Virus record (IMG/VR): IMGVR_UViG_3300033142_001620
Source of the DNA: an uncultured virus (IMG/VR IMGVR_UViG_3300033142_001620)
Taxonomy: Duplodnaviria; Heunggongvirae; Uroviricota; Caudoviricetes
Length of the DNA stretch: 64,000 nucleotides
Strand: one strand, 5' to 3'
In this document: in pieces, positions 1 to 64,000 of the stretch
How positions within the stretch are numbered: the stretch's first letter is position 1
Layout: the number at the start of each line of letters is the position of its first letter
Notes under the pieces: generated by a model
What the model was told of the DNA's origin: nothing
The model's input: only the letters and a program-made list of their open reading frames with translations
Databases searched by the model: none
Program-made: the position numbers and the translations under genes

Positions 1-73
1 GCATTTTATGAAAGTTATCAATTGTTGATAACTTTCAATAAATATTAATCTTTTTTAGAAAAGGATTTGAAAA

Positions 74-559
74 ATGAATAACACACAGACAAAAAGCGCA
101 GTAATTGACAAAACGAATGAAATTGACTTAAATTCTCCGAAGTGCTCAATTTTTGGAAGTGCAAAAGAAAATAATCCAGCTTGCACAGAATGTGAAAAAA
201 AATTCAATGCAAGGAATAAAGCTTGTCTTGAATTGACTACAAAAACTGCGAAAAATAAAAAACTCAAAAAAGTAGCTGGAAGTAATTTGGATTGCTTTGG
301 ATGTAATATTAATGAGGATACACATTTATTTGTAAAGGAAATTTATAAAAATACTCACACTATGAAAGCTATCAAAGCTTGTAGCTGGAATAAAAATTCC
401 AGTACTTTTTATTGTAAAGCGAATACTTTAATTGAAAAAGGACTACTGCTTAAAAATAAAAAGTCAAAGTCTTATTCTTTAAGCTCAAAAGGAAATAAGA
501 TTTTTAAAAGTTGGATTGAAAAAAGAAAAAGTGAAAGCAAAAAAGAAGCTACTGGATAG
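74..559 (+). CDS. Basic putative DNA-binding protein (N-terminal Cys cluster, C-terminal wHTH-like domain); paralog of 19188..19751
   Basis: ORF with SD (AAGGA); C-x12-CxxC-x9-C; C-terminal segment aligns by eye with 19188..19751 (TMKAIKACSWNKNSSTFY..LIEKGL vs TMKEVKELAWNDKNATFY..LVEKGL). Confidence 0.6.
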   Translation: MNNTQTKSAVIDKTNEIDLNSPKCSIFGSAKENNPACTECEKKFNARNKACLELTTKTAKNKKLKKVAGSNLDCFGCNINEDTHLFVKEIYKNTHTMKAIKACSWNKNSSTFYCKANTLIEKGLLLKNKKSKSYSLSSKGNKIFKSWIEKRKSESKKEATG

Positions 560-690
560 CTTGAAGGATTGACAAGCTTAATTTGCTTGTCAATCTTATT
601 AAATGCATAGTGTATACTTTTCTATGCATTTAATAAGATAATGCAAGGAAAACGATTTCACAAAGACAAAAAACACAGGGAGGAAAAATC

Positions 691-921
691 ATGGAAAATG
701 CACATCCTGTAGGTATCACATGGGGAAATCCTGTCATCACAGGACATCCTGAGGCTAAGGTATCACACATGACTGACATGTGTATGAAGGCACACCTGAT
801 GAACGAGTGCGGAGCGATTGAGTGTGGGTGCGATCAGCGTACTTGCTTGAAGTATGAAAAAGCAAGGTTTCTGAATCAATGCAAATTTCAGAAGTTCGAT
901 GGTTTTTGCGACTACGTTTAA
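691..921 (+). CDS. Hypothetical Cys-rich protein
   Basis: GGGAGG SD, 76-aa ORF. Confidence 0.65.
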   Translation: MENAHPVGITWGNPVITGHPEAKVSHMTDMCMKAHLMNECGAIECGCDQRTCLKYEKARFLNQCKFQKFDGFCDYV

Positions 922-999
922 TTGTTGCTGGGTATTCAAACTGCTTGATTGTAGTTTGGGTACTCAAGAATGATTAAATAATAACAAAGGAGGTAGGAA

Positions 1000-1266
1000 A
1001 TGAACTCATTGGAAAAGGTAAAGTCTTTTATGATTAAAAAAAATAATGTTGAAATAATCAAAAGTCTTTATGATAGGTGGCAGCACGAAAAGGAATATGA
1101 GGATTGGGCTGATTATGAAATAGCAATGAAAAATCTGTGGGGAAGCGACATAGTAAAAGGAACAAAAAGACCTTTTGGATTTTATGTCAATGTCAATGGC
1201 ACCAAATATCATATCAAATTAAAATTAACAAGAACAACAATGGGTATGTGTGCTTCGTATTATTAA
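1000..1266 (+). CDS. Hypothetical protein
   Basis: AAGGAGGT SD, 88 aa. Confidence 0.75.
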   Translation: MNSLEKVKSFMIKKNNVEIIKSLYDRWQHEKEYEDWADYEIAMKNLWGSDIVKGTKRPFGFYVNVNGTKYHIKLKLTRTTMGMCASYY

Positions 1267-1282
1267 CAAGGAGGTAAATGTT

Positions 1283-1351
1283 ATGTGGAGGCAAATTGTG
1301 TTTTACATATCGTTAATTGTTTTACTGGGTGTTTTAGCTTACACTTATTAA
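1283..1351 (+). CDS. Small membrane peptide (MWRQIVFYISLIVLLGVLAYTY)
   Basis: AAGGAGGT SD, 22-aa hydrophobic ORF; below the ORF-track cutoff, translated by hand. Confidence 0.5.
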   Translation: MWRQIVFYISLIVLLGVLAYTY

Positions 1352-1422
1352 TCATTGTTAGGCATCTTGACTTGATTGACAGATTGAGTCAAGGTGCCAA
1401 TAGAATGATTAAAATATTTTAT

Positions 1423-1460
1423 CGAGAAAATTTCATAGGGAAATTTTGTCGAGAAAATTC
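1423..1460. promoter_or_regulatory. Triple CGRGAAAWTTT-like box (putative operator), copy 1
   Basis: cgagaaaatttcat-agggaaattttgt-cgagaaaattc immediately before the SD of 1480. Confidence 0.45.
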
Positions 1461-1479
1461 TAAAAGGAGGTGAGAAATT

Positions 1480-1842
1480 ATGAGAGAGCATGAAAAAGAG
1501 GTAGTTGATGCCTTGTATAAATACGTGAATAAAGTATTGGAAGAGTCTGGTCATCTTGATACTGTCTTGGAAATGGGCAAAATGAGAGTTGATGGAGAAG
1601 CAAACAGATGGTTATTTGAAGTAGCAGAATTATCTGGCACTTTTGTATTCACACATAAGGACTTTGAGGTATATGCAACTCCCTATTATGAATGTGCTGA
1701 AGGTCTCGCTTATGCTATTTACGAAGATGGTGAAATTATAACTGAAGGTACTATTCCACTTATTACAACTGGAAATTCCCCAAACGATACTGACAATTAT
1801 ATAGGTATGATTGATGATTTGATGGAAACGTATCGCCTTTAA
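1480..1842 (+). CDS. Hypothetical acidic protein
   Basis: AAGGAGGTGAGAAATT SD, 120 aa. Confidence 0.8.
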   Translation: MREHEKEVVDALYKYVNKVLEESGHLDTVLEMGKMRVDGEANRWLFEVAELSGTFVFTHKDFEVYATPYYECAEGLAYAIYEDGEIITEGTIPLITTGNSPNDTDNYIGMIDDLMETYRL

Positions 1843-1931
1843 TACTTGCTGGGTATTCTGAAGAGAAAATTTCAGAATACTCAAGAGGTATTAACCTCTG
1901 TAACACTAATTCTAACAGGAGGTAAGAAATT

Positions 1932-2627
1932 ATGGAAAAAGAAAAGGTAATGTCTTGGGTACAAAAACTGATGACCAAAGCTATGCATCCTAACACGCCT
2001 AAGCACGAAGTAGAGGCATGTGAGGATAAAGCAGCACAGCTAATGGCTCGGTATAAAATTACGATGATCGAAGCAGCCCAAACAAAAGAGTCTTCTGACC
2101 CTCTCGATGGAATAGAAAGAGGTAACTCAGACTTTATCGACGGTGGAAAATCGACTGATTGGGGATACTTCTTGGGATTTGGAATTGCAAGAGCCTTTGA
2201 CTGTAAGGGTATCTCAACAAAACGTACAAAACGATTTGCCTTCATGGGCTATGCTGATGATGTCGATACATGTAAATGGTTCTTTGACTATTTGCAGATA
2301 GAAATTTATGTATGGGCAGAGAAATTCAGCAAGGCTAAAAAGAAGCGAAACTCCTATGCAAGAGGGATGGTGGAGATTATAGCATACAGATTGGCAAGTC
2401 TGTATGCAAAGGTGGAAGAAATTATCCCTTCTGATTGTCGAGCATTGGTTGTTGTCAGAAATGAGAATGTAAAAAGGTTTGCAAAGGAAGAGTTTCCCAA
2501 CGCAACTACAATAAAGTCAAACAAACTTACCACGGATGCGTACATAACAGGAAGAGAAGATGGTAAAAATATTGACTTAGCGAATCACAACAGAGCCAAG
2601 GTATCCGAGCAAGCTAAAATAGCATAA
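1932..2627 (+). CDS. DUF2786-like domain protein
   Basis: N-terminal VQKLMTKA..PNTPKHEVEACEDKAAQLMARYKI pattern; C-terminal AYITGREDG. Confidence 0.75.
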   Translation: MEKEKVMSWVQKLMTKAMHPNTPKHEVEACEDKAAQLMARYKITMIEAAQTKESSDPLDGIERGNSDFIDGGKSTDWGYFLGFGIARAFDCKGISTKRTKRFAFMGYADDVDTCKWFFDYLQIEIYVWAEKFSKAKKKRNSYARGMVEIIAYRLASLYAKVEEIIPSDCRALVVVRNENVKRFAKEEFPNATTIKSNKLTTDAYITGREDGKNIDLANHNRAKVSEQAKIA

Positions 2628-2737
2628 GAGAATAGGCGGACACGCTCCGCCTTTCTCACTAAGGGTGCGAGAAATTTTCGTGCCTTTAGTGAGGAAAAAC
2701 CCTCAGAAATTATTAACCCTTAACAGGAGGTAAGAAA

Positions 2738-3595
2738 ATGGAAACAACAGAAAGAAACGAGATCATTGGCAAAATCCGGGCAAAGTATCCTGAAATCCTT
2801 TTCCCAAATGTGTATCTTGACCCAATTTGGAGAGGAATTGATGGAAAAGAGCAGGTGAAGGGTAAATCTGCTATCGTAATGGAGCGAGATGGAGAAGAGC
2901 AGGTCACCGCTGTATGCACTGACCAGTACAAAATCGTTGAGCATGAGGTTGCCGTTGACCAATTTGAACGTGTTGTCGGTTCTTTTGAAGAGTACGGAAA
3001 ACCTACAATCAGCGTAAGTCTCCTGTCAGGTGGTGCGAAGCTTGCGTGTACTGCCTCTTTTCCTGAATGTGCAACAAAAGTCGGGAAAGATTTGCTCCGT
3101 CCCAAAGCAGGAATTAAAAACTCCATTGATTTAGGATGGGAATATGAAAGCTGGTTTGGTGCGATGGTGGAACGCTGTACAAATGGTCTTCTGATGTTCA
3201 AGAGACTTATAAACGGAAGACAAAAACACCGCTTGAGTCTCGACCTGTCCGAACACATGAGCAACATGTCATTGGGTATGGGGAGAATGTCCGAACAGTA
3301 TCAAATTTGGGGAAGTTGGTCAAAAGTGCTGCTTAACAAAGCAGAGGCAGACACACTTCTGGATGCCCTTCCCATCTCTGAGACTCAGACTGAGAAAATT
3401 CTTGAACTGCCCGAAATCGGAACTGGAATGGTTCTAAAGGAAAAGCTCAACAAGGGTGCTCATGTATCTGGATGGGATGTCAATTCATTGGTAACTCAAT
3501 ACTTTTCCAATGAGGTTAACGAAAGTGCTTCAAGGATTGACAAGGAAAGTGCCATCTCCGAAGCAATGCACAGACAGATGGCAAAGAGAAAATAA
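2738..3595 (+). CDS. DUF932-like protein
   Basis: QYKIVEH, IKNSIDL, ERCTNGL and KHR motifs typical of DUF932/DUF945. Confidence 0.7.
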   Translation: METTERNEIIGKIRAKYPEILFPNVYLDPIWRGIDGKEQVKGKSAIVMERDGEEQVTAVCTDQYKIVEHEVAVDQFERVVGSFEEYGKPTISVSLLSGGAKLACTASFPECATKVGKDLLRPKAGIKNSIDLGWEYESWFGAMVERCTNGLLMFKRLINGRQKHRLSLDLSEHMSNMSLGMGRMSEQYQIWGSWSKVLLNKAEADTLLDALPISETQTEKILELPEIGTGMVLKEKLNKGAHVSGWDVNSLVTQYFSNEVNESASRIDKESAISEAMHRQMAKRK

Positions 3596-3606
3596 GGAGG
3601 TGCACA

Positions 3607-3804
3607 ATGAACTGGTTGTGCCTAATCATGGAAAATAGTAAATATCCCTTCAAAAGGAAGCCTTTTTTCTGTGATACAACAGAATCCAATATTATTTGGC
3701 ACGCACACAGACTTGGCATTGTGTTACGTTCAAGCCATTCTCAAGTGCATTGGACAGAGAAAGGTGCAAAGTTAGCAAGAAAGTATTTTTATTCAAGGAG
3801 GTGA
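3607..3804 (+). CDS. Hypothetical protein
   Basis: AAGGAGGT SD. Confidence 0.6.
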   Translation: MNWLCLIMENSKYPFKRKPFFCDTTESNIIWHAHRLGIVLRSSHSQVHWTEKGAKLARKYFYSRR

Positions 3805-3885
3805 GAATATGGATTGAAGGTGCGGGAGGAACGCTGGTTCCTCCCAATCCTTGAGTTTATATTAATCAAAAGGAGGTGAGAAAAT

Positions 3886-4110
3886 ATGACATTAGCTGAA
3901 GCCAAAGGCTTAGCGTATGGGCAGATTGTTTATCATAAGTTCAATAAAAATGCTGATGGCACCCCTCAACGATGGAAAGTCAATGGGCAAGTCAAGACAT
4001 GGAAGAGGGACGAGAGTAGAGTTCAGGTTCCTGTAAAACATGGGCTTTATACTTTCGATCACATAGAAGAAGGTATGCTGTCTTTTTTATCCTTGACTGA
4101 AAAATTTTAA
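3886..4110 (+). CDS. Hypothetical phage protein
   Basis: AAGGAGGTGAGAAAAT SD; NADGTPQRWKVNGQVKTWKR..VPVKHGLY motif. Confidence 0.8.
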   Translation: MTLAEAKGLAYGQIVYHKFNKNADGTPQRWKVNGQVKTWKRDESRVQVPVKHGLYTFDHIEEGMLSFLSLTEKF

Positions 4111-4143
4111 TAAGAACCATCAAACAAAAGGAGGTGAGAAAAT

Positions 4144-4551
4144 ATGAGTGAAGATGCCATTATTTATTTGGATGAAATTGCTAAAGGTTTTACAGACGAA
4201 GAAAAAAGAATGGCTGCCCTTGTCATAAATCGTTATGGAGAGGAAAGCCCAGTCTGTACTGAGAAAAATGTATTTCACTTTGGTAGAAATCATCTGATAC
4301 ATTGTATCAAACACGCAAAGGCTGAATTGTATATCAATGATACTGGCATGCCAATAATTAATTCGCTGATGAAAAAATTATGGGTAAAAAGAACCTCAAT
4401 GTATATTGATGAGTTGCTTATCGTTATTAATGACATTGAAGAGCAGTATAGGGAAGGTATTATTGACAAGACAGAAACATTGGCAGAAATATCCAAATTG
4501 GTATTAACAGAAATCATTAAAAATTCAAAGGACAACAAACTGCTGGGATAG
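4144..4551 (+). CDS. Hypothetical protein
   Basis: AAGGAGGTGAGAAAAT SD, 135 aa. Confidence 0.75.
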   Translation: MSEDAIIYLDEIAKGFTDEEKRMAALVINRYGEESPVCTEKNVFHFGRNHLIHCIKHAKAELYINDTGMPIINSLMKKLWVKRTSMYIDELLIVINDIEEQYREGIIDKTETLAEISKLVLTEIIKNSKDNKLLG

Positions 4552-4561
4552 GGAGGAACTG

Positions 4562-4747
4562 ATGGAAATAAGCGCAAAATTAAAAGCAGCATTAAACCCA
4601 GAAAAAGCTCTTTTCTCTACCGGAGATAGAAACTACTTTGCTGACCCACGCTGGGAGACAGCGAGAAAATTGGCAAATGAATCAAAATATGCTGAATGCC
4701 AAAGATTAGTTGCTAAAATCGACAGAGACTTTGGTAATAATTATTAA
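4562..4747 (+). CDS. Hypothetical protein
   Basis: GGGAGG SD, 61 aa. Confidence 0.65.
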   Translation: MEISAKLKAALNPEKALFSTGDRNYFADPRWETARKLANESKYAECQRLVAKIDRDFGNNY

Positions 4748-4945
4748 TTCTCCGGTTCTGCTTATAAGGGTGACTTTATAAGCAGACTTGGACAATTAAC
4801 ACGAACCCTGCTATATATTGCTAAAACCTTGACGCTCAGACGTACGGTTTTTCGATTATTATTAAAAACGCATAGCAGACTAAGCATAAATTGAGATGAT
4901 TCAATGTGAATGAACTCAGGAACTACAAAAAGGAGGTAGGAAATT

Positions 4946-5380
4946 ATGACAGAAAATAACGGAGCAATGACATTGCACGATAGGCTAATGTGGACGGCAG
5001 AGGAATTTATCAAGGACTATCGGGATGACCTTTTGCTCCATGATAAAAATGCTATCGCAAACAATCAGGGTGTGCCCTTCTTGCATTTCACAGGAGAGTC
5101 TGGCACAATCATAGAATTTCTTTTGCCATATGGGAAATTTCCAAAGAAAGGTGAAAGGATTCCATTTCTATTCGGAAAAGCAGACAGAAGGCACATACTG
5201 AATGAAATAAAAAGTATGGTTTTCTATGCAAGGAAATCTACCCGTCAAGATTGCATCATGTATTATGATGGAATGACCGAAACACACAATCTGTTTGACA
5301 TTTCACAAAACCAGGCAGAAGAAATTGTTATCGCTTATTATGAAAAGATGGATGCCATTTTTAATTTGTCTGTATATTGA
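4946..5380 (+). CDS. Hypothetical protein
   Basis: AAGGAGGT SD, 144 aa. Confidence 0.8.
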   Translation: MTENNGAMTLHDRLMWTAEEFIKDYRDDLLLHDKNAIANNQGVPFLHFTGESGTIIEFLLPYGKFPKKGERIPFLFGKADRRHILNEIKSMVFYARKSTRQDCIMYYDGMTETHNLFDISQNQAEEIVIAYYEKMDAIFNLSVY

Positions 5381-5398
5381 AAGAGGAGGTGAGAAAAT

Positions 5399-6127
5399 AT
5401 GGATATTGTCCTGAACGACCTGTCAATAGAAGTTACCAGAAGATGCAACATGGAATGTTTGCATTGTCTTAGAGGCAAAGCACAGAACCTTGACTTTGAT
5501 ATAGAATATCTTGACCAGCTAATACACGCCGGTGTTACAAGGATTAGTTCTATTACTCTATCAGGAGGCGAGCCAACAATAGCATTGGATGTAATTTCTA
5601 ATATTAGAAATTGTCTTATGGGGAAAAGAATTGAAGTTGGTGGATTCTATGTTGCAATCAATGGCTCCGAAATTGGAGCAGAATTTGTTAGGGAAATGAT
5701 GGAGTGGTATCTTTTCTGTGAGGATAACGAGATTTCCCAAGTTCAAATAAGCAATGATGAATACCATGATGAAACAATAATTGATAAACATGGTGTCGAG
5801 TTGCTTTCTACCTTGAAGTTTGTTTCCGAAAAATACAGCGAAAAGTACCCTTTATCATATGAAAGAATAATTCCTCAAGGAAGGGCATTAGACTGGGGAC
5901 AGAACAGAAGCCCAATAAAACATGTCCCTACTTCTTTGGAAGTTGAATCACAATTTGGTGAGTTGTATGTAGAAGGAATGGTCTACCTTAATGCAAAAGG
6001 GAACATTGTAGGGTGTTGTGATCTATCCTATAAAACACAAGACAAGGTTGTTATTTGCCATGCGTCTGAATTTAAAGCGCATGTCGAAAAAATAGTGGCA
6101 AAGGAAAAGGAGGCAGAAAAATGTTGA
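5399..6127 (+). CDS. Radical SAM protein
   Basis: CNMECLHC (CxxxCxxC), SGGEP motif, C-terminal GNIVGCC. Confidence 0.9.
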   Translation: MDIVLNDLSIEVTRRCNMECLHCLRGKAQNLDFDIEYLDQLIHAGVTRISSITLSGGEPTIALDVISNIRNCLMGKRIEVGGFYVAINGSEIGAEFVREMMEWYLFCEDNEISQVQISNDEYHDETIIDKHGVELLSTLKFVSEKYSEKYPLSYERIIPQGRALDWGQNRSPIKHVPTSLEVESQFGELYVEGMVYLNAKGNIVGCCDLSYKTQDKVVICHASEFKAHVEKIVAKEKEAEKC

Positions 6128-6282
6128 TTGAGTCTTTTATTCTACAGAACCGAACAGAAATTGATAGGTATGTTTTGGGTATTTATAAACTAACACCGAC
6201 AGATGATGATGAAAGGGAAGATTGGATACTAAATGATGAATCCCTTTATCTATGGGCACAAAATGAAGGAGTTGATATTTAA
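6121..6282 (+). CDS. Small hypothetical protein (53 aa)
   Basis: AAGGAGG SD; WILNDESLYLWA motif; hand-translated. Confidence 0.6.
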   Translation: MLIESFILQNRTEIDRYVLGIYKLTPTDDDEREDWILNDESLYLWAQNEGVDI

Positions 6283-6294
6283 AGGAGGCAGAAA

Positions 6295-6459
6295 ATGCCA
6301 AAGCGTAAACAATATGGAGTCTATGGCATGGGGGACAAAAAATCAATGGTTTATTATATCTATGATAGAATAAATAAATGGCTGGTTCCCGGATTCAGCA
6401 CTAAAAACAAACGTGAAGCAAGGGGAACTGCTAATATGTGGAACACGAAAAGGAGGTGA
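6295..6459 (+). CDS. Small hypothetical protein (54 aa)
   Basis: AAGGAGG SD; hand-translated MPKRKQYGVYG... Confidence 0.55.
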   Translation: MPKRKQYGVYGMGDKKSMVYYIYDRINKWLVPGFSTKNKREARGTANMWNTKRR

Positions 6460-6463
6460 CTGA

Positions 6464-6568
6464 TTGGGAACATTAGAATTTTGCGATTTTATTGCTAAAG
6501 CAACGTTGAAGGCAATTGTAATTATAGTGGGAGGAATGTTGCTATTTATAGGAGTTCTTCTCTGGTAA
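6464..6568 (+). CDS. Small membrane peptide (34 aa, TTG start)
   Basis: AAGGAGGT SD; hydrophobic C-terminus AIVIIVGGMLLFIGVLLW. Confidence 0.45.
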   Translation: MGTLEFCDFIAKATLKAIVIIVGGMLLFIGVLLW

Positions 6569-6571
6569 TCT

Positions 6572-6609
6572 ATGGGCACCCCTGCATCTTAGGGGTGCCC
6601 ATTTTTTTT
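6572..6609 (+). terminator. Rho-independent terminator
   Basis: atgggcacccct-gcatctt-aggggtgcccat stem followed by a T run. Confidence 0.85.
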
Positions 6610-6641
6610 GGTCTAAACTATTTGAAAGGAGGTGAACAATA

Positions 6642-6854
6642 ATGAGAAAACAGAAAACAACCGTGTCAAATAAAAAAGAATTGTTGGTTGCCATTTCAGA
6701 CTCTTATTTTTTTGAAGGGGAAACCACAATTATTCTTAATCATAAAAATGGCACGGCAATCTATAAAATATATTGCCCACTGCCCTGTTTTGAGAAAACC
6801 TTTAAAAGAGTAATAAACAGAATAAAAAGAACCCATTCTAAGTTTTTTGCTTAG
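6642..6854 (+). CDS. Hypothetical protein, paralog of 27035..27289
   Basis: AAGGAGGT SD; VSNKKELL..ETTIILNH..RIKRT matches the paralog. Confidence 0.7.
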   Translation: MRKQKTTVSNKKELLVAISDSYFFEGETTIILNHKNGTAIYKIYCPLPCFEKTFKRVINRIKRTHSKFFA

Positions 6855-6877
6855 AAAATAAAAGGAGGTGAAAAAGT

Positions 6878-7081
6878 ATGTCAACGGTATTCCACGCAGA
6901 AAAAGCTGGCAGGGATGGCTATGAAGAATGGCTAAATGAACTGGGATGTCCCGATGATGATATGGCTCCTGATGGCAGGGTGCCAGTATCACATATGAAC
7001 AGCTATGGAACATGGCTGAGACAGAACGACCCAATTGCATTTAATGTAGGACTACACAAATATGAGTTAGAAAGGAGGTAA
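6878..7081 (+). CDS. Hypothetical phage protein
   Basis: SD; YGTWLRQNDPIAFNVG motif. Confidence 0.75.
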   Translation: MSTVFHAEKAGRDGYEEWLNELGCPDDDMAPDGRVPVSHMNSYGTWLRQNDPIAFNVGLHKYELERR

Positions 7082-7087
7082 GAAATT

Positions 7088-7354
7088 ATGTCAGATATAT
7101 ACAAACTAATGGAAATAAAAGAGGAGATAAAAACCTTAGCAAATGAAGCAATGGATATAGTTAAGGAAATAGGTTATCCTCTCGCACTAAGTAGAGCAAA
7201 CACATTCTGGTATCCTAAAATCCTCAAATCACTTGACAATGAACATTGTTATTTGGGCAATGGATACACCATACAGGACACAATCAATGCAATAAAGGAC
7301 GAAGGCTGGGAAAGCAAGCGACAAGCCCATAAAGGAAAAAACAAACAAGATTAA
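7088..7354 (+). CDS. Hypothetical protein
   Basis: AAGGAGGT SD. Confidence 0.75.
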   Translation: MSDIYKLMEIKEEIKTLANEAMDIVKEIGYPLALSRANTFWYPKILKSLDNEHCYLGNGYTIQDTINAIKDEGWESKRQAHKGKNKQD

Positions 7355-7371
7355 ACAAAATTAAATAAAGC

Positions 7372-7399
7372 TTGACAAAACAATATTCATTGATATATT
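7372..7399 (+). promoter_or_regulatory. Sigma70-type promoter
   Basis: TTGACA at 7372, A-rich UP-like element upstream, TGA-TATATT extended -10. Confidence 0.55.
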
Positions 7400-7433
7400 T
7401 TACTCAGACTATAAAAAAACAAAGGAGAGAATT

Positions 7434-7631
7434 ATGCCATACGCAATCAGTTGGATAGGAACTGAATCTGAAAAAACACATACGGGACCGATTCTAAAAA
7501 AGAGAATTGAGAAGCCTTTAATTCCTGTCATATTCAAGAACATGACAAAAAAAGAAGCCATGGAGTTCTGTGAAGAAGTCAATGACAACCCCACATATGG
7601 GGGCATGGTTCATACAATTGTCAAAGTTTAA
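7434..7631 (+). CDS. Hypothetical protein
   Basis: AAGGAG SD. Confidence 0.7.
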   Translation: MPYAISWIGTESEKTHTGPILKKRIEKPLIPVIFKNMTKKEAMEFCEEVNDNPTYGGMVHTIVKV

Positions 7632-7632
7632 G

Positions 7633-7672
7633 CGAGAAAATTTCGTCGGGAAATTTTCATCGAGAAAATTTT
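7633..7672. promoter_or_regulatory. Triple CGRGAAAWTTT box (putative operator), copy 2
   Basis: cgagaaaatttcgt-cgggaaattttcat-cgagaaaatttt, 14-bp period, intergenic. Confidence 0.5.
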
Positions 7673-7698
7673 AATCATTTTAAAGAAAGGAATAGAAA

Positions 7699-8040
7699 AT
7701 GCCAGACAGAGAAAAAACTAATTCAATCACTCATTTAGTAAAAATCGTGGCACTGGAAGTACTCGAAGACAGACTCCCACAATCGTATAGACTCGCAAGA
7801 GACCATGAAGAGCGTCTTTGTCAACTGGAAGAGTTCTGGAAAAAACCATTGGTGGATACAAAGTTCCTTACAGAACTTGAAAGCGATTTGGAAAATGCAG
7901 GGGGACCATGGTATCCAACTGAGGATAAAAAACTTGAAGCCGAAGTTGATGTCATCCTTAGATTCCTTGCAAAGAAACATGGCAGGACAATTGGGGCAAT
8001 CAAAGCAAGAATAAAAGGGAGAGAACTTATTCGGGGATAA
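7699..8040 (+). CDS. Hypothetical protein with Myb/SANT-like HTH C-terminus
   Basis: PWYPTEDKKL..LAKKHGRTIGAIKARI. Confidence 0.65.
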   Translation: MPDREKTNSITHLVKIVALEVLEDRLPQSYRLARDHEERLCQLEEFWKKPLVDTKFLTELESDLENAGGPWYPTEDKKLEAEVDVILRFLAKKHGRTIGAIKARIKGRELIRG

Positions 8041-8041
8041 T

Positions 8042-8236
8042 ATGGAAAACAAACGATTCAAAGCAACTCTAAACTGGTACGGAGAAGTGAGAGTCTTTTG
8101 GACTGAAGCAAAAAGTAATGCTCGGGCTAAGACTTTCGTTCTCCAAAAGTTCTCTAAGGAAATTGGGATAAATCCAACAGTTGTGAGAGCTTATTTTAAT
8201 GGGAGCAGAGACAACTTCTTAATTAAGGAGGCATGA
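8042..8236 (+). CDS. Hypothetical protein
   Basis: Coupled ORF in operon. Confidence 0.65.
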   Translation: MENKRFKATLNWYGEVRVFWTEAKSNARAKTFVLQKFSKEIGINPTVVRAYFNGSRDNFLIKEA

Positions 8237-8484
8237 TGGAATCAGATATGGCAACAAGCCACTTGCGAGAAATAGCAAACAACACCAAGAAAATAGCTGA
8301 AGCAATGACAGCAACACATACTATCAAATCAGGAAGTGAAACAATTTCAAGTCATCGAATTGGTGCATTAAACAGAATCAGCAAGGCAGTTAAGTACATG
8401 AATGAAATAAGACCTTTTATATTTCACGAAACAAAAAAATTTGACAAAATCAGAGAAATACTTTTAGGAATTGGAGGTGAATAA
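8233..8484 (+). CDS. Hypothetical protein
   Basis: AAGGAGG SD, ATGA overlap. Confidence 0.65.
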   Translation: MMESDMATSHLREIANNTKKIAEAMTATHTIKSGSETISSHRIGALNRISKAVKYMNEIRPFIFHETKKFDKIREILLGIGGE

Positions 8485-8686
8485 TTTGCCATATTATAAA
8501 ACATTCAGCAGTATCTATATGGAAGAGACATTAAAAGGGCAACTTAAAAAGCTGGCTGAGATAGAAAATCGGTCTCTCAACAGCTATATAAATATTGTCC
8601 TTAAAAAACATGTCGATAAGAAACTACCAACAAAATCAATACTTGTGAAGAAAGATAAATTGGTACTGAAAAGGAGGTCGGCATAA
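8471..8686 (+). CDS. Arc/ribbon-helix-helix DNA-binding protein (start may be a few codons downstream)
   Basis: SIYMEETLKGQLKKLAEIENRSLNSYINIVLKKHV; ends KLVLKRR. Confidence 0.75.
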   Translation: MEVNNLPYYKTFSSIYMEETLKGQLKKLAEIENRSLNSYINIVLKKHVDKKLPTKSILVKKDKLVLKRRSA

Positions 8687-9132
8687 TGCATAGCTGCTGC
8701 TACTGCAAAACTTGGAAAGAAACCGGTTCCAAGTTTAGAAAAAAAGAATTTAGAGGAAAGAAAACAATCTATTCCCGATTCTGTAAAATAGTAATGCGTG
8801 ATGTGCAGGGAATCACAGACCCTTGTGAACACTTCCGACCAGCCCAATGGTTTTGGTGTGATACAGATCAATGTTGGATGCATGTGCTTGCCTGTTTAAA
8901 TCGGGACTATGACTGCTATCAAAAAGAAGATGTACTGGATGCAGTTCGTGGCTTTGACTTAACAAAGGAATTTAACATGAAGCCAAGACTTGTGATAAAA
9001 CAACCAGAACCACCAGAACAGCCAAAACTAAAGCTGCGGGAGAAAAAAGAAAAAATCATTCTGATTCCAAAGAAGCCAAAACTTGTGCTGAAGAGGAAAA
9101 CAAACTTGGTACTTCTCAGGAGAAAAAAGTGA
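8686..9132 (+). CDS. Cys-rich hypothetical protein with basic KLVLK-repeat tail
   Basis: AAGGAGGT SD; CCYCKTW..C..C; TAATG coupling. Confidence 0.7.
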   Translation: MHSCCYCKTWKETGSKFRKKEFRGKKTIYSRFCKIVMRDVQGITDPCEHFRPAQWFWCDTDQCWMHVLACLNRDYDCYQKEDVLDAVRGFDLTKEFNMKPRLVIKQPEPPEQPKLKLREKKEKIILIPKKPKLVLKRKTNLVLLRRKK

Positions 9133-10502
9133 GAATACATATCACCGTACTGGATGCGATAGAGTGCAAAATAGCTAAAGAACAAGCAAAACATCTCATC
9201 CCATGCCTAAGTTATAAATCTACATTTTGGAGAAAAGGACAATTTAAAAAAATCAATCAGGCTTACAGGAAACAAGTCTTTTCCTTTAAGAACAAAGAGG
9301 ATTGGTTTTTCTATACTGGACATCTTGATAGAGTTCTTAACTTCTGTAATAATAAGGGATGGGAGACAAAACTGAAAATTCACGACTCATTTAATGTTCC
9401 TTGGGTTGAGCCCAATATCCCCGGATTCACTCTAAGAGAAGACCAGAAAAGAGCAGTAAAAATAGCACTTGCTGCCCAAAGAGGAGTTATAAAAGAACCA
9501 ACTGGAACAGGAAAAACAATCTTGCAAATGGGCATTATGTCTGCATTTAAAAAAGGAAACATTCTTTTGCTTGCCCACACTACTACCATAGTCAATCAAA
9601 CAGCAAGGAAAATACGGAAACTTGGCTGGAACTGTACTCAAATTGGTGGAGGTGTGGAATATATTGGAGCGATGGCAGGAGTAATAACAATTGCCACCAT
9701 CCAATCCTTCGCAAAGATACCAAAGGACGACTACTGTGAGTATTTTGATATTGTTATAGTAGATGAGGCACACAGAGTATCATCATTCGATGGTCAATAT
9801 GCTAATGTTCTCGGCAACATACTCGCTCCCGTCCGTCTTGGATTCACAGCTACACTTCCCACAACAACGAAAGCTAAATTAGCTTTGGAAGGATTCTTGG
9901 GAAAACTATTATCAGAACAAACCATAAACGAAGCAACTGAAAAGGAAATAATTTCTGTGCCAAAAATCAAGTTAATTAAAAGTGCATACAGACAAAAAGT
10001 AAGGAACAAGTCAAAGTATGTTGATGTTTACCAAGCAGGAATCGTAAGCAATCTATCCCGAAACAAGCAGATAGTTGAAGTAGTCAAAGCTCACAAAGAA
10101 AAAGGAGAGACCACATTAATCTTTGTGAATAAAATCAAACATGGAGATAACCTTAAAGAACTATTCTTAAAGGACAATATAAGAGTTCCTTTTGTCAAAG
10201 GAGATATGCCAAACGACAAGAGAGAAATCATTAAGACTTCCCTTAAACGCAAGAAAAGAAAGATTGTTATAGCTACAATAGCTTGGCAGCAAGGAGTTGA
10301 TATCCCATCACTTGACGTTGTGTTTAATGCAGGGGGTGGAAAAGATGAACTCGGAGTACTTCAATTGATAGGAAGGGGATTAAGACGAACAGATGATAAA
10401 GAATCAGTTATAATTTATGACTTCTTTGACCCTTCTCATCATTACTTAATCTCACATTTTGGGGAACGTGTATCTTTATACATGAAACATAATTGGCTAT
10501 AA
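9129..10502 (+). CDS. SF2 DEAH helicase (UvsW-like)
   Basis: PTGTGKT Walker A, DEAH, TAT motif III, QGVDIP, QLIGRGLR motif VI. Confidence 0.93.
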   Translation: MRIHITVLDAIECKIAKEQAKHLIPCLSYKSTFWRKGQFKKINQAYRKQVFSFKNKEDWFFYTGHLDRVLNFCNNKGWETKLKIHDSFNVPWVEPNIPGFTLREDQKRAVKIALAAQRGVIKEPTGTGKTILQMGIMSAFKKGNILLLAHTTTIVNQTARKIRKLGWNCTQIGGGVEYIGAMAGVITIATIQSFAKIPKDDYCEYFDIVIVDEAHRVSSFDGQYANVLGNILAPVRLGFTATLPTTTKAKLALEGFLGKLLSEQTINEATEKEIISVPKIKLIKSAYRQKVRNKSKYVDVYQAGIVSNLSRNKQIVEVVKAHKEKGETTLIFVNKIKHGDNLKELFLKDNIRVPFVKGDMPNDKREIIKTSLKRKKRKIVIATIAWQQGVDIPSLDVVFNAGGGKDELGVLQLIGRGLRRTDDKESVIIYDFFDPSHHYLISHFGERVSLYMKHNWL

Positions 10503-10508
10503 AAGGAG

Positions 10509-10868
10509 GTGAATGACATGATGAAAAGACTATTTGATTTTTTATTAATGGTACTTGTCTTAACTATTTTGCATTTCACATATAGTTGTGCCGCTGTTAA
10601 TGCAGACAGACAAAGACACACACAGGAAGGGGAAGCTCTCAACACTTTAGCAGAGAAATACATGGTTGAGTACAGGAAAGCTGATTTTAATACCCAAGTA
10701 CAATGGAAATACAGAATTGACCCACAACTCAAAAAAGCAAAGTGGGCGTTGTTCTCTTGGGACGTTGCAATCGCTGTTAAAGAACTCGATATAGCAAAAG
10801 AAAAGGAACGATCTTTCTTAATTGCCAAAGACAGAGCTATGTTTTCTTTAAAGGAGGTGATTAAATGA
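10509..10868 (+). CDS. Putative membrane or lipoprotein
   Basis: SD; N-terminal hydrophobic helix ending YSC. Confidence 0.6.
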   Translation: MNDMMKRLFDFLLMVLVLTILHFTYSCAAVNADRQRHTQEGEALNTLAEKYMVEYRKADFNTQVQWKYRIDPQLKKAKWALFSWDVAIAVKELDIAKEKERSFLIAKDRAMFSLKEVIK

Positions 10869-10947
10869 ATCCAAGTACAAAAATAACTTGGTTCTGTATA
10901 GGGCTGGCAATCATAAGTCTTATTGCTTATTTGGTTGAAATGTTAGC

Positions 10948-11229
10948 ATGAATATACTCAACAAAATAATACACAAAAACAGGAACAAGGGCTTCTGTGG
11001 GGTGCAGGCATTCATCGACTGTCCTAATTGTGATGGTGGATTAATACATCACTACTGGTCACACTTCGCAGGAGTCGAATGGGCAGAATGTACAACGGAC
11101 GGCTGCTTCCGTTATGAAAAAAATATACTGAAGCCAAAGCTTGTGCTAAAGAAAAAGACAAAACTTGTCTTGAAGAAAAAGCCAAAACTTGTACTCAAGA
11201 AGAAACCAAATCAACGAACTTTGTTCTAA
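10948..11229 (+). CDS. Zn-ribbon protein with (KLVLKKK)x3 tail and C-terminal QxxLF
   Basis: CPNC..CTTDGC; 21-nt tandem repeat x3. Confidence 0.7.
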   Translation: MNILNKIIHKNRNKGFCGVQAFIDCPNCDGGLIHHYWSHFAGVEWAECTTDGCFRYEKNILKPKLVLKKKTKLVLKKKPKLVLKKKPNQRTLF

Positions 11230-11238
11230 GGAGGCAAA

Positions 11239-11430
11239 ATGCATAAAATAGAAACGATAGCAAAAGAATATCTCCACTTAAAAAAAACACAAAGTGGCAT
11301 TGCCGAAAGTCTGAGAGAAAAAAGAATTGAACTATCAACGGAATGTAGAAAAATAGTTGCATCGGGAAACTTTCTATTGCCAACTACCTTACTTGCAAAA
11401 ATAACACTGGCAGAAATCAATGGCAAATGA
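11239..11430 (+). CDS. Hypothetical protein
   Basis: AAGGAGG SD. Confidence 0.6.
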   Translation: MHKIETIAKEYLHLKKTQSGIAESLREKRIELSTECRKIVASGNFLLPTTLLAKITLAEINGK

Positions 11431-12373
11431 TAAGCTCGTAAAGGAAATAGTTAATCGCCTTGAGCACTTTGACATAGAAAAATATCTGGACTCAAGGAAC
11501 ATCGAATATTGGACAGAGGGCAAGAACATCAAACAGGGCTGGATTGGTATTCAATGTCTTTGGTGCGAAGACAAATCAAACCATCTTGGAATCAATCTTG
11601 ACAGCAAAAGTATAAATTGTTGGATATGTCCTACCAAGGGAACTGTCATTAAAATAATAATGAAAGTTGAAAGGTGTTCTCTCAAAAGCGTTTTAAGCAT
11701 AGTAAATGAATTTAGCAATATCCGACACTACATTGACAAGGAAAGCAGCAAGGATGAGCAAATGCCGCAGCGTGAAACGACTGTCACGCTTCCTTTGATG
11801 TCCAAAAAAGAGCTATTTCCTTTACACAGAAAATATTTGGAGAATAGAAGACTTGACCCGGAGTTTATATTCAAGAAGTATAATTTATCCTGCACCGGTC
11901 CCATAGGAAAATATAGACACCGCTTAGTTATTCCTTTCCACTACAAAAAAAGGCTGGTAACTTTTTCTTCAAGAGATGTTACTGGAAGAGCAAAGATTGC
12001 ATATGTTCACCAGCCGGAAAAGAAAAGCGTTCTGTCCACAAAAGAAACCATTTACAATGTAGATAACTGCAAAGAATCAATTCTCGTAGTTGAGGGAGCT
12101 ACAGACACATGGGCAATTGGTGACAACTGTGGCGCCACTATGGGGATAAAATGGACTGCAATTCAATTATCCATTTTATCCCAATTTAAAAGAGTATTTA
12201 TCCTGTATGATGCTGAAGAGGAGGCACAACAGAGTGCGGAGCGATTGTGTTATGATTTATCTTCAGAGGTAGATCATGTAGAACAATTGCAATTAGACGA
12301 AGGAGACCCCGGCTCAATGAGCAGGGAAGATGTTAAACATTTACGGAGAGAGATATTTGGTAAAATCTATTAA
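11420..12373 (+). CDS. DNA primase (Zn finger + TOPRIM)
   Basis: CLWC..H..CWIC zinc finger; RLVIPF; VVEGATD; LYDAEE; GDPG. Confidence 0.9.
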   Translation: MANDKLVKEIVNRLEHFDIEKYLDSRNIEYWTEGKNIKQGWIGIQCLWCEDKSNHLGINLDSKSINCWICPTKGTVIKIIMKVERCSLKSVLSIVNEFSNIRHYIDKESSKDEQMPQRETTVTLPLMSKKELFPLHRKYLENRRLDPEFIFKKYNLSCTGPIGKYRHRLVIPFHYKKRLVTFSSRDVTGRAKIAYVHQPEKKSVLSTKETIYNVDNCKESILVVEGATDTWAIGDNCGATMGIKWTAIQLSILSQFKRVFILYDAEEEAQQSAERLCYDLSSEVDHVEQLQLDEGDPGSMSREDVKHLRREIFGKIY

Positions 12374-12377
12374 ATCT

Positions 12378-12447
12378 TGCAAGACACGTCAAGACCTACC
12401 TCGACAAGACAGAGCATGATGCGATAGAACAAAACGAGACGAGACTA
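12378..12447 (+). repeat. 5-nt periodic GAY-NN tract A (14 units), candidate guide RNA
   Basis: tgcaa gacac gtcaa gacct acctc gacaa gacag agcat gatgc gatag aacaa aacga gacga gacta. Confidence 0.8.
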
Positions 12448-12480
12448 ACCAACACAATCTAACAAAGGAGATTAGAAATT

Positions 12481-13038
12481 ATGAAAACAGCTACCACAAA
12501 TTTAAAAAGCAGTTCATCTTACAGTCAATCAAAGTATTATGACACACCAAAAGAAGAAAAAGAATCGAACGCTGATTATGAAAAAAGGACATGGAGGGAC
12601 AGACTCCATACAACAAAAGATAACAACGTGTTTATCCCCCCAATGGCATTCAAAAATTGCATTGCTGAAGCCGCAAAGTATCTCGCAATAAAAATTCCTG
12701 GTAAGGGAAAGCAGAACTATACAAAGCATTTTGAAGCAGGAATACTTGTAACTGAACCACTTATTCTTCCAGACAAAAAAGACAAAGTTGAAGGGGAATG
12801 GTTCTTTGTACCATCAGATGGAAGGCGTGGTGGAAACACAAGAGTTCACAAATGCTTTCCAGTTATCCACAAATGGGAGGGGAAAGTAGATTTCATCATT
12901 TTTGATGATACAGTTACTAAAGAAATATTTGAGTATGTGCTGGAAGAAGCTGGCAAGTTTATTGGTTTAGGAAGATTTCGTCCAAGAAACAATGGCTTTT
13001 ACGGAAGATTTTCTGTTGAAAATATAAAATGGTCTTAG
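12481..13038 (+). CDS. Stand-alone Cas7/RAMP-like protein (Vipr-like)
   Basis: AAGGAG SD; VFIPPMAFKNCIAEAA resembles the RAMP IP.S.hKG.hR helix; C-terminal Gly-rich loop AGKFIGLGRFRPRNNGFYGRF; flanked by periodic repeats. Confidence 0.75.
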   Translation: MKTATTNLKSSSSYSQSKYYDTPKEEKESNADYEKRTWRDRLHTTKDNNVFIPPMAFKNCIAEAAKYLAIKIPGKGKQNYTKHFEAGILVTEPLILPDKKDKVEGEWFFVPSDGRRGGNTRVHKCFPVIHKWEGKVDFIIFDDTVTKEIFEYVLEEAGKFIGLGRFRPRNNGFYGRFSVENIKWS

Positions 13039-13045
13039 CTTAAAA

Positions 13046-13289
13046 AACGAGGTAGGATTTAACTAGACGCAGCACGTCCCGATGGGACCCGACAGGACAC
13101 GACTTGATTTGACTCGACCTGACCTGACAAGGAAACAACCAATTTACGAGACTTGGCAAGACGAGATTAGACGTGACAAGACAAAACCTGACTATACAAG
13201 ACAAGGTTTTTAAACAGTTTGCCCGACATGACCTGACCAGATGAGACTACACTCGACAGGATGGGACTGGACTATACAAGACAAGATAA
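13046..13289 (+). repeat. 5-nt periodic GAY-NN tracts B (13046-13130, 17 units), C (13145-13204, 12 units) and D (13220-13284, 13 units); candidate guide-RNA array
   Basis: e.g. gatgg gaccc gacag gacac gactt gattt gactc gacct gacct gacaa gg; each tract ends GACAAG; short AT-rich linkers between tracts. Confidence 0.9.
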
Positions 13290-13311
13290 TTCAACTAAAA
13301 GGAGAAGAAAA

Positions 13312-13800
13312 ATGTCAAATTTTATTTTATCAATTGAAACAAAACAATTACTTGAAAGACTAATGAAAGTAAAAGTTGGGGAACTTATTTCCTATCAAGA
13401 AATGACAGATATTGTTGGCAGAGATATAAGAAAAGATGGTAGTGGTATTATGTACTCTGCAAGAAGAAAAGCTCTGAATGATTGCCAGATTGTTTTTATA
13501 ACAATAACAAATGAAGGAATAAAAAGAGCTTCGGATGAAGAAATTGCTAACAGTGGTGCTTCCGTCATACATAAAATCAGGAAAGCTTCTAAGAAAGGAA
13601 AAAAAGTGCTTCATGCTGTCAATGATTTTGGTGCTCTTACAAATAATAGCAAAATAAGGCACAATGCCTCTGCTTCTTTCTTAGGAGCAATTGATTTGAT
13701 GACTCGACCAAAAAAGATAGTTGCTTTAGAAGAAAAAGTAAAAGAAGAATCTGAATGTATTAACGTCACAAAAACTCTGGAATTATTCAAGGCAAATTAA
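13312..13800 (+). CDS. Accessory protein of the RAMP/periodic-repeat locus (possible N-terminal wHTH-like domain)
   Basis: True start MSNFIL after AAGGAG SD (the track start 13261 lies inside repeat D); VGELISYQEMTDIVGRDIR; sits between tracts D and E. Confidence 0.75.
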   Translation: MSNFILSIETKQLLERLMKVKVGELISYQEMTDIVGRDIRKDGSGIMYSARRKALNDCQIVFITITNEGIKRASDEEIANSGASVIHKIRKASKKGKKVLHAVNDFGALTNNSKIRHNASASFLGAIDLMTRPKKIVALEEKVKEESECINVTKTLELFKAN

Positions 13801-13806
13801 ACAGTT

Positions 13807-13893
13807 TACAAGACAAAGCACGGCTTGGCACGACCAGACAAGACCGAGTCCGGCTTGGCTCGACCAGACAAGACGAGACTTAACGAGACAAGG
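13807..13893 (+). repeat. 5-nt periodic GRY-NN tract E (17 units), candidate guide RNA
   Basis: tacaa gacaa agcac ggctt ggcac gacca gacaa gaccg agtcc ggctt ggctc gacca gacaa gacga gactt aacga gacaa gg. Confidence 0.85.
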
Positions 13894-14044
13894 TAAAAAT
13901 TTTCCGCTTGACAAATCAAATGAAACAATATAAATACAAGATTTTTAAAAAAGGGCTTGACACATGAGGAGAGACATGTTAAACAGAAAACAAATAATCT
14001 TGACAGGTGGCAAAAATAATTCTCTCCATGCCTTCCTGCCTCCC

Positions 14045-14082
14045 AGAACCCCCAATGAGTTTGCCCGCTCGTTGGGGGTTCT
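14045..14082 (+). other. Strong GC-rich hairpin in a 5' leader
   Basis: agaacccccaatgag / ctcgttgggggttct inverted repeat, downstream of three CTTGACA boxes (~13907, 13956, 13999). Confidence 0.6.
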
Positions 14083-14102
14083 CTCGTTTAGGAGTATATA
14101 AA

Positions 14103-14261
14103 ATGAACTCAAAACAAATAGAAGCCTATAGCGTATTCATAAATCATGGAAAGAAAAAAAGAATTGCCGTTACTGATCTAATAGAAGTAATTGGCATGTC
14201 TATCTTTGTTGGTTGGTTACTCGGAATACTCACAGTAATAACACTGTTTGAGAAAGCATAA
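14103..14261 (+). CDS. Small membrane protein
   Basis: AGGAG SD; start MNSKQ; C-terminal TM helix. Confidence 0.6.
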   Translation: MNSKQIEAYSVFINHGKKKRIAVTDLIEVIGMSIFVGWLLGILTVITLFEKA

Positions 14262-14327
14262 GGAGGTGATTCTATGTTTGTGAGGCGTCAAAACGTCCGT
14301 TAAAATTAATATAGACCATATTGGGTT

Positions 14328-14367
14328 AACAGTATCTTGTCCTTTATTGGGCAGGATACTGTTTTTT
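14328..14367 (+). terminator. Rho-independent terminator
   Basis: aacagtatcttgtcc-tttatt-gggcaggatactgtt followed by a T run. Confidence 0.75.
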
Positions 14368-14460
14368 CAATTGGTTATACAATGTTGGTCTCATTTTTGA
14401 GACTGAAAATGGTCAAACCATAGAAATAACAACCAAAACAATCTATTTGGAGAGGTAGAA

Positions 14461-15090
14461 ATGAAGAAAAAATCTTGGAAAGACAAAACATATGATAAAA
14501 GTGTAAACAAAGGAAAGATATGGGTAGATCAAGCTGTTCCACTAATAGATAAGTTTTTAGGAATAAAATGCAGCCCATATGCTTCGTGGGCAAGTGTAAA
14601 AAAATATGGAACTTGCAGAGAAAGAATAGAAATAAAACTGGACAAACCATGTGATATTAGAGATGATGGGCGTGGGGTTATGTCTATTGAGGTGAAGAAA
14701 AGAACAAACCCAATGGAAGATGATGAAAAGAGTCTAAAATGGATTCCCGCAGGAATAACAAGAGTTAATAGAACAATTCTATATGCTCAAGGAAGACCCG
14801 CAGAGAAAGGAAGACCCGGAATACTTGCTATTTTTGAGAAAAAAATACTTTTGGAGTTATGGGAAGACTGTGTTTACAAAGAAATGCTTTTTCCCCATCC
14901 AAATGCAGGAGAAGGACTGCCCAGAATCAGAACATATCATATTCCATTACCAGATGTTCCAGAACTTGCCATATATTTTAAGAGATGGAGAAAAGAAAAA
15001 AAATCCAGAATTTTGACAAGAAAGAATGCCATACTTATTCCAAAGAAACAAAAACTAATCAGAAAAGAAACTCAGGGCTATATATTATAA
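14461..15090 (+). CDS. Hypothetical protein, possible PD-(D/E)xK nuclease fold
   Basis: PCDI..SIEVK motif; basic tail. Confidence 0.5.
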   Translation: MKKKSWKDKTYDKSVNKGKIWVDQAVPLIDKFLGIKCSPYASWASVKKYGTCRERIEIKLDKPCDIRDDGRGVMSIEVKKRTNPMEDDEKSLKWIPAGITRVNRTILYAQGRPAEKGRPGILAIFEKKILLELWEDCVYKEMLFPHPNAGEGLPRIRTYHIPLPDVPELAIYFKRWRKEKKSRILTRKNAILIPKKQKLIRKETQGYIL

Positions 15091-15091
15091 A

Positions 15092-16390
15092 ATGGTCGAC
15101 AACGAAACAATAATACTTCCTTTCGATATTTGGGATGCTCTCACATATATTGGACTGCCAAAAAGCGAAATGTCCTGCTTAATGCTCATCATAAAAAAGA
15201 CAGTTGGATGGGATAAAAAGCGGGATGAAATTGCCATTTCTCAGTTCATAAAAGCAACAAGACTTCCCAAATCCTCAATATTTAGGGCATTGAACTCACT
15301 CAAGAAAAAGAGGATTATTTTCAGTCTCAAAAATGAGACTCGAATCAATATAACTTATGGATTTAACAGCCGGATACAGGACTGGAAATCAGTCTCAAAA
15401 ATGAGACTCGACATCAAAAATGAGACTGACCATCAATCAACTAATGAAAATAACAAGAAAAACAAGATAAAGCTCGTTTTGAAGAAACCCCGGGATGGAG
15501 TCTCAAAAATGAGACTACACAGTAATACTAGTATAACATCCAGTAATAAAGATACTGGCGTATCTTTATTGAGTACTCCTATCGGAGCACAAAAGAGAAT
15601 GAGTGACTCACTCAGGAATAACAAAACTGATTTGATTCCAAAAAAGAAAAGTCTCACATTGACTAAAAAGAATAAACGAATATTTGATTATTACTACCAA
15701 GAATATTATAAGAAACAGCCATCATTGAATACTCAAGCTGCAAAGAAAGCCAAACATTGCTTAAACAAACTTGCAAGGGGAATTTTGTTTAACAGAGATA
15801 CTTCCCTAAAAAAATATCACAATAGAAAATTCTCAGAAAAGGAAATCAGATTTGCTATTGACAGACATATTACAAAAGCGGTAGATGATTCATATAAACC
15901 AGCAAACAAAGGATTCATGTTTGTTTATCTTGCCGATTTCTTCTATAATAAATTTTCAAGGATTAAAAGCTTATTCCTTGACTCACTCGAAAACGAACCA
16001 GTCCCAGTAGTTCCTGTTCTTGTTGATCGCAATCCCGAATTGTCCAAAGCTCTATTTGATGTATACAACGAAGAAGCTCGAAATGGTTTATCCATGACAC
16101 CATTTGACAAGCTGACACATAAAGATAAGAATTGTTTTACTGCCGGAGCATTCAAACTGAATAAGTTTCTCAAGATGAACGATAATAGGATTATCAAGCC
16201 AATGTTGAACACACACCAAAAGAAAGCAATGTTGTTATGGAAAACCATAATGATGTGTGCAAATAACGATTTAAAGAAAGTTCATGCATTCTGGTTTAAA
16301 GCTGATTTTGTATTCGAGAGATTGCCAAATTATATGACTGATAGAGGATTTTTGACATCGAACGCAAAGCGGAGTGCGTTTGTAGTGTGA
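15092..16390 (+). CDS. Replication initiator with lambda-O-like N-terminal domain
   Basis: LIIKKTVGWDKKRDEIAISQFIKATRL..IFRALNSL; contains internal iterons. Confidence 0.75.
   Translation: MVDNETIILPFDIWDALTYIGLPKSEMSCLMLIIKKTVGWDKKRDEIAISQFIKATRLPKSSIFRALNSLKKKRIIFSLKNETRINITYGFNSRIQDWKSVSKMRLDIKNETDHQSTNENNKKNKIKLVLKKPRDGVSKMRLHSNTSITSSNKDTGVSLLSTPIGAQKRMSDSLRNNKTDLIPKKKSLTLTKKNKRIFDYYYQEYYKKQPSLNTQAAKKAKHCLNKLARGILFNRDTSLKKYHNRKFSEKEIRFAIDRHITKAVDDSYKPANKGFMFVYLADFFYNKFSRIKSLFLDSLENEPVPVVPVLVDRNPELSKALFDVYNEEARNGLSMTPFDKLTHKDKNCFTAGAFKLNKFLKMNDNRIIKPMLNTHQKKAMLLWKTIMMCANNDLKKVHAFWFKADFVFERLPNYMTDRGFLTSNAKRSAFVV
15323..15516. repeat. Palindromic iterons AGTCTCAAAAATGAGACT (putative replication origin)
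   Basis: Copies at 15323, 15391 and 15499; partial copy at 15411; inverted copy at 14387. Confidence 0.8.
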
Positions 16391-16505
16391 ATTGCTGTGA
16401 AGAACAAAGCACAGTAGTCGGTTTTCGAGACTTCTTGATAAATATGTATCCGAATTAGGAAATATTAACTGCCATACAAAATTCAATCACTGAAGAGGAG
16501 GGAAA

Positions 16506-16772
16506 ATGCCAGCACACAGAAAAGAAATATTAATACACGAAGGCAATGATACATCAAGGTTTGTTTACTGTCCTGAATGTTCTTGTAGAATGAGAATATT
16601 TCTTGGTCCCAAAGCAAGAACATGGTTTAGATGTAAAGACCCAAAATGTGAGTTTGAATGTACTACGGAGTTTGCACTTGGATATTGGAAAGGGGTAAAA
16701 GACGAAAGAACAGCAATTGTAGTGAAAGGGTGGGACATAGATGCCAAGACTGATAAAAAGAAAAAAGACTGA
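16506..16772 (+). CDS. Zn-ribbon protein
   Basis: CPEC..CKDPKC; GAGGAGG SD. Confidence 0.7.
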   Translation: MPAHRKEILIHEGNDTSRFVYCPECSCRMRIFLGPKARTWFRCKDPKCEFECTTEFALGYWKGVKDERTAIVVKGWDIDAKTDKKKKD

Positions 16773-18231
16773 TGTTAATGTTGAAAAGCGGATAATCACC
16801 GGAATGATTGTATCAAAAGAGTTTATGCAAAGCATATATCCCTTGATTGATTTTGCTTATTTCAAAAGTTCATTCACAAGGAGAGTAGCTTATTGGGTTT
16901 ATGACTTCTACGAGGCATACGAAGAAGTGCCGTTTGATGACATCCAAAGCATATTCAACGCAGAAGAGCCAAAGCTAAAGGAAGAAGAAGCAAAACTCAT
17001 ATCAAAACTGTTGACTCGAATATCAAAGCGATATGCACAGGACAAAGGAATAAATTTACCATATCTATTAGACCAGACAGAACTTTATTTCAAGACAAGA
17101 GAGCTTGAAATAACATCTGGTAATTTAAAAGTCCTGTTGGAAAAAGGGGATATCAAAGGAGCAGAAGACCAGCTATCTTCCTTTAGGAAGATTCAAAAGC
17201 TTACCTCCGAATGGATAGACCCTTTTGATAATAATGAAATAGACGAAACATTTAACCAAATGGATGAAGAGTTTCTTGTTCTTCCGGGGAAGCTCGGAGA
17301 GTTCATAGGAAATTTGGAACGAGATTGGTTGATAGGCATATCAGGAGCATTCAAAAAAGGAAAGACATGGTTTCTGCAAGAGTTTGAACTTATGGGAATT
17401 TTGTGTAATTTAAAAGTCGCTCACTTCTCCCTTGAAATGAATAAACAACAAACAAAAGAGCGATTGTATAGAAGAATGACTGGTGGATATGAAGAAGGGG
17501 AAAGGCTCGTCTTTCCTTGTTTTGACTGTGTAAAAAATCAAGATGATTCCTGCGAGTTAGACCAAAGAGTGTGCGATGAACCAAGTCCAGAAAAGTTTAA
17601 TGAAGAAGACACTTATTTGCCATGTACTGCTTGTAGAAATGATGGAACAGACAACTACGAAACAGCGTCATGGGCAGAGATGTTGGATGCACCGTCGTTT
17701 GATGTTAGCTCAGTTGGAAGAACACTCGAAGCGTGGCAGAAAAGCTATAATGACTTGCTGCGAATTAAAATCTATCCGAGATTTTCTGCCAATATTTCAG
17801 ACGTAAAAAGAGATTTAGATTTACTGGAACAACTGGAAGATTTTGTCCCAGATATAATCCTAATTGACTATGCAGATATTCTAAAACCAGAAGAGGACAA
17901 TTCTGTTGGTATCGACAAGGAAGACAGAACATGGATTGCTCTTTCTCAATTGGCAGCGGAACGTCATGCCCTTGTCATTGCTCCGACACAAGTAACAAAA
18001 AGTGGTCAGGATGTTTCCCGACTAAAAGTAGAACATACTGCAAAATGGGTAGGAAAGCTTGCACATGTGGACGGAATGATGACTTTAAATCAAACAGATG
18101 AACAAAAGGAATCTGGCATTATGGGAGTGGGGTGGATGTTACACAGACACAAAAAATTTGATGCAAATGCGACTGTAACGGTATTACAAAAATTAATGGT
18201 AGGACAAGCAAACTTAGACAGCGAAATATGA
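16741..18231 (+). CDS. Replicative DnaB-like (SF4) helicase with Cys-rich insert
   Basis: GAFKKGKT, FSLEM, ILIDYADIL, APTQ, HVDGMMTLNQ. Confidence 0.88.
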   Translation: MPRLIKRKKTDVNVEKRIITGMIVSKEFMQSIYPLIDFAYFKSSFTRRVAYWVYDFYEAYEEVPFDDIQSIFNAEEPKLKEEEAKLISKLLTRISKRYAQDKGINLPYLLDQTELYFKTRELEITSGNLKVLLEKGDIKGAEDQLSSFRKIQKLTSEWIDPFDNNEIDETFNQMDEEFLVLPGKLGEFIGNLERDWLIGISGAFKKGKTWFLQEFELMGILCNLKVAHFSLEMNKQQTKERLYRRMTGGYEEGERLVFPCFDCVKNQDDSCELDQRVCDEPSPEKFNEEDTYLPCTACRNDGTDNYETASWAEMLDAPSFDVSSVGRTLEAWQKSYNDLLRIKIYPRFSANISDVKRDLDLLEQLEDFVPDIILIDYADILKPEEDNSVGIDKEDRTWIALSQLAAERHALVIAPTQVTKSGQDVSRLKVEHTAKWVGKLAHVDGMMTLNQTDEQKESGIMGVGWMLHRHKKFDANATVTVLQKLMVGQANLDSEI

Positions 18232-18599
18232 AAGGAGGTGAAGTGAAATACTTAATAATTTTTATTGGGCTGATGTGTGTTGGCTGTGCAACTGACCCTT
18301 GGACAAAAAATCAAAAAGTATTATATGGAGTGTCCTTGGGTTTGAAGGCTATGGATTATGGACAAACATTGGATATAGCTTCTAAACCAGAAAAGTACTC
18401 TGAAATAAATCCTATGGTGGGGGAACATCCCAGTCGGGGAAGAGTAACATCCTATTTTATAGGGTCTACTTTAGTCTATACTTTTATATCCCATGTATTG
18501 CCTTCAGACTACAGAACAGTTTGGCTAATAAGCTCTGTGGCTGTATCAGCGTATTTTGTTAATCATAATTACAGTATAGGATTACGAGTTAATTTTTGA
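18228..18599 (+). CDS. Putative lipoprotein or membrane protein
   Basis: Lipobox-like CVGC; DYGQT..EINPMVGEHPS. Confidence 0.65.
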   Translation: MKGGEVKYLIIFIGLMCVGCATDPWTKNQKVLYGVSLGLKAMDYGQTLDIASKPEKYSEINPMVGEHPSRGRVTSYFIGSTLVYTFISHVLPSDYRTVWLISSVAVSAYFVNHNYSIGLRVNF

Positions 18600-18632
18600 T
18601 GAGTACAAAAATATGAAAGGAGGTGAAATCGA

Positions 18633-18953
18633 ATGAAGGAATATTATTATTACATTAGAGATAAAGAAAATAAACCAACAATTACTATTTGTATTTTGGA
18701 AAGGGAAGTTGGTGGGGTTGCAAAAGGGGTTGCTCTTTGTAGCAAAAAAGATATTGTTTGTAAAAAGGTGGGTAGGAAAATTGCAAAGGAAAGAGCAAAA
18801 CATGCTATGTTACATGGTAAAGACAGTTGCCCAATTGGAATTAACTATTCCCGTATGCCATACGGAAGTTATTCATATTTTGAGGAAACTGGTCCCTTCA
18901 AGTCCTCATTTCTGCCCATATTAACAGACTATGAACAAAGTCTGTTTGAATAA
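18633..18953 (+). CDS. Conserved phage protein (G.A.CS..D....GRKIA..RA motif)
   Basis: AAGGAGGT SD; TICIL..GVALCSKKD..GRKIAKERA. Confidence 0.7.
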   Translation: MKEYYYYIRDKENKPTITICILEREVGGVAKGVALCSKKDIVCKKVGRKIAKERAKHAMLHGKDSCPIGINYSRMPYGSYSYFEETGPFKSSFLPILTDYEQSLFE

Positions 18954-19092
18954 AAGTGGTACTTAAAAACTGCCAAAACACGAAAAAAAATTAATTCGTA
19001 TATTTGGTAGGGATTGCAAATTTATTTTCGGGAGCAAAAGTCTGATATTGTTAGAAATACACACAAAAACACAATTTTTTCAAAAAAAGTGC

Positions 19093-19120
19093 TTGACAAT
19101 GCGCTGAAACGTGATATTTT
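19093..19120 (+). promoter_or_regulatory. Sigma70-type promoter
   Basis: TTGACA with upstream A/T tracts and TGA-TATTTT; same layout as 7372. Confidence 0.5.
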
Positions 19121-19187
19121 GTGTATAACTCGTAAAGAGAAGTTAAAAAATGCAATTAATATCAACACAATTAAAGGAGGTAGAATT

Positions 19188-19751
19188 ATGCCAGACATGA
19201 AAGCGGTTAAAGAAGCAATCAAAGCAATTAACGATTCAGGGGAAATTGAGCCTAAAATTAAAGTAGTTGGAACTTCCAACGAAGATTTGGTATCTCAATT
19301 TACTGAAGCAGTTGAAGCCCTTTCGGAAGCAAAGCGGGACATTCCTGATGTTGCCATCCTTGCTTACAACGCCATTGACGAAGCGACAGAACCGGAAGAA
19401 ACAGAGCCAGAAAAAAAGACTGTTGTTAAGCCGAAAGCGAAAGCAAAAGCGAAAGCAAAAGCGAAAGTCACTCCAAAGAAACCCGCATTGAAAGCAAAAA
19501 CAACTGCAAAAACAACAAAGCCTGCCGCTGCAAAATCCACAGTCAAGAAAGATGACTACGGATACGCAGTTGGTTCCAAAGCAAACCTGTTTGCCAAGTC
19601 CATCAGCAATAAAACAGGAAAGACAATGAAAGAGGTAAAAGAACTTGCATGGAATGATAAGAATGCCACTTTCTACGATGTCTTTAATCGTCTTGTCGAA
19701 AAGGGTCTCGCTGAGAAAGATGAGAAAACTAACAAGATGACGATCAAGTAA
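19188..19751 (+). CDS. Histone H1-like Lys/Ala-rich nucleoid protein with C-terminal wHTH-like domain
   Basis: True start MPDMK after AAGGAGGT; KPKAKAKAKAKAK linker; paralog of 74..559. Confidence 0.7.
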   Translation: MPDMKAVKEAIKAINDSGEIEPKIKVVGTSNEDLVSQFTEAVEALSEAKRDIPDVAILAYNAIDEATEPEETEPEKKTVVKPKAKAKAKAKAKVTPKKPALKAKTTAKTTKPAAAKSTVKKDDYGYAVGSKANLFAKSISNKTGKTMKEVKELAWNDKNATFYDVFNRLVEKGLAEKDEKTNKMTIK

Positions 19752-19924
19752 TGGAACGGCGCAAAACATCATCAGATAGAAGAGAAATATTCGGGCACTA
19801 TATTGCTCACGACCGACGGTCAGGAATAGTTGATCGTCGGTCGCTTTCTGAAAAGCGTCTGGAAAGGGCAATCTGTAATTTAATAAAATTCTCAAGGGTA
19901 TATTTTATAGATGAAAAAAACTAA
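19751..19924 (+). CDS. 57-aa Arg-rich peptide with ERR/DRR repeats
   Basis: TAATG coupling; MERRKTSSDRR..DRRSGIVDRR; not in the ORF track. Confidence 0.45.
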   Translation: MERRKTSSDRREIFGHYIAHDRRSGIVDRRSLSEKRLERAICNLIKFSRVYFIDEKN

Positions 19925-20894
19925 GCTTGTCTTAAAAAAGAAACCAAAGCTTGTCTTGAAGAAAAAAACAAAAGGATTCAGTGCTGAAGCCTTAGCCAAA
20001 TCAAGACAAATCAAATCCGAGTTCTTAATTGAGCTTGGCACAAAGAAAGTTCCAACATCCATCCTTATACATAATCGCACCGAAGTAATATCCAAAACAA
20101 CGGATACTTCAAGGAAGAAAAGAGGTGGTGGTTATGCTTTTCACTACAAAAAGAATGCAAGAACAATGCACAGCAATAAAAACTACACTCCGGGTCTTGA
20201 GAAGTCAGGACTCAAACTACAAGGAAGAACAAACACTCTCTCGGCATTTCCTCAGAATATAGGGAGAATCATCACAAAAATATACTGTCCTGAAGGCGGA
20301 ACAGTTTATGACCCATTCGCAGGACACAACAGCCGGATGGAGTTGTGTTATAAAGCAGGAATGAATTATATTGGTGTTGATTTGTGTCACGAATTTATGT
20401 TGAACAACATGGAAATGGCAGAAATCCTAAACAAAAGGAACAAAGAATCATTATTGCCAAGAAAGAACTTTATCAAATTATATGAAGGCAGTTCGGCACA
20501 TGTTCCTGCTTTCTCAAGTGAAAGTGCCGACTTCACGATCACTTCTCCACCTTATTGGGACATTGAATACTATGGTCCCGAAGAGGAGCAGTTAGGAAAA
20601 TCTCAAACATATGATGATTTCATTGATAATCTAATGCCACACGTTAAAGAAAACTATAGAATCCTCAAGCAAGGCGCTTACTGTTGCTGGTTTATTAATG
20701 ACTTCAGGAAAGATAAAGTATTCTACCCATACCACGTGGATTTGTACAGATTATTCATTGAAGCAGGATTCACACCATTTAATATATACATAGTTGACTT
20801 AGGAAATCCGGTGAATGCCGCATTCGTACAGGATATAATTAACAATAAAATATTACCAAAGAAACATGAATATATATTGGTGTTTAAAAAATGA
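19911..20894 (+). CDS. Amino (N6A/N4C) DNA methyltransferase
   Basis: DPFAG SAM-binding motif followed by TSPPY catalytic motif; HEYILVFKK. Confidence 0.8.
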   Translation: MKKTKLVLKKKPKLVLKKKTKGFSAEALAKSRQIKSEFLIELGTKKVPTSILIHNRTEVISKTTDTSRKKRGGGYAFHYKKNARTMHSNKNYTPGLEKSGLKLQGRTNTLSAFPQNIGRIITKIYCPEGGTVYDPFAGHNSRMELCYKAGMNYIGVDLCHEFMLNNMEMAEILNKRNKESLLPRKNFIKLYEGSSAHVPAFSSESADFTITSPPYWDIEYYGPEEEQLGKSQTYDDFIDNLMPHVKENYRILKQGAYCCWFINDFRKDKVFYPYHVDLYRLFIEAGFTPFNIYIVDLGNPVNAAFVQDIINNKILPKKHEYILVFKK

Positions 20895-21079
20895 AACCAA
20901 ATTTGACTGATATTATACAACACTTTAAAAAACAAGATGAAATGATTGAAAAGCAACATATGTTAATAAGGTTGCAAGATGCCATAATAAACAGACAAAA
21001 GGACGAAATGTCTCAAATGGAAAATTTACTTATAAAGGCACAAAAAGGAATAAAACAATGGAGCAAGGAGGCAAAATGA
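20891..21079 (+). CDS. Small coiled-coil protein
   Basis: ATGA overlap. Confidence 0.55.
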   Translation: MKPNLTDIIQHFKKQDEMIEKQHMLIRLQDAIINRQKDEMSQMENLLIKAQKGIKQWSKEAK

Positions 21080-21405
21080 ACAAAGCAAAAGCGTATTGTG
21101 ATTTATTGGAACTGTTTGCAAAGATGACAGACCCACAGTTGCAAACAAAATCAAACAAGAATGAACAGGCTAAGAAAAATTTAGGACAGGAAATGGTAAT
21201 AATTGGAACAAACATAGCTCTGTTTGGTTCTGATAAAGTAATCTTCAAGTACATTGATTGGAGAGTAACTGCAATGGGTGGCGACACAGTAAAGACGATG
21301 GATACCTTTTCTGTTTTGATGTTGGAAATGAGAAAAGATTTACTGGGCAAAAAAACGGAATTGGTAGCAGAACAAATGCTCGATACAATCTTGGCGGGGA
21401 ATTAA
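21076..21405 (+). CDS. Hypothetical protein
   Basis: AAGGAGG SD before MNKAK; EMRKDLLG motif. Confidence 0.65.
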   Translation: MNKAKAYCDLLELFAKMTDPQLQTKSNKNEQAKKNLGQEMVIIGTNIALFGSDKVIFKYIDWRVTAMGGDTVKTMDTFSVLMLEMRKDLLGKKTELVAEQMLDTILAGN

Positions 21406-21406
21406 A

Positions 21407-22465
21407 ATGAAAATAAAAAAATCCGAACTGCGGAACATCCTAAACAAACTGAAGCCGGTCTCGCTAAGGGATGATGTGTTAATTGAAAACTTCTTGGGGC
21501 AATTAATCTTCTCGGAACAGGAAATTGCCATCTTCAATGACCAAACATACATGTCATTTCCAATTAAGACTGACTTAAATTGTGTCGTTAGCTTTACGAA
21601 GCTATTAAATTTTATCACGAAGACCACTGGCAAATTTGTGAAGATTGCTGAGGATGAGGAGAAGGTAAAAATAATCTGTGGAAAGGCAAAGCTATCCTTG
21701 AACTCTTTAATGCTGAACGAAATTGACCTTGCAACAATCGAAGAGATAAAAGAATCGTTGGGGGACGACTCGTTGTATGAATTGCCAGAAGGATTCAGAG
21801 AAGGAATAAATGCCTGTGCATTCTCCGCAAGCAAAGACCCTTCCGATGGAGCGTTTGCTTGTATCTGTATAAATGGCAGCACAATAATGAGTTCAGACAA
21901 AACAAGAGCGAGTGTGTGGCAACTGGAACACCCACTATTAAAGACAAAGGAAAACATTCTACTCAACGCTGACTTGGCTCCAACACTAACAAAACTGGAA
22001 GCAACCCACTTTAGAGTATCAAAAGCATGGGTAATATTTATGGATGAAGATTCCTGTATGCTTGCAATGAGAAGAATATCTGGGAAGTACCAATTCAAAA
22101 CAATAATGGATTTAATAAACAACTTTCAGACAGAACAAACGATTGAATTGCCGAAAGAGTTCAACAGAATCCTTGACTTGGTAATTACAATGACAAGTGA
22201 AACAACATATCTTGATAGATTTGTACATATCAAGCTCGAAGACAACGAATTGATATTGTCCTCAAGCTCCGAGAGTGCTAATATTGAAGAGAAAATCAAA
22301 ATTGAATACTCTGACACTCCTATATTTATTTCAATCAATCCTACAGCATTACAGGACGCTTTGAAATTGGTTGGGGGTGCAGTATTAAACAAGGACAATG
22401 AAGACAGAAAGGTTTTGTTTGAGACTAAAAACTATAAGCACTTAATCATGTTGAAAAGGGCATAA
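21407..22465 (+). CDS. Sliding clamp (DNA Pol III beta-like)
   Basis: About 350 aa; SSDKTRA, ISGKYQ, ISINPTALQDAL and C-terminal HLIM resemble DnaN; upstream of polymerase. Confidence 0.75.
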   Translation: MKIKKSELRNILNKLKPVSLRDDVLIENFLGQLIFSEQEIAIFNDQTYMSFPIKTDLNCVVSFTKLLNFITKTTGKFVKIAEDEEKVKIICGKAKLSLNSLMLNEIDLATIEEIKESLGDDSLYELPEGFREGINACAFSASKDPSDGAFACICINGSTIMSSDKTRASVWQLEHPLLKTKENILLNADLAPTLTKLEATHFRVSKAWVIFMDEDSCMLAMRRISGKYQFKTIMDLINNFQTEQTIELPKEFNRILDLVITMTSETTYLDRFVHIKLEDNELILSSSSESANIEEKIKIEYSDTPIFISINPTALQDALKLVGGAVLNKDNEDRKVLFETKNYKHLIMLKRA

Positions 22466-22665
22466 TGGAAGAATACACCGTTGTATATATATCAGAATTA
22501 ACAAAGAAAGTTAACAAAAATAGAGAAGATGTATATAAAGCTATGAAATGGGGAAAAGCACCAAAACTTAGTGATGGAGATGTTAGAATGGTTGTTGAAA
22601 CAATGGATGGGTACCACTCTATGGATGGATACCACTCTATGAAGGAAATAAATGACAAAAAATGA
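22465..22665 (+). CDS. Hypothetical protein (internal 18-bp duplication, MDGYHS x2)
   Basis: TAATG coupling. Confidence 0.5.
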   Translation: MEEYTVVYISELTKKVNKNREDVYKAMKWGKAPKLSDGDVRMVVETMDGYHSMDGYHSMKEINDKK

Positions 22666-25300
22666 CCAATATGATTTCTTTGAAGAGGATGGGATAGACG
22701 AAGCAGACTTTGAAATCACTGAGTCGGCGGATGCTGAGTGTTATAAGTGTGGTCTCTATCGTAAGGTAAACTCTCCGAAGATGGAGCCAACAGGAAAAGG
22801 TAGAAAGAACTGTCTTATCGTAGCAGAGGCAGCAGGAAGTAATGAAGACAAAGCAGGAAAACAACTTGTAGGCAAAGCAGGACAAAAGAAAAGAGCAGAG
22901 CTTAAAAAGAATGGGCTGGATTTAGATATAGATTTTTGGAAAACGAACGCTTTGGCTTGTCGTCCGTTTGAAAAGACTGAACATGGAACAAAGAACAGAC
23001 CACCAACCAAAGCAGAGTTATCATACTGCCGTCCTCTTGTAACTAAAGCAATTAAAAAATATAATCCTAAGTTTATTTGGTTGCTTGGTGGAAAAGCGAT
23101 TCAATCCTTTTTCATGGGGAAGTTCAAGATTGTGACAGCAAACAGATGGAGAGGGCTTTGCATCCCTGACAGAGAAACGGGCGCATACATTTTACCAATG
23201 TATCATCCGTCTTATATTATTCGGAGCAGCAAGGATAAAAATCTTGTGTCCTGTTGGATGCGTGATGTAAAGAACGCTGCGGAGGCATTGACATTAGAGC
23301 CGTTTACATTTCAGGATGAGAATAAACAAGTTACCTGCTTGTACGATTTTGATTCTGTTTGTGATGTACTGGATGACATTCTTGAAAAAGAACCAGAACA
23401 TTTAGCATTCGACTATGAAGCAACTGGGCTCAAACCATACGCTCCCGGACACAAAATATCCACAATCTCTGTTTGCTGTGGGGACGAAGCCTTCTCTTTT
23501 CCTTTCGACTACAAAGACCATTGGTCTCCTCTGATGCTCAAACAGATACGAAAGAGATGGCGAAAGATACTACAAAATCCTGACATCGGCAAGATAGCTC
23601 ATAACATCAAGTTTGAGGATGTATGGTCATCAACATTATTGAACGTTAAAATCAAAGGATGGTCTTGGGATACGATGCTTGCTGCACACATTCTTGATAA
23701 TCGTTCGGCGTATACTTCCCTGAACTTCCAAACTTACATTAATTTTGGTGTCTTTCCTTATGATGCAAAAGTAAAAAGATTTCTAAAGTCCCAAAACTCA
23801 AATGCTTTTAATAAAATTGAACAAGCACCACTTGAAGACATACTTCATTACAATGGTTTAGATTCCTTGTTTTGTTACAAGTTGTTTAAAGAAAAACAGT
23901 TACCACAATTTGAAGAAGACTATATGATTGGTCCCACAGATAAAAAGAAGTTGATTGATGCATATTATTTACTACATGATGGGACGTTAGCTCTATCTAA
24001 AGTTGAGCAAAATGGCATATGTGTCAATGAAGAGTATTACAATTCCTTATCTACAAAAGAAGGAACAGGAGAGTTAGACAGGAAGATTGCCAAGCTTGAA
24101 AAGTATCTGAACGAAGGAAAAGAAGCCAAACTCTTCCGAGATAAGACTGGGAGAACGTTGAGCAACACTTCGGGAAAGGATTTAGGACAATTGTTCTACG
24201 ATATCCTAAAACTACCAAAGATATTAACAAGCAAAGGAAGTTACTCGACAGATAAAGATGCAATCGCCAAGATAAATTCACCATTCGCAGAGAAATTATT
24301 GCTCTTCAGAAAATTAGAAAAAGTTAGAGGTACATATGTAGCTCAGTTTAAGCGAGAGACATACGATGGCAAAATGCACCCCATGTCAAACTTAAATATT
24401 CCTGTGACATATAGACCAAGCACAGACAGACCAAACTTTGCAAACATTCCGAAGAGAGATGAAGAAGCAAAAAAATATACTCGTTCAGGCATTATCCCAT
24501 CAAAAGGATGGAAGATACTTGAGAGTGACTTTAGTGGCATAGAAGTTGCCACAAGTACTTGTTACAATAGGGACAGGAATCTAATAAAATATGTAACTGA
24601 TATAAAATCAGACATGCACAGGGATTCTGCTGCTGACTTGTGGAAGCTGAAACAAAAGGAAGTCACAAAAAAGATTCGGTTCTACGCTAAAAATCAATGG
24701 GTCTTTCCTGAGTTCTACGGAGATTGGTATGGCTCATGTGCAAGGAACTTATGGGACAACTGCATCAAACTAAAATTAGATTCGGATATAACATTAGGGC
24801 AGCACTTGAGAATGAAGGGTATCAATAATTACAATGCATTTGTAGAGCATTGCAAGGAAGTAGAAAGAGTATTTTGGGACGAGAGATTCCCCAACTATAA
24901 AAAATGGAAAGAAAAAATAAACAAACTGTATCGAAAGCAAGGATTCATAGAGACTTATCTTGGCTTTGTCTTTAGAGGATACTTGGCAAAGAATGATTGT
25001 ACTAACTATCAAGCACAAGGAACTGCCTTTCATATATTACTATGGACATTAATAGAACTGCTAAAAGAAATGGAAAAGCGAAAACTCAAGACAAAAATAA
25101 TTGGTCAAATATATGACTCGATTGTGAACGACTTGTATCCACCTGAAGAGGAAGAGATAATTTATCTTATCAATGATATTGGCACTGTTCGGACACGAAA
25201 AGAATTTGATTGGATTATTGTGCCACTCAATATTGACCATGAAATAACAGAAATAGATGGAACATGGTATGACAAAACAGATTGGAAAAAAGTCGCCTAA
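22652..25300 (+). CDS. Family A DNA polymerase with N-terminal family-4 uracil-DNA glycosylase-like domain and 3'-5' exonuclease
   Basis: UDG4: CYKCGL, AEAAG, LACRP, YHPSY; exo: DYEATG, HNIKFE, YNGLD; pol: DFSGIE, RFYAK..F..FYG, QIYDS. Confidence 0.92.
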   Translation: MTKNDQYDFFEEDGIDEADFEITESADAECYKCGLYRKVNSPKMEPTGKGRKNCLIVAEAAGSNEDKAGKQLVGKAGQKKRAELKKNGLDLDIDFWKTNALACRPFEKTEHGTKNRPPTKAELSYCRPLVTKAIKKYNPKFIWLLGGKAIQSFFMGKFKIVTANRWRGLCIPDRETGAYILPMYHPSYIIRSSKDKNLVSCWMRDVKNAAEALTLEPFTFQDENKQVTCLYDFDSVCDVLDDILEKEPEHLAFDYEATGLKPYAPGHKISTISVCCGDEAFSFPFDYKDHWSPLMLKQIRKRWRKILQNPDIGKIAHNIKFEDVWSSTLLNVKIKGWSWDTMLAAHILDNRSAYTSLNFQTYINFGVFPYDAKVKRFLKSQNSNAFNKIEQAPLEDILHYNGLDSLFCYKLFKEKQLPQFEEDYMIGPTDKKKLIDAYYLLHDGTLALSKVEQNGICVNEEYYNSLSTKEGTGELDRKIAKLEKYLNEGKEAKLFRDKTGRTLSNTSGKDLGQLFYDILKLPKILTSKGSYSTDKDAIAKINSPFAEKLLLFRKLEKVRGTYVAQFKRETYDGKMHPMSNLNIPVTYRPSTDRPNFANIPKRDEEAKKYTRSGIIPSKGWKILESDFSGIEVATSTCYNRDRNLIKYVTDIKSDMHRDSAADLWKLKQKEVTKKIRFYAKNQWVFPEFYGDWYGSCARNLWDNCIKLKLDSDITLGQHLRMKGINNYNAFVEHCKEVERVFWDERFPNYKKWKEKINKLYRKQGFIETYLGFVFRGYLAKNDCTNYQAQGTAFHILLWTLIELLKEMEKRKLKTKIIGQIYDSIVNDLYPPEEEEIIYLINDIGTVRTRKEFDWIIVPLNIDHEITEIDGTWYDKTDWKKVA

Positions 25301-25490
25301 GTTCAAAGTGAAAATGACAGAAGCATCGGCAATAAAAATCTTTGGAAAATATGCCAAATATATAGAGCTAAATCCCTCAGAAGGTTACTATGAAATTGGT
25401 GGCATAAAAGGATTGGACACAAGAGAAGTATTTGTTGATTGGGCAAAGCAAAGATTTAACTTGGACTGTAAAGGAGGTAGAAAAAAATGA
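25257..25490 (+). CDS. Hypothetical protein
   Basis: ORF within operon; start uncertain. Confidence 0.5.
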   Translation: MEHGMTKQIGKKSPKFKVKMTEASAIKIFGKYAKYIELNPSEGYYEIGGIKGLDTREVFVDWAKQRFNLDCKGGRKK

Positions 25491-25711
25491 ATGCAGGAAG
25501 AGCAAAGAAAATCAGACAGGAAATTGGTTACGATGTTGGAGCAGACAACATCATGGGAAGACAGTACGCTTGGAACGATCAGGAAAAAAGCAGAAAGGTA
25601 GGTAATAAAACAATTCCTTTCAGAGCAAGAACAAATATAGTTTGTACTGGAATAAGGAAAAGTTATCGAGGTATTAAAAAACGAATCAATAAAGGAGGTG
25701 TGATTAGATGA
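25487..25711 (+). CDS. Hypothetical basic protein
   Basis: AAGGAGGT SD. Confidence 0.65.
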   Translation: MNAGRAKKIRQEIGYDVGADNIMGRQYAWNDQEKSRKVGNKTIPFRARTNIVCTGIRKSYRGIKKRINKGGVIR

Positions 25712-25850
25712 CAGTAACTTTCAATTTGGGAAGTAAAAAGAATGTAAGAGGCGAAGTGGTCAAGGAAAATGACGAGACTGTATTAGTCAAACTATCTAAT
25801 GGCAAAGTTATAAAACGCCACAAAGAAAAGCATGATGTAGAGGAGGCATA

Positions 25851-26816
25851 GTGACACTACAAATTAAGTACAGACCAAAAACACTGGAAGATTTTGTCGG
25901 AAATGAAACAGCAATTGAGAGTCTTGGCTCTGTCCTTGAGAGAGTTGATGTTCCCTCAAGCTTTTTCTTTACTGGACTGCCCGGAGGTGGAAAGACAACC
26001 CTTGCAAGAATTATAAAAGAATATCTTGAAGTATCAGAGTCAGACTTCTACGAGTATAACACAGCAAACACTCGTGGCATTGATACGATACGAAAGATAG
26101 CTGAGAACGTCAGCTATGCTCCAATGGCAGGGGACAAAAAATTATATCTGTTGGATGAGTGTCACATGATAACTGGTCCCGCACTGGAAGCTCTTTTAAA
26201 ACTACTTGAAGAGCCACCAGAACATGCACACTTTGTTTTATGTACTTCTGAGCCATCAACTATCAAACCAAACACACTTAAAGCAATCCGAAGACGTTGC
26301 CATGAAATTGAACTGAAGCCATTAATACGAAGTCAAGTTATTCGATTGCTCAAGACGGTTGCAGGAAAAGAGGAAAAGGAATATAAAATAGGTGTGATAA
26401 GAAAGATTGCCAAGTCATGTTGGGGAAGTGCAGGACAAGCTCTATCTTTATTTGATGGTGTGATTGATATGGGAGATGAAGAGAAAGCAATAGATGCCAT
26501 TGAGAATCTTATTGTATCTGAGGCTTCCATAAAAGAAATATGCCAAGCATTGATTGACCCAAAATTATCCGTTATAAATAAATGGACAAAGATAAGAAAG
26601 CTCTTAAAAAATCTGAAAGGGGAGCCAGAATCAATACGATATGCAATACTTGGCTATCTCAATGCAGTGATGTTAAATAAAAGTGGTGTTCCTACTGGAC
26701 TCGCAAGTATTATTGCTTGTTTTACCGACAGTTTTATGTACACTGGCAGAGCAGGAGTGACATTAGGATGCTTCTTTGCGTGTCAGGAACAGAGCGAAGA
26801 CGACATACCATTCTAA
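25851..26816 (+). CDS. Clamp-loader AAA+ ATPase (DnaX gamma/tau- or RFC-like)
   Basis: KYRPKTLEDFVG, GLPGGGKTT, LDECH, LLKLLEEPP, RRRC; ends EDDIPF. Confidence 0.9.
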   Translation: MTLQIKYRPKTLEDFVGNETAIESLGSVLERVDVPSSFFFTGLPGGGKTTLARIIKEYLEVSESDFYEYNTANTRGIDTIRKIAENVSYAPMAGDKKLYLLDECHMITGPALEALLKLLEEPPEHAHFVLCTSEPSTIKPNTLKAIRRRCHEIELKPLIRSQVIRLLKTVAGKEEKEYKIGVIRKIAKSCWGSAGQALSLFDGVIDMGDEEKAIDAIENLIVSEASIKEICQALIDPKLSVINKWTKIRKLLKNLKGEPESIRYAILGYLNAVMLNKSGVPTGLASIIACFTDSFMYTGRAGVTLGCFFACQEQSEDDIPF

Positions 26817-26828
26817 AAGGAGTAAGAT

Positions 26829-27038
26829 ATGAAATTATTTATTGTTGGGAAAGTAAATGAACGTGACCATAAAAAATGGGAGTTTCAAGGAGTGTTCGAT
26901 AATGAAAAAACGGCAATGGATAGGTGTGAAGACAGACTTTGGTTTGTTGCTCCTATTAATTTAAACGAATATGTTCCAACAAAGCCAACGAAGGACTGGC
27001 CGGGAGCATATTTTCCTCTTGAAGAGGAGGGAATATGA
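26829..27038 (+). CDS. Hypothetical phage protein
   Basis: SD; WEFQGVFD motif. Confidence 0.7.
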   Translation: MKLFIVGKVNERDHKKWEFQGVFDNEKTAMDRCEDRLWFVAPINLNEYVPTKPTKDWPGAYFPLEEEGI

Positions 27039-27289
27039 ATCAAAAATGTATAGTAACAAACAAAGCTCAGTTGTTAGCTGCTGTTGGATGTGCTATTGGT
27101 TTTTATGAAACAACAAAAATTATATTAAATCGTGAACATGGTAAAACAGAATTTATATTGAAGCCATTATATTCTCTAACTGAGTTCAAAGAAGATTTTT
27201 TGTCAGGGTACTATTGTGATGAATATGACAAAGGACTCATAAGGTTGAGAGCAAATATAAAAAGAACACCAGCAGAGTGTTTTAGATAA
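27035..27289 (+). CDS. Hypothetical protein, paralog of 6642..6854
   Basis: GAGGAGG SD. Confidence 0.65.
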   Translation: MNQKCIVTNKAQLLAAVGCAIGFYETTKIILNREHGKTEFILKPLYSLTEFKEDFLSGYYCDEYDKGLIRLRANIKRTPAECFR

Positions 27290-27298
27290 GGAGGTGAT

Positions 27299-27838
27299 TT
27301 GATGAGCATATTTGATTATAAAGAAGATTTGGCAATTGATCTAAGCAGTCTGGAAAAGAACTTGAAAGAACAGGCTGAGCATGTGATGAAGTATGGCAAA
27401 CTATGGGCTGAGAAAACAAAGGAGCGAGACAGACAAAAAGAAAATCTTGCTCTTATTGACTCAGACATAGACAAGGATGCAAGGAAAAACTGGGAAAACA
27501 ACTTTCCAAAAATCAAGTTAACTGAGACTGCGGTACGTGGGTATGTTGTCGATACAGATAAGCATAAGGAGGCTAACAACACCTTACTTGACTTAAATGA
27601 GGAAGTGAATATACTATCTATCGCTAAGTTAGCTTTTGAGCACAGAAAGAAAGCTCTTGAAGGGCTTGTATCACTTTACATCTCAGGATACTGGGCAGAC
27701 CCAAAAGTGTCAAAGCAAAATTTTGATGAAATAAAATCCGATGAGATGCACAAAGTGGTAGAAGATGAACTCGACAAAAATCCACGACTAAAGAAGAAAG
27801 TAAAACTTAACATAAAGAGAAAAGGAGGTAAAAAGTAA
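27299..27838 (+). CDS. UvsY-like recombination mediator
   Basis: Coiled coil with KLTETAV..AFEHRKKALEGLVSLY; upstream of SSB and RecA. Confidence 0.6.
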   Translation: MMSIFDYKEDLAIDLSSLEKNLKEQAEHVMKYGKLWAEKTKERDRQKENLALIDSDIDKDARKNWENNFPKIKLTETAVRGYVVDTDKHKEANNTLLDLNEEVNILSIAKLAFEHRKKALEGLVSLYISGYWADPKVSKQNFDEIKSDEMHKVVEDELDKNPRLKKKVKLNIKRKGGKK

Positions 27839-28905
27839 TGTCATTCAGAAAACAAGTAAAAAAACTCAAGAAGGATTTAGAAAAAAGGCATGAGGAAGCA
27901 ATTGAAACAAAGGATGATACTGGCAGTGGAGATTATGGAACAATTTTTCTCAAGGACGCAACTCCTGAAGGGATGGAGTTCTGGCGTCCTGAGTATGGGG
28001 AACATCTTATCGACATCATTCCTTTTGTTGCTGGTGCAAATCATCCGAAAGTAGCGGAAGGCAGACTGTCATATGTCATTGACTTATGGGTTCATCAAAA
28101 CATCGGAGTGGGGAATGACCCTTTCGTATGTCAAGTAAAGAACTTCAAACTCGCAGACGCCATTTGTGATTACATCAGAAAGAACAGACTCACAAAATCA
28201 CAGTGGAAGCCAATTGCTCCAAAGAGAAGAACTGTCTATCTTGTATGGGTACACGATACTCCCGAAGAAGAAGAAAAAGGACTGCAAATTTTTGAAGTTG
28301 CCCACTTCTTCTTTGAAAAAAATGTTGATGCGATTGCAAAAAATCCAAAAGGAGGCGCTCCTGTTATCTTCTCCGACCCAGACAATGGAAAAACAATTGC
28401 GTTTGAAATTCAAAAGTCTGGCACATATAAAGATGATAGTGGAACAGACAGGGACAGTCAAGCATGGATAGGTCACAGATTCATTGACAGAGAAGAACCA
28501 ATTCCCGATGAAATCCTTGACACATCCTTTTCTTTGGATGATATCATTGATATGCATCCCGATGAGAACAAAGTATTTGCTGCATTCAATGGGGAAGATT
28601 CTCCTGCTGAAGAAGAGACAGAACCAGAAGAGACAGAACCGGAACAGGAAGAACCAGAAGAGACAGAACCGGAACAGGAAGAACCAGAACAGGAAGAACC
28701 AGAAAAGTCAACTGCTGGTGAATGTCCATACGGAGCAAAGTTTGGCATTGAATGTGATATGTACGAGCAATGCGAAGAGTGCGACTCATACGATGACTGC
28801 TCAGACGAACAGCAACGGTTAGAAGAAGCTAAGAAAAAGAAAGGAAAGAAAAAACCAGTGGCTGTAAAAAGTAAGAAGAAGCCTCTCGTCTTGAGAAAGA
28901 AATAA
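27838..28905 (+). CDS. Single-stranded DNA-binding protein (gp32-like) with acidic repeats and C-terminal Cys cluster
   Basis: IDIIPF, WVHQNIG..C..C, FSDPDNGK; EPEETEPEQE repeats; gene context. Confidence 0.65.
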   Translation: MSFRKQVKKLKKDLEKRHEEAIETKDDTGSGDYGTIFLKDATPEGMEFWRPEYGEHLIDIIPFVAGANHPKVAEGRLSYVIDLWVHQNIGVGNDPFVCQVKNFKLADAICDYIRKNRLTKSQWKPIAPKRRTVYLVWVHDTPEEEEKGLQIFEVAHFFFEKNVDAIAKNPKGGAPVIFSDPDNGKTIAFEIQKSGTYKDDSGTDRDSQAWIGHRFIDREEPIPDEILDTSFSLDDIIDMHPDENKVFAAFNGEDSPAEEETEPEETEPEQEEPEETEPEQEEPEQEEPEKSTAGECPYGAKFGIECDMYEQCEECDSYDDCSDEQQRLEEAKKKKGKKKPVAVKSKKKPLVLRKK

Positions 28906-28913
28906 ACATTAGA

Positions 28914-29012
28914 TGATTGGTTGGGATAGCTAATGTACATAGTGAATCTTTCTTACAACAGGTAGTATCCGATTGAGGCAATGCTACTGAGTAGAAAGTT
29001 CCCAACCAATCA
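28914..29012 (+). other. Structured intergenic RNA element
   Basis: 13-bp perfect closing stem tgattggttggga/tcccaaccaatca plus an inner hairpin. Confidence 0.5.
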
Positions 29013-29023
29013 ATGGGGGCAAA

Positions 29024-30190
29024 ATGGCAAAGCTAATACTAAAGAAAAAACAAACACTGAAAAAGAAATCAGTAACGGCTCAGATAAGGAACGCAACAAA
29101 AGAAAAAATACAGATTCGAGTAAAAGAAAAAATCAGTACAGACAATATCATTCCAACTGGTTCTACTTTGCTGAACTGTGCTTGTACAGACAACCCTATG
29201 GGTGGCTATGGACTCGGAAAGCTTGTCAATCTAATTGGGGATAGCTCTTCAGGAAAAACAATGCTGGCACTATCCTGCTTTGCAGAAATGGCAATGTATA
29301 AACGGTTCGATGAATATGATTTCTATTATGATGATGTTGAAGCCGCCCTTGAGTTCAATATGGAATATTTATTTGGTCATCAGACAAGCGACAGAATAGA
29401 TATGGAAGTGGTATCCGATACAATTCAAGACTTCTATGGCAACATAGTAGCAGCAATACAAAATAGAAGACCATTTATTTATATCCTTGACAGCTTGGAT
29501 GCTCTTACCTCAATCGAAGAGAGAAAAAGAGCTTTGCAGATGGCGAAAGAAACTGGAAAAATAGAAGTTGAAGAAGAGGATGGCAAAGCTAAGAAAACAA
29601 AAGGAAGTTACAAACTGGAAAAGCCAAAGCTAATTGGTGAAATACTGAGAGTCATTTGTAGAGACATCAAAGATATGGAAGCCCTTGTAATAATTATCTC
29701 ACAGACGAGGGACAATATAGGATTCGGATTCACAGACAAAACAAGGAGTGGTGGAAAAGCTTTGAAGTTCTACAGCACACATGAAATATGGTTGTCCTTA
29801 CTCAAACAAATTCCAAAACTGAAAAGAATTATTGGTGTTAACACAAGTGCAAAACTAACTAAGAACAAACTGACTGGCAAAAAACGCACAGTTGTTTTCC
29901 CAATATTTGATGATTATGGAGTAGATGACCTATCATCAAATATAGACTTCCTATTGGAAAATGGCATATGGAAAATGGGGACAGTAAGAAGAACTAATCC
30001 AAAGACGAAGAAGAAGGCAACGGGGCGTATAATTAAAGCAACACATTTCAACTTGGAAGGCACTAAGAACAAGATAATAAGTCAGATAGAATTGGATGGC
30101 TTAGAAAATGATTTGCGGTTACTTGTTGGTGAAACATGGAATGATATAGAAGAAAAAATTCGACTAAATAGGAAACCAAAATACGCATGA
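29024..30190 (+). CDS. RecA/UvsX-like recombinase
   Basis: IPTGSTLLN, GDSSSGKT, ILDSLDAL, ISQTRD, SGGKALKFYS, KNK. Confidence 0.92.
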   Translation: MAKLILKKKQTLKKKSVTAQIRNATKEKIQIRVKEKISTDNIIPTGSTLLNCACTDNPMGGYGLGKLVNLIGDSSSGKTMLALSCFAEMAMYKRFDEYDFYYDDVEAALEFNMEYLFGHQTSDRIDMEVVSDTIQDFYGNIVAAIQNRRPFIYILDSLDALTSIEERKRALQMAKETGKIEVEEEDGKAKKTKGSYKLEKPKLIGEILRVICRDIKDMEALVIIISQTRDNIGFGFTDKTRSGGKALKFYSTHEIWLSLLKQIPKLKRIIGVNTSAKLTKNKLTGKKRTVVFPIFDDYGVDDLSSNIDFLLENGIWKMGTVRRTNPKTKKKATGRIIKATHFNLEGTKNKIISQIELDGLENDLRLLVGETWNDIEEKIRLNRKPKYA

Positions 30191-31065
30191 AACAAAACTT
30201 GATAATAATAGATAGTCCTGCACTTTGTCATAGAGCTAAACATGCCATGAAGAATGTAGAACTGTCATTCGATGAGATGAAAACAGAGATCATATTTAAT
30301 TTCCTTAATGATGTACTCGGATTTGCAAAAAGGTTCGATTCTGACGCATTTGCCTTCGCTTGGGACAGCAAATTAAGCTATCGTGCAAAGCTCTATCCTC
30401 AATATAAATGGAAAAGGAGAGAAGAGAAGACAAAAGAGGAGAAAGTTTTTGATGGCATTGCTTATACACAATTCCATAGACTGAGAAGGGATGTTCTTCC
30501 TGCTCTTGGTTTCAAGAATAACGAGAACAACTTTATTCAGACAGGACTTGAGGCGGATGATATTATAGCCTCTCTGGTTAAGTGGACGAATTGCCCAATG
30601 AAAATTGTAGTAAGTAGAGACAATGATTTATGGCAATTCATAGGATTGCACTCTTCTCAGTGGGATTTTCAATCTAAAAAAATGATGACAAGAGCCACAT
30701 TTCAAAAGAAATATGGGATTAATAGTTACGAATGGCGAAACGTAAAAGCAATAGCAGGATGCACAACTGATAACGTGTCTGGTATTGAAGGAGTGGGACC
30801 TAAGACTGCTGTAAAATATTTACTCAAAACATTACCGGAACACCACAAAACATTCAAAAACATTGAGTCTGAGGAGGGGCAAGAGATAATAAAAAGAAAC
30901 AAACCATTAGTATCCTTGCCATTTGAAGGAACAAAGGATTTTGTGTACAAAGAAAACATCTTGCATTCAAAAGATTTCTATGATACATTCGAGAAATTAA
31001 ATTTTCAATCGTTTACGAACGCTGAAAGTTTTAGAGAATGGGAAGACGCATTTAACTTGCAATAA
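30187..31065 (+). CDS. 5'-3' exonuclease / flap endonuclease (PolI N-terminal or T4 RNase H-like)
   Basis: IIDS, YPQYK, EADDII, SRDNDL, GCTTDNVSGIEGVGPKTA. Confidence 0.92.
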   Translation: MKQNLIIIDSPALCHRAKHAMKNVELSFDEMKTEIIFNFLNDVLGFAKRFDSDAFAFAWDSKLSYRAKLYPQYKWKRREEKTKEEKVFDGIAYTQFHRLRRDVLPALGFKNNENNFIQTGLEADDIIASLVKWTNCPMKIVVSRDNDLWQFIGLHSSQWDFQSKKMMTRATFQKKYGINSYEWRNVKAIAGCTTDNVSGIEGVGPKTAVKYLLKTLPEHHKTFKNIESEEGQEIIKRNKPLVSLPFEGTKDFVYKENILHSKDFYDTFEKLNFQSFTNAESFREWEDAFNLQ

Positions 31066-31073
31066 TAAAGGAG

Positions 31074-31985
31074 GTGGACAAAATGAAGAAAACGGGAACG
31101 AAATTAAACATTGATGATTTGGCAAAAAAGAAAGCATTCCGAAACTCATTTTTTGGGTTGTTCGTTTGTTTGGCTATTGCGGTAATGTTGATGACTTGGC
31201 AAATACACAGTTATGGCAATATGGAAGAAAAGAATAACGAAATGATTCATAAGCTTTTGGATGCAAACAATTCCCTTGCGGAAAAGGTAGTTGAACTTGA
31301 AGAGAAAGAAAGAAAATTTGTTGACGACATTAGGGATTATATACTGCGGATTAATAAAACAATACCAAGGCTTATTGCAACAGAGATTGCCAAAAATATT
31401 GTAATTGCAAGCGATAAGCATAATCTACCAATCATCCCAATTATTGCAGTAATGGAACGGGAGAGCCATTTCAATCCAACTCTACGCAGCAAAGCAGGAG
31501 CAAGAGGATTGATGCAAGTAATGCCTGTGTGGGTGAAAGAACTCAAATTAAATAGCAGATTTGATTTCCACGATATAGAAATAGGCATTGACTCTGGTGC
31601 TTTTGTACTCAAGCAATACTTGGGGGAAAACAATAACAACATGGAAAAAGCCCTTTTGCAATATGTAAACTACGATAAACAGTATGTAAAAAATGTTTAT
31701 AACTCAATGGGCAAGTTTGTTGTTTGGGAAGGACTATCAGATAATGGACACAATGCACAAATAAAGGAGGTGATTTTACAGTTAGATGAAGAACAGGAAA
31801 AACCAAAGACTCGAACACATATAGTTATTGAAGGGGACACTCTCTCCTTGATAGCTCAGAAATATACAGGCAATGTAATGAACTGGAAGAAACTACAAGA
31901 GCTTAATCCAAAGGTAGACCATTTGCGTATGCAGATAGGCTCAACAATTATTCTTTCAATTGAAACAAAAACCACAAACTTATAA
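31074..31985 (+). CDS. Membrane-anchored lytic transglycosylase (SLT) with C-terminal LysM
   Basis: TM helix; ERESHFNP..AGARGLMQV; HIVIEGDTLSLIAQKY..LNP. Confidence 0.88.
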   Translation: MDKMKKTGTKLNIDDLAKKKAFRNSFFGLFVCLAIAVMLMTWQIHSYGNMEEKNNEMIHKLLDANNSLAEKVVELEEKERKFVDDIRDYILRINKTIPRLIATEIAKNIVIASDKHNLPIIPIIAVMERESHFNPTLRSKAGARGLMQVMPVWVKELKLNSRFDFHDIEIGIDSGAFVLKQYLGENNNNMEKALLQYVNYDKQYVKNVYNSMGKFVVWEGLSDNGHNAQIKEVILQLDEEQEKPKTRTHIVIEGDTLSLIAQKYTGNVMNWKKLQELNPKVDHLRMQIGSTIILSIETKTTNL

Positions 31986-32000
31986 AAGGAGAAACAAACC

Positions 32001-32954
32001 ATGAAAAAATTATTCTTAGCAATCTTATTAGTGCTTTTTATTTCAACTCCGTCAATGGCTTTCTTGGGAGATGTTACCTATATAGATGATAGTATTATGA
32101 TGGGAGACAAGAACCATCACAATACTATTGTTAATGGTGATTTAAACTCGGGGACAAATGCTGGTGGAATTATCAGCAATAAAAACACCAACATAAACAC
32201 CAATATCAATACTAACAAAAACACCAACATAAACACCAATATCAATACTAACAAGAATACTAACATTCAAGGGCAAGCACAAGGGCAAGCACAAGGACAG
32301 ATACAAGGACAGACTGCACACAATGAAGGAGTTAACCAAACAGTTGTTTTTGAGCAAGCTGAAACAAAACGAGATCATCTTATCGTCCCAGATATTGTAT
32401 TTGCACCTTTAGGAACATACAAAGAAAGTGCGAATCATGGTTCTGAGTTCACTAAATTTGATTTACTTACCAAATTTAAGAAAAACTATTCCTATGACCA
32501 TGCGTTAAAGCATTATGATAAAGCATGGGGAAAAGGAAAGTGTATCACATCTGGTGGGTCATACAATGGAAGACACGAAGAAGAGCCAACAGGGTCGATA
32601 GAAGTAGTAAAATCAGTTGACTTGAACAAAGTGGAAGCCATTGGAATATTGACGATCAAAGCAAATCCAAAGTATACAAAGAAAATGGTTTCTTCCTTTG
32701 TCGTATTACAAAAGGCTGTCCTGAGTGCCTGTATAATGCAAGGCACAAAGATTATGTTTATAGATGAAGGCGCAACTACTAAATCAGAAAACAGTGGTTG
32801 GGGAGTTGGATGGAATGGCTCTGGCGGAATTATAAATGATATGGACAATCGTGGTAGAAGTGCTTCGTCTTCAGCAGGAACCGGATACTCTAAAGGAAGT
32901 GCTTGGTTAAGAACTCTGCCATGGTTGACAGTGTACGTCTTCAAGGACAAATAA
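32001..32954 (+). CDS. Secreted protein with NTNI and QGQA low-complexity repeats
   Basis: Signal peptide MKKLFLAILLVLFISTPSMA; 36-nt and 12-nt tandem repeats. Confidence 0.75.
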   Translation: MKKLFLAILLVLFISTPSMAFLGDVTYIDDSIMMGDKNHHNTIVNGDLNSGTNAGGIISNKNTNINTNINTNKNTNINTNINTNKNTNIQGQAQGQAQGQIQGQTAHNEGVNQTVVFEQAETKRDHLIVPDIVFAPLGTYKESANHGSEFTKFDLLTKFKKNYSYDHALKHYDKAWGKGKCITSGGSYNGRHEEEPTGSIEVVKSVDLNKVEAIGILTIKANPKYTKKMVSSFVVLQKAVLSACIMQGTKIMFIDEGATTKSENSGWGVGWNGSGGIINDMDNRGRSASSSAGTGYSKGSAWLRTLPWLTVYVFKDK

Positions 32955-33526
32955 TGCACTCGGATGAACTGTTTGGGATTGCCAAAGAGTATCTTGACAA
33001 TCTTGATTTAGTCAAGAAGTTCCCAAGCTGTGGATTTGCTAAATTCAAAAATGACTCTGAGAAACTACTCAGAAGGACAGTAAAGGAATGGGAAATGAAG
33101 AAACGAATATCTGTACAGTCTGCAAAAGCTAAAGGAAGACGGCTACAACAATGGATGATGAGAAAGATATCCGAGTTGACTGGCATTCCATGTGGAAAAG
33201 ATGAACTCATCGCCTCAAGAGAAATGGGGCAGTCTGGTACAGATGTTCGTTTAATCGGAAAAGCTCAAAAGATGTTTCCTTGGGCTGTTGAATGTAAGTA
33301 TCAAGAAACTTGGTCAATTCCTAAGTGGATAGTCCAAGCTAAAGAGAATCAAAAGAAAGGAACAAATTGGATGCTGGTAGTAAAAAGAAATCAGCATGAA
33401 CCAATTATTATCTTAGATGCGGATATATTTTTTAGTCTGCTACAAACACCACAGTTGACAAGGAAGGAACCGAATCTTATCTTAAAAAAGAAAAAGTTAA
33501 CACTGAAAAGGAAGGAGGTAAAATGA
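32954..33526 (+). CDS. Holliday junction resolvase (PD-(D/E)xK)
   Basis: SAKAKGRRLQ..MGQSGTDV..VECKYQE..W..QA. Confidence 0.8.
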   Translation: MHSDELFGIAKEYLDNLDLVKKFPSCGFAKFKNDSEKLLRRTVKEWEMKKRISVQSAKAKGRRLQQWMMRKISELTGIPCGKDELIASREMGQSGTDVRLIGKAQKMFPWAVECKYQETWSIPKWIVQAKENQKKGTNWMLVVKRNQHEPIIILDADIFFSLLQTPQLTRKEPNLILKKKKLTLKRKEVK

Positions 33527-33705
33527 AAATAACACCACAAATCAATAGAATGTCTCAAGTAGTAGACGGATTTCAGATGGATGCTGAAAAAGCAGATAAA
33601 GGACAAAAGGTTGCTTGCACTCGTCTAAGAAAAAAACTGATGTCATTAATAAAAACCTGTAAGTCTATAAGGGAAGACCTTATGGACATAAAAAGAGCAG
33701 GATAA
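33523..33705 (+). CDS. Hc1-like small histone-like protein
   Basis: DAEKADKGQKVACTRLRKKLMSL..CKSIR. Confidence 0.7.
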   Translation: MKITPQINRMSQVVDGFQMDAEKADKGQKVACTRLRKKLMSLIKTCKSIREDLMDIKRAG

Positions 33706-33814
33706 TTCAACGTGCCAGTATCCGGTGGCAACAATGGACGAAAATGCCAGGGTTTGCTTATCTTTCCCCGTCTGCCGGTCGTCCTACTGGCACCGCTTCT
33801 TGAAAGGAGTAATA

Positions 33815-34018
33815 ATGCAATTCTTTAAAAAGAAATATCCTTGGCTTGTTGAGGAGAGTATGGAAAACATCAAGTACTTTGATAATGAACTGGAACGGCT
33901 GCACAATCTATATCGTTTGGTAGATGAACACAATAGACCAGAGATTATGGAAAGAATCGCAGTACTTGAAAATCATGTATTGGCAGTCGGGCAACGTATT
34001 GCAGGCATTAAATACTAA
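33815..34018 (+). CDS. Hypothetical protein
   Basis: AAGGAG SD before MQFFKK. Confidence 0.6.
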   Translation: MQFFKKKYPWLVEESMENIKYFDNELERLHNLYRLVDEHNRPEIMERIAVLENHVLAVGQRIAGIKY

Positions 34019-34239
34019 TGCAGGACAAAACTTTAAATCTTTTGTTTGCAGTTATGAAAGGTTGGGAATACAATCCCGGAGTTAAGTTTTTTTTAGACCA
34101 CATATTTCCTTCTATTCGTCCAACCCAAAAAGAAATAAGGGGTGTATTTTCTCGTAGCAATAGATATCATAAAGAAACATTTCCATTTCACCCTTTTAAT
34201 AAAGATGAATGCACTCTAATCCATAGGGAAAAGAAATGA
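34018..34239 (+). CDS. Hypothetical protein
   Basis: TAATG coupling. Confidence 0.55.
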   Translation: MQDKTLNLLFAVMKGWEYNPGVKFFLDHIFPSIRPTQKEIRGVFSRSNRYHKETFPFHPFNKDECTLIHREKK

Positions 34240-35342
34240 TTAAGGAACTTGAAGTAACTAACTTTCAAGGGCACAAATATTCACTCCTTGAATTTGACAA
34301 GGGCGTAAACAACATCAAAGGAACAAGCCATCATGGCAAGTCCTCACTCATACGAGCAATGATATGGGCACTCCAAAACAAACCTTCAGGATTCAACTTC
34401 AAATCTTGGTTCTCCACAGATAAAGAAAATACCGATGTTTCCATTGGATTTTGGGATAATTCTTTTATAACCAGAACAAGAGACAGTAAACTTAATGGTT
34501 ACTATGTTACAGGATTAGACAGTCCACTTGAAGCACTCCGAACAGATGTGCCAGAAGAAGTCAGTCTCATATCTAACATGAGTAATATAAACATTCAATC
34601 TCAGGCAGAAAAATTCTTCATGCTACAAGAGACTCCCGGAAATGTAGCTAAAGCATTGAACAAGATAGTAGGTCTTGAGATCATCCACGAAGTTAACAAA
34701 ACCGTTAGTAGAATAATTAGTTCTTCTCTTGCAGAAAGTGGCAGACTTAAAAATGAAATAGAACATAAAAGGGAAGAGATAAAAAAGTATGACAATCTGG
34801 AAGACGTTGGGAATCAGATAGACCAAGTCGATGTTATATACAGCAACGTATCGACAACGCAAAAACATTATAATACTCTCGATGAATCAAGAAGGGAAAT
34901 AAAAAGAAAGCAAAACGAACTTGCAGACATAGAAGAGTGGTTAGAAATTGAAATGCCATTCAAACAAATAAAGAAAAGGCAAGCTCGATTAATAAAGCTG
35001 AAGGAAAAAGAAGAAGCACTCAACTCATTGGTCAATCAATGTAATAATACAATAGCTGGGATGGAATTTGCCAAGGACATCATTTCTCTTGATAGTGATG
35101 TGAAAGAGGCAAAAGTATTATCTACCGAATTGTCTGAGTTGAAAAATAAGCACGATGAACTTGAAAAGCTATACAATGACGTTCAGACAGTGGAAAAGTC
35201 CTTAAATTCTATCTCTGACACGCTCAGAACTGATACAAAAGAAAGAACTCAACTACTAAAATCGAATAAAGATTTGTTTTGCTTGAAATGTGGAGCTTAC
35301 CAACAACATTGGAGAAAAAATGAAAATTTTGGCAACGGGTGA
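34236..35342 (+). CDS. Rad50/SbcC N-terminal half (Walker A, coiled coil, Zn hook)
   Basis: NFQGH, GTSHHGKSS, Q-loop IQSQ, C-terminal CLKCG. Confidence 0.85.
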   Translation: MIKELEVTNFQGHKYSLLEFDKGVNNIKGTSHHGKSSLIRAMIWALQNKPSGFNFKSWFSTDKENTDVSIGFWDNSFITRTRDSKLNGYYVTGLDSPLEALRTDVPEEVSLISNMSNINIQSQAEKFFMLQETPGNVAKALNKIVGLEIIHEVNKTVSRIISSSLAESGRLKNEIEHKREEIKKYDNLEDVGNQIDQVDVIYSNVSTTQKHYNTLDESRREIKRKQNELADIEEWLEIEMPFKQIKKRQARLIKLKEKEEALNSLVNQCNNTIAGMEFAKDIISLDSDVKEAKVLSTELSELKNKHDELEKLYNDVQTVEKSLNSISDTLRTDTKERTQLLKSNKDLFCLKCGAYQQHWRKNENFGNG

Positions 35343-36237
35343 TTGGCATTTAACTAAGAATCCACCAAAGAAAAGGATTGACGACTATCCTCAGAACGAC
35401 AAGGTATTTTATATACTCAATCTTGCATATAAACACAACTGCTCATTGATTTTACAGCCCGGTGACTTCTTTGATAGTCATAAGACAAATGATTATCTGA
35501 AGAGGGCAATAATCTATATGCTAAAGGAACACAATGACATACCAATAAAAACTATATTTGGACAGCATGACTTGAGGTATCATTCCTCTGACACAAACAA
35601 CACACCTTTGAGGGTACTGGAAGCTGCAAGAGTTTTGGACATTCTCACTTATGAACACTCTTTTGCCAACATTCATTTATATGGAGCTTCATGGTTTGAA
35701 GACATTCCAAAAATAAGACATCAGGACTCACCAAAGAAAGACATACATATCTTAGTCATTCACAAGATGATAATAAAAGACAAGTTATTATGGGAAGGAC
35801 AAGAGAATGCTACTAAAGGTAATATATTACTTAGGAATTCTGGGTTTGATCTTATCGTTGCTGGCGATAATCATCAATCTTTTGCTGTATCTTATAAAAA
35901 TAAACATCTTGTGAACTGTGGGTCTTTAATGCGAATGACAACAGCACAACTTGACCATAAACCGTGTGTTTATATCTATGATACTGAAGACAGGACAATC
36001 GAAAAGCATTACATACCAATAGAGCCTGCTGAAAAAGTGTTTGACTTGTCCACAGTCGAAAAGGAAAAGAAGGAAAACAAGGAGCTTGAGGCATTTGTTG
36101 CTCGATTAAAAGACAATGTTAAGATCGAAGGTCTTGACTATGCAAAGAACATGCAACAATATATAAAAGAGAATGAAGACTCAATTGAACAAGGAACTTT
36201 GGACATAATAGAGGAGGTAATGAATGGACAAAATTGA
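35320..36237 (+). CDS. Mre11/SbcD metallophosphoesterase nuclease
   Basis: GDWH, GDFFD, GQHD, GDNH, NCGSLMR. Confidence 0.92.
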   Translation: MKILATGDWHLTKNPPKKRIDDYPQNDKVFYILNLAYKHNCSLILQPGDFFDSHKTNDYLKRAIIYMLKEHNDIPIKTIFGQHDLRYHSSDTNNTPLRVLEAARVLDILTYEHSFANIHLYGASWFEDIPKIRHQDSPKKDIHILVIHKMIIKDKLLWEGQENATKGNILLRNSGFDLIVAGDNHQSFAVSYKNKHLVNCGSLMRMTTAQLDHKPCVYIYDTEDRTIEKHYIPIEPAEKVFDLSTVEKEKKENKELEAFVARLKDNVKIEGLDYAKNMQQYIKENEDSIEQGTLDIIEEVMNGQN

Positions 36238-36463
36238 AAAAAAATTAGATGAACTGGAAGATGCAATAGGTGAAGCAAAGGAAGAGCAAAGCAAGTTGGG
36301 TGGAATGCTCGAAACTTTGCTCAAACAGATGGAAGAAAGATTTGGTGTTGCCACTGTTGAAGAAGCTGCTGAACTCTTGAAGGACATCAAAAATAAGATG
36401 GAAAAAAGCCAGAAGGAACTGGACAAAAAATACAATGTGTTAAGGGAAGGATATGAATGGTAA
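36224..36463 (+). CDS. Small coiled-coil protein within the MR module
   Basis: GAGGAGG SD; heptad pattern. Confidence 0.7.
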   Translation: MDKIEKKLDELEDAIGEAKEEQSKLGGMLETLLKQMEERFGVATVEEAAELLKDIKNKMEKSQKELDKKYNVLREGYEW

Positions 36464-37074
36464 TGAACTTAGAAGAATTTGAAGGCATAAAAAAACACTT
36501 TCAAGGCGCTAAGGCAAGAAAGACAATACTGGAAGAACAGATCGACAGTTTGGAAGAGAGCTACACCTTCCATAAAGATATAGCTACACATGCAGAGAAG
36601 GCACGTTTAATCTTCCAAGAAGTAGCAAGAATAACACAGAGTAATCTTGAATATCACATTTCCAAGCTTGTCACGACTGCTATACGTTCGGTATTTGATG
36701 AGGATATAGAGTTTGTAGTTAGATTTGTAACAAGAAGGAATAAAACAGAATGTGACTTGTTATTTAAAGAGCATGGGAATGAGTATCATCCATTGGAAGG
36801 GTCTGGATTCGGAGCCGTTGACATAGCATCCTTTGCTTTGAGGATATCCTTTTGGTCTTTGAAAAAGAATCGTGCTACTATGGGACTGGATGAACCATTT
36901 AGGAATGTTAGCCCAGATTTGCAACATAAAGTGTCCGACATGCTCAAGATGATATCTACGAGTCTCGGACTTCAAATAATAATGGTGTCCCATCAAAATG
37001 AGATAAACATTTCGGCGGACAAAACTTTCTATGTATCTAAAAAGGGAAAGATAAGTAGTGTAAAGGAAAAGTAA
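36457..37074 (+). CDS. Rad50/SbcC C-terminal half (signature, Walker B)
   Basis: GSGFG signature, LDEPF, MVSH H-loop. Confidence 0.85.
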   Translation: MVMNLEEFEGIKKHFQGAKARKTILEEQIDSLEESYTFHKDIATHAEKARLIFQEVARITQSNLEYHISKLVTTAIRSVFDEDIEFVVRFVTRRNKTECDLLFKEHGNEYHPLEGSGFGAVDIASFALRISFWSLKKNRATMGLDEPFRNVSPDLQHKVSDMLKMISTSLGLQIIMVSHQNEINISADKTFYVSKKGKISSVKEK

Positions 37075-37316
37075 TGGCTGAATGGTTAGAGTGGCAAATG
37101 AATTATCTGCTTGACAACTACGATTGCAAAACCAACTTACAAATTGCAAAACATGTGAACAAGTCAGAAGCCGCTATCGCCCAAAAGCTCAGTTATCTAA
37201 AAATCAGACGGTCTATTAAATACTTAGAAGTTGTTAGAGACTCAAAAAAGAATGCATTAAGGATGTTGTACGATGAGATGGATGGGTTGTTTAGTCCCCC
37301 ACCAAAAGAACAGTGA
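37074..37316 (+). CDS. Small HTH (SANT-like) protein
   Basis: W..YLLDNY..IAKHVNKSEAAIAQKLSYLKI. Confidence 0.65.
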   Translation: MAEWLEWQMNYLLDNYDCKTNLQIAKHVNKSEAAIAQKLSYLKIRRSIKYLEVVRDSKKNALRMLYDEMDGLFSPPPKEQ

Positions 37317-37329
37317 GGGACCAAATCAA

Positions 37330-37500
37330 TTACATCTTACTTCCAATTCTCCGCTTTAACTCAGCAAGAGCCTCTTTAGCTTTCGCTTTAGGGTCAATGT
37401 TCAATGCTTCGTTAAACTTCTTCTGGTTGTTTCGAGCTACTAAAAACATAACAACTCCACCAACCAAAACTCCGACTACAACGCCAATAAAAATATCCAT
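37330..37500 (-). CDS. Small membrane protein (56 aa)
   Basis: AGGAGGT SD; MDIFIGVVVGVLVGGVVMFLV; hand-translated. Confidence 0.65.
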   Translation of the reverse strand: MDIFIGVVVGVLVGGVVMFLVARNNQKKFNEALNIDPKAKAKEALAELKRRIGSKM

Positions 37501-37523
37501 GCTTACTTACCTCCTGTTAAAAG

Positions 37524-37994
37524 TTAACTGCCATTGTTCTTCTCTTTCATAATTGCTTTGACTCCATAGTACCCAAAGTAAAAGAATACTACAATCATAG
37601 CAATCTTAACCTCCTGAACAATTATAGAAGAAGTAAACTGCAAAGCCCCTACCCAAGCATTGACTTGTTTCCCATCAACCATAATCATTTTCGGATTCAA
37701 ATTAGCCATAATTCCCATAAACACTGCAAAATGAAAATGAAGGAAAGTACTGCCAATAATAATAATTGCAAGTATCCTTCTTGTAATAGCTCTTGGTGCA
37801 AATTCATCTTGCAGAGATTTTACCATAGCCATATTCATTCCAAGAACCCTTACAGACTGATTTGATTTTTCTTCTTCTGTAAAAAACAAAGCATCGAGTC
37901 CTTTAACTGCACCTTCAGCAACAGTGTCAACCGTTTTAAGTCCTTGCTCTAATGCTTTTCCAGTGCCAAATATTTTTCCAAACCATGATAACAT
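37524..37994 (-). CDS. Putative holin (3TM/GTA-holin-like)
   Basis: MLSWFGKIFG, LFFTEEEK, TRRILA, TM helices, FFYFG. Confidence 0.6.
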   Translation of the reverse strand: MLSWFGKIFGTGKALEQGLKTVDTVAEGAVKGLDALFFTEEEKSNQSVRVLGMNMAMVKSLQDEFAPRAITRRILAIIIIGSTFLHFHFAVFMGIMANLNPKMIMVDGKQVNAWVGALQFTSSIIVQEVKIAMIVVFFYFGYYGVKAIMKEKNNGS

Positions 37995-38005
37995 AATTAC
38001 CTCCT

Positions 38006-38335
38006 TCAAAGTTCTTTGATTGTCATTTGTATATCTATCTCGTATTTATTGCCCTTATTCGTTACTATCTTAAATGTTATTTTGTATGGAGATAGAGCTT
38101 CAGTCCCAGCTTTCACTCGCATAGCAAGGACATTGTTTGTAAAACTGCCATCTGGGTCGTCCCTTAATTCTTCTGTTCCACTTGCTAATACGTCTGCGGT
38201 AGCATCAGTTCCAACATTATCAATAGCGGTAATGGAACTTGTGCCAATAACTATTGTTTCATCATCTTCCTGTACATTCAATATACTGCCATGGGCAAAG
38301 AACTCTTCGGATATCTGTTTCTTAAATTTTTTCAT
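38006..38335 (-). CDS. Virion adaptor-like protein, paralog of 44655..44993
   Basis: FKKQ..YKITF..TNKGNKYEID. Confidence 0.65.
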   Translation of the reverse strand: MKKFKKQISEEFFAHGSILNVQEDDETIVIGTSSITAIDNVGTDATADVLASGTEELRDDPDGSFTNNVLAMRVKAGTEALSPYKITFKIVTNKGNKYEIDIQMTIKEL

Positions 38336-38604
38336 TACTTCCTCTCATCCTGTTTTCTGGCATAAACGTATGTGTCCATAGCTTCTCTTCGTTCAAATAC
38401 TTGAGCTTCCGCATAGCAATAGGAATCTCCCGCTATTCTACGAGCATAGGAGTCGATAGAATCTCTTCTAAAATAGACTTCTCGCTCTGTTTTAAAGAAC
38501 TTTCGAGCAACAGCAAGTAAAACAGAAGGTGCAGTAGTTACCACACCATATCCTTTAGTGATAATTCTACTTGCTGCTCCATATCCTTTGGTAATTATGC
38601 TCAT
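38335..38604 (-). CDS. Hypothetical protein (IITKGYG x2)
   Basis: Coupled ORF. Confidence 0.6.
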   Translation of the reverse strand: MSIITKGYGAASRIITKGYGVVTTAPSVLLAVARKFFKTEREVYFRRDSIDSYARRIAGDSYCYAEAQVFERREAMDTYVYARKQDERK

Positions 38605-39788
38605 TATACTTTCACTCTTTCTGCCACTTCATCATCCGATTCTGTAGCCGGTGTCCCATCAAATTTCTTCAAATCAAAACGAGCAACTTCGGTGATATTA
38701 TCATCCTTATAAAATATCATCTGGTTCCCATCTCTCTTCCATCTGCCACCTTCCATGTCTTTTATAAAGATACCATCTGCATGTTGCCATACTGCATCTG
38801 CCATATCTTGTGCAGTTATTACATTAATACTGGTAACTTCAGCGAAGTCAAGAAACATGTGGTGATTGACGTTGTAGGTTGTAACATTATGAATCAATCT
38901 AACTTTCACTTCATTGTTATTACTTCTATCAATATTTCTCTCATAATATTCATGTTCATATTCGGCATCAGAAGTATTTCCACCCGGCAAGAACTCTTCG
39001 ATTAGCTGTTCCCAAGAAGAAGCTTCATAGTTGTAAATCCACAACTCTATGTAATGAGATAAGCTGGGAGTTCCCTCATATCTACCAAATACACGAAATA
39101 CTCCTGCTCTGTTTCCATCAGGGACATTAAACGTCAATTCTGCCGTCAACCCATCGTCAGCATGTTCTTCAATCTGCCAGTAGGCATTGTCTTTAATGTT
39201 AGTTGATAAGTATGTCCCTAAATCTTGTGTTCCATAAACAACAGAACCATCTATGGCAGGGTCTGTGTCAGTAGAGGAAGCAGCCGCAATGTCAGCTTTG
39301 GTTGCCAACTCTCCACCAAAAGAACCCTTATCGTCATGGTCTGCTTTCTGTTCATCCCAAACGGCATCAGTTGTGCCACCAATAATGTCTGTTTTATCCT
39401 GTTCGGTTACTCCACTTCCACTGATAACAGTTTGCTTGCCCACTGAGTTATTACTTAATATACTAATTCCATTTGATGGTATATAAACGTCTATCAAATT
39501 ATTATCGTAGTCCGTTAGAATCACGTTGTAGTTACTGCCTGTAAAATCAAACGTGTATCCATTTATAATTTCCACAGATGGAGTTTTAGGTATACCAGAC
39601 AAAGTAACAGTTTCATACCACTGGGCTATAAGTGGAGCCCATAGTCCATCAGCAAACGCCCACTCCAAACGTCTAAGTTCTTCGTGGACATTCACCAAGC
39701 TAAGTAAATAATTATTACCACTCACAAAAGCTAAATCACCTTGAGGAATGGTAAAAATCTTAGTTACCCAATCCACCGAGTATGACAT
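38604..39788 (-). CDS. Putative virion structural or fibre-associated protein
   Basis: 394 aa, acidic; DAVW repeats; late-module context. Confidence 0.65.
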   Translation of the reverse strand: MSYSVDWVTKIFTIPQGDLAFVSGNNYLLSLVNVHEELRRLEWAFADGLWAPLIAQWYETVTLSGIPKTPSVEIINGYTFDFTGSNYNVILTDYDNNLIDVYIPSNGISILSNNSVGKQTVISGSGVTEQDKTDIIGGTTDAVWDEQKADHDDKGSFGGELATKADIAAASSTDTDPAIDGSVVYGTQDLGTYLSTNIKDNAYWQIEEHADDGLTAELTFNVPDGNRAGVFRVFGRYEGTPSLSHYIELWIYNYEASSWEQLIEEFLPGGNTSDAEYEHEYYERNIDRSNNNEVKVRLIHNVTTYNVNHHMFLDFAEVTSINVITAQDMADAVWQHADGIFIKDMEGGRWKRDGNQMIFYKDDNITEVARFDLKKFDGTPATESDDEVAERVKV

Positions 39789-39790
39789 GA

Positions 39791-41438
39791 TTAAACCTCT
39801 GCTTCTACTGTTCCTGAGAAACTAAATCCGGCAGCACCAATTGTCCCTGATATTGGAATGAGCTTATCGACACCTCCAGAATCACCGTGTCTGACCCAAC
39901 CCCGTACAGGAATGGGTGTGTCGTCATAGACCAGAGTGTTGCTGAACGTCTTAGTCGTGCCACCACCGACCATGCTGTCATACATAATGGCATGAAAACC
40001 TGGGTCACTTGCAACAATCGGGTCATCTGCAACTGTTCCTACCAGTTGGAAAGTACTCGTAGCCCATGAATCATACTCATAAAACTTATAGGTCGAAGTA
40101 CCATCTTTCAGCACACCAAACCAACCGGTCTGTGGAGTATCTGCTGCAATTGCTTCATTAACCCGAATAACGCCAGCAGAAACGATTTCACCTACACAGG
40201 TATAAACTGTGTAGTCGGGAGCTTCAAGCCCTGAGTCCTTCGGAGCAAGGAATACATGCAGATCATCTCCTGAGTCAAGCGCCTCAATCGAACCAGAAAC
40301 ATTGACAAAGTTTGGTGGTGAAATATTATTAAAGGTGATGTGGGTTGGTTGTCAGTTTGTCCACTGTGCCGGTAACTACGGCTGTGCCTGAACCGCTGCC
40401 TGTAATAACATCGGTTGCAACAGGCGGTATGCCAGCGCCCATGTGCAAGATGTAACGTGACATTGTTGTGCCATCGAAGTCATCGACACCAATCAGGTTT
40501 CCATTGCCTGTAACCCAATCACACGTTTCATTCTGAACGTGAGTGCCTGTACCCGAAGTAATCGGGCAATCAAACAAGCGACCAGTCCACAAGTTTCCAT
40601 CAATACCATAAAGAGTTTCGGCAGACTCATCAACAAGCAAAGACTTGACTCTCTCGTAAAGTTCTTTCTTTGTCGTTTCAGGATCGTATGACCATACGCC
40701 GAGATATGGCTTCGAACCGTTGCCGTCAAGATCAAGCGATTTGTAACCAAGAATCGAGTCACTGGTAACATCCATTGTATAGGCTTGCACCGTGACAAGC
40801 GCAACAGTATTCTGCGGATCATCAGCGGTTGTGATAGATGCTACCGACTCACCAAGGGCCAGAGTAGTTTCCCAAATCGCATAGGTTTCAAACCATGTGC
40901 TTGCCTTAACGACAATACGGCGACCATCAATGTCAGCATCAGTGTCACGACCTTTGACCATGACACGCAGTAAGGTGTTGCTATCCGTTTGGTTCTTGCC
41001 ATTGCCCCAGTGCGACGTTAGCTCAACTTCGTCCTGAATGATCTTCACCGGCAAAGGCGTGGAGGTCACACCCAACACAATCAAACCATAGTAAATATCT
41101 TCACCACCATTTTGCGATACTGAACCGCCAAAATGCTGTTCCATAACCGTATCCGTCACAGTGTAATTAACACCATAATCAGTTGTGTGGTCGTTCAACG
41201 TGACAATCTTACCTAACGCTTCTTCCTTTGATGGGTTAGGAAAAGACAGATTGACTTCATCATCACCTGAAATAATAAAATCCCATGCTAACTTTTGTAA
41301 AGCTCGATTAATCCACTTAACGTGAAAAGTATGGGTTCCAGTTACAAAAGTAATGGAACCATCCGCTGCCACTTTGTATTGTGCAAGCCAAGCTGCAATT
41401 GCTGTTGCACTGTCAGCATCAGTATCATAAGTTGCCAT
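39791..41438 (-). pseudogene. Virion protein gene interrupted by a +1 frame break at about 40330 (40329..41438 plus a continuing frame 39791..~40350)
   Basis: Upstream frame ends CAC CTT TAA; the +1 frame reads ..NNISPPNFVNVSGSIEAL.. continuously into the 39791 ORF with no separate SD/ATG. Confidence 0.55.
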
Positions 41439-41452
41439 TCAAGTACCTCCTT

Positions 41453-43099
41453 TTAAATTGGTTCTAAACTTATTGTTAAATTAAATCCATCTGCCGTTAT
41501 TTCACCTACTATATCTTGCTGTACAAAATCGGGAGCCGATATATTAAACTCTCTCGCCCACCCGACTATATCAACGGGCGTGGAGCCCGTATATCCTGTT
41601 GACGCTACCCCACTTGAATTACAGGCTGCTTCTAATATTTCAGCTTTGTCTGACTCTTTCATCAGTCGCACCCTACATGTAGTGCCAATGGGCGCTTTTG
41701 TGACAGCATTAAGCACCGTTACGCTTACTGGCACAGAACTTGTAATATTAACAGTGTCACCAGGTCTTTCTTTATAATAGCTGACCGTCCCACTCGTCCC
41801 ACTATGCAATACTGTCCACGTTACATCACCTCCGGTATCTTGAAAATAAAGAACTGAAGTCGTTTCTTGGTCATCCACATGGAAACCAGTAAACGTCATG
41901 TTTGTAAGATTTATTGTCTGAGGCGCCGATGTTCCAAACTCAATTGCGTGGTGAGAACCAGCACCCTTTGAAAAGGTCATGTCGTTTAAGTATGTGTTTG
42001 GGTCTGCTGCTACATCCCAGAGTAAAGCCGCCCCACCGTCTGCACCACCACCCGTAGCGGAAGATTCAAGAACATTACTAAATGATAAATCTGCCTGTTG
42101 TGGGTCAATCTGTTCACAACGCAGAAAAGTACAAGACAGTACTATGGTATTGGAATCAAAGTCAAATGTAGCCCAATCTTCCCATGAACAACTAATTAAA
42201 ACAACCGGCGCATCATCCGTTGTAATCCAACGCCCTTTTGAGGCTGTGCCCGCCGGGTCAAGACAAATAAACTTAAAGCCTGTCATTTCTACATTAGAAC
42301 CAGAATTAATAACTTCAACAGTATTAAAATTTGCTGTGACCTTTGGAGTCCATTTAACAAAGATAGTTACGTTGGAATCCCTGAAATCAACAGCGTTTGA
42401 CGCAGAGCCAAGTTGCCAACGTCCTTGCCACAAATAACCACCTGGAACTACTTGTATTAATCCCCATCTATTATTATGAATGTCATTCTCAGCCGCAAAT
42501 CCAGATACTATGGCATAATCAGCAGATTCACCAAATTCAAAAATAGCAGAACATCTACCAAATCGCATAACATCAACTTGGTGTGGCTCACCTTTACCCG
42601 GATAAGCCGTTAAAGCTACCTGAGCACCAACATACCGATCTATTGTTTTAGTTCCAGCCCCAAGTTCGTCCCTTGCTACTGTGGTATTTACAGCGTGACA
42701 TTGGAAACCTCCATACGGCATCGGTGATTTATCACTGCCGCCAACAAACCAGACATCAAAATTGTTTACGTCATTACCAATAAGAACCGACAGTCCTGCG
42801 GTACCTGTGATTGTTCCTGCATAATCATCTATTGCAAATGGAGATGAAAACGCTTGCCAAACAAGAAAAGCCCCATCTGTCGGTAACGATATAGTAGAAC
42901 CATAATCATATCCTAAATTTCCTAATGTCTTGGACTTACTGCATGTTTGAGTTACAGCATACATTCCCTGGATATAAGGGTATTCGTCATCTCCATATTG
43001 TGGTGTCCCTTGCTCGTTGGTAGAAAAGTTCACCCAGCCTGACCCTTCATCTCCAGTAGCTATGTCTGTTAAATCTTCTGTATAACTTGGGGTTGCCAT
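41453..43099 (-). CDS. Putative virion fibre or decoration protein (beta-helix-like middle)
   Basis: 548 aa, Gly/Thr/Asp-rich; GAGGGAG SD. Confidence 0.65.
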   Translation of the reverse strand: MATPSYTEDLTDIATGDEGSGWVNFSTNEQGTPQYGDDEYPYIQGMYAVTQTCSKSKTLGNLGYDYGSTISLPTDGAFLVWQAFSSPFAIDDYAGTITGTAGLSVLIGNDVNNFDVWFVGGSDKSPMPYGGFQCHAVNTTVARDELGAGTKTIDRYVGAQVALTAYPGKGEPHQVDVMRFGRCSAIFEFGESADYAIVSGFAAENDIHNNRWGLIQVVPGGYLWQGRWQLGSASNAVDFRDSNVTIFVKWTPKVTANFNTVEVINSGSNVEMTGFKFICLDPAGTASKGRWITTDDAPVVLISCSWEDWATFDFDSNTIVLSCTFLRCEQIDPQQADLSFSNVLESSATGGGADGGAALLWDVAADPNTYLNDMTFSKGAGSHHAIEFGTSAPQTINLTNMTFTGFHVDDQETTSVLYFQDTGGDVTWTVLHSGTSGTVSYYKERPGDTVNITSSVPVSVTVLNAVTKAPIGTTCRVRLMKESDKAEILEAACNSSGVASTGYTGSTPVDIVGWAREFNISAPDFVQQDIVGEITADGFNLTISLEPI

Positions 43100-43503
43100 C
43101 TGTTTATTATCTCTCCCTCAACATATTTGATGGTGTGTTTATCTGCTAAATAAAACGTTCTCGATTTTTCATTTTGATTAACCAACACAACTGATATACC
43201 TTCTGATTGAAAATATGAAGTTTGTCGTAACACCAAATCAGAGGGTAGATTTTCTAACGACCCTACAATTACGCTGTCTGTCCATTTCTCAAACAAAACA
43301 CCACAAATGTCTGGTCTTAAATCAATGTGTGCTTCACCCATCTGTTTCCAACAACACTCAAACACTTTACAACATTCAGGTCGATTATCGTAAATCTTGC
43401 ATCCGACATTCTCGGCACAATACTTACATAATTTTCCTTCTTTGCTGTTAGTATCTGGTATGTTTAAATGCAAACAGCACAGAGTACAGTCTCCACATTC
43501 CAT
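43069..43503 (-). CDS. YkgJ/CxxCxxCC Fe-S/Zn cluster protein
   Basis: CGDCTLCC..C..C.IY..RP..C..F.C. Confidence 0.85.
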   Translation of the reverse strand: MECGDCTLCCLHLNIPDTNSKEGKLCKYCAENVGCKIYDNRPECCKVFECCWKQMGEAHIDLRPDICGVLFEKWTDSVIVGSLENLPSDLVLRQTSYFQSEGISVVLVNQNEKSRTFYLADKHTIKYVEGEIINRWQPQVIQKI

Positions 43504-43512
43504 TTGTTTCTC

Positions 43513-43863
43513 CTAATACCAAGTACTTGACGCTGATGTTGTACTACCATATCCACCATACGTCCCATTATAAAAACGCATAACCGTAGGACGAGGCGGC
43601 AGTCTAACTACTTTCATGCTTTCAAAAGAGGCACATATATTAAGTATTTCCTGTGTCTTCTCCTTTGAATCAATACTGTCCCCATTTCTATCTGGGTGAT
43701 ATTGCAACATCAATTGCCTCTTTCTCTTTTTTACTACCTGCTTAAACTCTTCAATCGTTTTACACATACACAAATAAGCCTCTCGTCGTTGAAGCCTTCC
43801 TATCCAAGAATGGTCAATTCCCAATATTTTAATTGCTTCTTGCATACTAATTTGTTTTATCAT
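43513..43863 (-). CDS. J-domain (DnaJ-like) protein
   Basis: ILGI..YHPDRNGD. Confidence 0.75.
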   Translation of the reverse strand: MIKQISMQEAIKILGIDHSWIGRLQRREAYLCMCKTIEEFKQVVKKRKRQLMLQYHPDRNGDSIDSKEKTQEILNICASFESMKVVRLPPRPTVMRFYNGTYGGYGSTTSASSTWY

Positions 43864-44297
43864 CCGTAATGCTCCACTACAGTTAGGTTGAATTTCTGTA
43901 CCCCATACATCATTTTAATGAATTTGTCAAATGTTTTTCCAGAATTTAATATTGCTCTCTCTTCCTGTGTTGCCACTTCCAGTTTTCCAAAGTGTTGAGC
44001 AAGTAATATACAGCCCTGTGTGTGCTTTTTCAGATTGCCTGCATGAAGAAGAACCTTACTTCTTCCGGGCACATTCATTACTTGAAATGTGTCTGGGTAC
44101 TTTGGAGAAGAGTATCGTTCACACTCATACTGCTGTGCAGGTATACTGGAAATGTTTCTTGAGTTTTCTATGTCAGGTGGCTCAAGAGTAACACAAAAAG
44201 CTCTGGTATTAACAAGCCAAACTCCAAACGTACCATAGTCAAAATTTTCTTCTACTCGAAGTAGTTTTATACTTGGTTCCCAAATCATTTTATTCAC
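43860..44297 (-). CDS. DUF5675-like protein (lysis-module associated)
   Basis: TFG..CVTLE..IPA..VPGRSKVLLHAGN..TQGCILL. Confidence 0.8.
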   Translation of the reverse strand: MNKMIWEPSIKLLRVEENFDYGTFGVWLVNTRAFCVTLEPPDIENSRNISSIPAQQYECERYSSPKYPDTFQVMNVPGRSKVLLHAGNLKKHTQGCILLAQHFGKLEVATQEERAILNSGKTFDKFIKMMYGVQKFNLTVVEHYG

Positions 44298-44652
44298 CTA
44301 CCCTGTTGTTTGAGTCATTAATATGCATGTCTACTATCCTCTGTGTATTCACGCTTACCTTAGAAGATATTTTACCAGTAAAGACACCCAAACTAACTAT
44401 TCCTGTTATGACAAAGAAAAAAATCCACATAAGAACAGTCTTGGTAAAAAACTTCTTTAGCTCCGTATCAATTTCCTTCCTGCATTCTATTCTATTATCT
44501 GAACAGCCTTCTGTACTTCTATCCAACTTGTCAAATATTATTTTGAATCCGTCTTTCATATCCTTGTTTAATGTGCCCATACTTTTGCACAATAAACCTA
44601 ATTTGACATCATGCTCAGTAATAAGTTTTCTATCATGTTCTGTGAAATCCAT
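44290..44652 (-). CDS. Coiled-coil plus TM protein (holin/antiholin-like)
   Basis: Single TM helix; adjacent to the DUF5675-like gene. Confidence 0.55.
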   Translation of the reverse strand: MDFTEHDRKLITEHDVKLGLLCKSMGTLNKDMKDGFKIIFDKLDRSTEGCSDNRIECRKEIDTELKKFFTKTVLMWIFFFVITGIVSLGVFTGKISSKVSVNTQRIVDMHINDSNNRVGE

Positions 44653-44654
44653 TT

Positions 44655-44993
44655 TTAAAGCTCCTTTATTTTCAGCTTAACATCCACTTCCCATTTGTTG
44701 TTCAAACTTGTGGGAATCCTGAATGTTATCTTGTATGGAGAATCTGCCTCCACACCTGCTTGGACTCGAATCTTGACCATATTATTACTTCCACCGTCTG
44801 GGGAGTCATCTAATGCTTTTGTTAGCGGCTGTAAAACAATATCTGTTGCTGTTGTCGTTCCATCAGCCTTAACCGCCACAATAGTTGTAGTTCCTAAGTC
44901 TATTGTTTCTCCCGTCTCTAATACGTCTACTAAATCAGCCGCAATAAAGAAAGACTCATAATTTTGTTTTTCAAAAGATTCTACTGAAGCCAT
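44655..44993 (-). CDS. Virion adaptor-like protein, paralog of 38006..38335
   Basis: FEKQ..SPYKITF..KWEVD..KEL. Confidence 0.7.
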   Translation of the reverse strand: MASVESFEKQNYESFFIAADLVDVLETGETIDLGTTTIVAVKADGTTTATDIVLQPLTKALDDSPDGGSNNMVKIRVQAGVEADSPYKITFRIPTSLNNKWEVDVKLKIKEL

Positions 44994-47900
44994 TAGACCA
45001 CCTCCTTAAATACAGTTTGTATTTCTTTGTGTTTATATCTTACTTTGGTATCCTCATGTTTGAAGATACATAATGGGTCAGATGGTATATACGTTGAACT
45101 GGTTGTTGAACTCGAACTCGAAGTGGTTGTTGAACTTGTGGTTGTCCCTCCTGTCTGAGTCGTCATTGTACTGGATGTGGTACTCGCCGTGGTGCTGGTA
45201 GTTGAAACTGTCGAGCTTGTTTGGCTCGTAGATGTCGTAGAATGACTGCTGGTCGTGCTTGAATAACTCGATGTAGTGCTGCCAGTTGAGCTTGAACTTG
45301 TGGTAGTTGAATGTGTGCTGCTCGTTGTACTCATTGAGCTTGAAGTCGTACTCTCCGTTGAACTGGTAGTCGAAGCGGTAGTCGAACTTGTGCTATGAGT
45401 AGAACTGGTGGTACTTATCGTTGAATAAGTACTCGAAGTGGTACTTATTGTAGTGTGCGTTGAAGAGGTAGTTGAAAATGAACTCGAAGTTGTGGTACTA
45501 TGTGTGCTACTTGTGGTAGACAAAGTACTCGCAGTAGAACTGGTAGTTGAATGTGTACTTGAAGTGGTACTGGCTGTACTGGATGTTGTGCTGTGAGTTG
45601 AACTCGTGGTTGAGTGTGTAGTTGAGGCTGTGGAACTGGTAGTGCTTTCAGTACTGGACGTAGTTGAATAAGTTGAAGATGTGGTACTTATTGTGGATGC
45701 TGTACTTGAGGTTGTGCTGTGTGTCGAAGATGTGGTACTTATTGTAGAACTTGAGCTACTGGTGGTGGAAGATGTGGTACTTATTGTAGAACTTGAACTC
45801 GTAGTAGTCGAATGTGTCGTTTCTCCGGGCGAAGTCGAGCTTGTGGTACTATATGTAGATGTTGTAGACTCGGTGGAACTGGTACTCGCAGTCGAGCTTG
45901 TGGTGCTTATGGTGCTGTGTGTTGAAGATGTGGTACTCGCTGTAGAACTGGAAGAAGTGGTAGTTGAACTGGTAGTTGAATGGGTAGTGTGTGTTGAACT
46001 GGTAGTAGAAGCTGTTGAGCTTGTACTTGAAGTTGTGGTGTGAGTAGAACTGGTAGTGCTGTATGTTGAACTGGTAGTCGTATGTGTGCTTGAGGTGGTA
46101 CTGTAAGTAGATGATGTCGTGCTTATGGTACTATAAGTGGACGAAGTGGTGCTTGCAGTTGAACTGGTTGTACTGTGTGTGCTTGAGGTGGTGGATATGG
46201 TACTGTATGTTGAACTGGTTGTTGAAGCTGTACTGGATGTGGTACTGGAAGAACTGGTTGTGGTGCTTATTGTAGAATATGTAGAACTCGTGGTACTTAT
46301 GGTGCTGTGTGTACTGGATGTGGTACTTGCAGTTGAACTGGTAGTAGAATGTGTGGTATGTGTAGAACTTGTGGTACTTGCAGTTGAACTGGTAGTAGTA
46401 GAGCTTGAAGTTGTGGTACTGATCGTACTATAAGTAGACGAAGTGGTACTGATAGTCGAAGCGGTACTCGAAGTCGTGCTATGTGTTGAACTGGTAGTAG
46501 AAGCAGTGCTTGAAGTGGTACTTGAACTTGAAGTGGTTGTAGAACTTGTGGTACTGATCGTAGAATATGTTGAACTGGTAGTACTCGCAGTTGAGCTTGT
46601 GGTAGAGTGTGTAGATGAGGTTGTGCTGGCAGTCGAAGATGTGGTACTAATTGTACTGTAAGTAGACGAAGTGGTACTTATTGTTGAAGCTGTACTGCTT
46701 GTGGTACTCGCTGTAGAACTGGTAGTAGAGCTTGAAGAGGTAGTAGAGCTTGTGGTTGCGGCTGTTATCTCATAAGTATATCCTGATGAGTCATTTCTGT
46801 CAAAATCCACATCCTCAGAATACCAATCGTAAGTTGAGCCATCTGGGCTGTCAGTAATGGTGGCACCAGAAGAAGCGGGAGTAAGAACTTGTTTTACACT
46901 GTCCTCATCTGTATAACCAATGTCCCCAGCTGTACCATGAACTCCGGCGGCAAAATAGCATTTATAGTCGGCCATACAGGTAGCATACCCAGAAAGATAT
47001 GTCCAAAAAGTATTAGCTGTAGCAAGAGTCCAAAGTCTATCATAAGGTGCACCACCCATGATAATTTCTTTAACTGTGTAGTCGCCAGTGTTGTGCTTAG
47101 TATAGCCAGTTACTTTATAAAGACCACCATACTCTATAAGAGCATTAATTTGTTGAGAACCTTCACCATGATTAAAAGTTGGGTCAATTTCTATCTCTAA
47201 ACAATTTCCACTTTGGCCACCAGATACAGAAGCTAATGTGGCTTGGTATGCGTTAACTCCACCAGTATTTTCATAAGTTGTATTGAGAAGTAGCTCTGAA
47301 CCATAAGTCTCCCCAGTGCCCATTGCTTTTAAGAAACCAACAAGTTCTTTATTTGCAGAATCTCTTATAATTACTTTCTGACCAAGATAACTGTTAAATA
47401 ATCCCGGCAACGAAAAGTCAACAAAAGCAGTTCCATCAACAATAGATAATCGCATATTGTCTTTAGTAATGCTGCCTGCTGGTGGATATGTCGTACTCGT
47501 AGTCGAACTTGAACTTGAACTTGTGGTAGATAGCGTAGAAGCTGTTGAACTGGTAGATGAACTTGAACTTGTGGTACTGATTGTACTATAAGTAGAAGAT
47601 GTCGTGCTTATGGTAGAATAAGTACTTGAAGTAGTGCTATGAGTAGACGAGGTGGTACTTATCGTAGAATATGTAGAACTGGTAGTTGAATATGTAGATG
47701 AGGTTGTGCTGTGTGTTGAAGATGTGGTACTTATTGTCGAAGCAGTTGAACTGGTAGTCGTATGTGTTGAGCTTGTGGTACTTATGGTGCTATATGTACT
47801 TGAAGTGGTAGATATGGTAGAATAAGTGGATGAGGTGGTACTTATTGTACTGTATGTTGAACTGGTAGTGGAAGCTGTTGAACTCGTGGTACTTGCTGTG

Positions 47901-50900
47901 GAACTGGTAGTTGAAGCTGTACTGGATGTTGAGCTTGAGCTACTGGTAGTAGAACTTGTGGTACTCACAGTAGATGAAGTGGTACTCGCTGTTGAACTGG
48001 TTGTACTGTGTGTACTCGAAGTGGTACTTGCAGTCGAACTGGTTGTCGAAGCTGTAGATGAAGTGGTACTGTGTGTACTGCTTGTAGTGGATATAGTCGA
48101 ATGAGTAGAACTTGTGGTACTTGCAGTAGAACTGGAAGAAGTGGTACTCGATGAAGTGGTAGTACTGGATGTGGTAGTTCCCGCATCTTCATAAACAGCA
48201 AAAAAACTAGAATCAGTATCCGAAGCTGAACTTGCCCCATGCCATTCTGCCCCTATAGGCCAAATATAAGGAATCCCACCTGTCCCAAACACTGCATCTA
48301 TCCCTGTAGCTGCAAAAGCAGAAACAAATATATTATCATCACCAGTGAAAAGTGAAATCCAATAATCCACTCCCCCTGTTACCTGTGGTTTAGTTCCAGT
48401 ATAGGTATGTGATTCTTTTATTGGAGCACTATGATTTGTTGTAACAAGAGTGGCAGTTTCAGAATTAGCTACCATAGTTTCTGGGCACTCGTTGATAGCA
48501 TCATCAGTAAAAATAGCTATTCTAAACTCGGCTCCGGCGTCTGTGTCATATAGCCACATACCTAATTCTAAAATTTCTTTTGTACCAGTGCCCGGGCAAG
48601 TGAATTTTTGTGCTGCTACCATTCCCCCAACTGTTGGTGCCTCACCATCCCCATATCTTACAGTAGGAGAAGTTGTTACAAATCCATTGCCCTCAGGGGG
48701 TATTGTTGTACTTGTGGTTGAAGCTGTGCTACTCGTTGAGCTTGTGGTAGATAGTGTAGAAGCTGTGGAACTGGTAGTACTCGCAGTTGAACTAGTTGTA
48801 GTAGTTGATGTGGGAGCAGGGTCTAATGACAATCCACCTACCCAATCGTCCTCTCTACATGTCAACATATCAATATAGAATGTCCCATATGTGAGTGTTG
48901 TTGTTGTTCCAAACAGCACCAATCCACTATCCGTGGCATGTGTATCTGTCAAGGTCCCTTCAGAAGTAATTGGATATACAGAATCAATATTGTTTGGTTG
49001 GTCTACTCCATTAATCCGCCATGCCCAAACATTATTAGTAACACTCCATTTAAGCTCAAAACGATAACGAGTATTTAATGACACAGCAACATTTGAAATA
49101 AAATCTTCTCTTTGTCCATCATGGAATGCTGCTATTGAAAATCGCAAGACACCAGTGGCACTTTTTTCTAAAAACACCCCGCCACATGGTAGTGAGAGGG
49201 TGCTATTATACACTCCACAAAGACCAAACCATTCCTCGTTACTAAGACTCTCTGATGTGATTACAACTTCCCATCTCCAAAATGTATCTGCTGTGACGCC
49301 AAGAGAGGTGTTATAAAGAAAAACATCACCCCCATCAATATCTATCTCACAGCATTGACTCTCCCATCCAGAAGGCGAGCCTGCAAGAGTAACATTTGCA
49401 TCTTCATTATATGTGCCACCAGATTCATCATCTTGCCAATTAGATTCTTCAAATCCTGTTCCCTCAAATCTTTCGTCAAATATATATGGGGGTGCGGTTA
49501 CAGTTGTGCTTGTGGTAGAAGCTGTGGAACTGGTGGAAGCTGTAGAAGCTGTAGAACTGGTAGTACTGGAAGAACTGGTTGTAGTAGAACTGGTTGTGGT
49601 TACTTCAGACTCCGCACCAATCCAATCTGAATCGGAAACAGTTAAAAGGTCAATATAACAGGTAGTGTTTTGACCATAATCCGTGTAATCGCCCAAAACA
49701 ACTGCCCCACAATTAACGTCCCATGTGGTAGTGCCTTCAGATGTTATTGGACTTTCAGAGTCAACATTATTTGGCTGGTCAACACCATCTATTCGCCATG
49801 CCCAATGGTTATTTGTGTTGTCCCATTTTATCTCTATTCTATACTTTGTGTTAAGTGATATAGTATTAATACTTTGGTAATATTCACTACCGAGATCGTC
49901 TGGGTCAACAGCGATAGCCCACTGTAAATCACCATCACCATTTTGATAAAGAGCAAATTCAAAAGGATTATTACTTAACACATTATCCCAAAGTGCAAAC
50001 ATTACGGCAGCATCCGTATTTCCCAAACTTTCAGAAGTAACAACAATTTCAAATCTATAATAAATTATGTCATGGTCGCCTATAACATTATAAACAGAAT
50101 TGGCTTCAGAAACAGTTATAATCTCCATGCACTGACTGCCCCAATTAGCAGGAGAGCCAGCATCCGAAGGGTCACCATCTGGATTTAGGGTACTACTTGC
50201 ACCTTCACCTTCAACCCAGCCCGATTCTTCATAGCCAGCACCTTCAAATCTTTCGTCAAATATATATGGGGGTGGTGTATAAACAATAGTAAGCTCCGCA
50301 CCAGTTCCACCACCAGACTGAGCTTCAAATCCTGTCTGGTTATTCCATCCTGGTGAATCAGGAAGCCAAACAATTGCTAAAGAATTCCCTGAGCTATGAC
50401 TCCCAGTAAACCTTTCTTGAATTATAGTCTTAATTTCTGGTGAATCACTATCACCATCACCAACACTTTCAAATACAACTTCACCAGGATGAACTGATGC
50501 ACCTGATGGGACAGTTCCATTTTGCCACGCTGAGGGAGTATTATCATTAACAGCTTGTAAATGTCCATCATCCATGTGACCTGAACTTTCTCCCTCAAAA
50601 GCTCCATCAATAGAAATTTTACAGCCATTTTCAGCTATTCCTTCAGCCTCTACATTTGTCCAAATCCAGCCAGAACTAAGAGCAGGATCACTTGCTATGT
50701 TGCCCACATAAAGATTGCCGTCACCACCATCGTCATAATAAGTACCATTGTCGTCCATACAGTCGTCACTTGTTTCATTTGGCCCCCAATTGGTAGGGCT
50801 TATCACTACATCCCCGTTGTCAGGCAAATCAAAATCACCAAGAAAGAAATCAAGCTTTTTACCGCCTGCTTGACTCTCCACTGTATAACCATTATGAATG

Positions 50901-51529
50901 TCTATTTCATCTTTATTCCATTGAAATTTTATATTTTCAAAGAGTAGTTTAAAAACGCCAATTTCTTCGCCAAGATTCCATGGCGGCCCTTCGTGCGCTT
51001 GGACTTCTGTTACTTCTCCAGCAATGCCTGAGTTTTGAAATCTAATCCTATATTGATCTGCATCAACCACATGAAGTCGAAATGTGAGTTTGACTTTCTC
51101 TTGTGGTCTGAAAAGGAAATCAACATCAAGAGTGTTACCTAAGCCATCTGAAAGATTACGAGTAACAATACAATAATCATCTTGTTGGTCTGCCGTTAAA
51201 CCAATTTGCCATAAATCAAGTGTTCTCCATTGAGGATCATCCCAATACTGTACTTCAAATCGTTGGTCATCTATAAGGGTTTCAACAGAACCATATTCTC
51301 TAATCGTCTGAAAACCATCAACATCAAACTCGCAAACATGATTACCATAGCGAATAGACTGGCTTGGCTCATCCCAAATATAGGGTTTAAATTTATCATC
51401 AACAGGATCAAGAACATTCTTCTGGCCTAAAAGTCCCTTCCAAACTCGCTGACCGGTCGGCTGTCCACCATCGTCAGTGACTATAAATTTGCGTCCAGTT
51501 TTAGTGTATTTGTCGTGAACTAATGGCAT
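44993..51529 (-). CDS. Giant (2178 aa) mucin-like Ser/Thr-rich multidomain protein, probably virion-associated
   Basis: Uninterrupted ORF; long STTSST(A/H/Y)/TIS repeat blocks separating globular domains; one domain duplicated. Confidence 0.85.
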   Translation of the reverse strand: MPLVHDKYTKTGRKFIVTDDGGQPTGQRVWKGLLGQKNVLDPVDDKFKPYIWDEPSQSIRYGNHVCEFDVDGFQTIREYGSVETLIDDQRFEVQYWDDPQWRTLDLWQIGLTADQQDDYCIVTRNLSDGLGNTLDVDFLFRPQEKVKLTFRLHVVDADQYRIRFQNSGIAGEVTEVQAHEGPPWNLGEEIGVFKLLFENIKFQWNKDEIDIHNGYTVESQAGGKKLDFFLGDFDLPDNGDVVISPTNWGPNETSDDCMDDNGTYYDDGGDGNLYVGNIASDPALSSGWIWTNVEAEGIAENGCKISIDGAFEGESSGHMDDGHLQAVNDNTPSAWQNGTVPSGASVHPGEVVFESVGDGDSDSPEIKTIIQERFTGSHSSGNSLAIVWLPDSPGWNNQTGFEAQSGGGTGAELTIVYTPPPYIFDERFEGAGYEESGWVEGEGASSTLNPDGDPSDAGSPANWGSQCMEIITVSEANSVYNVIGDHDIIYYRFEIVVTSESLGNTDAAVMFALWDNVLSNNPFEFALYQNGDGDLQWAIAVDPDDLGSEYYQSINTISLNTKYRIEIKWDNTNNHWAWRIDGVDQPNNVDSESPITSEGTTTWDVNCGAVVLGDYTDYGQNTTCYIDLLTVSDSDWIGAESEVTTTSSTTTSSSSTTSSTASTASTSSTASTTSTTVTAPPYIFDERFEGTGFEESNWQDDESGGTYNEDANVTLAGSPSGWESQCCEIDIDGGDVFLYNTSLGVTADTFWRWEVVITSESLSNEEWFGLCGVYNSTLSLPCGGVFLEKSATGVLRFSIAAFHDGQREDFISNVAVSLNTRYRFELKWSVTNNVWAWRINGVDQPNNIDSVYPITSEGTLTDTHATDSGLVLFGTTTTLTYGTFYIDMLTCREDDWVGGLSLDPAPTSTTTTSSTASTTSSTASTLSTTSSTSSTASTTSTTIPPEGNGFVTTSPTVRYGDGEAPTVGGMVAAQKFTCPGTGTKEILELGMWLYDTDAGAEFRIAIFTDDAINECPETMVANSETATLVTTNHSAPIKESHTYTGTKPQVTGGVDYWISLFTGDDNIFVSAFAATGIDAVFGTGGIPYIWPIGAEWHGASSASDTDSSFFAVYEDAGTTTSSTTTSSSTTSSSSTASTTSSTHSTISTTSSTHSTTSSTASTTSSTASTTSSTHSTTSSTASTTSSTVSTTSSTTSSSSSTSSTASTTSSTASTTSSTASTTSSTYSTISTTSSTYSTISTTSSTYSTISTTSSTHTTTSSTASTISTTSSTHSTTSSTYSTTSSTYSTISTTSSTHSTTSSTYSTISTTSSTYSTISTTSSSSSTSSTASTLSTTSSSSSSTTSTTYPPAGSITKDNMRLSIVDGTAFVDFSLPGLFNSYLGQKVIIRDSANKELVGFLKAMGTGETYGSELLLNTTYENTGGVNAYQATLASVSGGQSGNCLEIEIDPTFNHGEGSQQINALIEYGGLYKVTGYTKHNTGDYTVKEIIMGGAPYDRLWTLATANTFWTYLSGYATCMADYKCYFAAGVHGTAGDIGYTDEDSVKQVLTPASSGATITDSPDGSTYDWYSEDVDFDRNDSSGYTYEITAATTSSTTSSSSTTSSTASTTSSTASTISTTSSTYSTISTTSSTASTTSSTHSTTSSTASTTSSTYSTISTTSSTTTSSSSTTSSTASTTSSTHSTTSSTASTISTTSSTYSTISTTTSSSTTTSSTASTTSSTHTTHSTTSSTASTTSSTHSTISTTSSTYSTISTTTSSSSTTSSTASTTSSTYSTISTTSSTHSTTSSTASTTSSTYSTISTTSSTYSTTSSTHTTTSSTYSTTSSTHTTTSSTSSTASTTSSTHTTHSTTSSTTTSSSSTASTTSSTHSTISTTSSTASTSSTESTTSTYSTTSSTSPGETTHSTTTSSSSTISTTSSTTSSSSSTISTTSSTHSTTSSTASTISTTSSTYSTTSSTESTTSSTASTTHSTTSSTHSTTSSTASTTSSTHSTTSSTASTLSTTSSTHSTTTSSSFSTTSSTHTTISTTSSTYSTISTTSSTHSTSSTTASTTSSTESTTSSSMSTTSSTHSTTTSSSSTGSTTSSYSSTTSSHSTTSTSQTSSTVSTTSTTASTTSSTMTTQTGGTTTSSTTTSSSSSTTSSTYIPSDPLCIFKHEDTKVRYKHKEIQTVFKEVV

Positions 51530-51530
51530 T

Positions 51531-52457
51531 TTATCTCCATTTTTTTAGCCATTCTTCAATTGATATGACCTGTTGTTTTTTAATTAAATCTCTATGTCCT
51601 TTACAGGTCGCCTTAACATCTTCATAGATAGATTGCAAGACTTCTTTTCTCCCTTTACGATTTTCTTTCATTAAGGATAACCACTTGTCCCCGCCAAACA
51701 TATAATTAGCAATGAATCGGTTCCTTATCATATCATCGCCATTCCAATGATAGCCTCGTTTCTCTCCATGATGAAACAGCGTTCCGCCTCCTGTCATTAT
51801 CCATTTTTTCATTCCTAAAACAGCAAGAGTGTAGTTGATAAAGTTCTCTCCGCCTCCGTATATTCCAAGCTCAACAGGCCAACCTCCTAATTTATCATAG
51901 ATTTCTCTTGATATCATCATTCCACACGTTGACATGCAAGGTACTTCGTAGGGCTCATCTGCTGCACGGTATCCTGTAAAGGAATAATGTAGATTTCCTT
52001 GCTCGATTTCTCCAGCCAGCTTGTAAATGAGTCTGTGCCATTCAAGTATTTTATATGTCAATGGAAGATGAATTGTTCCATTTAATTTATCCTGATTTTT
52101 AACATAGTAATTGAACATATCATACAACCCATCTCTTGAGATAGCACAGTGGGCATCAACAAACCAAAAAATATCCCCTGTTGAATGTTGGACTCCTAAG
52201 TTCTTTGACTGCCAATGAGAAAGCTTGTCCTTATATTCAAGATACTTTAGCCATTTATTTCCTTTCTGACAAACCTTTATTGTTTCCCCACCTTTGTCTT
52301 GCTCTCTGTTCTGTGCTTTGACTTCTTCGCAGTAATTGTTAATTGCAATTAGTTCAAAATCAACTCTACCCAAAAGTGACTGTGCCATTGCTTGAACAGT
52401 AAACATCAATTGGGGAAATTCATTACAAAAAGGCATAATGATTGATAGTTTGCTCAT
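51531..52457 (-). CDS. GT-A glycosyltransferase resembling polypeptide GalNAc-transferase
   Basis: SIIMPFCNE, FVDAHC, ISREIYDKLGGW..GIYGGGE. Confidence 0.8.
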   Translation of the reverse strand: MSKLSIIMPFCNEFPQLMFTVQAMAQSLLGRVDFELIAINNYCEEVKAQNREQDKGGETIKVCQKGNKWLKYLEYKDKLSHWQSKNLGVQHSTGDIFWFVDAHCAISRDGLYDMFNYYVKNQDKLNGTIHLPLTYKILEWHRLIYKLAGEIEQGNLHYSFTGYRAADEPYEVPCMSTCGMMISREIYDKLGGWPVELGIYGGGENFINYTLAVLGMKKWIMTGGGTLFHHGEKRGYHWNGDDMIRNRFIANYMFGGDKWLSLMKENRKGRKEVLQSIYEDVKATCKGHRDLIKKQQVISIEEWLKKWR

Positions 52458-53284
52458 TTCTTTTTTCCTTTCTTAGCTTTGATAATTATTGGTTTCTTTT
52501 TCCTTGTATCAAACTTTTTCTTTTTGGGTTTCTGAAAGACAACACCATGTTGCCCATAGATTTTTTCTTTGTCGTGAGAAAATGTTGGTAACAGATATTT
52601 AAAACCATGTTTCTTTACAAGCTCTACCATTTTCCACCTGGAAATAACTATACTGGTTTTATTAACTCTCGTTAAGGGACCTCCCTCCCTATATCCGGGA
52701 AGATGCTGCTCTTCGGTTTTGATGTCACTCACATACTCAGACATGTTTTGAACCTTTTTACTCCTGCACAAACGAGTGAAGAAGATAACTGCAACACCTC
52801 CGGGTCTCATAACTCGAAACATTTCTTTTAAGTAGTCATCCACAACCTGTATTGTTCCAAGATGGAGAAAGGTCACCCATGAGTGAATAAAATCAATTGA
52901 ATTGTTGTCCATAGGAATAGTATCGCCGTTAGACATAAACAAAGCAGTGTTTTTATTTTCTCCACCCTGCCTTTTTCGTAGCTCTGCTTCAACAAAGCTG
53001 ATTTCATTATGCACATCTATTCCAGTAGCATACTTGAAATGCTCAGAAGCAGCAAAGACTTGTCCGCCTCCACCATAGCCAATATCTAAGGAAATCTTAT
53101 CGCTCAAATCTCCTAAGTGCCTTTCAGCAAAAGGCAGCATTAAACGACAAAAAATACCCTCTGCCTTCTCGTATGCTCCGTCTACTGTCTCACCTCCATC
53201 AAACCAAGAAAAGAAAGTATCTTTCCCTTTCTTTCTTATCTCTCTTAATTCATTTTTAAATCCTTCCGGGTCGCAGTAATTCAT
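52454..53284 (-). CDS. Class I SAM-dependent methyltransferase
   Basis: LDIGYGGG, GIDV, EMFRVMRPGG. Confidence 0.88.
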   Translation of the reverse strand: MNYCDPEGFKNELREIRKKGKDTFFSWFDGGETVDGAYEKAEGIFCRLMLPFAERHLGDLSDKISLDIGYGGGGQVFAASEHFKYATGIDVHNEISFVEAELRKRQGGENKNTALFMSNGDTIPMDNNSIDFIHSWVTFLHLGTIQVVDDYLKEMFRVMRPGGVAVIFFTRLCRSKKVQNMSEYVSDIKTEEQHLPGYREGGPLTRVNKTSIVISRWKMVELVKKHGFKYLLPTFSHDKEKIYGQHGVVFQKPKKKKFDTRKKKPIIIKAKKGKKK

Positions 53285-53296
53285 AATAACCTCCTT

Positions 53297-54025
53297 TTAG
53301 TTTTTCTCCCATTCCATAAAATATGCTTTGCTTCCTTTCTTCTTCCAGTTGTTTTCTATCATCCACCTTCTGCCTATATCTCGAATCATTGCAGATTCTT
53401 TAGGTGTTCCATAAACACCATAACTCCATTTAGCTACTTCATTCATTATCTCTTTGGGACCTCTGTGAAACTGCTTCTCAGGGTTCTTATTTGTATCAAT
53501 GTAGTTCACTGTGTTATCTATGAACTCTCTTTTTATAAGTGATGGATGTCCACAGAAACCAACTGACATCTTTAATTCCTCTGGGCATTCAAAGTACTCC
53601 CCATTCCATGGGAAGAACTTATTCCAGTTCTTCATCTTGTCCCCGTCTGCTTTAAACTGAGGCAGTCTAAGCAAAGCAAGTTTCGGATTTCTTCTTAGTA
53701 TGCCTACCATATCCATTAAATCAACTTCCTTCAGTAGTTCCCAATCATCTTCCAAGTGCAAAACAAACTCAGCATTTCCTTTAAACTTCCATACCCACTT
53801 GAATGCATCAGAGAAGTTTGATTTTTCTGGAGTTCGGGAAACCAAATTCGGAAAAAACATTAAGCAAGTATCTATTACACTATCTGCCTTCCCATCTCCA
53901 ACTGGGTCAACATTCATTATTACTTCACATTCATGGTCTTTCAACATATTGTAATAAAACGATTGCAAGGTTGTTAGTAAAATCTTTGGTCTCCTACAAG
54001 CTGTAATGGTTATATCAATGTTCAT
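53297..54025 (-). CDS. GT-A (GT2-like) glycosyltransferase
   Basis: ITITACRRP, LHLEDDW. Confidence 0.8.
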   Translation of the reverse strand: MNIDITITACRRPKILLTTLQSFYYNMLKDHECEVIMNVDPVGDGKADSVIDTCLMFFPNLVSRTPEKSNFSDAFKWVWKFKGNAEFVLHLEDDWELLKEVDLMDMVGILRRNPKLALLRLPQFKADGDKMKNWNKFFPWNGEYFECPEELKMSVGFCGHPSLIKREFIDNTVNYIDTNKNPEKQFHRGPKEIMNEVAKWSYGVYGTPKESAMIRDIGRRWMIENNWKKKGSKAYFMEWEKN

Positions 54026-54027
54026 TT

Positions 54028-54618
54028 CTACCTCCTTTCAAAGTAAAGCAGATTGTTATAATAGCCTCCATAAATTTCTTTCCTGTGTTTCCAAGGCTCC
54101 CAGAACTTCTTAATGTTCTCGGCTCTCTCTTGAATATTATCATACCCAAGAAGATTGAATTTATCTATCCAGTACTCTTTTGGTTGGCAGTTAACATGAT
54201 AGTGTCCCCCTTGTCCGGGAGGAGCCGCAGTTATCAATATCCGATTTGCTAAGTTGGTAAGATTAAGCAAAAAAATATCTGCATATTCTGGTTCAATATG
54301 TTCCGCTACTTCAAAACTCATTGCCACCTCAAAGGACTTCTGCAAATCAAGCTCCGTCCGTAAATCTGCAATGGTTATATATTTTCGATTTACAACCAAA
54401 TGACGAATGCAGTTTTCCGAGCCCTCTATTCCATGAGCAAAAGGAACTCCTGCTCCAAGAAATCCCATAACATAATCGCCTATACCACACCCCACATCAA
54501 CAATTGAGTGTGGTTCAAATTCATTCGCTATCGGCTCACACACTATCGGAACTCGCCACATTAATTTGTTTCTCGTTCTGAAAAAACTGTCCTTGTAAAT
54601 ATCAACTAATGGTTTCAT
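54028..54618 (-). CDS. SAM-dependent methyltransferase
   Basis: VDVGCGIG, SFEVAEHI, PGQGGHYHVN. Confidence 0.88.
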   Translation of the reverse strand: MKPLVDIYKDSFFRTRNKLMWRVPIVCEPIANEFEPHSIVDVGCGIGDYVMGFLGAGVPFAHGIEGSENCIRHLVVNRKYITIADLRTELDLQKSFEVAMSFEVAEHIEPEYADIFLLNLTNLANRILITAAPPGQGGHYHVNCQPKEYWIDKFNLLGYDNIQERAENIKKFWEPWKHRKEIYGGYYNNLLYFERR

Positions 54619-54633
54619 AAGCCTTCCTTTTAT

Positions 54634-55797
54634 TTATATTGGCAGTATCCAATTAATCCTTTCTCCCTTTTCCTTTTCCATTATCTCTTCCGCATGGTTC
54701 CACGCAAACAAAACAACGTTCTCTGGCTTGTCCCTTTCAAACTCACAATAAGGAGCAATCGGAACATGCATGCCCGGACTGAGTTTTCCTATCTTGATTG
54801 GTGTTGTATCATATATCTTGTCGATTAGACTTGTTCCTACTTTACAGTAGTTTAATACTGTCGTACTCTTCGCAGTTGCTCCATATCCAACGGTTTTCTG
54901 TCCAATACTAAACAACTTATGCATAAATCTTTTCCTGCTCGTCTTCACTCTCTCACTGAATTTGGCAAAAACATCAAAGTTGTCTAAAACCTCTCCATCG
55001 GCGATAACTTCCACCATTCCATGTTTTTCCCCATTCTTTGCTTTTGCATGAGTAGTGAAGTATCTTGTTGTCCCCCCATGTACCTCTACTCGACACACAC
55101 CAGATAAGCACAAGTCAAACATTTTCATGGTCTTTTTAAATGAAGAAACTGAAGAAAAGAAAATATGTTCATTATAAAACTGGTCATAGGAACAGAGATT
55201 AATAACCCTGCTCAAAGAGGCTTCCTCATTTATCCATACTCCATCCGGTTTTAATAATGTCCTTATCCCATCAAGAACAGATTTTCTATCAACCATATGA
55301 GGAAATACATTTGCAGATACGATTACATCTGCCTTCCCATACAAATCCACAATCCTGTCTGCGGTTTCTTTATTAAAAAATGAGTGTAGGCATATTACAC
55401 CTTTCTTCTTTGCATGAAGACATACATTCCCTGATGGTTCTATTCCTAAATGATTATATCTTTTGAAGTTCTTTAGGAACGTGCCATCATTGCTTCCTAT
55501 CTCAACAACGAAACTCCCATTAAGTGGCAGCTTTGATTTAATATCATGTGCCAACTCTTTAAAGTGTTGTTTCATATACTCGGATGTTGAAGTAAAAAAA
55601 GCATAATCATCATTAAATACATCTTCCTTTGCCGGACAGTTCCCTATCTGTACGGTAAAACAATCAGGACAAAAGAATACTTCCAGATTATAAAAAAATT
55701 CATCCATCGTAGGGCTTTGTATAAAGTTATTTGCCATTGGCTGTTTTCCCAAATCCAAAAACTTTTTTGTGGTTGTATTACATATTCTACAATTCAT
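54634..55797 (-). CDS. NDP-sugar C-methyltransferase (Zn-binding N-terminus)
   Basis: CRIC..DLGKQPMAN..CPDC; EIGSNDG; YNEH; GYGATAK; AWN. Confidence 0.9.
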   Translation of the reverse strand: MNCRICNTTTKKFLDLGKQPMANNFIQSPTMDEFFYNLEVFFCPDCFTVQIGNCPAKEDVFNDDYAFFTSTSEYMKQHFKELAHDIKSKLPLNGSFVVEIGSNDGTFLKNFKRYNHLGIEPSGNVCLHAKKKGVICLHSFFNKETADRIVDLYGKADVIVSANVFPHMVDRKSVLDGIRTLLKPDGVWINEEASLSRVINLCSYDQFYNEHIFFSSVSSFKKTMKMFDLCLSGVCRVEVHGGTTRYFTTHAKAKNGEKHGMVEVIADGEVLDNFDVFAKFSERVKTSRKRFMHKLFSIGQKTVGYGATAKSTTVLNYCKVGTSLIDKIYDTTPIKIGKLSPGMHVPIAPYCEFERDKPENVVLFAWNHAEEIMEKEKGERINWILPI

Positions 55798-56237
55798 TTC
55801 TTTTCCCTTTCCCGTAAAGAAAATAATATTTCTTTGGAATTGTTAATTATATATTTCTTAATTGCAGAGGTTGATAATCTTTCTGTATAGGGTATATACT
55901 CCATTTGAATATTTAATTCCCTAAGAGTAGTTTCCAGTTCGGGAAAAAATTTATTTTTCCAATCTGACCCAAGAACGATAATATCAATATCCCTAAGTTG
56001 TTTTATATCAAAAAATGTTTCTTGTTTTATAACACTATCCACACACCTTATTTGTTTAAGTATAGATAGACGGTCACTGTAACTCATAATAGGATTTATT
56101 CCCTTATAACTTTTAACCAGCTTATCAGTGCTGACTCCGACCGTTAGATGGTCACCTAATTCTTTTGACTTTAATAATATATTCAAATGTCCATAATGAA
56201 ATAAGTCCCAAGTGCCACAAGTATATACGTTAGTCAT
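55794..56237 (-). CDS. TagD-like (glycerol-3-phosphate) cytidylyltransferase
   Basis: GTWDLFHYGH, GVSTD, GSDW, PYTERLSTS. Confidence 0.88.
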   Translation of the reverse strand: MTNVYTCGTWDLFHYGHLNILLKSKELGDHLTVGVSTDKLVKSYKGINPIMSYSDRLSILKQIRCVDSVIKQETFFDIKQLRDIDIIVLGSDWKNKFFPELETTLRELNIQMEYIPYTERLSTSAIKKYIINNSKEILFSLREREKK

Positions 56238-56757
56238 ATAATATTACTCCTATCCGAAGAAATTTACCATATTTTTCAACTGGAAACTTAACATCAATAT
56301 TAATTAATCTCTTTACAGCAAGAACAATATTTAATCCAGTAGCCTCAATTGGTATAATAGACTTGTCAGGAAACGCACAAGGGAATTGACAAGTTTTACA
56401 AATTTTACAACTGCCAGCACCAAAAGCTGTTGACAACTTACCTGATGAAAACAATTTCAATCTTTCCTCTGTCAATTTATTATGCAGTTCGAGAGATGAT
56501 TTTCTACCAAGCGATTTCCAGTTCTCATCACCACGGGCGTGGCGCCCGTATATCCTATCGAAACTAATTGCTGTTTCTATTATAATAAATTGACCGTGTT
56601 GATATGTAGGCAACAACTCTCTATAATATTCTACTGAATCAACATAAGGGGGACAGGTAGCTATTTTGCCATATCGCTTGCAAAACTTACACATCTCCCT
56701 TGTTTTGTTAGTAAAAAATGGCTTCAACTGACTCGGAGTAAAATTATTTATAATCAT
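56230..56757 (-). CDS. DUF2284-like metal-binding protein
   Basis: CKFCKRYG..CPP; GSCKICKTC..C..EATG. Confidence 0.75.
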   Translation of the reverse strand: MIINNFTPSQLKPFFTNKTREMCKFCKRYGKIATCPPYVDSVEYYRELLPTYQHGQFIIIETAISFDRIYGRHARGDENWKSLGRKSSLELHNKLTEERLKLFSSGKLSTAFGAGSCKICKTCQFPCAFPDKSIIPIEATGLNIVLAVKRLINIDVKFPVEKYGKFLRIGVILYD

Positions 56758-57352
56758 AACCACCATCTATTGATATAATCTGTCCGTTTATATATTCATT
56801 GTTAATTATTTCCATAACCAAACTTGACACTTCTGAAACATTGCCAAAGCGTCCTAATGCAATTTTGTTTTCTATTCTTTTAATTAACTCAGGACTTTTG
56901 TGTTTATGCCAATCTGTATTTATAAAACCAGGTGCTACAGCATTCACAGTTATTTTTCTATGTGAAAGATGCTTGACAAGATTTTTGACAACTGCATTTA
57001 TAGCTGCCTTTGTAACTGGGTAGCCCATAGAAACAGAATGAGGAATCTCCCCCAAAATAGAACTTATAAAAATAACTCTCCCATTATCGTTTATATCCAA
57101 ATTCTGAACAAGGAAGAATGGCTCTGTAAGATTTGTTTCAATTACTTTGTTCCATTCTGCTCTGCTAATTTTACCAAAGTCCGACCTATCCGTTATGCCA
57201 GCATTTAAAATTAAAACATCTAAAGGTTTAATATTTTTGGATACCTGTGTAGTTGTTGAATTAGTATATACCCACCAGCCTCTTTGCCTCAAATCGAAAG
57301 CTATCTGACGCCCTATTCCTTTATTGCCTCCTGTCACAAATGCTGTTTTCAT
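56744..57352 (-). CDS. SDR family oxidoreductase
   Basis: TGGNKGIG, LNAGI, YPVTK, VNAVAPG. Confidence 0.92.
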   Translation of the reverse strand: MKTAFVTGGNKGIGRQIAFDLRQRGWWVYTNSTTTQVSKNIKPLDVLILNAGITDRSDFGKISRAEWNKVIETNLTEPFFLVQNLDINDNGRVIFISSILGEIPHSVSMGYPVTKAAINAVVKNLVKHLSHRKITVNAVAPGFINTDWHKHKSPELIKRIENKIALGRFGNVSEVSSLVMEIINNEYINGQIISIDGGYDYK

Positions 57353-58197
57353 AATAGACCTTCCATCACATCAACCATTCGCTTTGCTGATGTTCCTTGA
57401 TATTCACAAAGTTTTTTAGACCACTTAATGCGTTCTTCCATATTAAATTCTGGGTCTTTCAATAAGTCAAGAGCCTCATTAAATTCATCCCAGTTATATA
57501 CTCGACTGCCAGCATTAATAGATGCCAAGTGTGAAATGTGGTCGTTTTGTCGCCATCGTTCATTGCCTATTAAAATTGTTGGTATTCTCAAAGCAAGTGC
57601 TTCTAACCCAACTGATGAATAATCCGAAACAAATATTGTAGCACGCCGGAAGGCATCGTCTAATGTTATATCGTTCTCATGGAATACTGGATGTCCCCTA
57701 TATATAAATTTAAACCCATGGTCATTGCATGTCTTTTTTATGTCATTCACATCCCAAGTACAAATATCTCGTTTGCGTTTGCCTCGGTGAGTTGGTGCAA
57801 ATACTACAGTTGCAGAGTCAGGATTAAGATTATTAAATAACTTATCTATTCTAACATATCCAGTAACAAACATAGGCTTTTCGTATATTGAATACCAATC
57901 AAGCCATTCTTTTGACGGCACGAAAATAAAATCGGAATGTGCTTTGATGTCACTTATACATTTTTCACCATACAAATATGCATTTTGTGGAAAGTTCACT
58001 AAGCCGTGATTTATAAAAACACCCTTGCCTCCATGTCTGGGATAAATCTGGTCAACTTGTATTGTGAAGTCAACATCATAAAGTGTGCCTTTCTCCGCAA
58101 ACACTGATACATGTCCCCGGGACGACAATTCTTCTGCCAGATTATGGCAATAATCTTTATGGAATTTATATACATAATGGCAAAAAACTACTCTCAT
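57349..58197 (-). CDS. CDP-glycerol glycerophosphotransferase (TagF/TagB-like, GT-B)
   Basis: NHG, TGYVRID, FAPTHR, GHP, SDYSSV. Confidence 0.8.
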   Translation of the reverse strand: MRVVFCHYVYKFHKDYCHNLAEELSSRGHVSVFAEKGTLYDVDFTIQVDQIYPRHGGKGVFINHGLVNFPQNAYLYGEKCISDIKAHSDFIFVPSKEWLDWYSIYEKPMFVTGYVRIDKLFNNLNPDSATVVFAPTHRGKRKRDICTWDVNDIKKTCNDHGFKFIYRGHPVFHENDITLDDAFRRATIFVSDYSSVGLEALALRIPTILIGNERWRQNDHISHLASINAGSRVYNWDEFNEALDLLKDPEFNMEERIKWSKKLCEYQGTSAKRMVDVMEGLL

Positions 58198-58892
58198 ATT
58201 ATATGCCTCACTTCTTTTCCAATATAATATCGAATGTTCAGCTTTCCAATATAGTTAGATTCAGGATAAAGTCTTTTTTGATGGCGGATTCCTGAGTGCC
58301 ATAATTCAGCTACTTTTGGATTTGCTCTACCTATCCAAAACTCACAATCAAATCTGCTTTTGATTGGAGACAAAAGGGGGAGCTTTTTTATATAGTCTGT
58401 ATTTGCCCACCAAAAGGTTCCAGAAAAATGAGGGAATATTTTTGCCCCTCCTGAATGTTTGGTGTTTGCCCCCATATGTCCTTCACCAAGATGCCAGTTG
58501 CTTCCAACCACATCGTTTTTCTCTAATTCTTTTAAGCAAGTTTTGTGTCTGTCAATAACATAATGCTCCATCAGTTTTCGCCAGTCCACAAATTTTTCAG
58601 GCGAATTTCTCGAAACGCCTTTTGTATGAACATAAAAAACCTGTCCATTGAACGTATGTGAATTAAGGTGTAAATAAGTAAGAGTTAAAGACTCGTACAA
58701 ATCGGGTTTGTCTATGTGGTAGATAATCTCTATCTTTTTACCATACTGTCTCGTTGGCTCTTTTCCAACCAGACCAATGTATAACTTATCCATCTTTTGA
58801 TAAAGACCTGATCTCTTCATTCGTATAATTTGTTGCTCCACAATCTCAGACCAATTGTGTACTTGGTAAACGTGCATATATCCATAAATCAT
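58194..58892 (-). CDS. Putative glycosyltransferase-like protein (YVHTKG family)
   Basis: YVHTKGVS..DWR..HFSGTFWWA..EFWIG. Confidence 0.6.
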   Translation of the reverse strand: MIYGYMHVYQVHNWSEIVEQQIIRMKRSGLYQKMDKLYIGLVGKEPTRQYGKKIEIIYHIDKPDLYESLTLTYLHLNSHTFNGQVFYVHTKGVSRNSPEKFVDWRKLMEHYVIDRHKTCLKELEKNDVVGSNWHLGEGHMGANTKHSGGAKIFPHFSGTFWWANTDYIKKLPLLSPIKSRFDCEFWIGRANPKVAELWHSGIRHQKRLYPESNYIGKLNIRYYIGKEVRHII

Positions 58893-59551
58893 TTTATCCA
58901 CCCTTTGCCCTCTTCCAATGCTCTTGCTGCTCCTATATGTCGAAAACAATTAGCAAGCAACTGAGCGGCTTTCATATTAAGTTCATGGTACTTGTGCATA
59001 GCATCAAGCTCTTTCGTTATTGGGAGCATCTTTTTTAAAACGCTGCTTCTTATGATTGTTGGGTTGAGTGTGTAATGTGCATTAGACTTGGCTACATTCT
59101 CAGACACACTATCATACCCAATTCCTTCTCTCGTTATTCTATTCCTTCCACAGACACGGGTGCCTAATCTCCAAGCTCTCAATCGCATATAACCAATGTC
59201 CTGATGCTCCTTAAATACATTAATAATTTCATCAATGTATTTTGATAAAGATTCTCTCGATTCCCAATCATCCTGCAAATGCATAACCAAATCCGTTTCT
59301 CTCGACAAAGCATACCCCATTACTTTATTATACCCTGCTGCACAGCCTAAATTTTCTTCCGAAATATATGTCCTGTATATGTGCTTTTCAAACTGTTCAA
59401 TTGCCAAATCAGTTTCCTTATCATAGCCTCCTTGTATAAGTAGAAGTAAAGGAAACATATCTAATCTATCACTATTCAAATCTAAAAAAGATTCGATTGT
59501 TCGTTTAAGATAATCTGCTCTTTTGTATGTTAGTATTCCAATTGGTATCAT
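58889..59551 (-). CDS. GT2-like glycosyltransferase
   Basis: ILTYKR, ENLGCA, HLQDDW. Confidence 0.8.
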   Translation of the reverse strand: MIPIGILTYKRADYLKRTIESFLDLNSDRLDMFPLLLLIQGGYDKETDLAIEQFEKHIYRTYISEENLGCAAGYNKVMGYALSRETDLVMHLQDDWESRESLSKYIDEIINVFKEHQDIGYMRLRAWRLGTRVCGRNRITREGIGYDSVSENVAKSNAHYTLNPTIIRSSVLKKMLPITKELDAMHKYHELNMKAAQLLANCFRHIGAARALEEGKGWIK

Positions 59552-60669
59552 AAGTACTCCTTTTTAAGTGGTTCTATGTTGGGCACAGGATTTGCCCTTA
59601 TGATATTAAACAATCTTCTCATGTCAGGAATAATTACCTCATCTAAACCACAAGAAGATTGAAAGTAACTCGAAACATATTCCCGCTTTCCTTCGCTCGT
59701 TTGTTTTAATACACCATTCATCGCATGAGCAACCAATTGAAAGTTTTCACTGTTCTCAACTATGCCACAAACTTGTGGATTGCTGTAAACAACAGGAGAA
59801 TGATTGGGAGGATTTGTAATCATAATAGGAGTTCCACACCTCAAAGCTTCTAAGGGACCTCTATCATTCTGTCCACCTCCACCAAGATACATAAACAATT
59901 TTGATTGATTCATTATCTCACAAACAACATCTCTTGTAACCATACCAGGAAAAGTGATATCTAAGCCATGTTCACTCACCTTATCTCTCATTTTAAGTGT
60001 GTTTGCCCCACGATTCCCTCTTCCCGGCATGATGCACTTTAATTTTTTACCAAACATCTTTTCATATTCAATTATTGCTTCGACTGTTTTCCACTGTCCT
60101 TTTTTCTCATGTATATGAGAAGCACCTATACAAACATCATAAATCCTTTCTGTCTTTGTTGGATAAAATATGTCTTCGTGTATTGGTTTCTTAAAATCAA
60201 AAAAGAACCTGTTGTGTCTGTCATAAGAATGCTTTCCTGTTAAATCATTAAAAACAATATCCCAAAACTTCCATCTCTGTCTGCCAGTATTTGCTGCATA
60301 CAAAAGAAGCCATCTTTTCTGTACTTTCATTTTCTCAAGGAAAGGAAACCAAGTTCTAAATCCACCTCTCGCAAAAATAACATCGTCTTCTTTTAAAAAG
60401 TTTTCAATGTATTCTATCTGAGGAGTAACATAACAAGGGATTCCTTGTAGGTGAACACATCCGGGAGACTTACTTGACTCAATAAAAATAACCAAATCAT
60501 CTACTACCTTTTCTTCCAACATCCTCTTGAGCATATAAAAATAGCCTTCAGATAAAAGACCATTTATATTCACAGCATAAAAATTCTGTGTAGCATCCTT
60601 TGGGTTCCAGTATGTGTTAGACCCAACAGGATTGGGACCAAAACTTGTATAAAGAAAAACCAATCTCAT
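59548..60669 (-). CDS. GT-B (GT4-like) glycosyltransferase
   Basis: KKGQ, PGMV, LEALRCGTPI. Confidence 0.78.
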   Translation of the reverse strand: MRLVFLYTSFGPNPVGSNTYWNPKDATQNFYAVNINGLLSEGYFYMLKRMLEEKVVDDLVIFIESSKSPGCVHLQGIPCYVTPQIEYIENFLKEDDVIFARGGFRTWFPFLEKMKVQKRWLLLYAANTGRQRWKFWDIVFNDLTGKHSYDRHNRFFFDFKKPIHEDIFYPTKTERIYDVCIGASHIHEKKGQWKTVEAIIEYEKMFGKKLKCIMPGRGNRGANTLKMRDKVSEHGLDITFPGMVTRDVVCEIMNQSKLFMYLGGGGQNDRGPLEALRCGTPIMITNPPNHSPVVYSNPQVCGIVENSENFQLVAHAMNGVLKQTSEGKREYVSSYFQSSCGLDEVIIPDMRRLFNIIRANPVPNIEPLKKEYL

Positions 60670-61358
60670 GTTCTACCCCACTTTTTTTCTTGTCCTATTT
60701 TATTAAACTCACGCCGTTCTCTTTTTCTGTTATCTCTAAAACCTAATTTAGCAACTGAAGCACCAACATGATGAAAGACCATGTTTCCTCTGTCCTTCAA
60801 CCAATAAAGGTTTAAATCTCTGCATGTATGGAACCAAATCCAATCATCCCAATGAAACGTGGCTATTCTTTCTGATGGAAACAAAGGGATTTTGTCAAGC
60901 ACTTCTTTCTTTATTGTGAGTGCCCACCCTTCTCTTCTTTTCATCACTCGTTTATCAACTTTCCCAATTTTCAACTCATCCATAGAGTGAACAGTTAAAG
61001 GACAGGACGCACCACAATCCTTGTCTTGAAGAAGTTCCAAGTTTCTTTGAAAAAACTGCTTGGTAAGGACAACATCATCATTCAAAATACTGACATAATC
61101 ACAGTCTTTTGATAGCTCAGTAATGCCAAGATTTATTGATTCATTACAAAGTCCTGTCTTAGAATAACAAGTATGAATGTCTATTCCTAACCCTTCATAG
61201 TGAACTATACTTCTTCCAAACAAATCACCAGTAAAATTATTAGAATTATTAATTATAATAATCCTCTTAGGCAACAGAGTGTTTTTATAGACACTCTCAA
61301 GAAGTTTTACCATCAAATCAACATTAATAACTGGTATTATCACTTCAAATTTATTCAT
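60666..61358 (-). CDS. GT2-like glycosyltransferase
   Basis: VIIPV, IINN, NLG, ILNDD, HHVGAS. Confidence 0.8.
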   Translation of the reverse strand: MNKFEVIIPVINVDLMVKLLESVYKNTLLPKRIIIINNSNNFTGDLFGRSIVHYEGLGIDIHTCYSKTGLCNESINLGITELSKDCDYVSILNDDVVLTKQFFQRNLELLQDKDCGASCPLTVHSMDELKIGKVDKRVMKRREGWALTIKKEVLDKIPLFPSERIATFHWDDWIWFHTCRDLNLYWLKDRGNMVFHHVGASVAKLGFRDNRKRERREFNKIGQEKKWGRT

Positions 61359-61942
61359 ATTATTTTCCTAAAAAATCTTGCTGTTAAAAATTCATCTCTG
61401 AGCGTTTCATTTATACTCATCTCTTCAAAGGAAGACAGGGTTTCTTTTACTCCTTCCCACTCCCATCCAACTTCAAATCCCCAATCATGTACTCCGAGCA
61501 AATCTCCTATAGATAGGCATTTTGCAAACAGATTTATTTCCATGTCCTTATTGCCATTATCACAATAAAGAAACTTTCTTTTATCACTTGCAAGAAGGCA
61601 TTCAACAATATACTTTCCATCTGCAAACACATCTGCAACATGGAACTCAACATTTTCATTAAATGCCTCCTTCTGAAACTTTTCAAGTCCCTCGATAGTG
61701 AGACTGCTTTTTGCTTTCTTTGCACTCTTCACTATTGACTTGTTATCAAAAGTATGTAAAGGGATGTCAGGAAAACATTGATGCAATAGTAAAGTGATTC
61801 CACCAACACATGTTCCTAATTCAACCATTAGCTCTGGCTTAAAATCAAGAACAACATCTTTAATGATAGGCAGTTCCCCTTCCTGATGGCAAGCAACTAT
61901 TCTCAACCCTTCATCCCCCAACCAAGTTCTATGTCCTGTCAT
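61355..61942 (-). CDS. Class I SAM-dependent methyltransferase
   Basis: VELGTCVGG, YCDNG, GVHD. Confidence 0.75.
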   Translation of the reverse strand: MTGHRTWLGDEGLRIVACHQEGELPIIKDVVLDFKPELMVELGTCVGGITLLLHQCFPDIPLHTFDNKSIVKSAKKAKSSLTIEGLEKFQKEAFNENVEFHVADVFADGKYIVECLLASDKRKFLYCDNGNKDMEINLFAKCLSIGDLLGVHDWGFEVGWEWEGVKETLSSFEEMSINETLRDEFLTARFFRKII

Positions 61943-61943
61943 T

Positions 61944-63200
61944 TTACATTCCTTTCAATTCCATCATTGTTGGTTCATAGTATGTCCTATAAAGATTGTC
62001 CATGTTGTACCTTTGTCGCATGAACGTCTTAGTCATTACCGATTCATTCTCTTTCATCCTTGCAAGAGTAATCACAGCGAGGTCGTGATAATACAATGCT
62101 GGGTTGTCAGGGGCGAATGTTTGTGTGTGAGAACCAAACTCAAAGTATGTTGCAAAGTTGCCACTGATCTCAATTTGCATCTGCAATGACTTATTCAGAA
62201 CCATAAAAACTCCACCTGCCAATGAAGCCTCAGGAACAACTAATCCAAAGCTTTCTTCTCTTGTTGGGAAGATAAATAGGTTGGAACACTGAAATAGTTC
62301 TCTCAGCATTTCTTTTGGAATGCCAACGTCAAACTTTGGTGATTCAAAATCTGAAGTAAAAGCAAATTCCTTCTGGTCAATCAATCCATTTTTCATTGCG
62401 TGTGTTCGATATACATTGGTGTCTTCTTTCTGCTGCTTTCCGGTCGCCCATTGATTTGCAATAACAAGAAAGACCGATTTTCCTTGAATCTTCATCTCAG
62501 CAAATATGGTCATAACTTCTTTGACTCGCTTGGAAGATAGTCTATCAACTGAAGCAGGAAGAACCTGAACAACGTCTGCTTGCATTATCGCAGGGTACCT
62601 ATCAATGAATCTGCAAGTGTCTTCATTAAAATCAAAGAACGTCCTCAAATCCTTTATATGTGGGATAATTCTAACATCTTCAGAAAATCCCCTGAACTGT
62701 TCCGCAACTCTGATTCTGTCTGTATTGTTTGGGAAGACAAGCTTGTGATTGGGACCATACTGCTTAATATACCACCAATCTGACATAACACTTGGCACTG
62801 AATGTATCCAATGCAGCCAGCGTAAATTAGGAAGGCTTATAGTAGCTTGCTTACATGCTTGTCCATATATCATAAACCATCCTGTAAACACGAAATCATG
62901 CGTGAAAGCGAAGTCAAAATCTGCTAACTCCTCAACTAAATTCTTCCTGCATTGCTCAATAATCCCCTTATGTTCATCGGTGATGTCATTGATAGATTTA
63001 TAATCTATTAAATGAGCAAAAGGGATACTTTTGTGAAGTGTGACAGATTCATCAAACTCTTCCCCATTGTATCCTGAATTTACAAACAGATGAACGTCAT
63101 GCCCAAACCTTGATAACATAATAGCTTGGTCTTTTACAATTCCTGTTAAGGAATACCCCGGTTGAAACTCCATAAAATTTGTGAGTAGTGCAATCTTCAT
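61944..63200 (-). CDS. GT4-like glycosyltransferase
   Basis: GHDVH, FIFPTREESFGLVVPEA. Confidence 0.85.
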   Translation of the reverse strand: MKIALLTNFMEFQPGYSLTGIVKDQAIMLSRFGHDVHLFVNSGYNGEEFDESVTLHKSIPFAHLIDYKSINDITDEHKGIIEQCRKNLVEELADFDFAFTHDFVFTGWFMIYGQACKQATISLPNLRWLHWIHSVPSVMSDWWYIKQYGPNHKLVFPNNTDRIRVAEQFRGFSEDVRIIPHIKDLRTFFDFNEDTCRFIDRYPAIMQADVVQVLPASVDRLSSKRVKEVMTIFAEMKIQGKSVFLVIANQWATGKQQKEDTNVYRTHAMKNGLIDQKEFAFTSDFESPKFDVGIPKEMLRELFQCSNLFIFPTREESFGLVVPEASLAGGVFMVLNKSLQMQIEISGNFATYFEFGSHTQTFAPDNPALYYHDLAVITLARMKENESVMTKTFMRQRYNMDNLYRTYYEPTMMELKGM

Positions 63201-63241
63201 TTTTCATTCTCCTTTCTTCATTAAGGTTAATAATGATTGTG

Positions 63242-64000
63242 TTAATAAGTAAACCCAAGTGGTCCCATTACTGCCCCACTATTAAGAACAAAATTATCTA
63301 CATATATTGTTCCTGTAACATAATTATAAAAACTTGTATCTCCTGTCATTCTTGTATATACTCTCTCAGAACGCCATGAAGAGTATTCATCAGGTTCCCA
63401 TTCAGGAGAATCAAAGGTGGAAGATTCCCATAATTCTCCATCAACATAAAATCTACTATATCCATTTTGGTCTACAGATATTCTTAAATTACAAGAAAGA
63501 ATTCCAGATGGGTAAACTTCCTGTTTTACAATATATGCATTTTCTCCATATTTACCAAGAACAGCTTCCAATTTCCATTCATCAGTATTACTATAATAAA
63601 CAAACTGAAATCTTACCATTTGTGCATAATTTGAGGCGCTTGGAGCAACAGAAGACTGTCTGACAGTCTGTATAGAAAAAGAAAATATATTTGAATAAAC
63701 ATCTTCTACTATAGAAGCATCTATGTCAACATCAATATTAGCTTCTATTGCTCCAACAACATACCAATTTGAAAAAATATCAACACCTTCATTATACTCC
63801 GAAAAAATACCCAAATAAAGTCTGTTGTCGTCTATGTATGGTTTTGCATTATAAGAGTTTGTCCCCCATCTTGAATTAGAAGGATACTCTTCATCCTCAC
63901 CAATAAAATCATCATTCACAACAAATAAAACTTCTCTTGCTATGTAAGTAACAAAAAGAACCGACCTCTCAACTCCTTGTGCATGTTGTATAGAAGAAAA
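63242..64000 (-). CDS. Partial (5'-truncated) putative structural protein with beta-sandwich/LamG-like C-terminus
   Basis: Frame stays open to the window end; RFYVDG, IYVDNF. Confidence 0.6.
   Translation of the reverse strand, partial: FSSIQHAQGVERSVLFVTYIAREVLFVVNDDFIGEDEEYPSNSRWGTNSYNAKPYIDDNRLYLGIFSEYNEGVDIFSNWYVVGAIEANIDVDIDASIVEDVYSNIFSFSIQTVRQSSVAPSASNYAQMVRFQFVYYSNTDEWKLEAVLGKYGENAYIVKQEVYPSGILSCNLRISVDQNGYSRFYVDGELWESSTFDSPEWEPDEYSSWRSERVYTRMTGDTSFYNYVTGTIYVDNFVLNSGAVMGPLGFTY

Follow-up and report, generated by a model that had tools for sequence, protein, structure and literature searches.

A two-gene cassette and its pentamer tracts

The window, a 64,000-nt stretch from an uncultured virus of the Caudoviricetes (IMG/VR record IMGVR_UViG_3300033142_001620), carries on its + strand, at 12378-13893, a VIPR-like locus composed of a gene for the RAMP protein Vipr, a winged-helix-like accessory gene and five putative vrRNA genes built from GRY+NN pentamers. 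Nearby genes encode a helicase, a DnaG-like primase, a RepO-like initiator and a DnaB-like helicase, which places the cassette in the replication module of the phage, between the primase gene and the RepO-like gene (15092-16390). From the primase stop (12373) to 13893, every intergenic space is occupied by + strand tracts of 5-nt units.

Five such tracts, all on the + strand, were delimited. Tract A (12378-12467) sits between the primase stop codon (12371-12373) and the ribosome-binding site of vipr; it consists of 18 degenerate vrRNA-like units that start with TGCAA and end in ACCAA CACAA TCTAA CAAAG, and in its own register 6 of the 18 carry a GAC core. Tract B (13061-13132) has 14 units up to 13130 (AACTA ... 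GACCT GACCT GACAA) followed by an orphan GG, and tract C (13145-13206) has 12 units up to 13204 (TACGA ... GACTA TACAA GACAA), likewise with an orphan GG. Tract D (13220-13286), whose 13 units run to 13284 (TGCCC ... GACTA TACAA GACAA) before an orphan GA, ends 25 nt 5' of the accessory gene start, and tract E (13807-13893) follows that gene with 17 units up to 13891 (TACAA ... GACTT AACGA GACAA) and an orphan GG. The units have the form GAC+NN, with GGC, GAT, TAC and AAC as variants, and can be summarized as G-R-Y followed by two free positions. GAC triplets chained at 5-nt spacing are confined, within the window, to the tracts and to the + strand. Period-5 scores were 0.77, 0.93, 0.87, 0.90 and 0.83 for tracts A to E, respectively, relative to a maximum of 0.77 in five shuffled windows; the one comparable signal elsewhere in the window comes from an A-rich stretch (7320-7393, 0.83) that lacks such units. 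Tract E also harbors an internal 30-nt (six-unit) duplication (13808-13874, 86% match), and its two guide halves are near-copies.

A sequence-only reading of this region had proposed that shared motifs at the tract boundaries are fixed 5' and 3' handles of individual guides, and as sequence the motifs are where it placed them and go well beyond chance. GACAAGG ends tracts B (13126), C (13200) and E (13887) and GACAAGA ends tract D (13280); across the whole window the + strand has 11 copies of GACAAGG versus ~3.4 expected from base composition. The terminal 16-mer GACTATACAAGACAAG common to tracts C and D was found at 13190-13205 and 13270-13285 (+ strand) and nowhere else in the 64 kb (expected ~0), and the 10-mer TAAACAGTTT said to precede tracts D and E occurs at 13211 and 13798 only (expected 0.19), its E-side copy (13798-13807) beginning at the stop codon of the accessory gene and ending on the T of the first E unit. 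Similarly, CAATTT precedes tract C (13140) and AAATCTT precedes tract A (12372), each ending on the first-unit T, and the first units of four tracts are TRC as described: TGC in A (12378), TAC in C (13145), TGC in D (13220) and TAC in E (13807). The linker lengths of 14 and 15 nt hold when counting starts after GACAAG and runs through the T of TRC, and become 12 and 13 nt between GACAAGG and TRC. By the latter count, the B/C linker AAACAACCAATT (13133-13144, + strand) comprises 12 nt, ends in TT and is unstructured (fold z -0.63). The 13-nt C/D linker TTTTTAAACAGTT (13207-13219, + strand) has a U-run after the orphan GG, then AAACAGTT, which is specific to this locus, and is unstructured as well (z +1.37). 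Linkers and tracts of the window fold no better than their shuffles (z -1.3 to +1.4), and an Rfam search of 11000-16000 gave no match at E <= 1.

The first gene of the cassette, vipr (12481-13038, + strand), encodes a 185-aa RAMP protein with an RRM core and a C-terminal glycine-rich loop, GLGRFRPRNNGFYGRF. In family searches phrog_4652, of unknown function, was its sole match, with no Pfam family recovered. A profile of 47 gene-1 homologues, in contrast, matched PDB entry 36pp_D, annotated as 'SUSP1 Vipr protein', with an E value of 1.9e-9, and this was the only solved protein matched. The match is confined to the C-terminal half (profile positions 82-182 versus 88-190), with the N-terminal half of the family unaligned to SUSP1 Vipr by sequence. 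An invariant glycine-rich loop (G-h-G-x-x-R ... G-x-x-G-R-F) closes the 47-homologue alignment, and the G-loops of the family and of SUSP1 Vipr align (GxGxxRPR..GRF). By tblastn, window Vipr shares ~35% identity over 74 residues with SUSP1-like phages. The AlphaFold (AF2) model of gene 1 (pLDDT 94.4) found its best Foldseek matches in type VII Cas7 and type III Csm3, with E values of 5e-8 to 1e-4. Together with the profile match, this Cas7-like model marks the gene product as a minimal RAMP protein homologous to the described Vipr proteins.

The second gene, a vap-like accessory gene (13312-13800, + strand), encodes a predicted 162-aa protein with a winged-helix-like N-terminal domain and a helical C-terminal half. 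Its AF2 model is confident (pLDDT 92.5), and the winged-helix likeness of the N-terminal domain is middling (VIA Z 6-8, Foldseek E >= 0.017). No Pfam or PHROG family was recovered for gene 2, and tblastn of its product against phage records gave no match; blastn of 11400-14300 against phage records was likewise without a match.

A search with gene 1 returned 71 related loci, all from viral contigs, one of which (L001) represents the same phage as the window. Period-5 tracts adjoin the gene-1 homologue, on the gene strand, in 69 of the 71 loci, and a gene-2 homologue does so in 60; the remaining neighbors vary from locus to locus and share none of this conservation. Loci also differ in their fixed trinucleotide, which may be GGC, GAC, CGC, CAC or GTC. 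Even close Vipr relatives can have different ones (loci L001-L071, alignment A1): the CGC-type loci L038 and L044, for example, share a well-supported clade with the GGC-type loci L011 and L012, and 20 core changes are needed on a quick, poorly resolved Vipr tree. Residue-to-core covariation in Vipr revealed no determinant of the core, the top columns tracking phylogeny only. At L006, L051, L052 and L056, tracts are absent or weak under these five cores, with hints of AnTCn and CnnCT as fixed bases.

Relationship to VIPR and other RNA-guided systems

VIPR, an RNA-guided DNA-silencing system, was first described in 2026 (bioRxiv 10.64898/2026.04.26.720920 and 10.64898/2026.04.26.720927). In the available text of these two preprints, VIPR loci are phage-borne, with vipr and an accessory vap gene flanked by vrRNAs. 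Each vrRNA carries a constant 3' tail behind its 9-16 YNNGG repeats, and infected cells contain the vrRNAs as separate ~100-nt RNAs that co-purify with Vipr. Their NN bases recognise DNA with one base skipped, and competing phages and satellites are silenced. By cryo-EM, one protomer occupies each repeat, with G1 and G2 held by one protomer and Y3 by an adjacent one, and target engagement spreads from the 3' end. The same passages describe the ~40-nt pseudoknot tail for the SUSP1 clade only, and predict DNA binding for the vap accessory protein in VIPR types II, VI and VII. A further preprint, likewise available in part, used entropy periodicity to find GAC/NN, CAC/NN and other non-canonical VIPR-like arrays beside Vipr-like folds (bioRxiv 10.64898/2026.10.21.760802).

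Taken together, the Vipr profile match, the Cas7-like fold, the period-5 tracts and the published features of VIPR identify the window locus, by homology, as a VIPR system of a divergent clade. The cassette resides in a phage replication module, in keeping with the virus or provirus carriage expected of VIPR, and vipr is flanked on the gene strand by pentamers of a fixed pyrimidine-ending trinucleotide plus NN, with GRY rather than GGY as the core. An unannotated metagenomic phage locus is thereby placed in a newly described class, which is extended to a clade of at least 64 loci with five core trinucleotides. Since VIPR and its GAC/NN variants already appear in the 2026 preprints, as far as their available text goes, neither the system nor the repeat class is new.

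The locus resembles VIPR type II of Escherichia phage SUSP1 and a Pseudomonas fulva prophage in several respects: a phage-borne cassette of vipr and an accessory gene; guide genes upstream of, between or after these two genes; 5-nt guide units combining a pyrimidine-ending trinucleotide with two variable bases; and 12-18 units per guide, a constant 3' part, albeit of another form, and a Vipr G-loop that aligns to that of SUSP1. Unlike SUSP1, the window has a GRY core (mostly GAC) instead of GGY, and an accessory protein without a sequence match in phage records. Furthermore, the ~40-nt pseudoknot tail of SUSP1 contrasts with the unstructured 12-13-nt linkers of the window, which are too short to accommodate it and where AA-fixed units make up the constant 3' part; the orphan G(G/A) and the U-rich sequence behind these units also count towards this part, which has no stable fold. 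The non-canonical arrays of the later preprint (bioRxiv 10.64898/2026.10.21.760802) are similar in that GAC/NN and CAC/NN repeats lie beside a Vipr-like fold; its available passages give motifs and neighboring folds, and in those passages there is nothing on ends, tails or linkers.

The locus also parallels the backbone of class 1 CRISPR systems, in which Cas7 or Csm3 coats the crRNA. Both involve a RAMP fold with G-loop and thumb (Foldseek E 5e-8), one subunit per fixed guide step and constant handles at the guide ends; the VIPR step, however, is 5 nt with 3 buried bases, versus a 6-nt step with 1 flipped base in CRISPR. Unlike CRISPR-Cas, the locus has no repeat-spacer array, cas genes or CRISPR repeat, its cassette amounts to only two genes, and long direct repeats of the kind expected of a CRISPR array are absent from it. 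The sequence-only reading of the tracts as guides with conserved ends but no repeat-spacer alternation is borne out to the extent that homology allows, since the guide assignment follows from the relationship to VIPR, where vrRNAs are separate small RNAs.

Tract edges across the clade

Edge statistics were compiled for 202 non-identical tracts from 64 loci (the window and related loci), spanning five cores and using each locus's own core. Tracts were called in the window and 70 other loci wherever there were 6 or more exact cores with no more than 2 misses in a row; L001, exact duplicates and any tract without 30-nt flanks were excluded, and four loci gave no callable tract. Because the caller stops at the last exact core, the flanking unit is biased by construction away from a full core, and 394 interior degenerate units (of 2630), which carry the same bias, served as the control.

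Towards the 3' edge, AA fills the two free positions in 105/202 last units, 121/202 second-last units and 74/202 third-last units, versus 128/1418 interior units. Beyond the last exact core comes a partial unit in which base 1 survives in 134 of the 202 tracts and base 2 in 122, but the C in only 54. TTT occurs within 15 nt downstream of 102/202 tract ends compared with 12% of random places. The general 3' form, a core followed by AA and the first core base, was found at 149/199 tract ends versus 26/117 mid-tract controls. Its GAC version, GACAAG, is found at the end of 39 of the 52 GAC-type tracts that come from 15 other loci; in the window itself, GG stands at three of the four ends of tracts B-E, where the GAC core would predict GA.

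The 5' edge displays a different pattern of retention. In the unit before the first exact core, bases 1 and 2 are kept at chance level (48/202 and 47/202, respectively), and base 3 is a pyrimidine in 194/202 tracts and a C in 166/202; one unit further upstream, C at base 3 falls to 53/202. T is raised upstream of the tracts, reaching 101/202 at position -6 and 86/202 at -7. Among the 394 interior degenerate units, base 1 is kept in 258 and base 2 in 170, and base 3 is C in 288 and T in 92, so that a pyrimidine is found in 380/394 clade-wide. As these interior units share the caller bias and still differ, both edge units are unlike ordinary decay. The 5' edge features are present in 61/64 loci and the 3' edge features in 58/64.

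Overall, tracts of this Vipr clade have the same edges whatever the core (GAC, GGC, CGC, CAC or GTC). The 5' edge is a T-rich stretch followed by a unit in which nothing but the pyrimidine is retained (in the window, TRC). At the 3' edge, one to three AA-fixed units are followed by the first base or first two bases of a core that lacks its C, and these in turn by a short U-rich run free of structure. The TRC start and the GACAAG(G/A) end noted earlier are the local form of this clade-wide rule. Of the two proposed handles, the 3' one is thus conserved in homologous loci through its GACAAG form, and the 5' one is not: the literal motif ACAGTTT is local to the window, CAGTTT standing upstream of 0/52 GAC-type tracts elsewhere and downstream of 4. 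Nor do the edges form a separate handle sequence, being mostly repeat-like units, and the literal edge motifs vary between loci. Clade-wide, tracts have a median length of 12 units (quartiles 10 and 15, range 6-38), a spread in line with a remark in the available VIPR preprint text that vrRNA length sets filament length (bioRxiv 10.64898/2026.04.26.720920 and 10.64898/2026.04.26.720927), and linkers within arrays are most often 14 nt long, with a median of 22 nt. The most divergent GAC-type subclade (L063-L070, e.g., L063:3547-3568; 37% identity) has tracts that end in GACAA GACTT and are joined by a conserved 22-27-nt linker, TGGTGGCnTGCGGAATA, with a GCATGC-like palindrome, a tail unlike that of the window.

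One could instead regard the shared edges of the window as leftovers of a recent duplication of one vrRNA cassette combined with repeat decay at the margins, having no part in processing or assembly. The identical 16-mer of tracts C and D, the doubly present TAAACAGTTT and the internal duplication of tract E all fit such a history, as do array linkers that are near-identical within a locus and different between loci and the absence of CAGTTT upstream of the 52 GAC-type tracts elsewhere. Nevertheless, AA-enriched terminal units, orphan pyrimidines and orphan first bases are seen in 58-61 of the 64 loci, across five core types and down to 37% protein identity, and interior degenerate units do not resemble the edge units. 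We therefore consider duplication and decay an improbable explanation of the edges.

These end rules are a modest addition to what is known of VIPR, and the tract-end architecture may already appear in the preprints' material on other VIPR types and on 'staggered' arrays. Their use is twofold, as a testable account of guide length and filament ends without a structured tail, and as a practical criterion for calling vrRNA boundaries from sequence.

A possible end code for tail-less guides

We consider it likely that the tracts are the vrRNA genes of a phage VIPR system and that their conserved boundaries mark where the protein-coated part of each guide truly begins and ends. On the basis of homology, a single Vipr protomer would bind each 5-nt unit, burying the fixed trinucleotide and presenting the two variable bases, which would read double-stranded DNA with every third base skipped, and binding would silence transcription of competing mobile elements. 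Each protomer may read bases 1-2 of one motif together with the pyrimidine of the motif upstream. If the pyrimidine is indeed held by the protomer on its 3' side, a pyrimidine would suffice for the first protomer and the first two bases of a core for the last, which is what the edge counts display. This polarity of the Y3 contact is inferred from those counts, the available preprint text being silent on which neighbor is involved. Such half-sites would fix the first and last protomers and hence the length of the filament. The coated part would accordingly extend from the orphan pyrimidine to the orphan G(G/A), giving 12 protomers and 12 dinucleotides for tract C.

For SUSP1, the accessible VIPR literature treats the tail as the feature that makes the vrRNA competent for complex formation. 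In the window's clade, the AA-fixed units and the U-rich stretch are taken as its counterpart since they are the only constant 3' element present, and they would replace the 40-nt pseudoknot tail in assembly or capping. TTNTT lies within 14 nt of 37/202 tract ends versus 5.7 at random, and follows 30/105 AA-bearing ends compared with 7/97 ends without AA. A fold-back of the U-run onto the AA units is suggested by these counts, and suggested only. The AA units are possibly capped in this way, the U-run serving as a built-in TTnTT 'target', or they may require a T-rich DNA start. We put forward, tentatively and as the less probable outcome, a tail-less guide that encodes its ends within its own repeats: the first protomer would be seated by an orphan pyrimidine and the last by an orphan core pair, and two or three AA units would act as a constant assembly or seed element. 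If true, this would constitute a minimal, protein-length-setting end code distinct from both the SUSP1 pseudoknot and CRISPR handles.

The five guides could be cut from one long primase-vipr-vap transcript by a host endonuclease acting in the naked U-rich linkers. Among the sequencing runs listed for the locus there was no RNA run, and three DNA runs shared small fractions of its sequence words. A scan of 11300-13960 (+ strand) for sites of the sigma-70 type found none, and the first strong terminator-like hairpin downstream of the cassette, with 15 pairs plus a T-run, lies at 14328-14363 (+ strand); a single transcript cut in the linkers is therefore the simplest route. The positions of tracts A and D, the former ending at the vipr ribosome-binding site and the latter just before the accessory gene, would also suit a role in expression control, in which U-rich stretches and tract ends mainly regulate vipr and vap, a Vipr filament on A and D throttles translation or transcription, and the edges are not cleavage sites. 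Among relatives, a T-run separates the end of a tract from the ribosome-binding site of the following gene, and the restriction of the strong terminator-like hairpin to 14328-14363 is compatible with that view. Against it, SUSP1 yields separate ~100-nt small RNAs that co-purify with Vipr, as the available preprint text reports, and the same edges occur inside arrays and after the accessory gene, with no gene closely following. Control of expression as the main purpose of the edges thus appears slightly less probable even than duplication and decay, although such control would be compatible with the tracts also serving as guides.

The tracts might also act as DNA, either as primase sites, with GTC on the other strand, or as protein-binding repeats of the replication module. 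The locus does lie between the primase and RepO-like genes, GAC is complementary to GTC, and GTC is the T7 primase site. Nonetheless, the core changes to GGC, CGC, CAC or GTC among relatives and yet stays on the gene strand, conservation of the cassette does not extend to the genes on either side, and the partner protein is a RAMP with a homologue whose structure was solved with RNA, leaving a DNA-level function very improbable. Least credible of all is a TRAP-like ring that wraps 5-nt repeats to regulate neighboring genes without guide function: Bacillus TRAP binds, as an oligomer, a triplet repeated every 5 nt (as in the trp leader RNA), which the tracts resemble, but TRAP has an unrelated fold and forms a fixed-size ring with no variable-base code, a TRAP-like protein is absent here, gene 1 is a Cas7-like RAMP homologous to Vipr, and tracts of 6-38 units are unfit for a closed ring. 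Both the ring and the primase-site ideas were dropped on the Vipr profile match and Cas7-like fold.

For the preferred assignment of the tracts as VIPR guides, we searched for targets. Window guides compared with the window and the 71 loci at skip 0, 1 or 2 gave no match above shuffled guides, and the 202 guides of all loci, compared with the same sequences, had no excess at skip 1 over skip 0 or 2. Exact patterns of guides B and D, with no mismatch tolerated, had 0 matches in viral contigs and 0 in metagenomes; in genomes they had 4 matches, which agree at 2-3 of 10 non-seed bases, the chance level. Because these exact-pattern scans tolerate no mismatch, their outcome says little about targets.

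Other repeats were observed in the window. The origin iterons of lambda-type phages are located in the RepO-like gene, and the RepO-like gene here (15092-16390) contains a 19-nt direct repeat in two and a bit copies, with core TCAAAAATGAGACT, at 15395-15436. Lysine-rich stretches of the KPKLVLKKK type occur in or at the end of unrelated ORFs of the replication module (8686-9132, 10948-11229, 14461-15090 and 15092-16390), and the one in the ORF at 10948-11229 is encoded by a 24-nt tandem repeat (11131-11210). Finally, dense imperfect tandem repeats with periods of 9-72 nt (TRF) fill 45093-49579, presumably a repetitive coding region.
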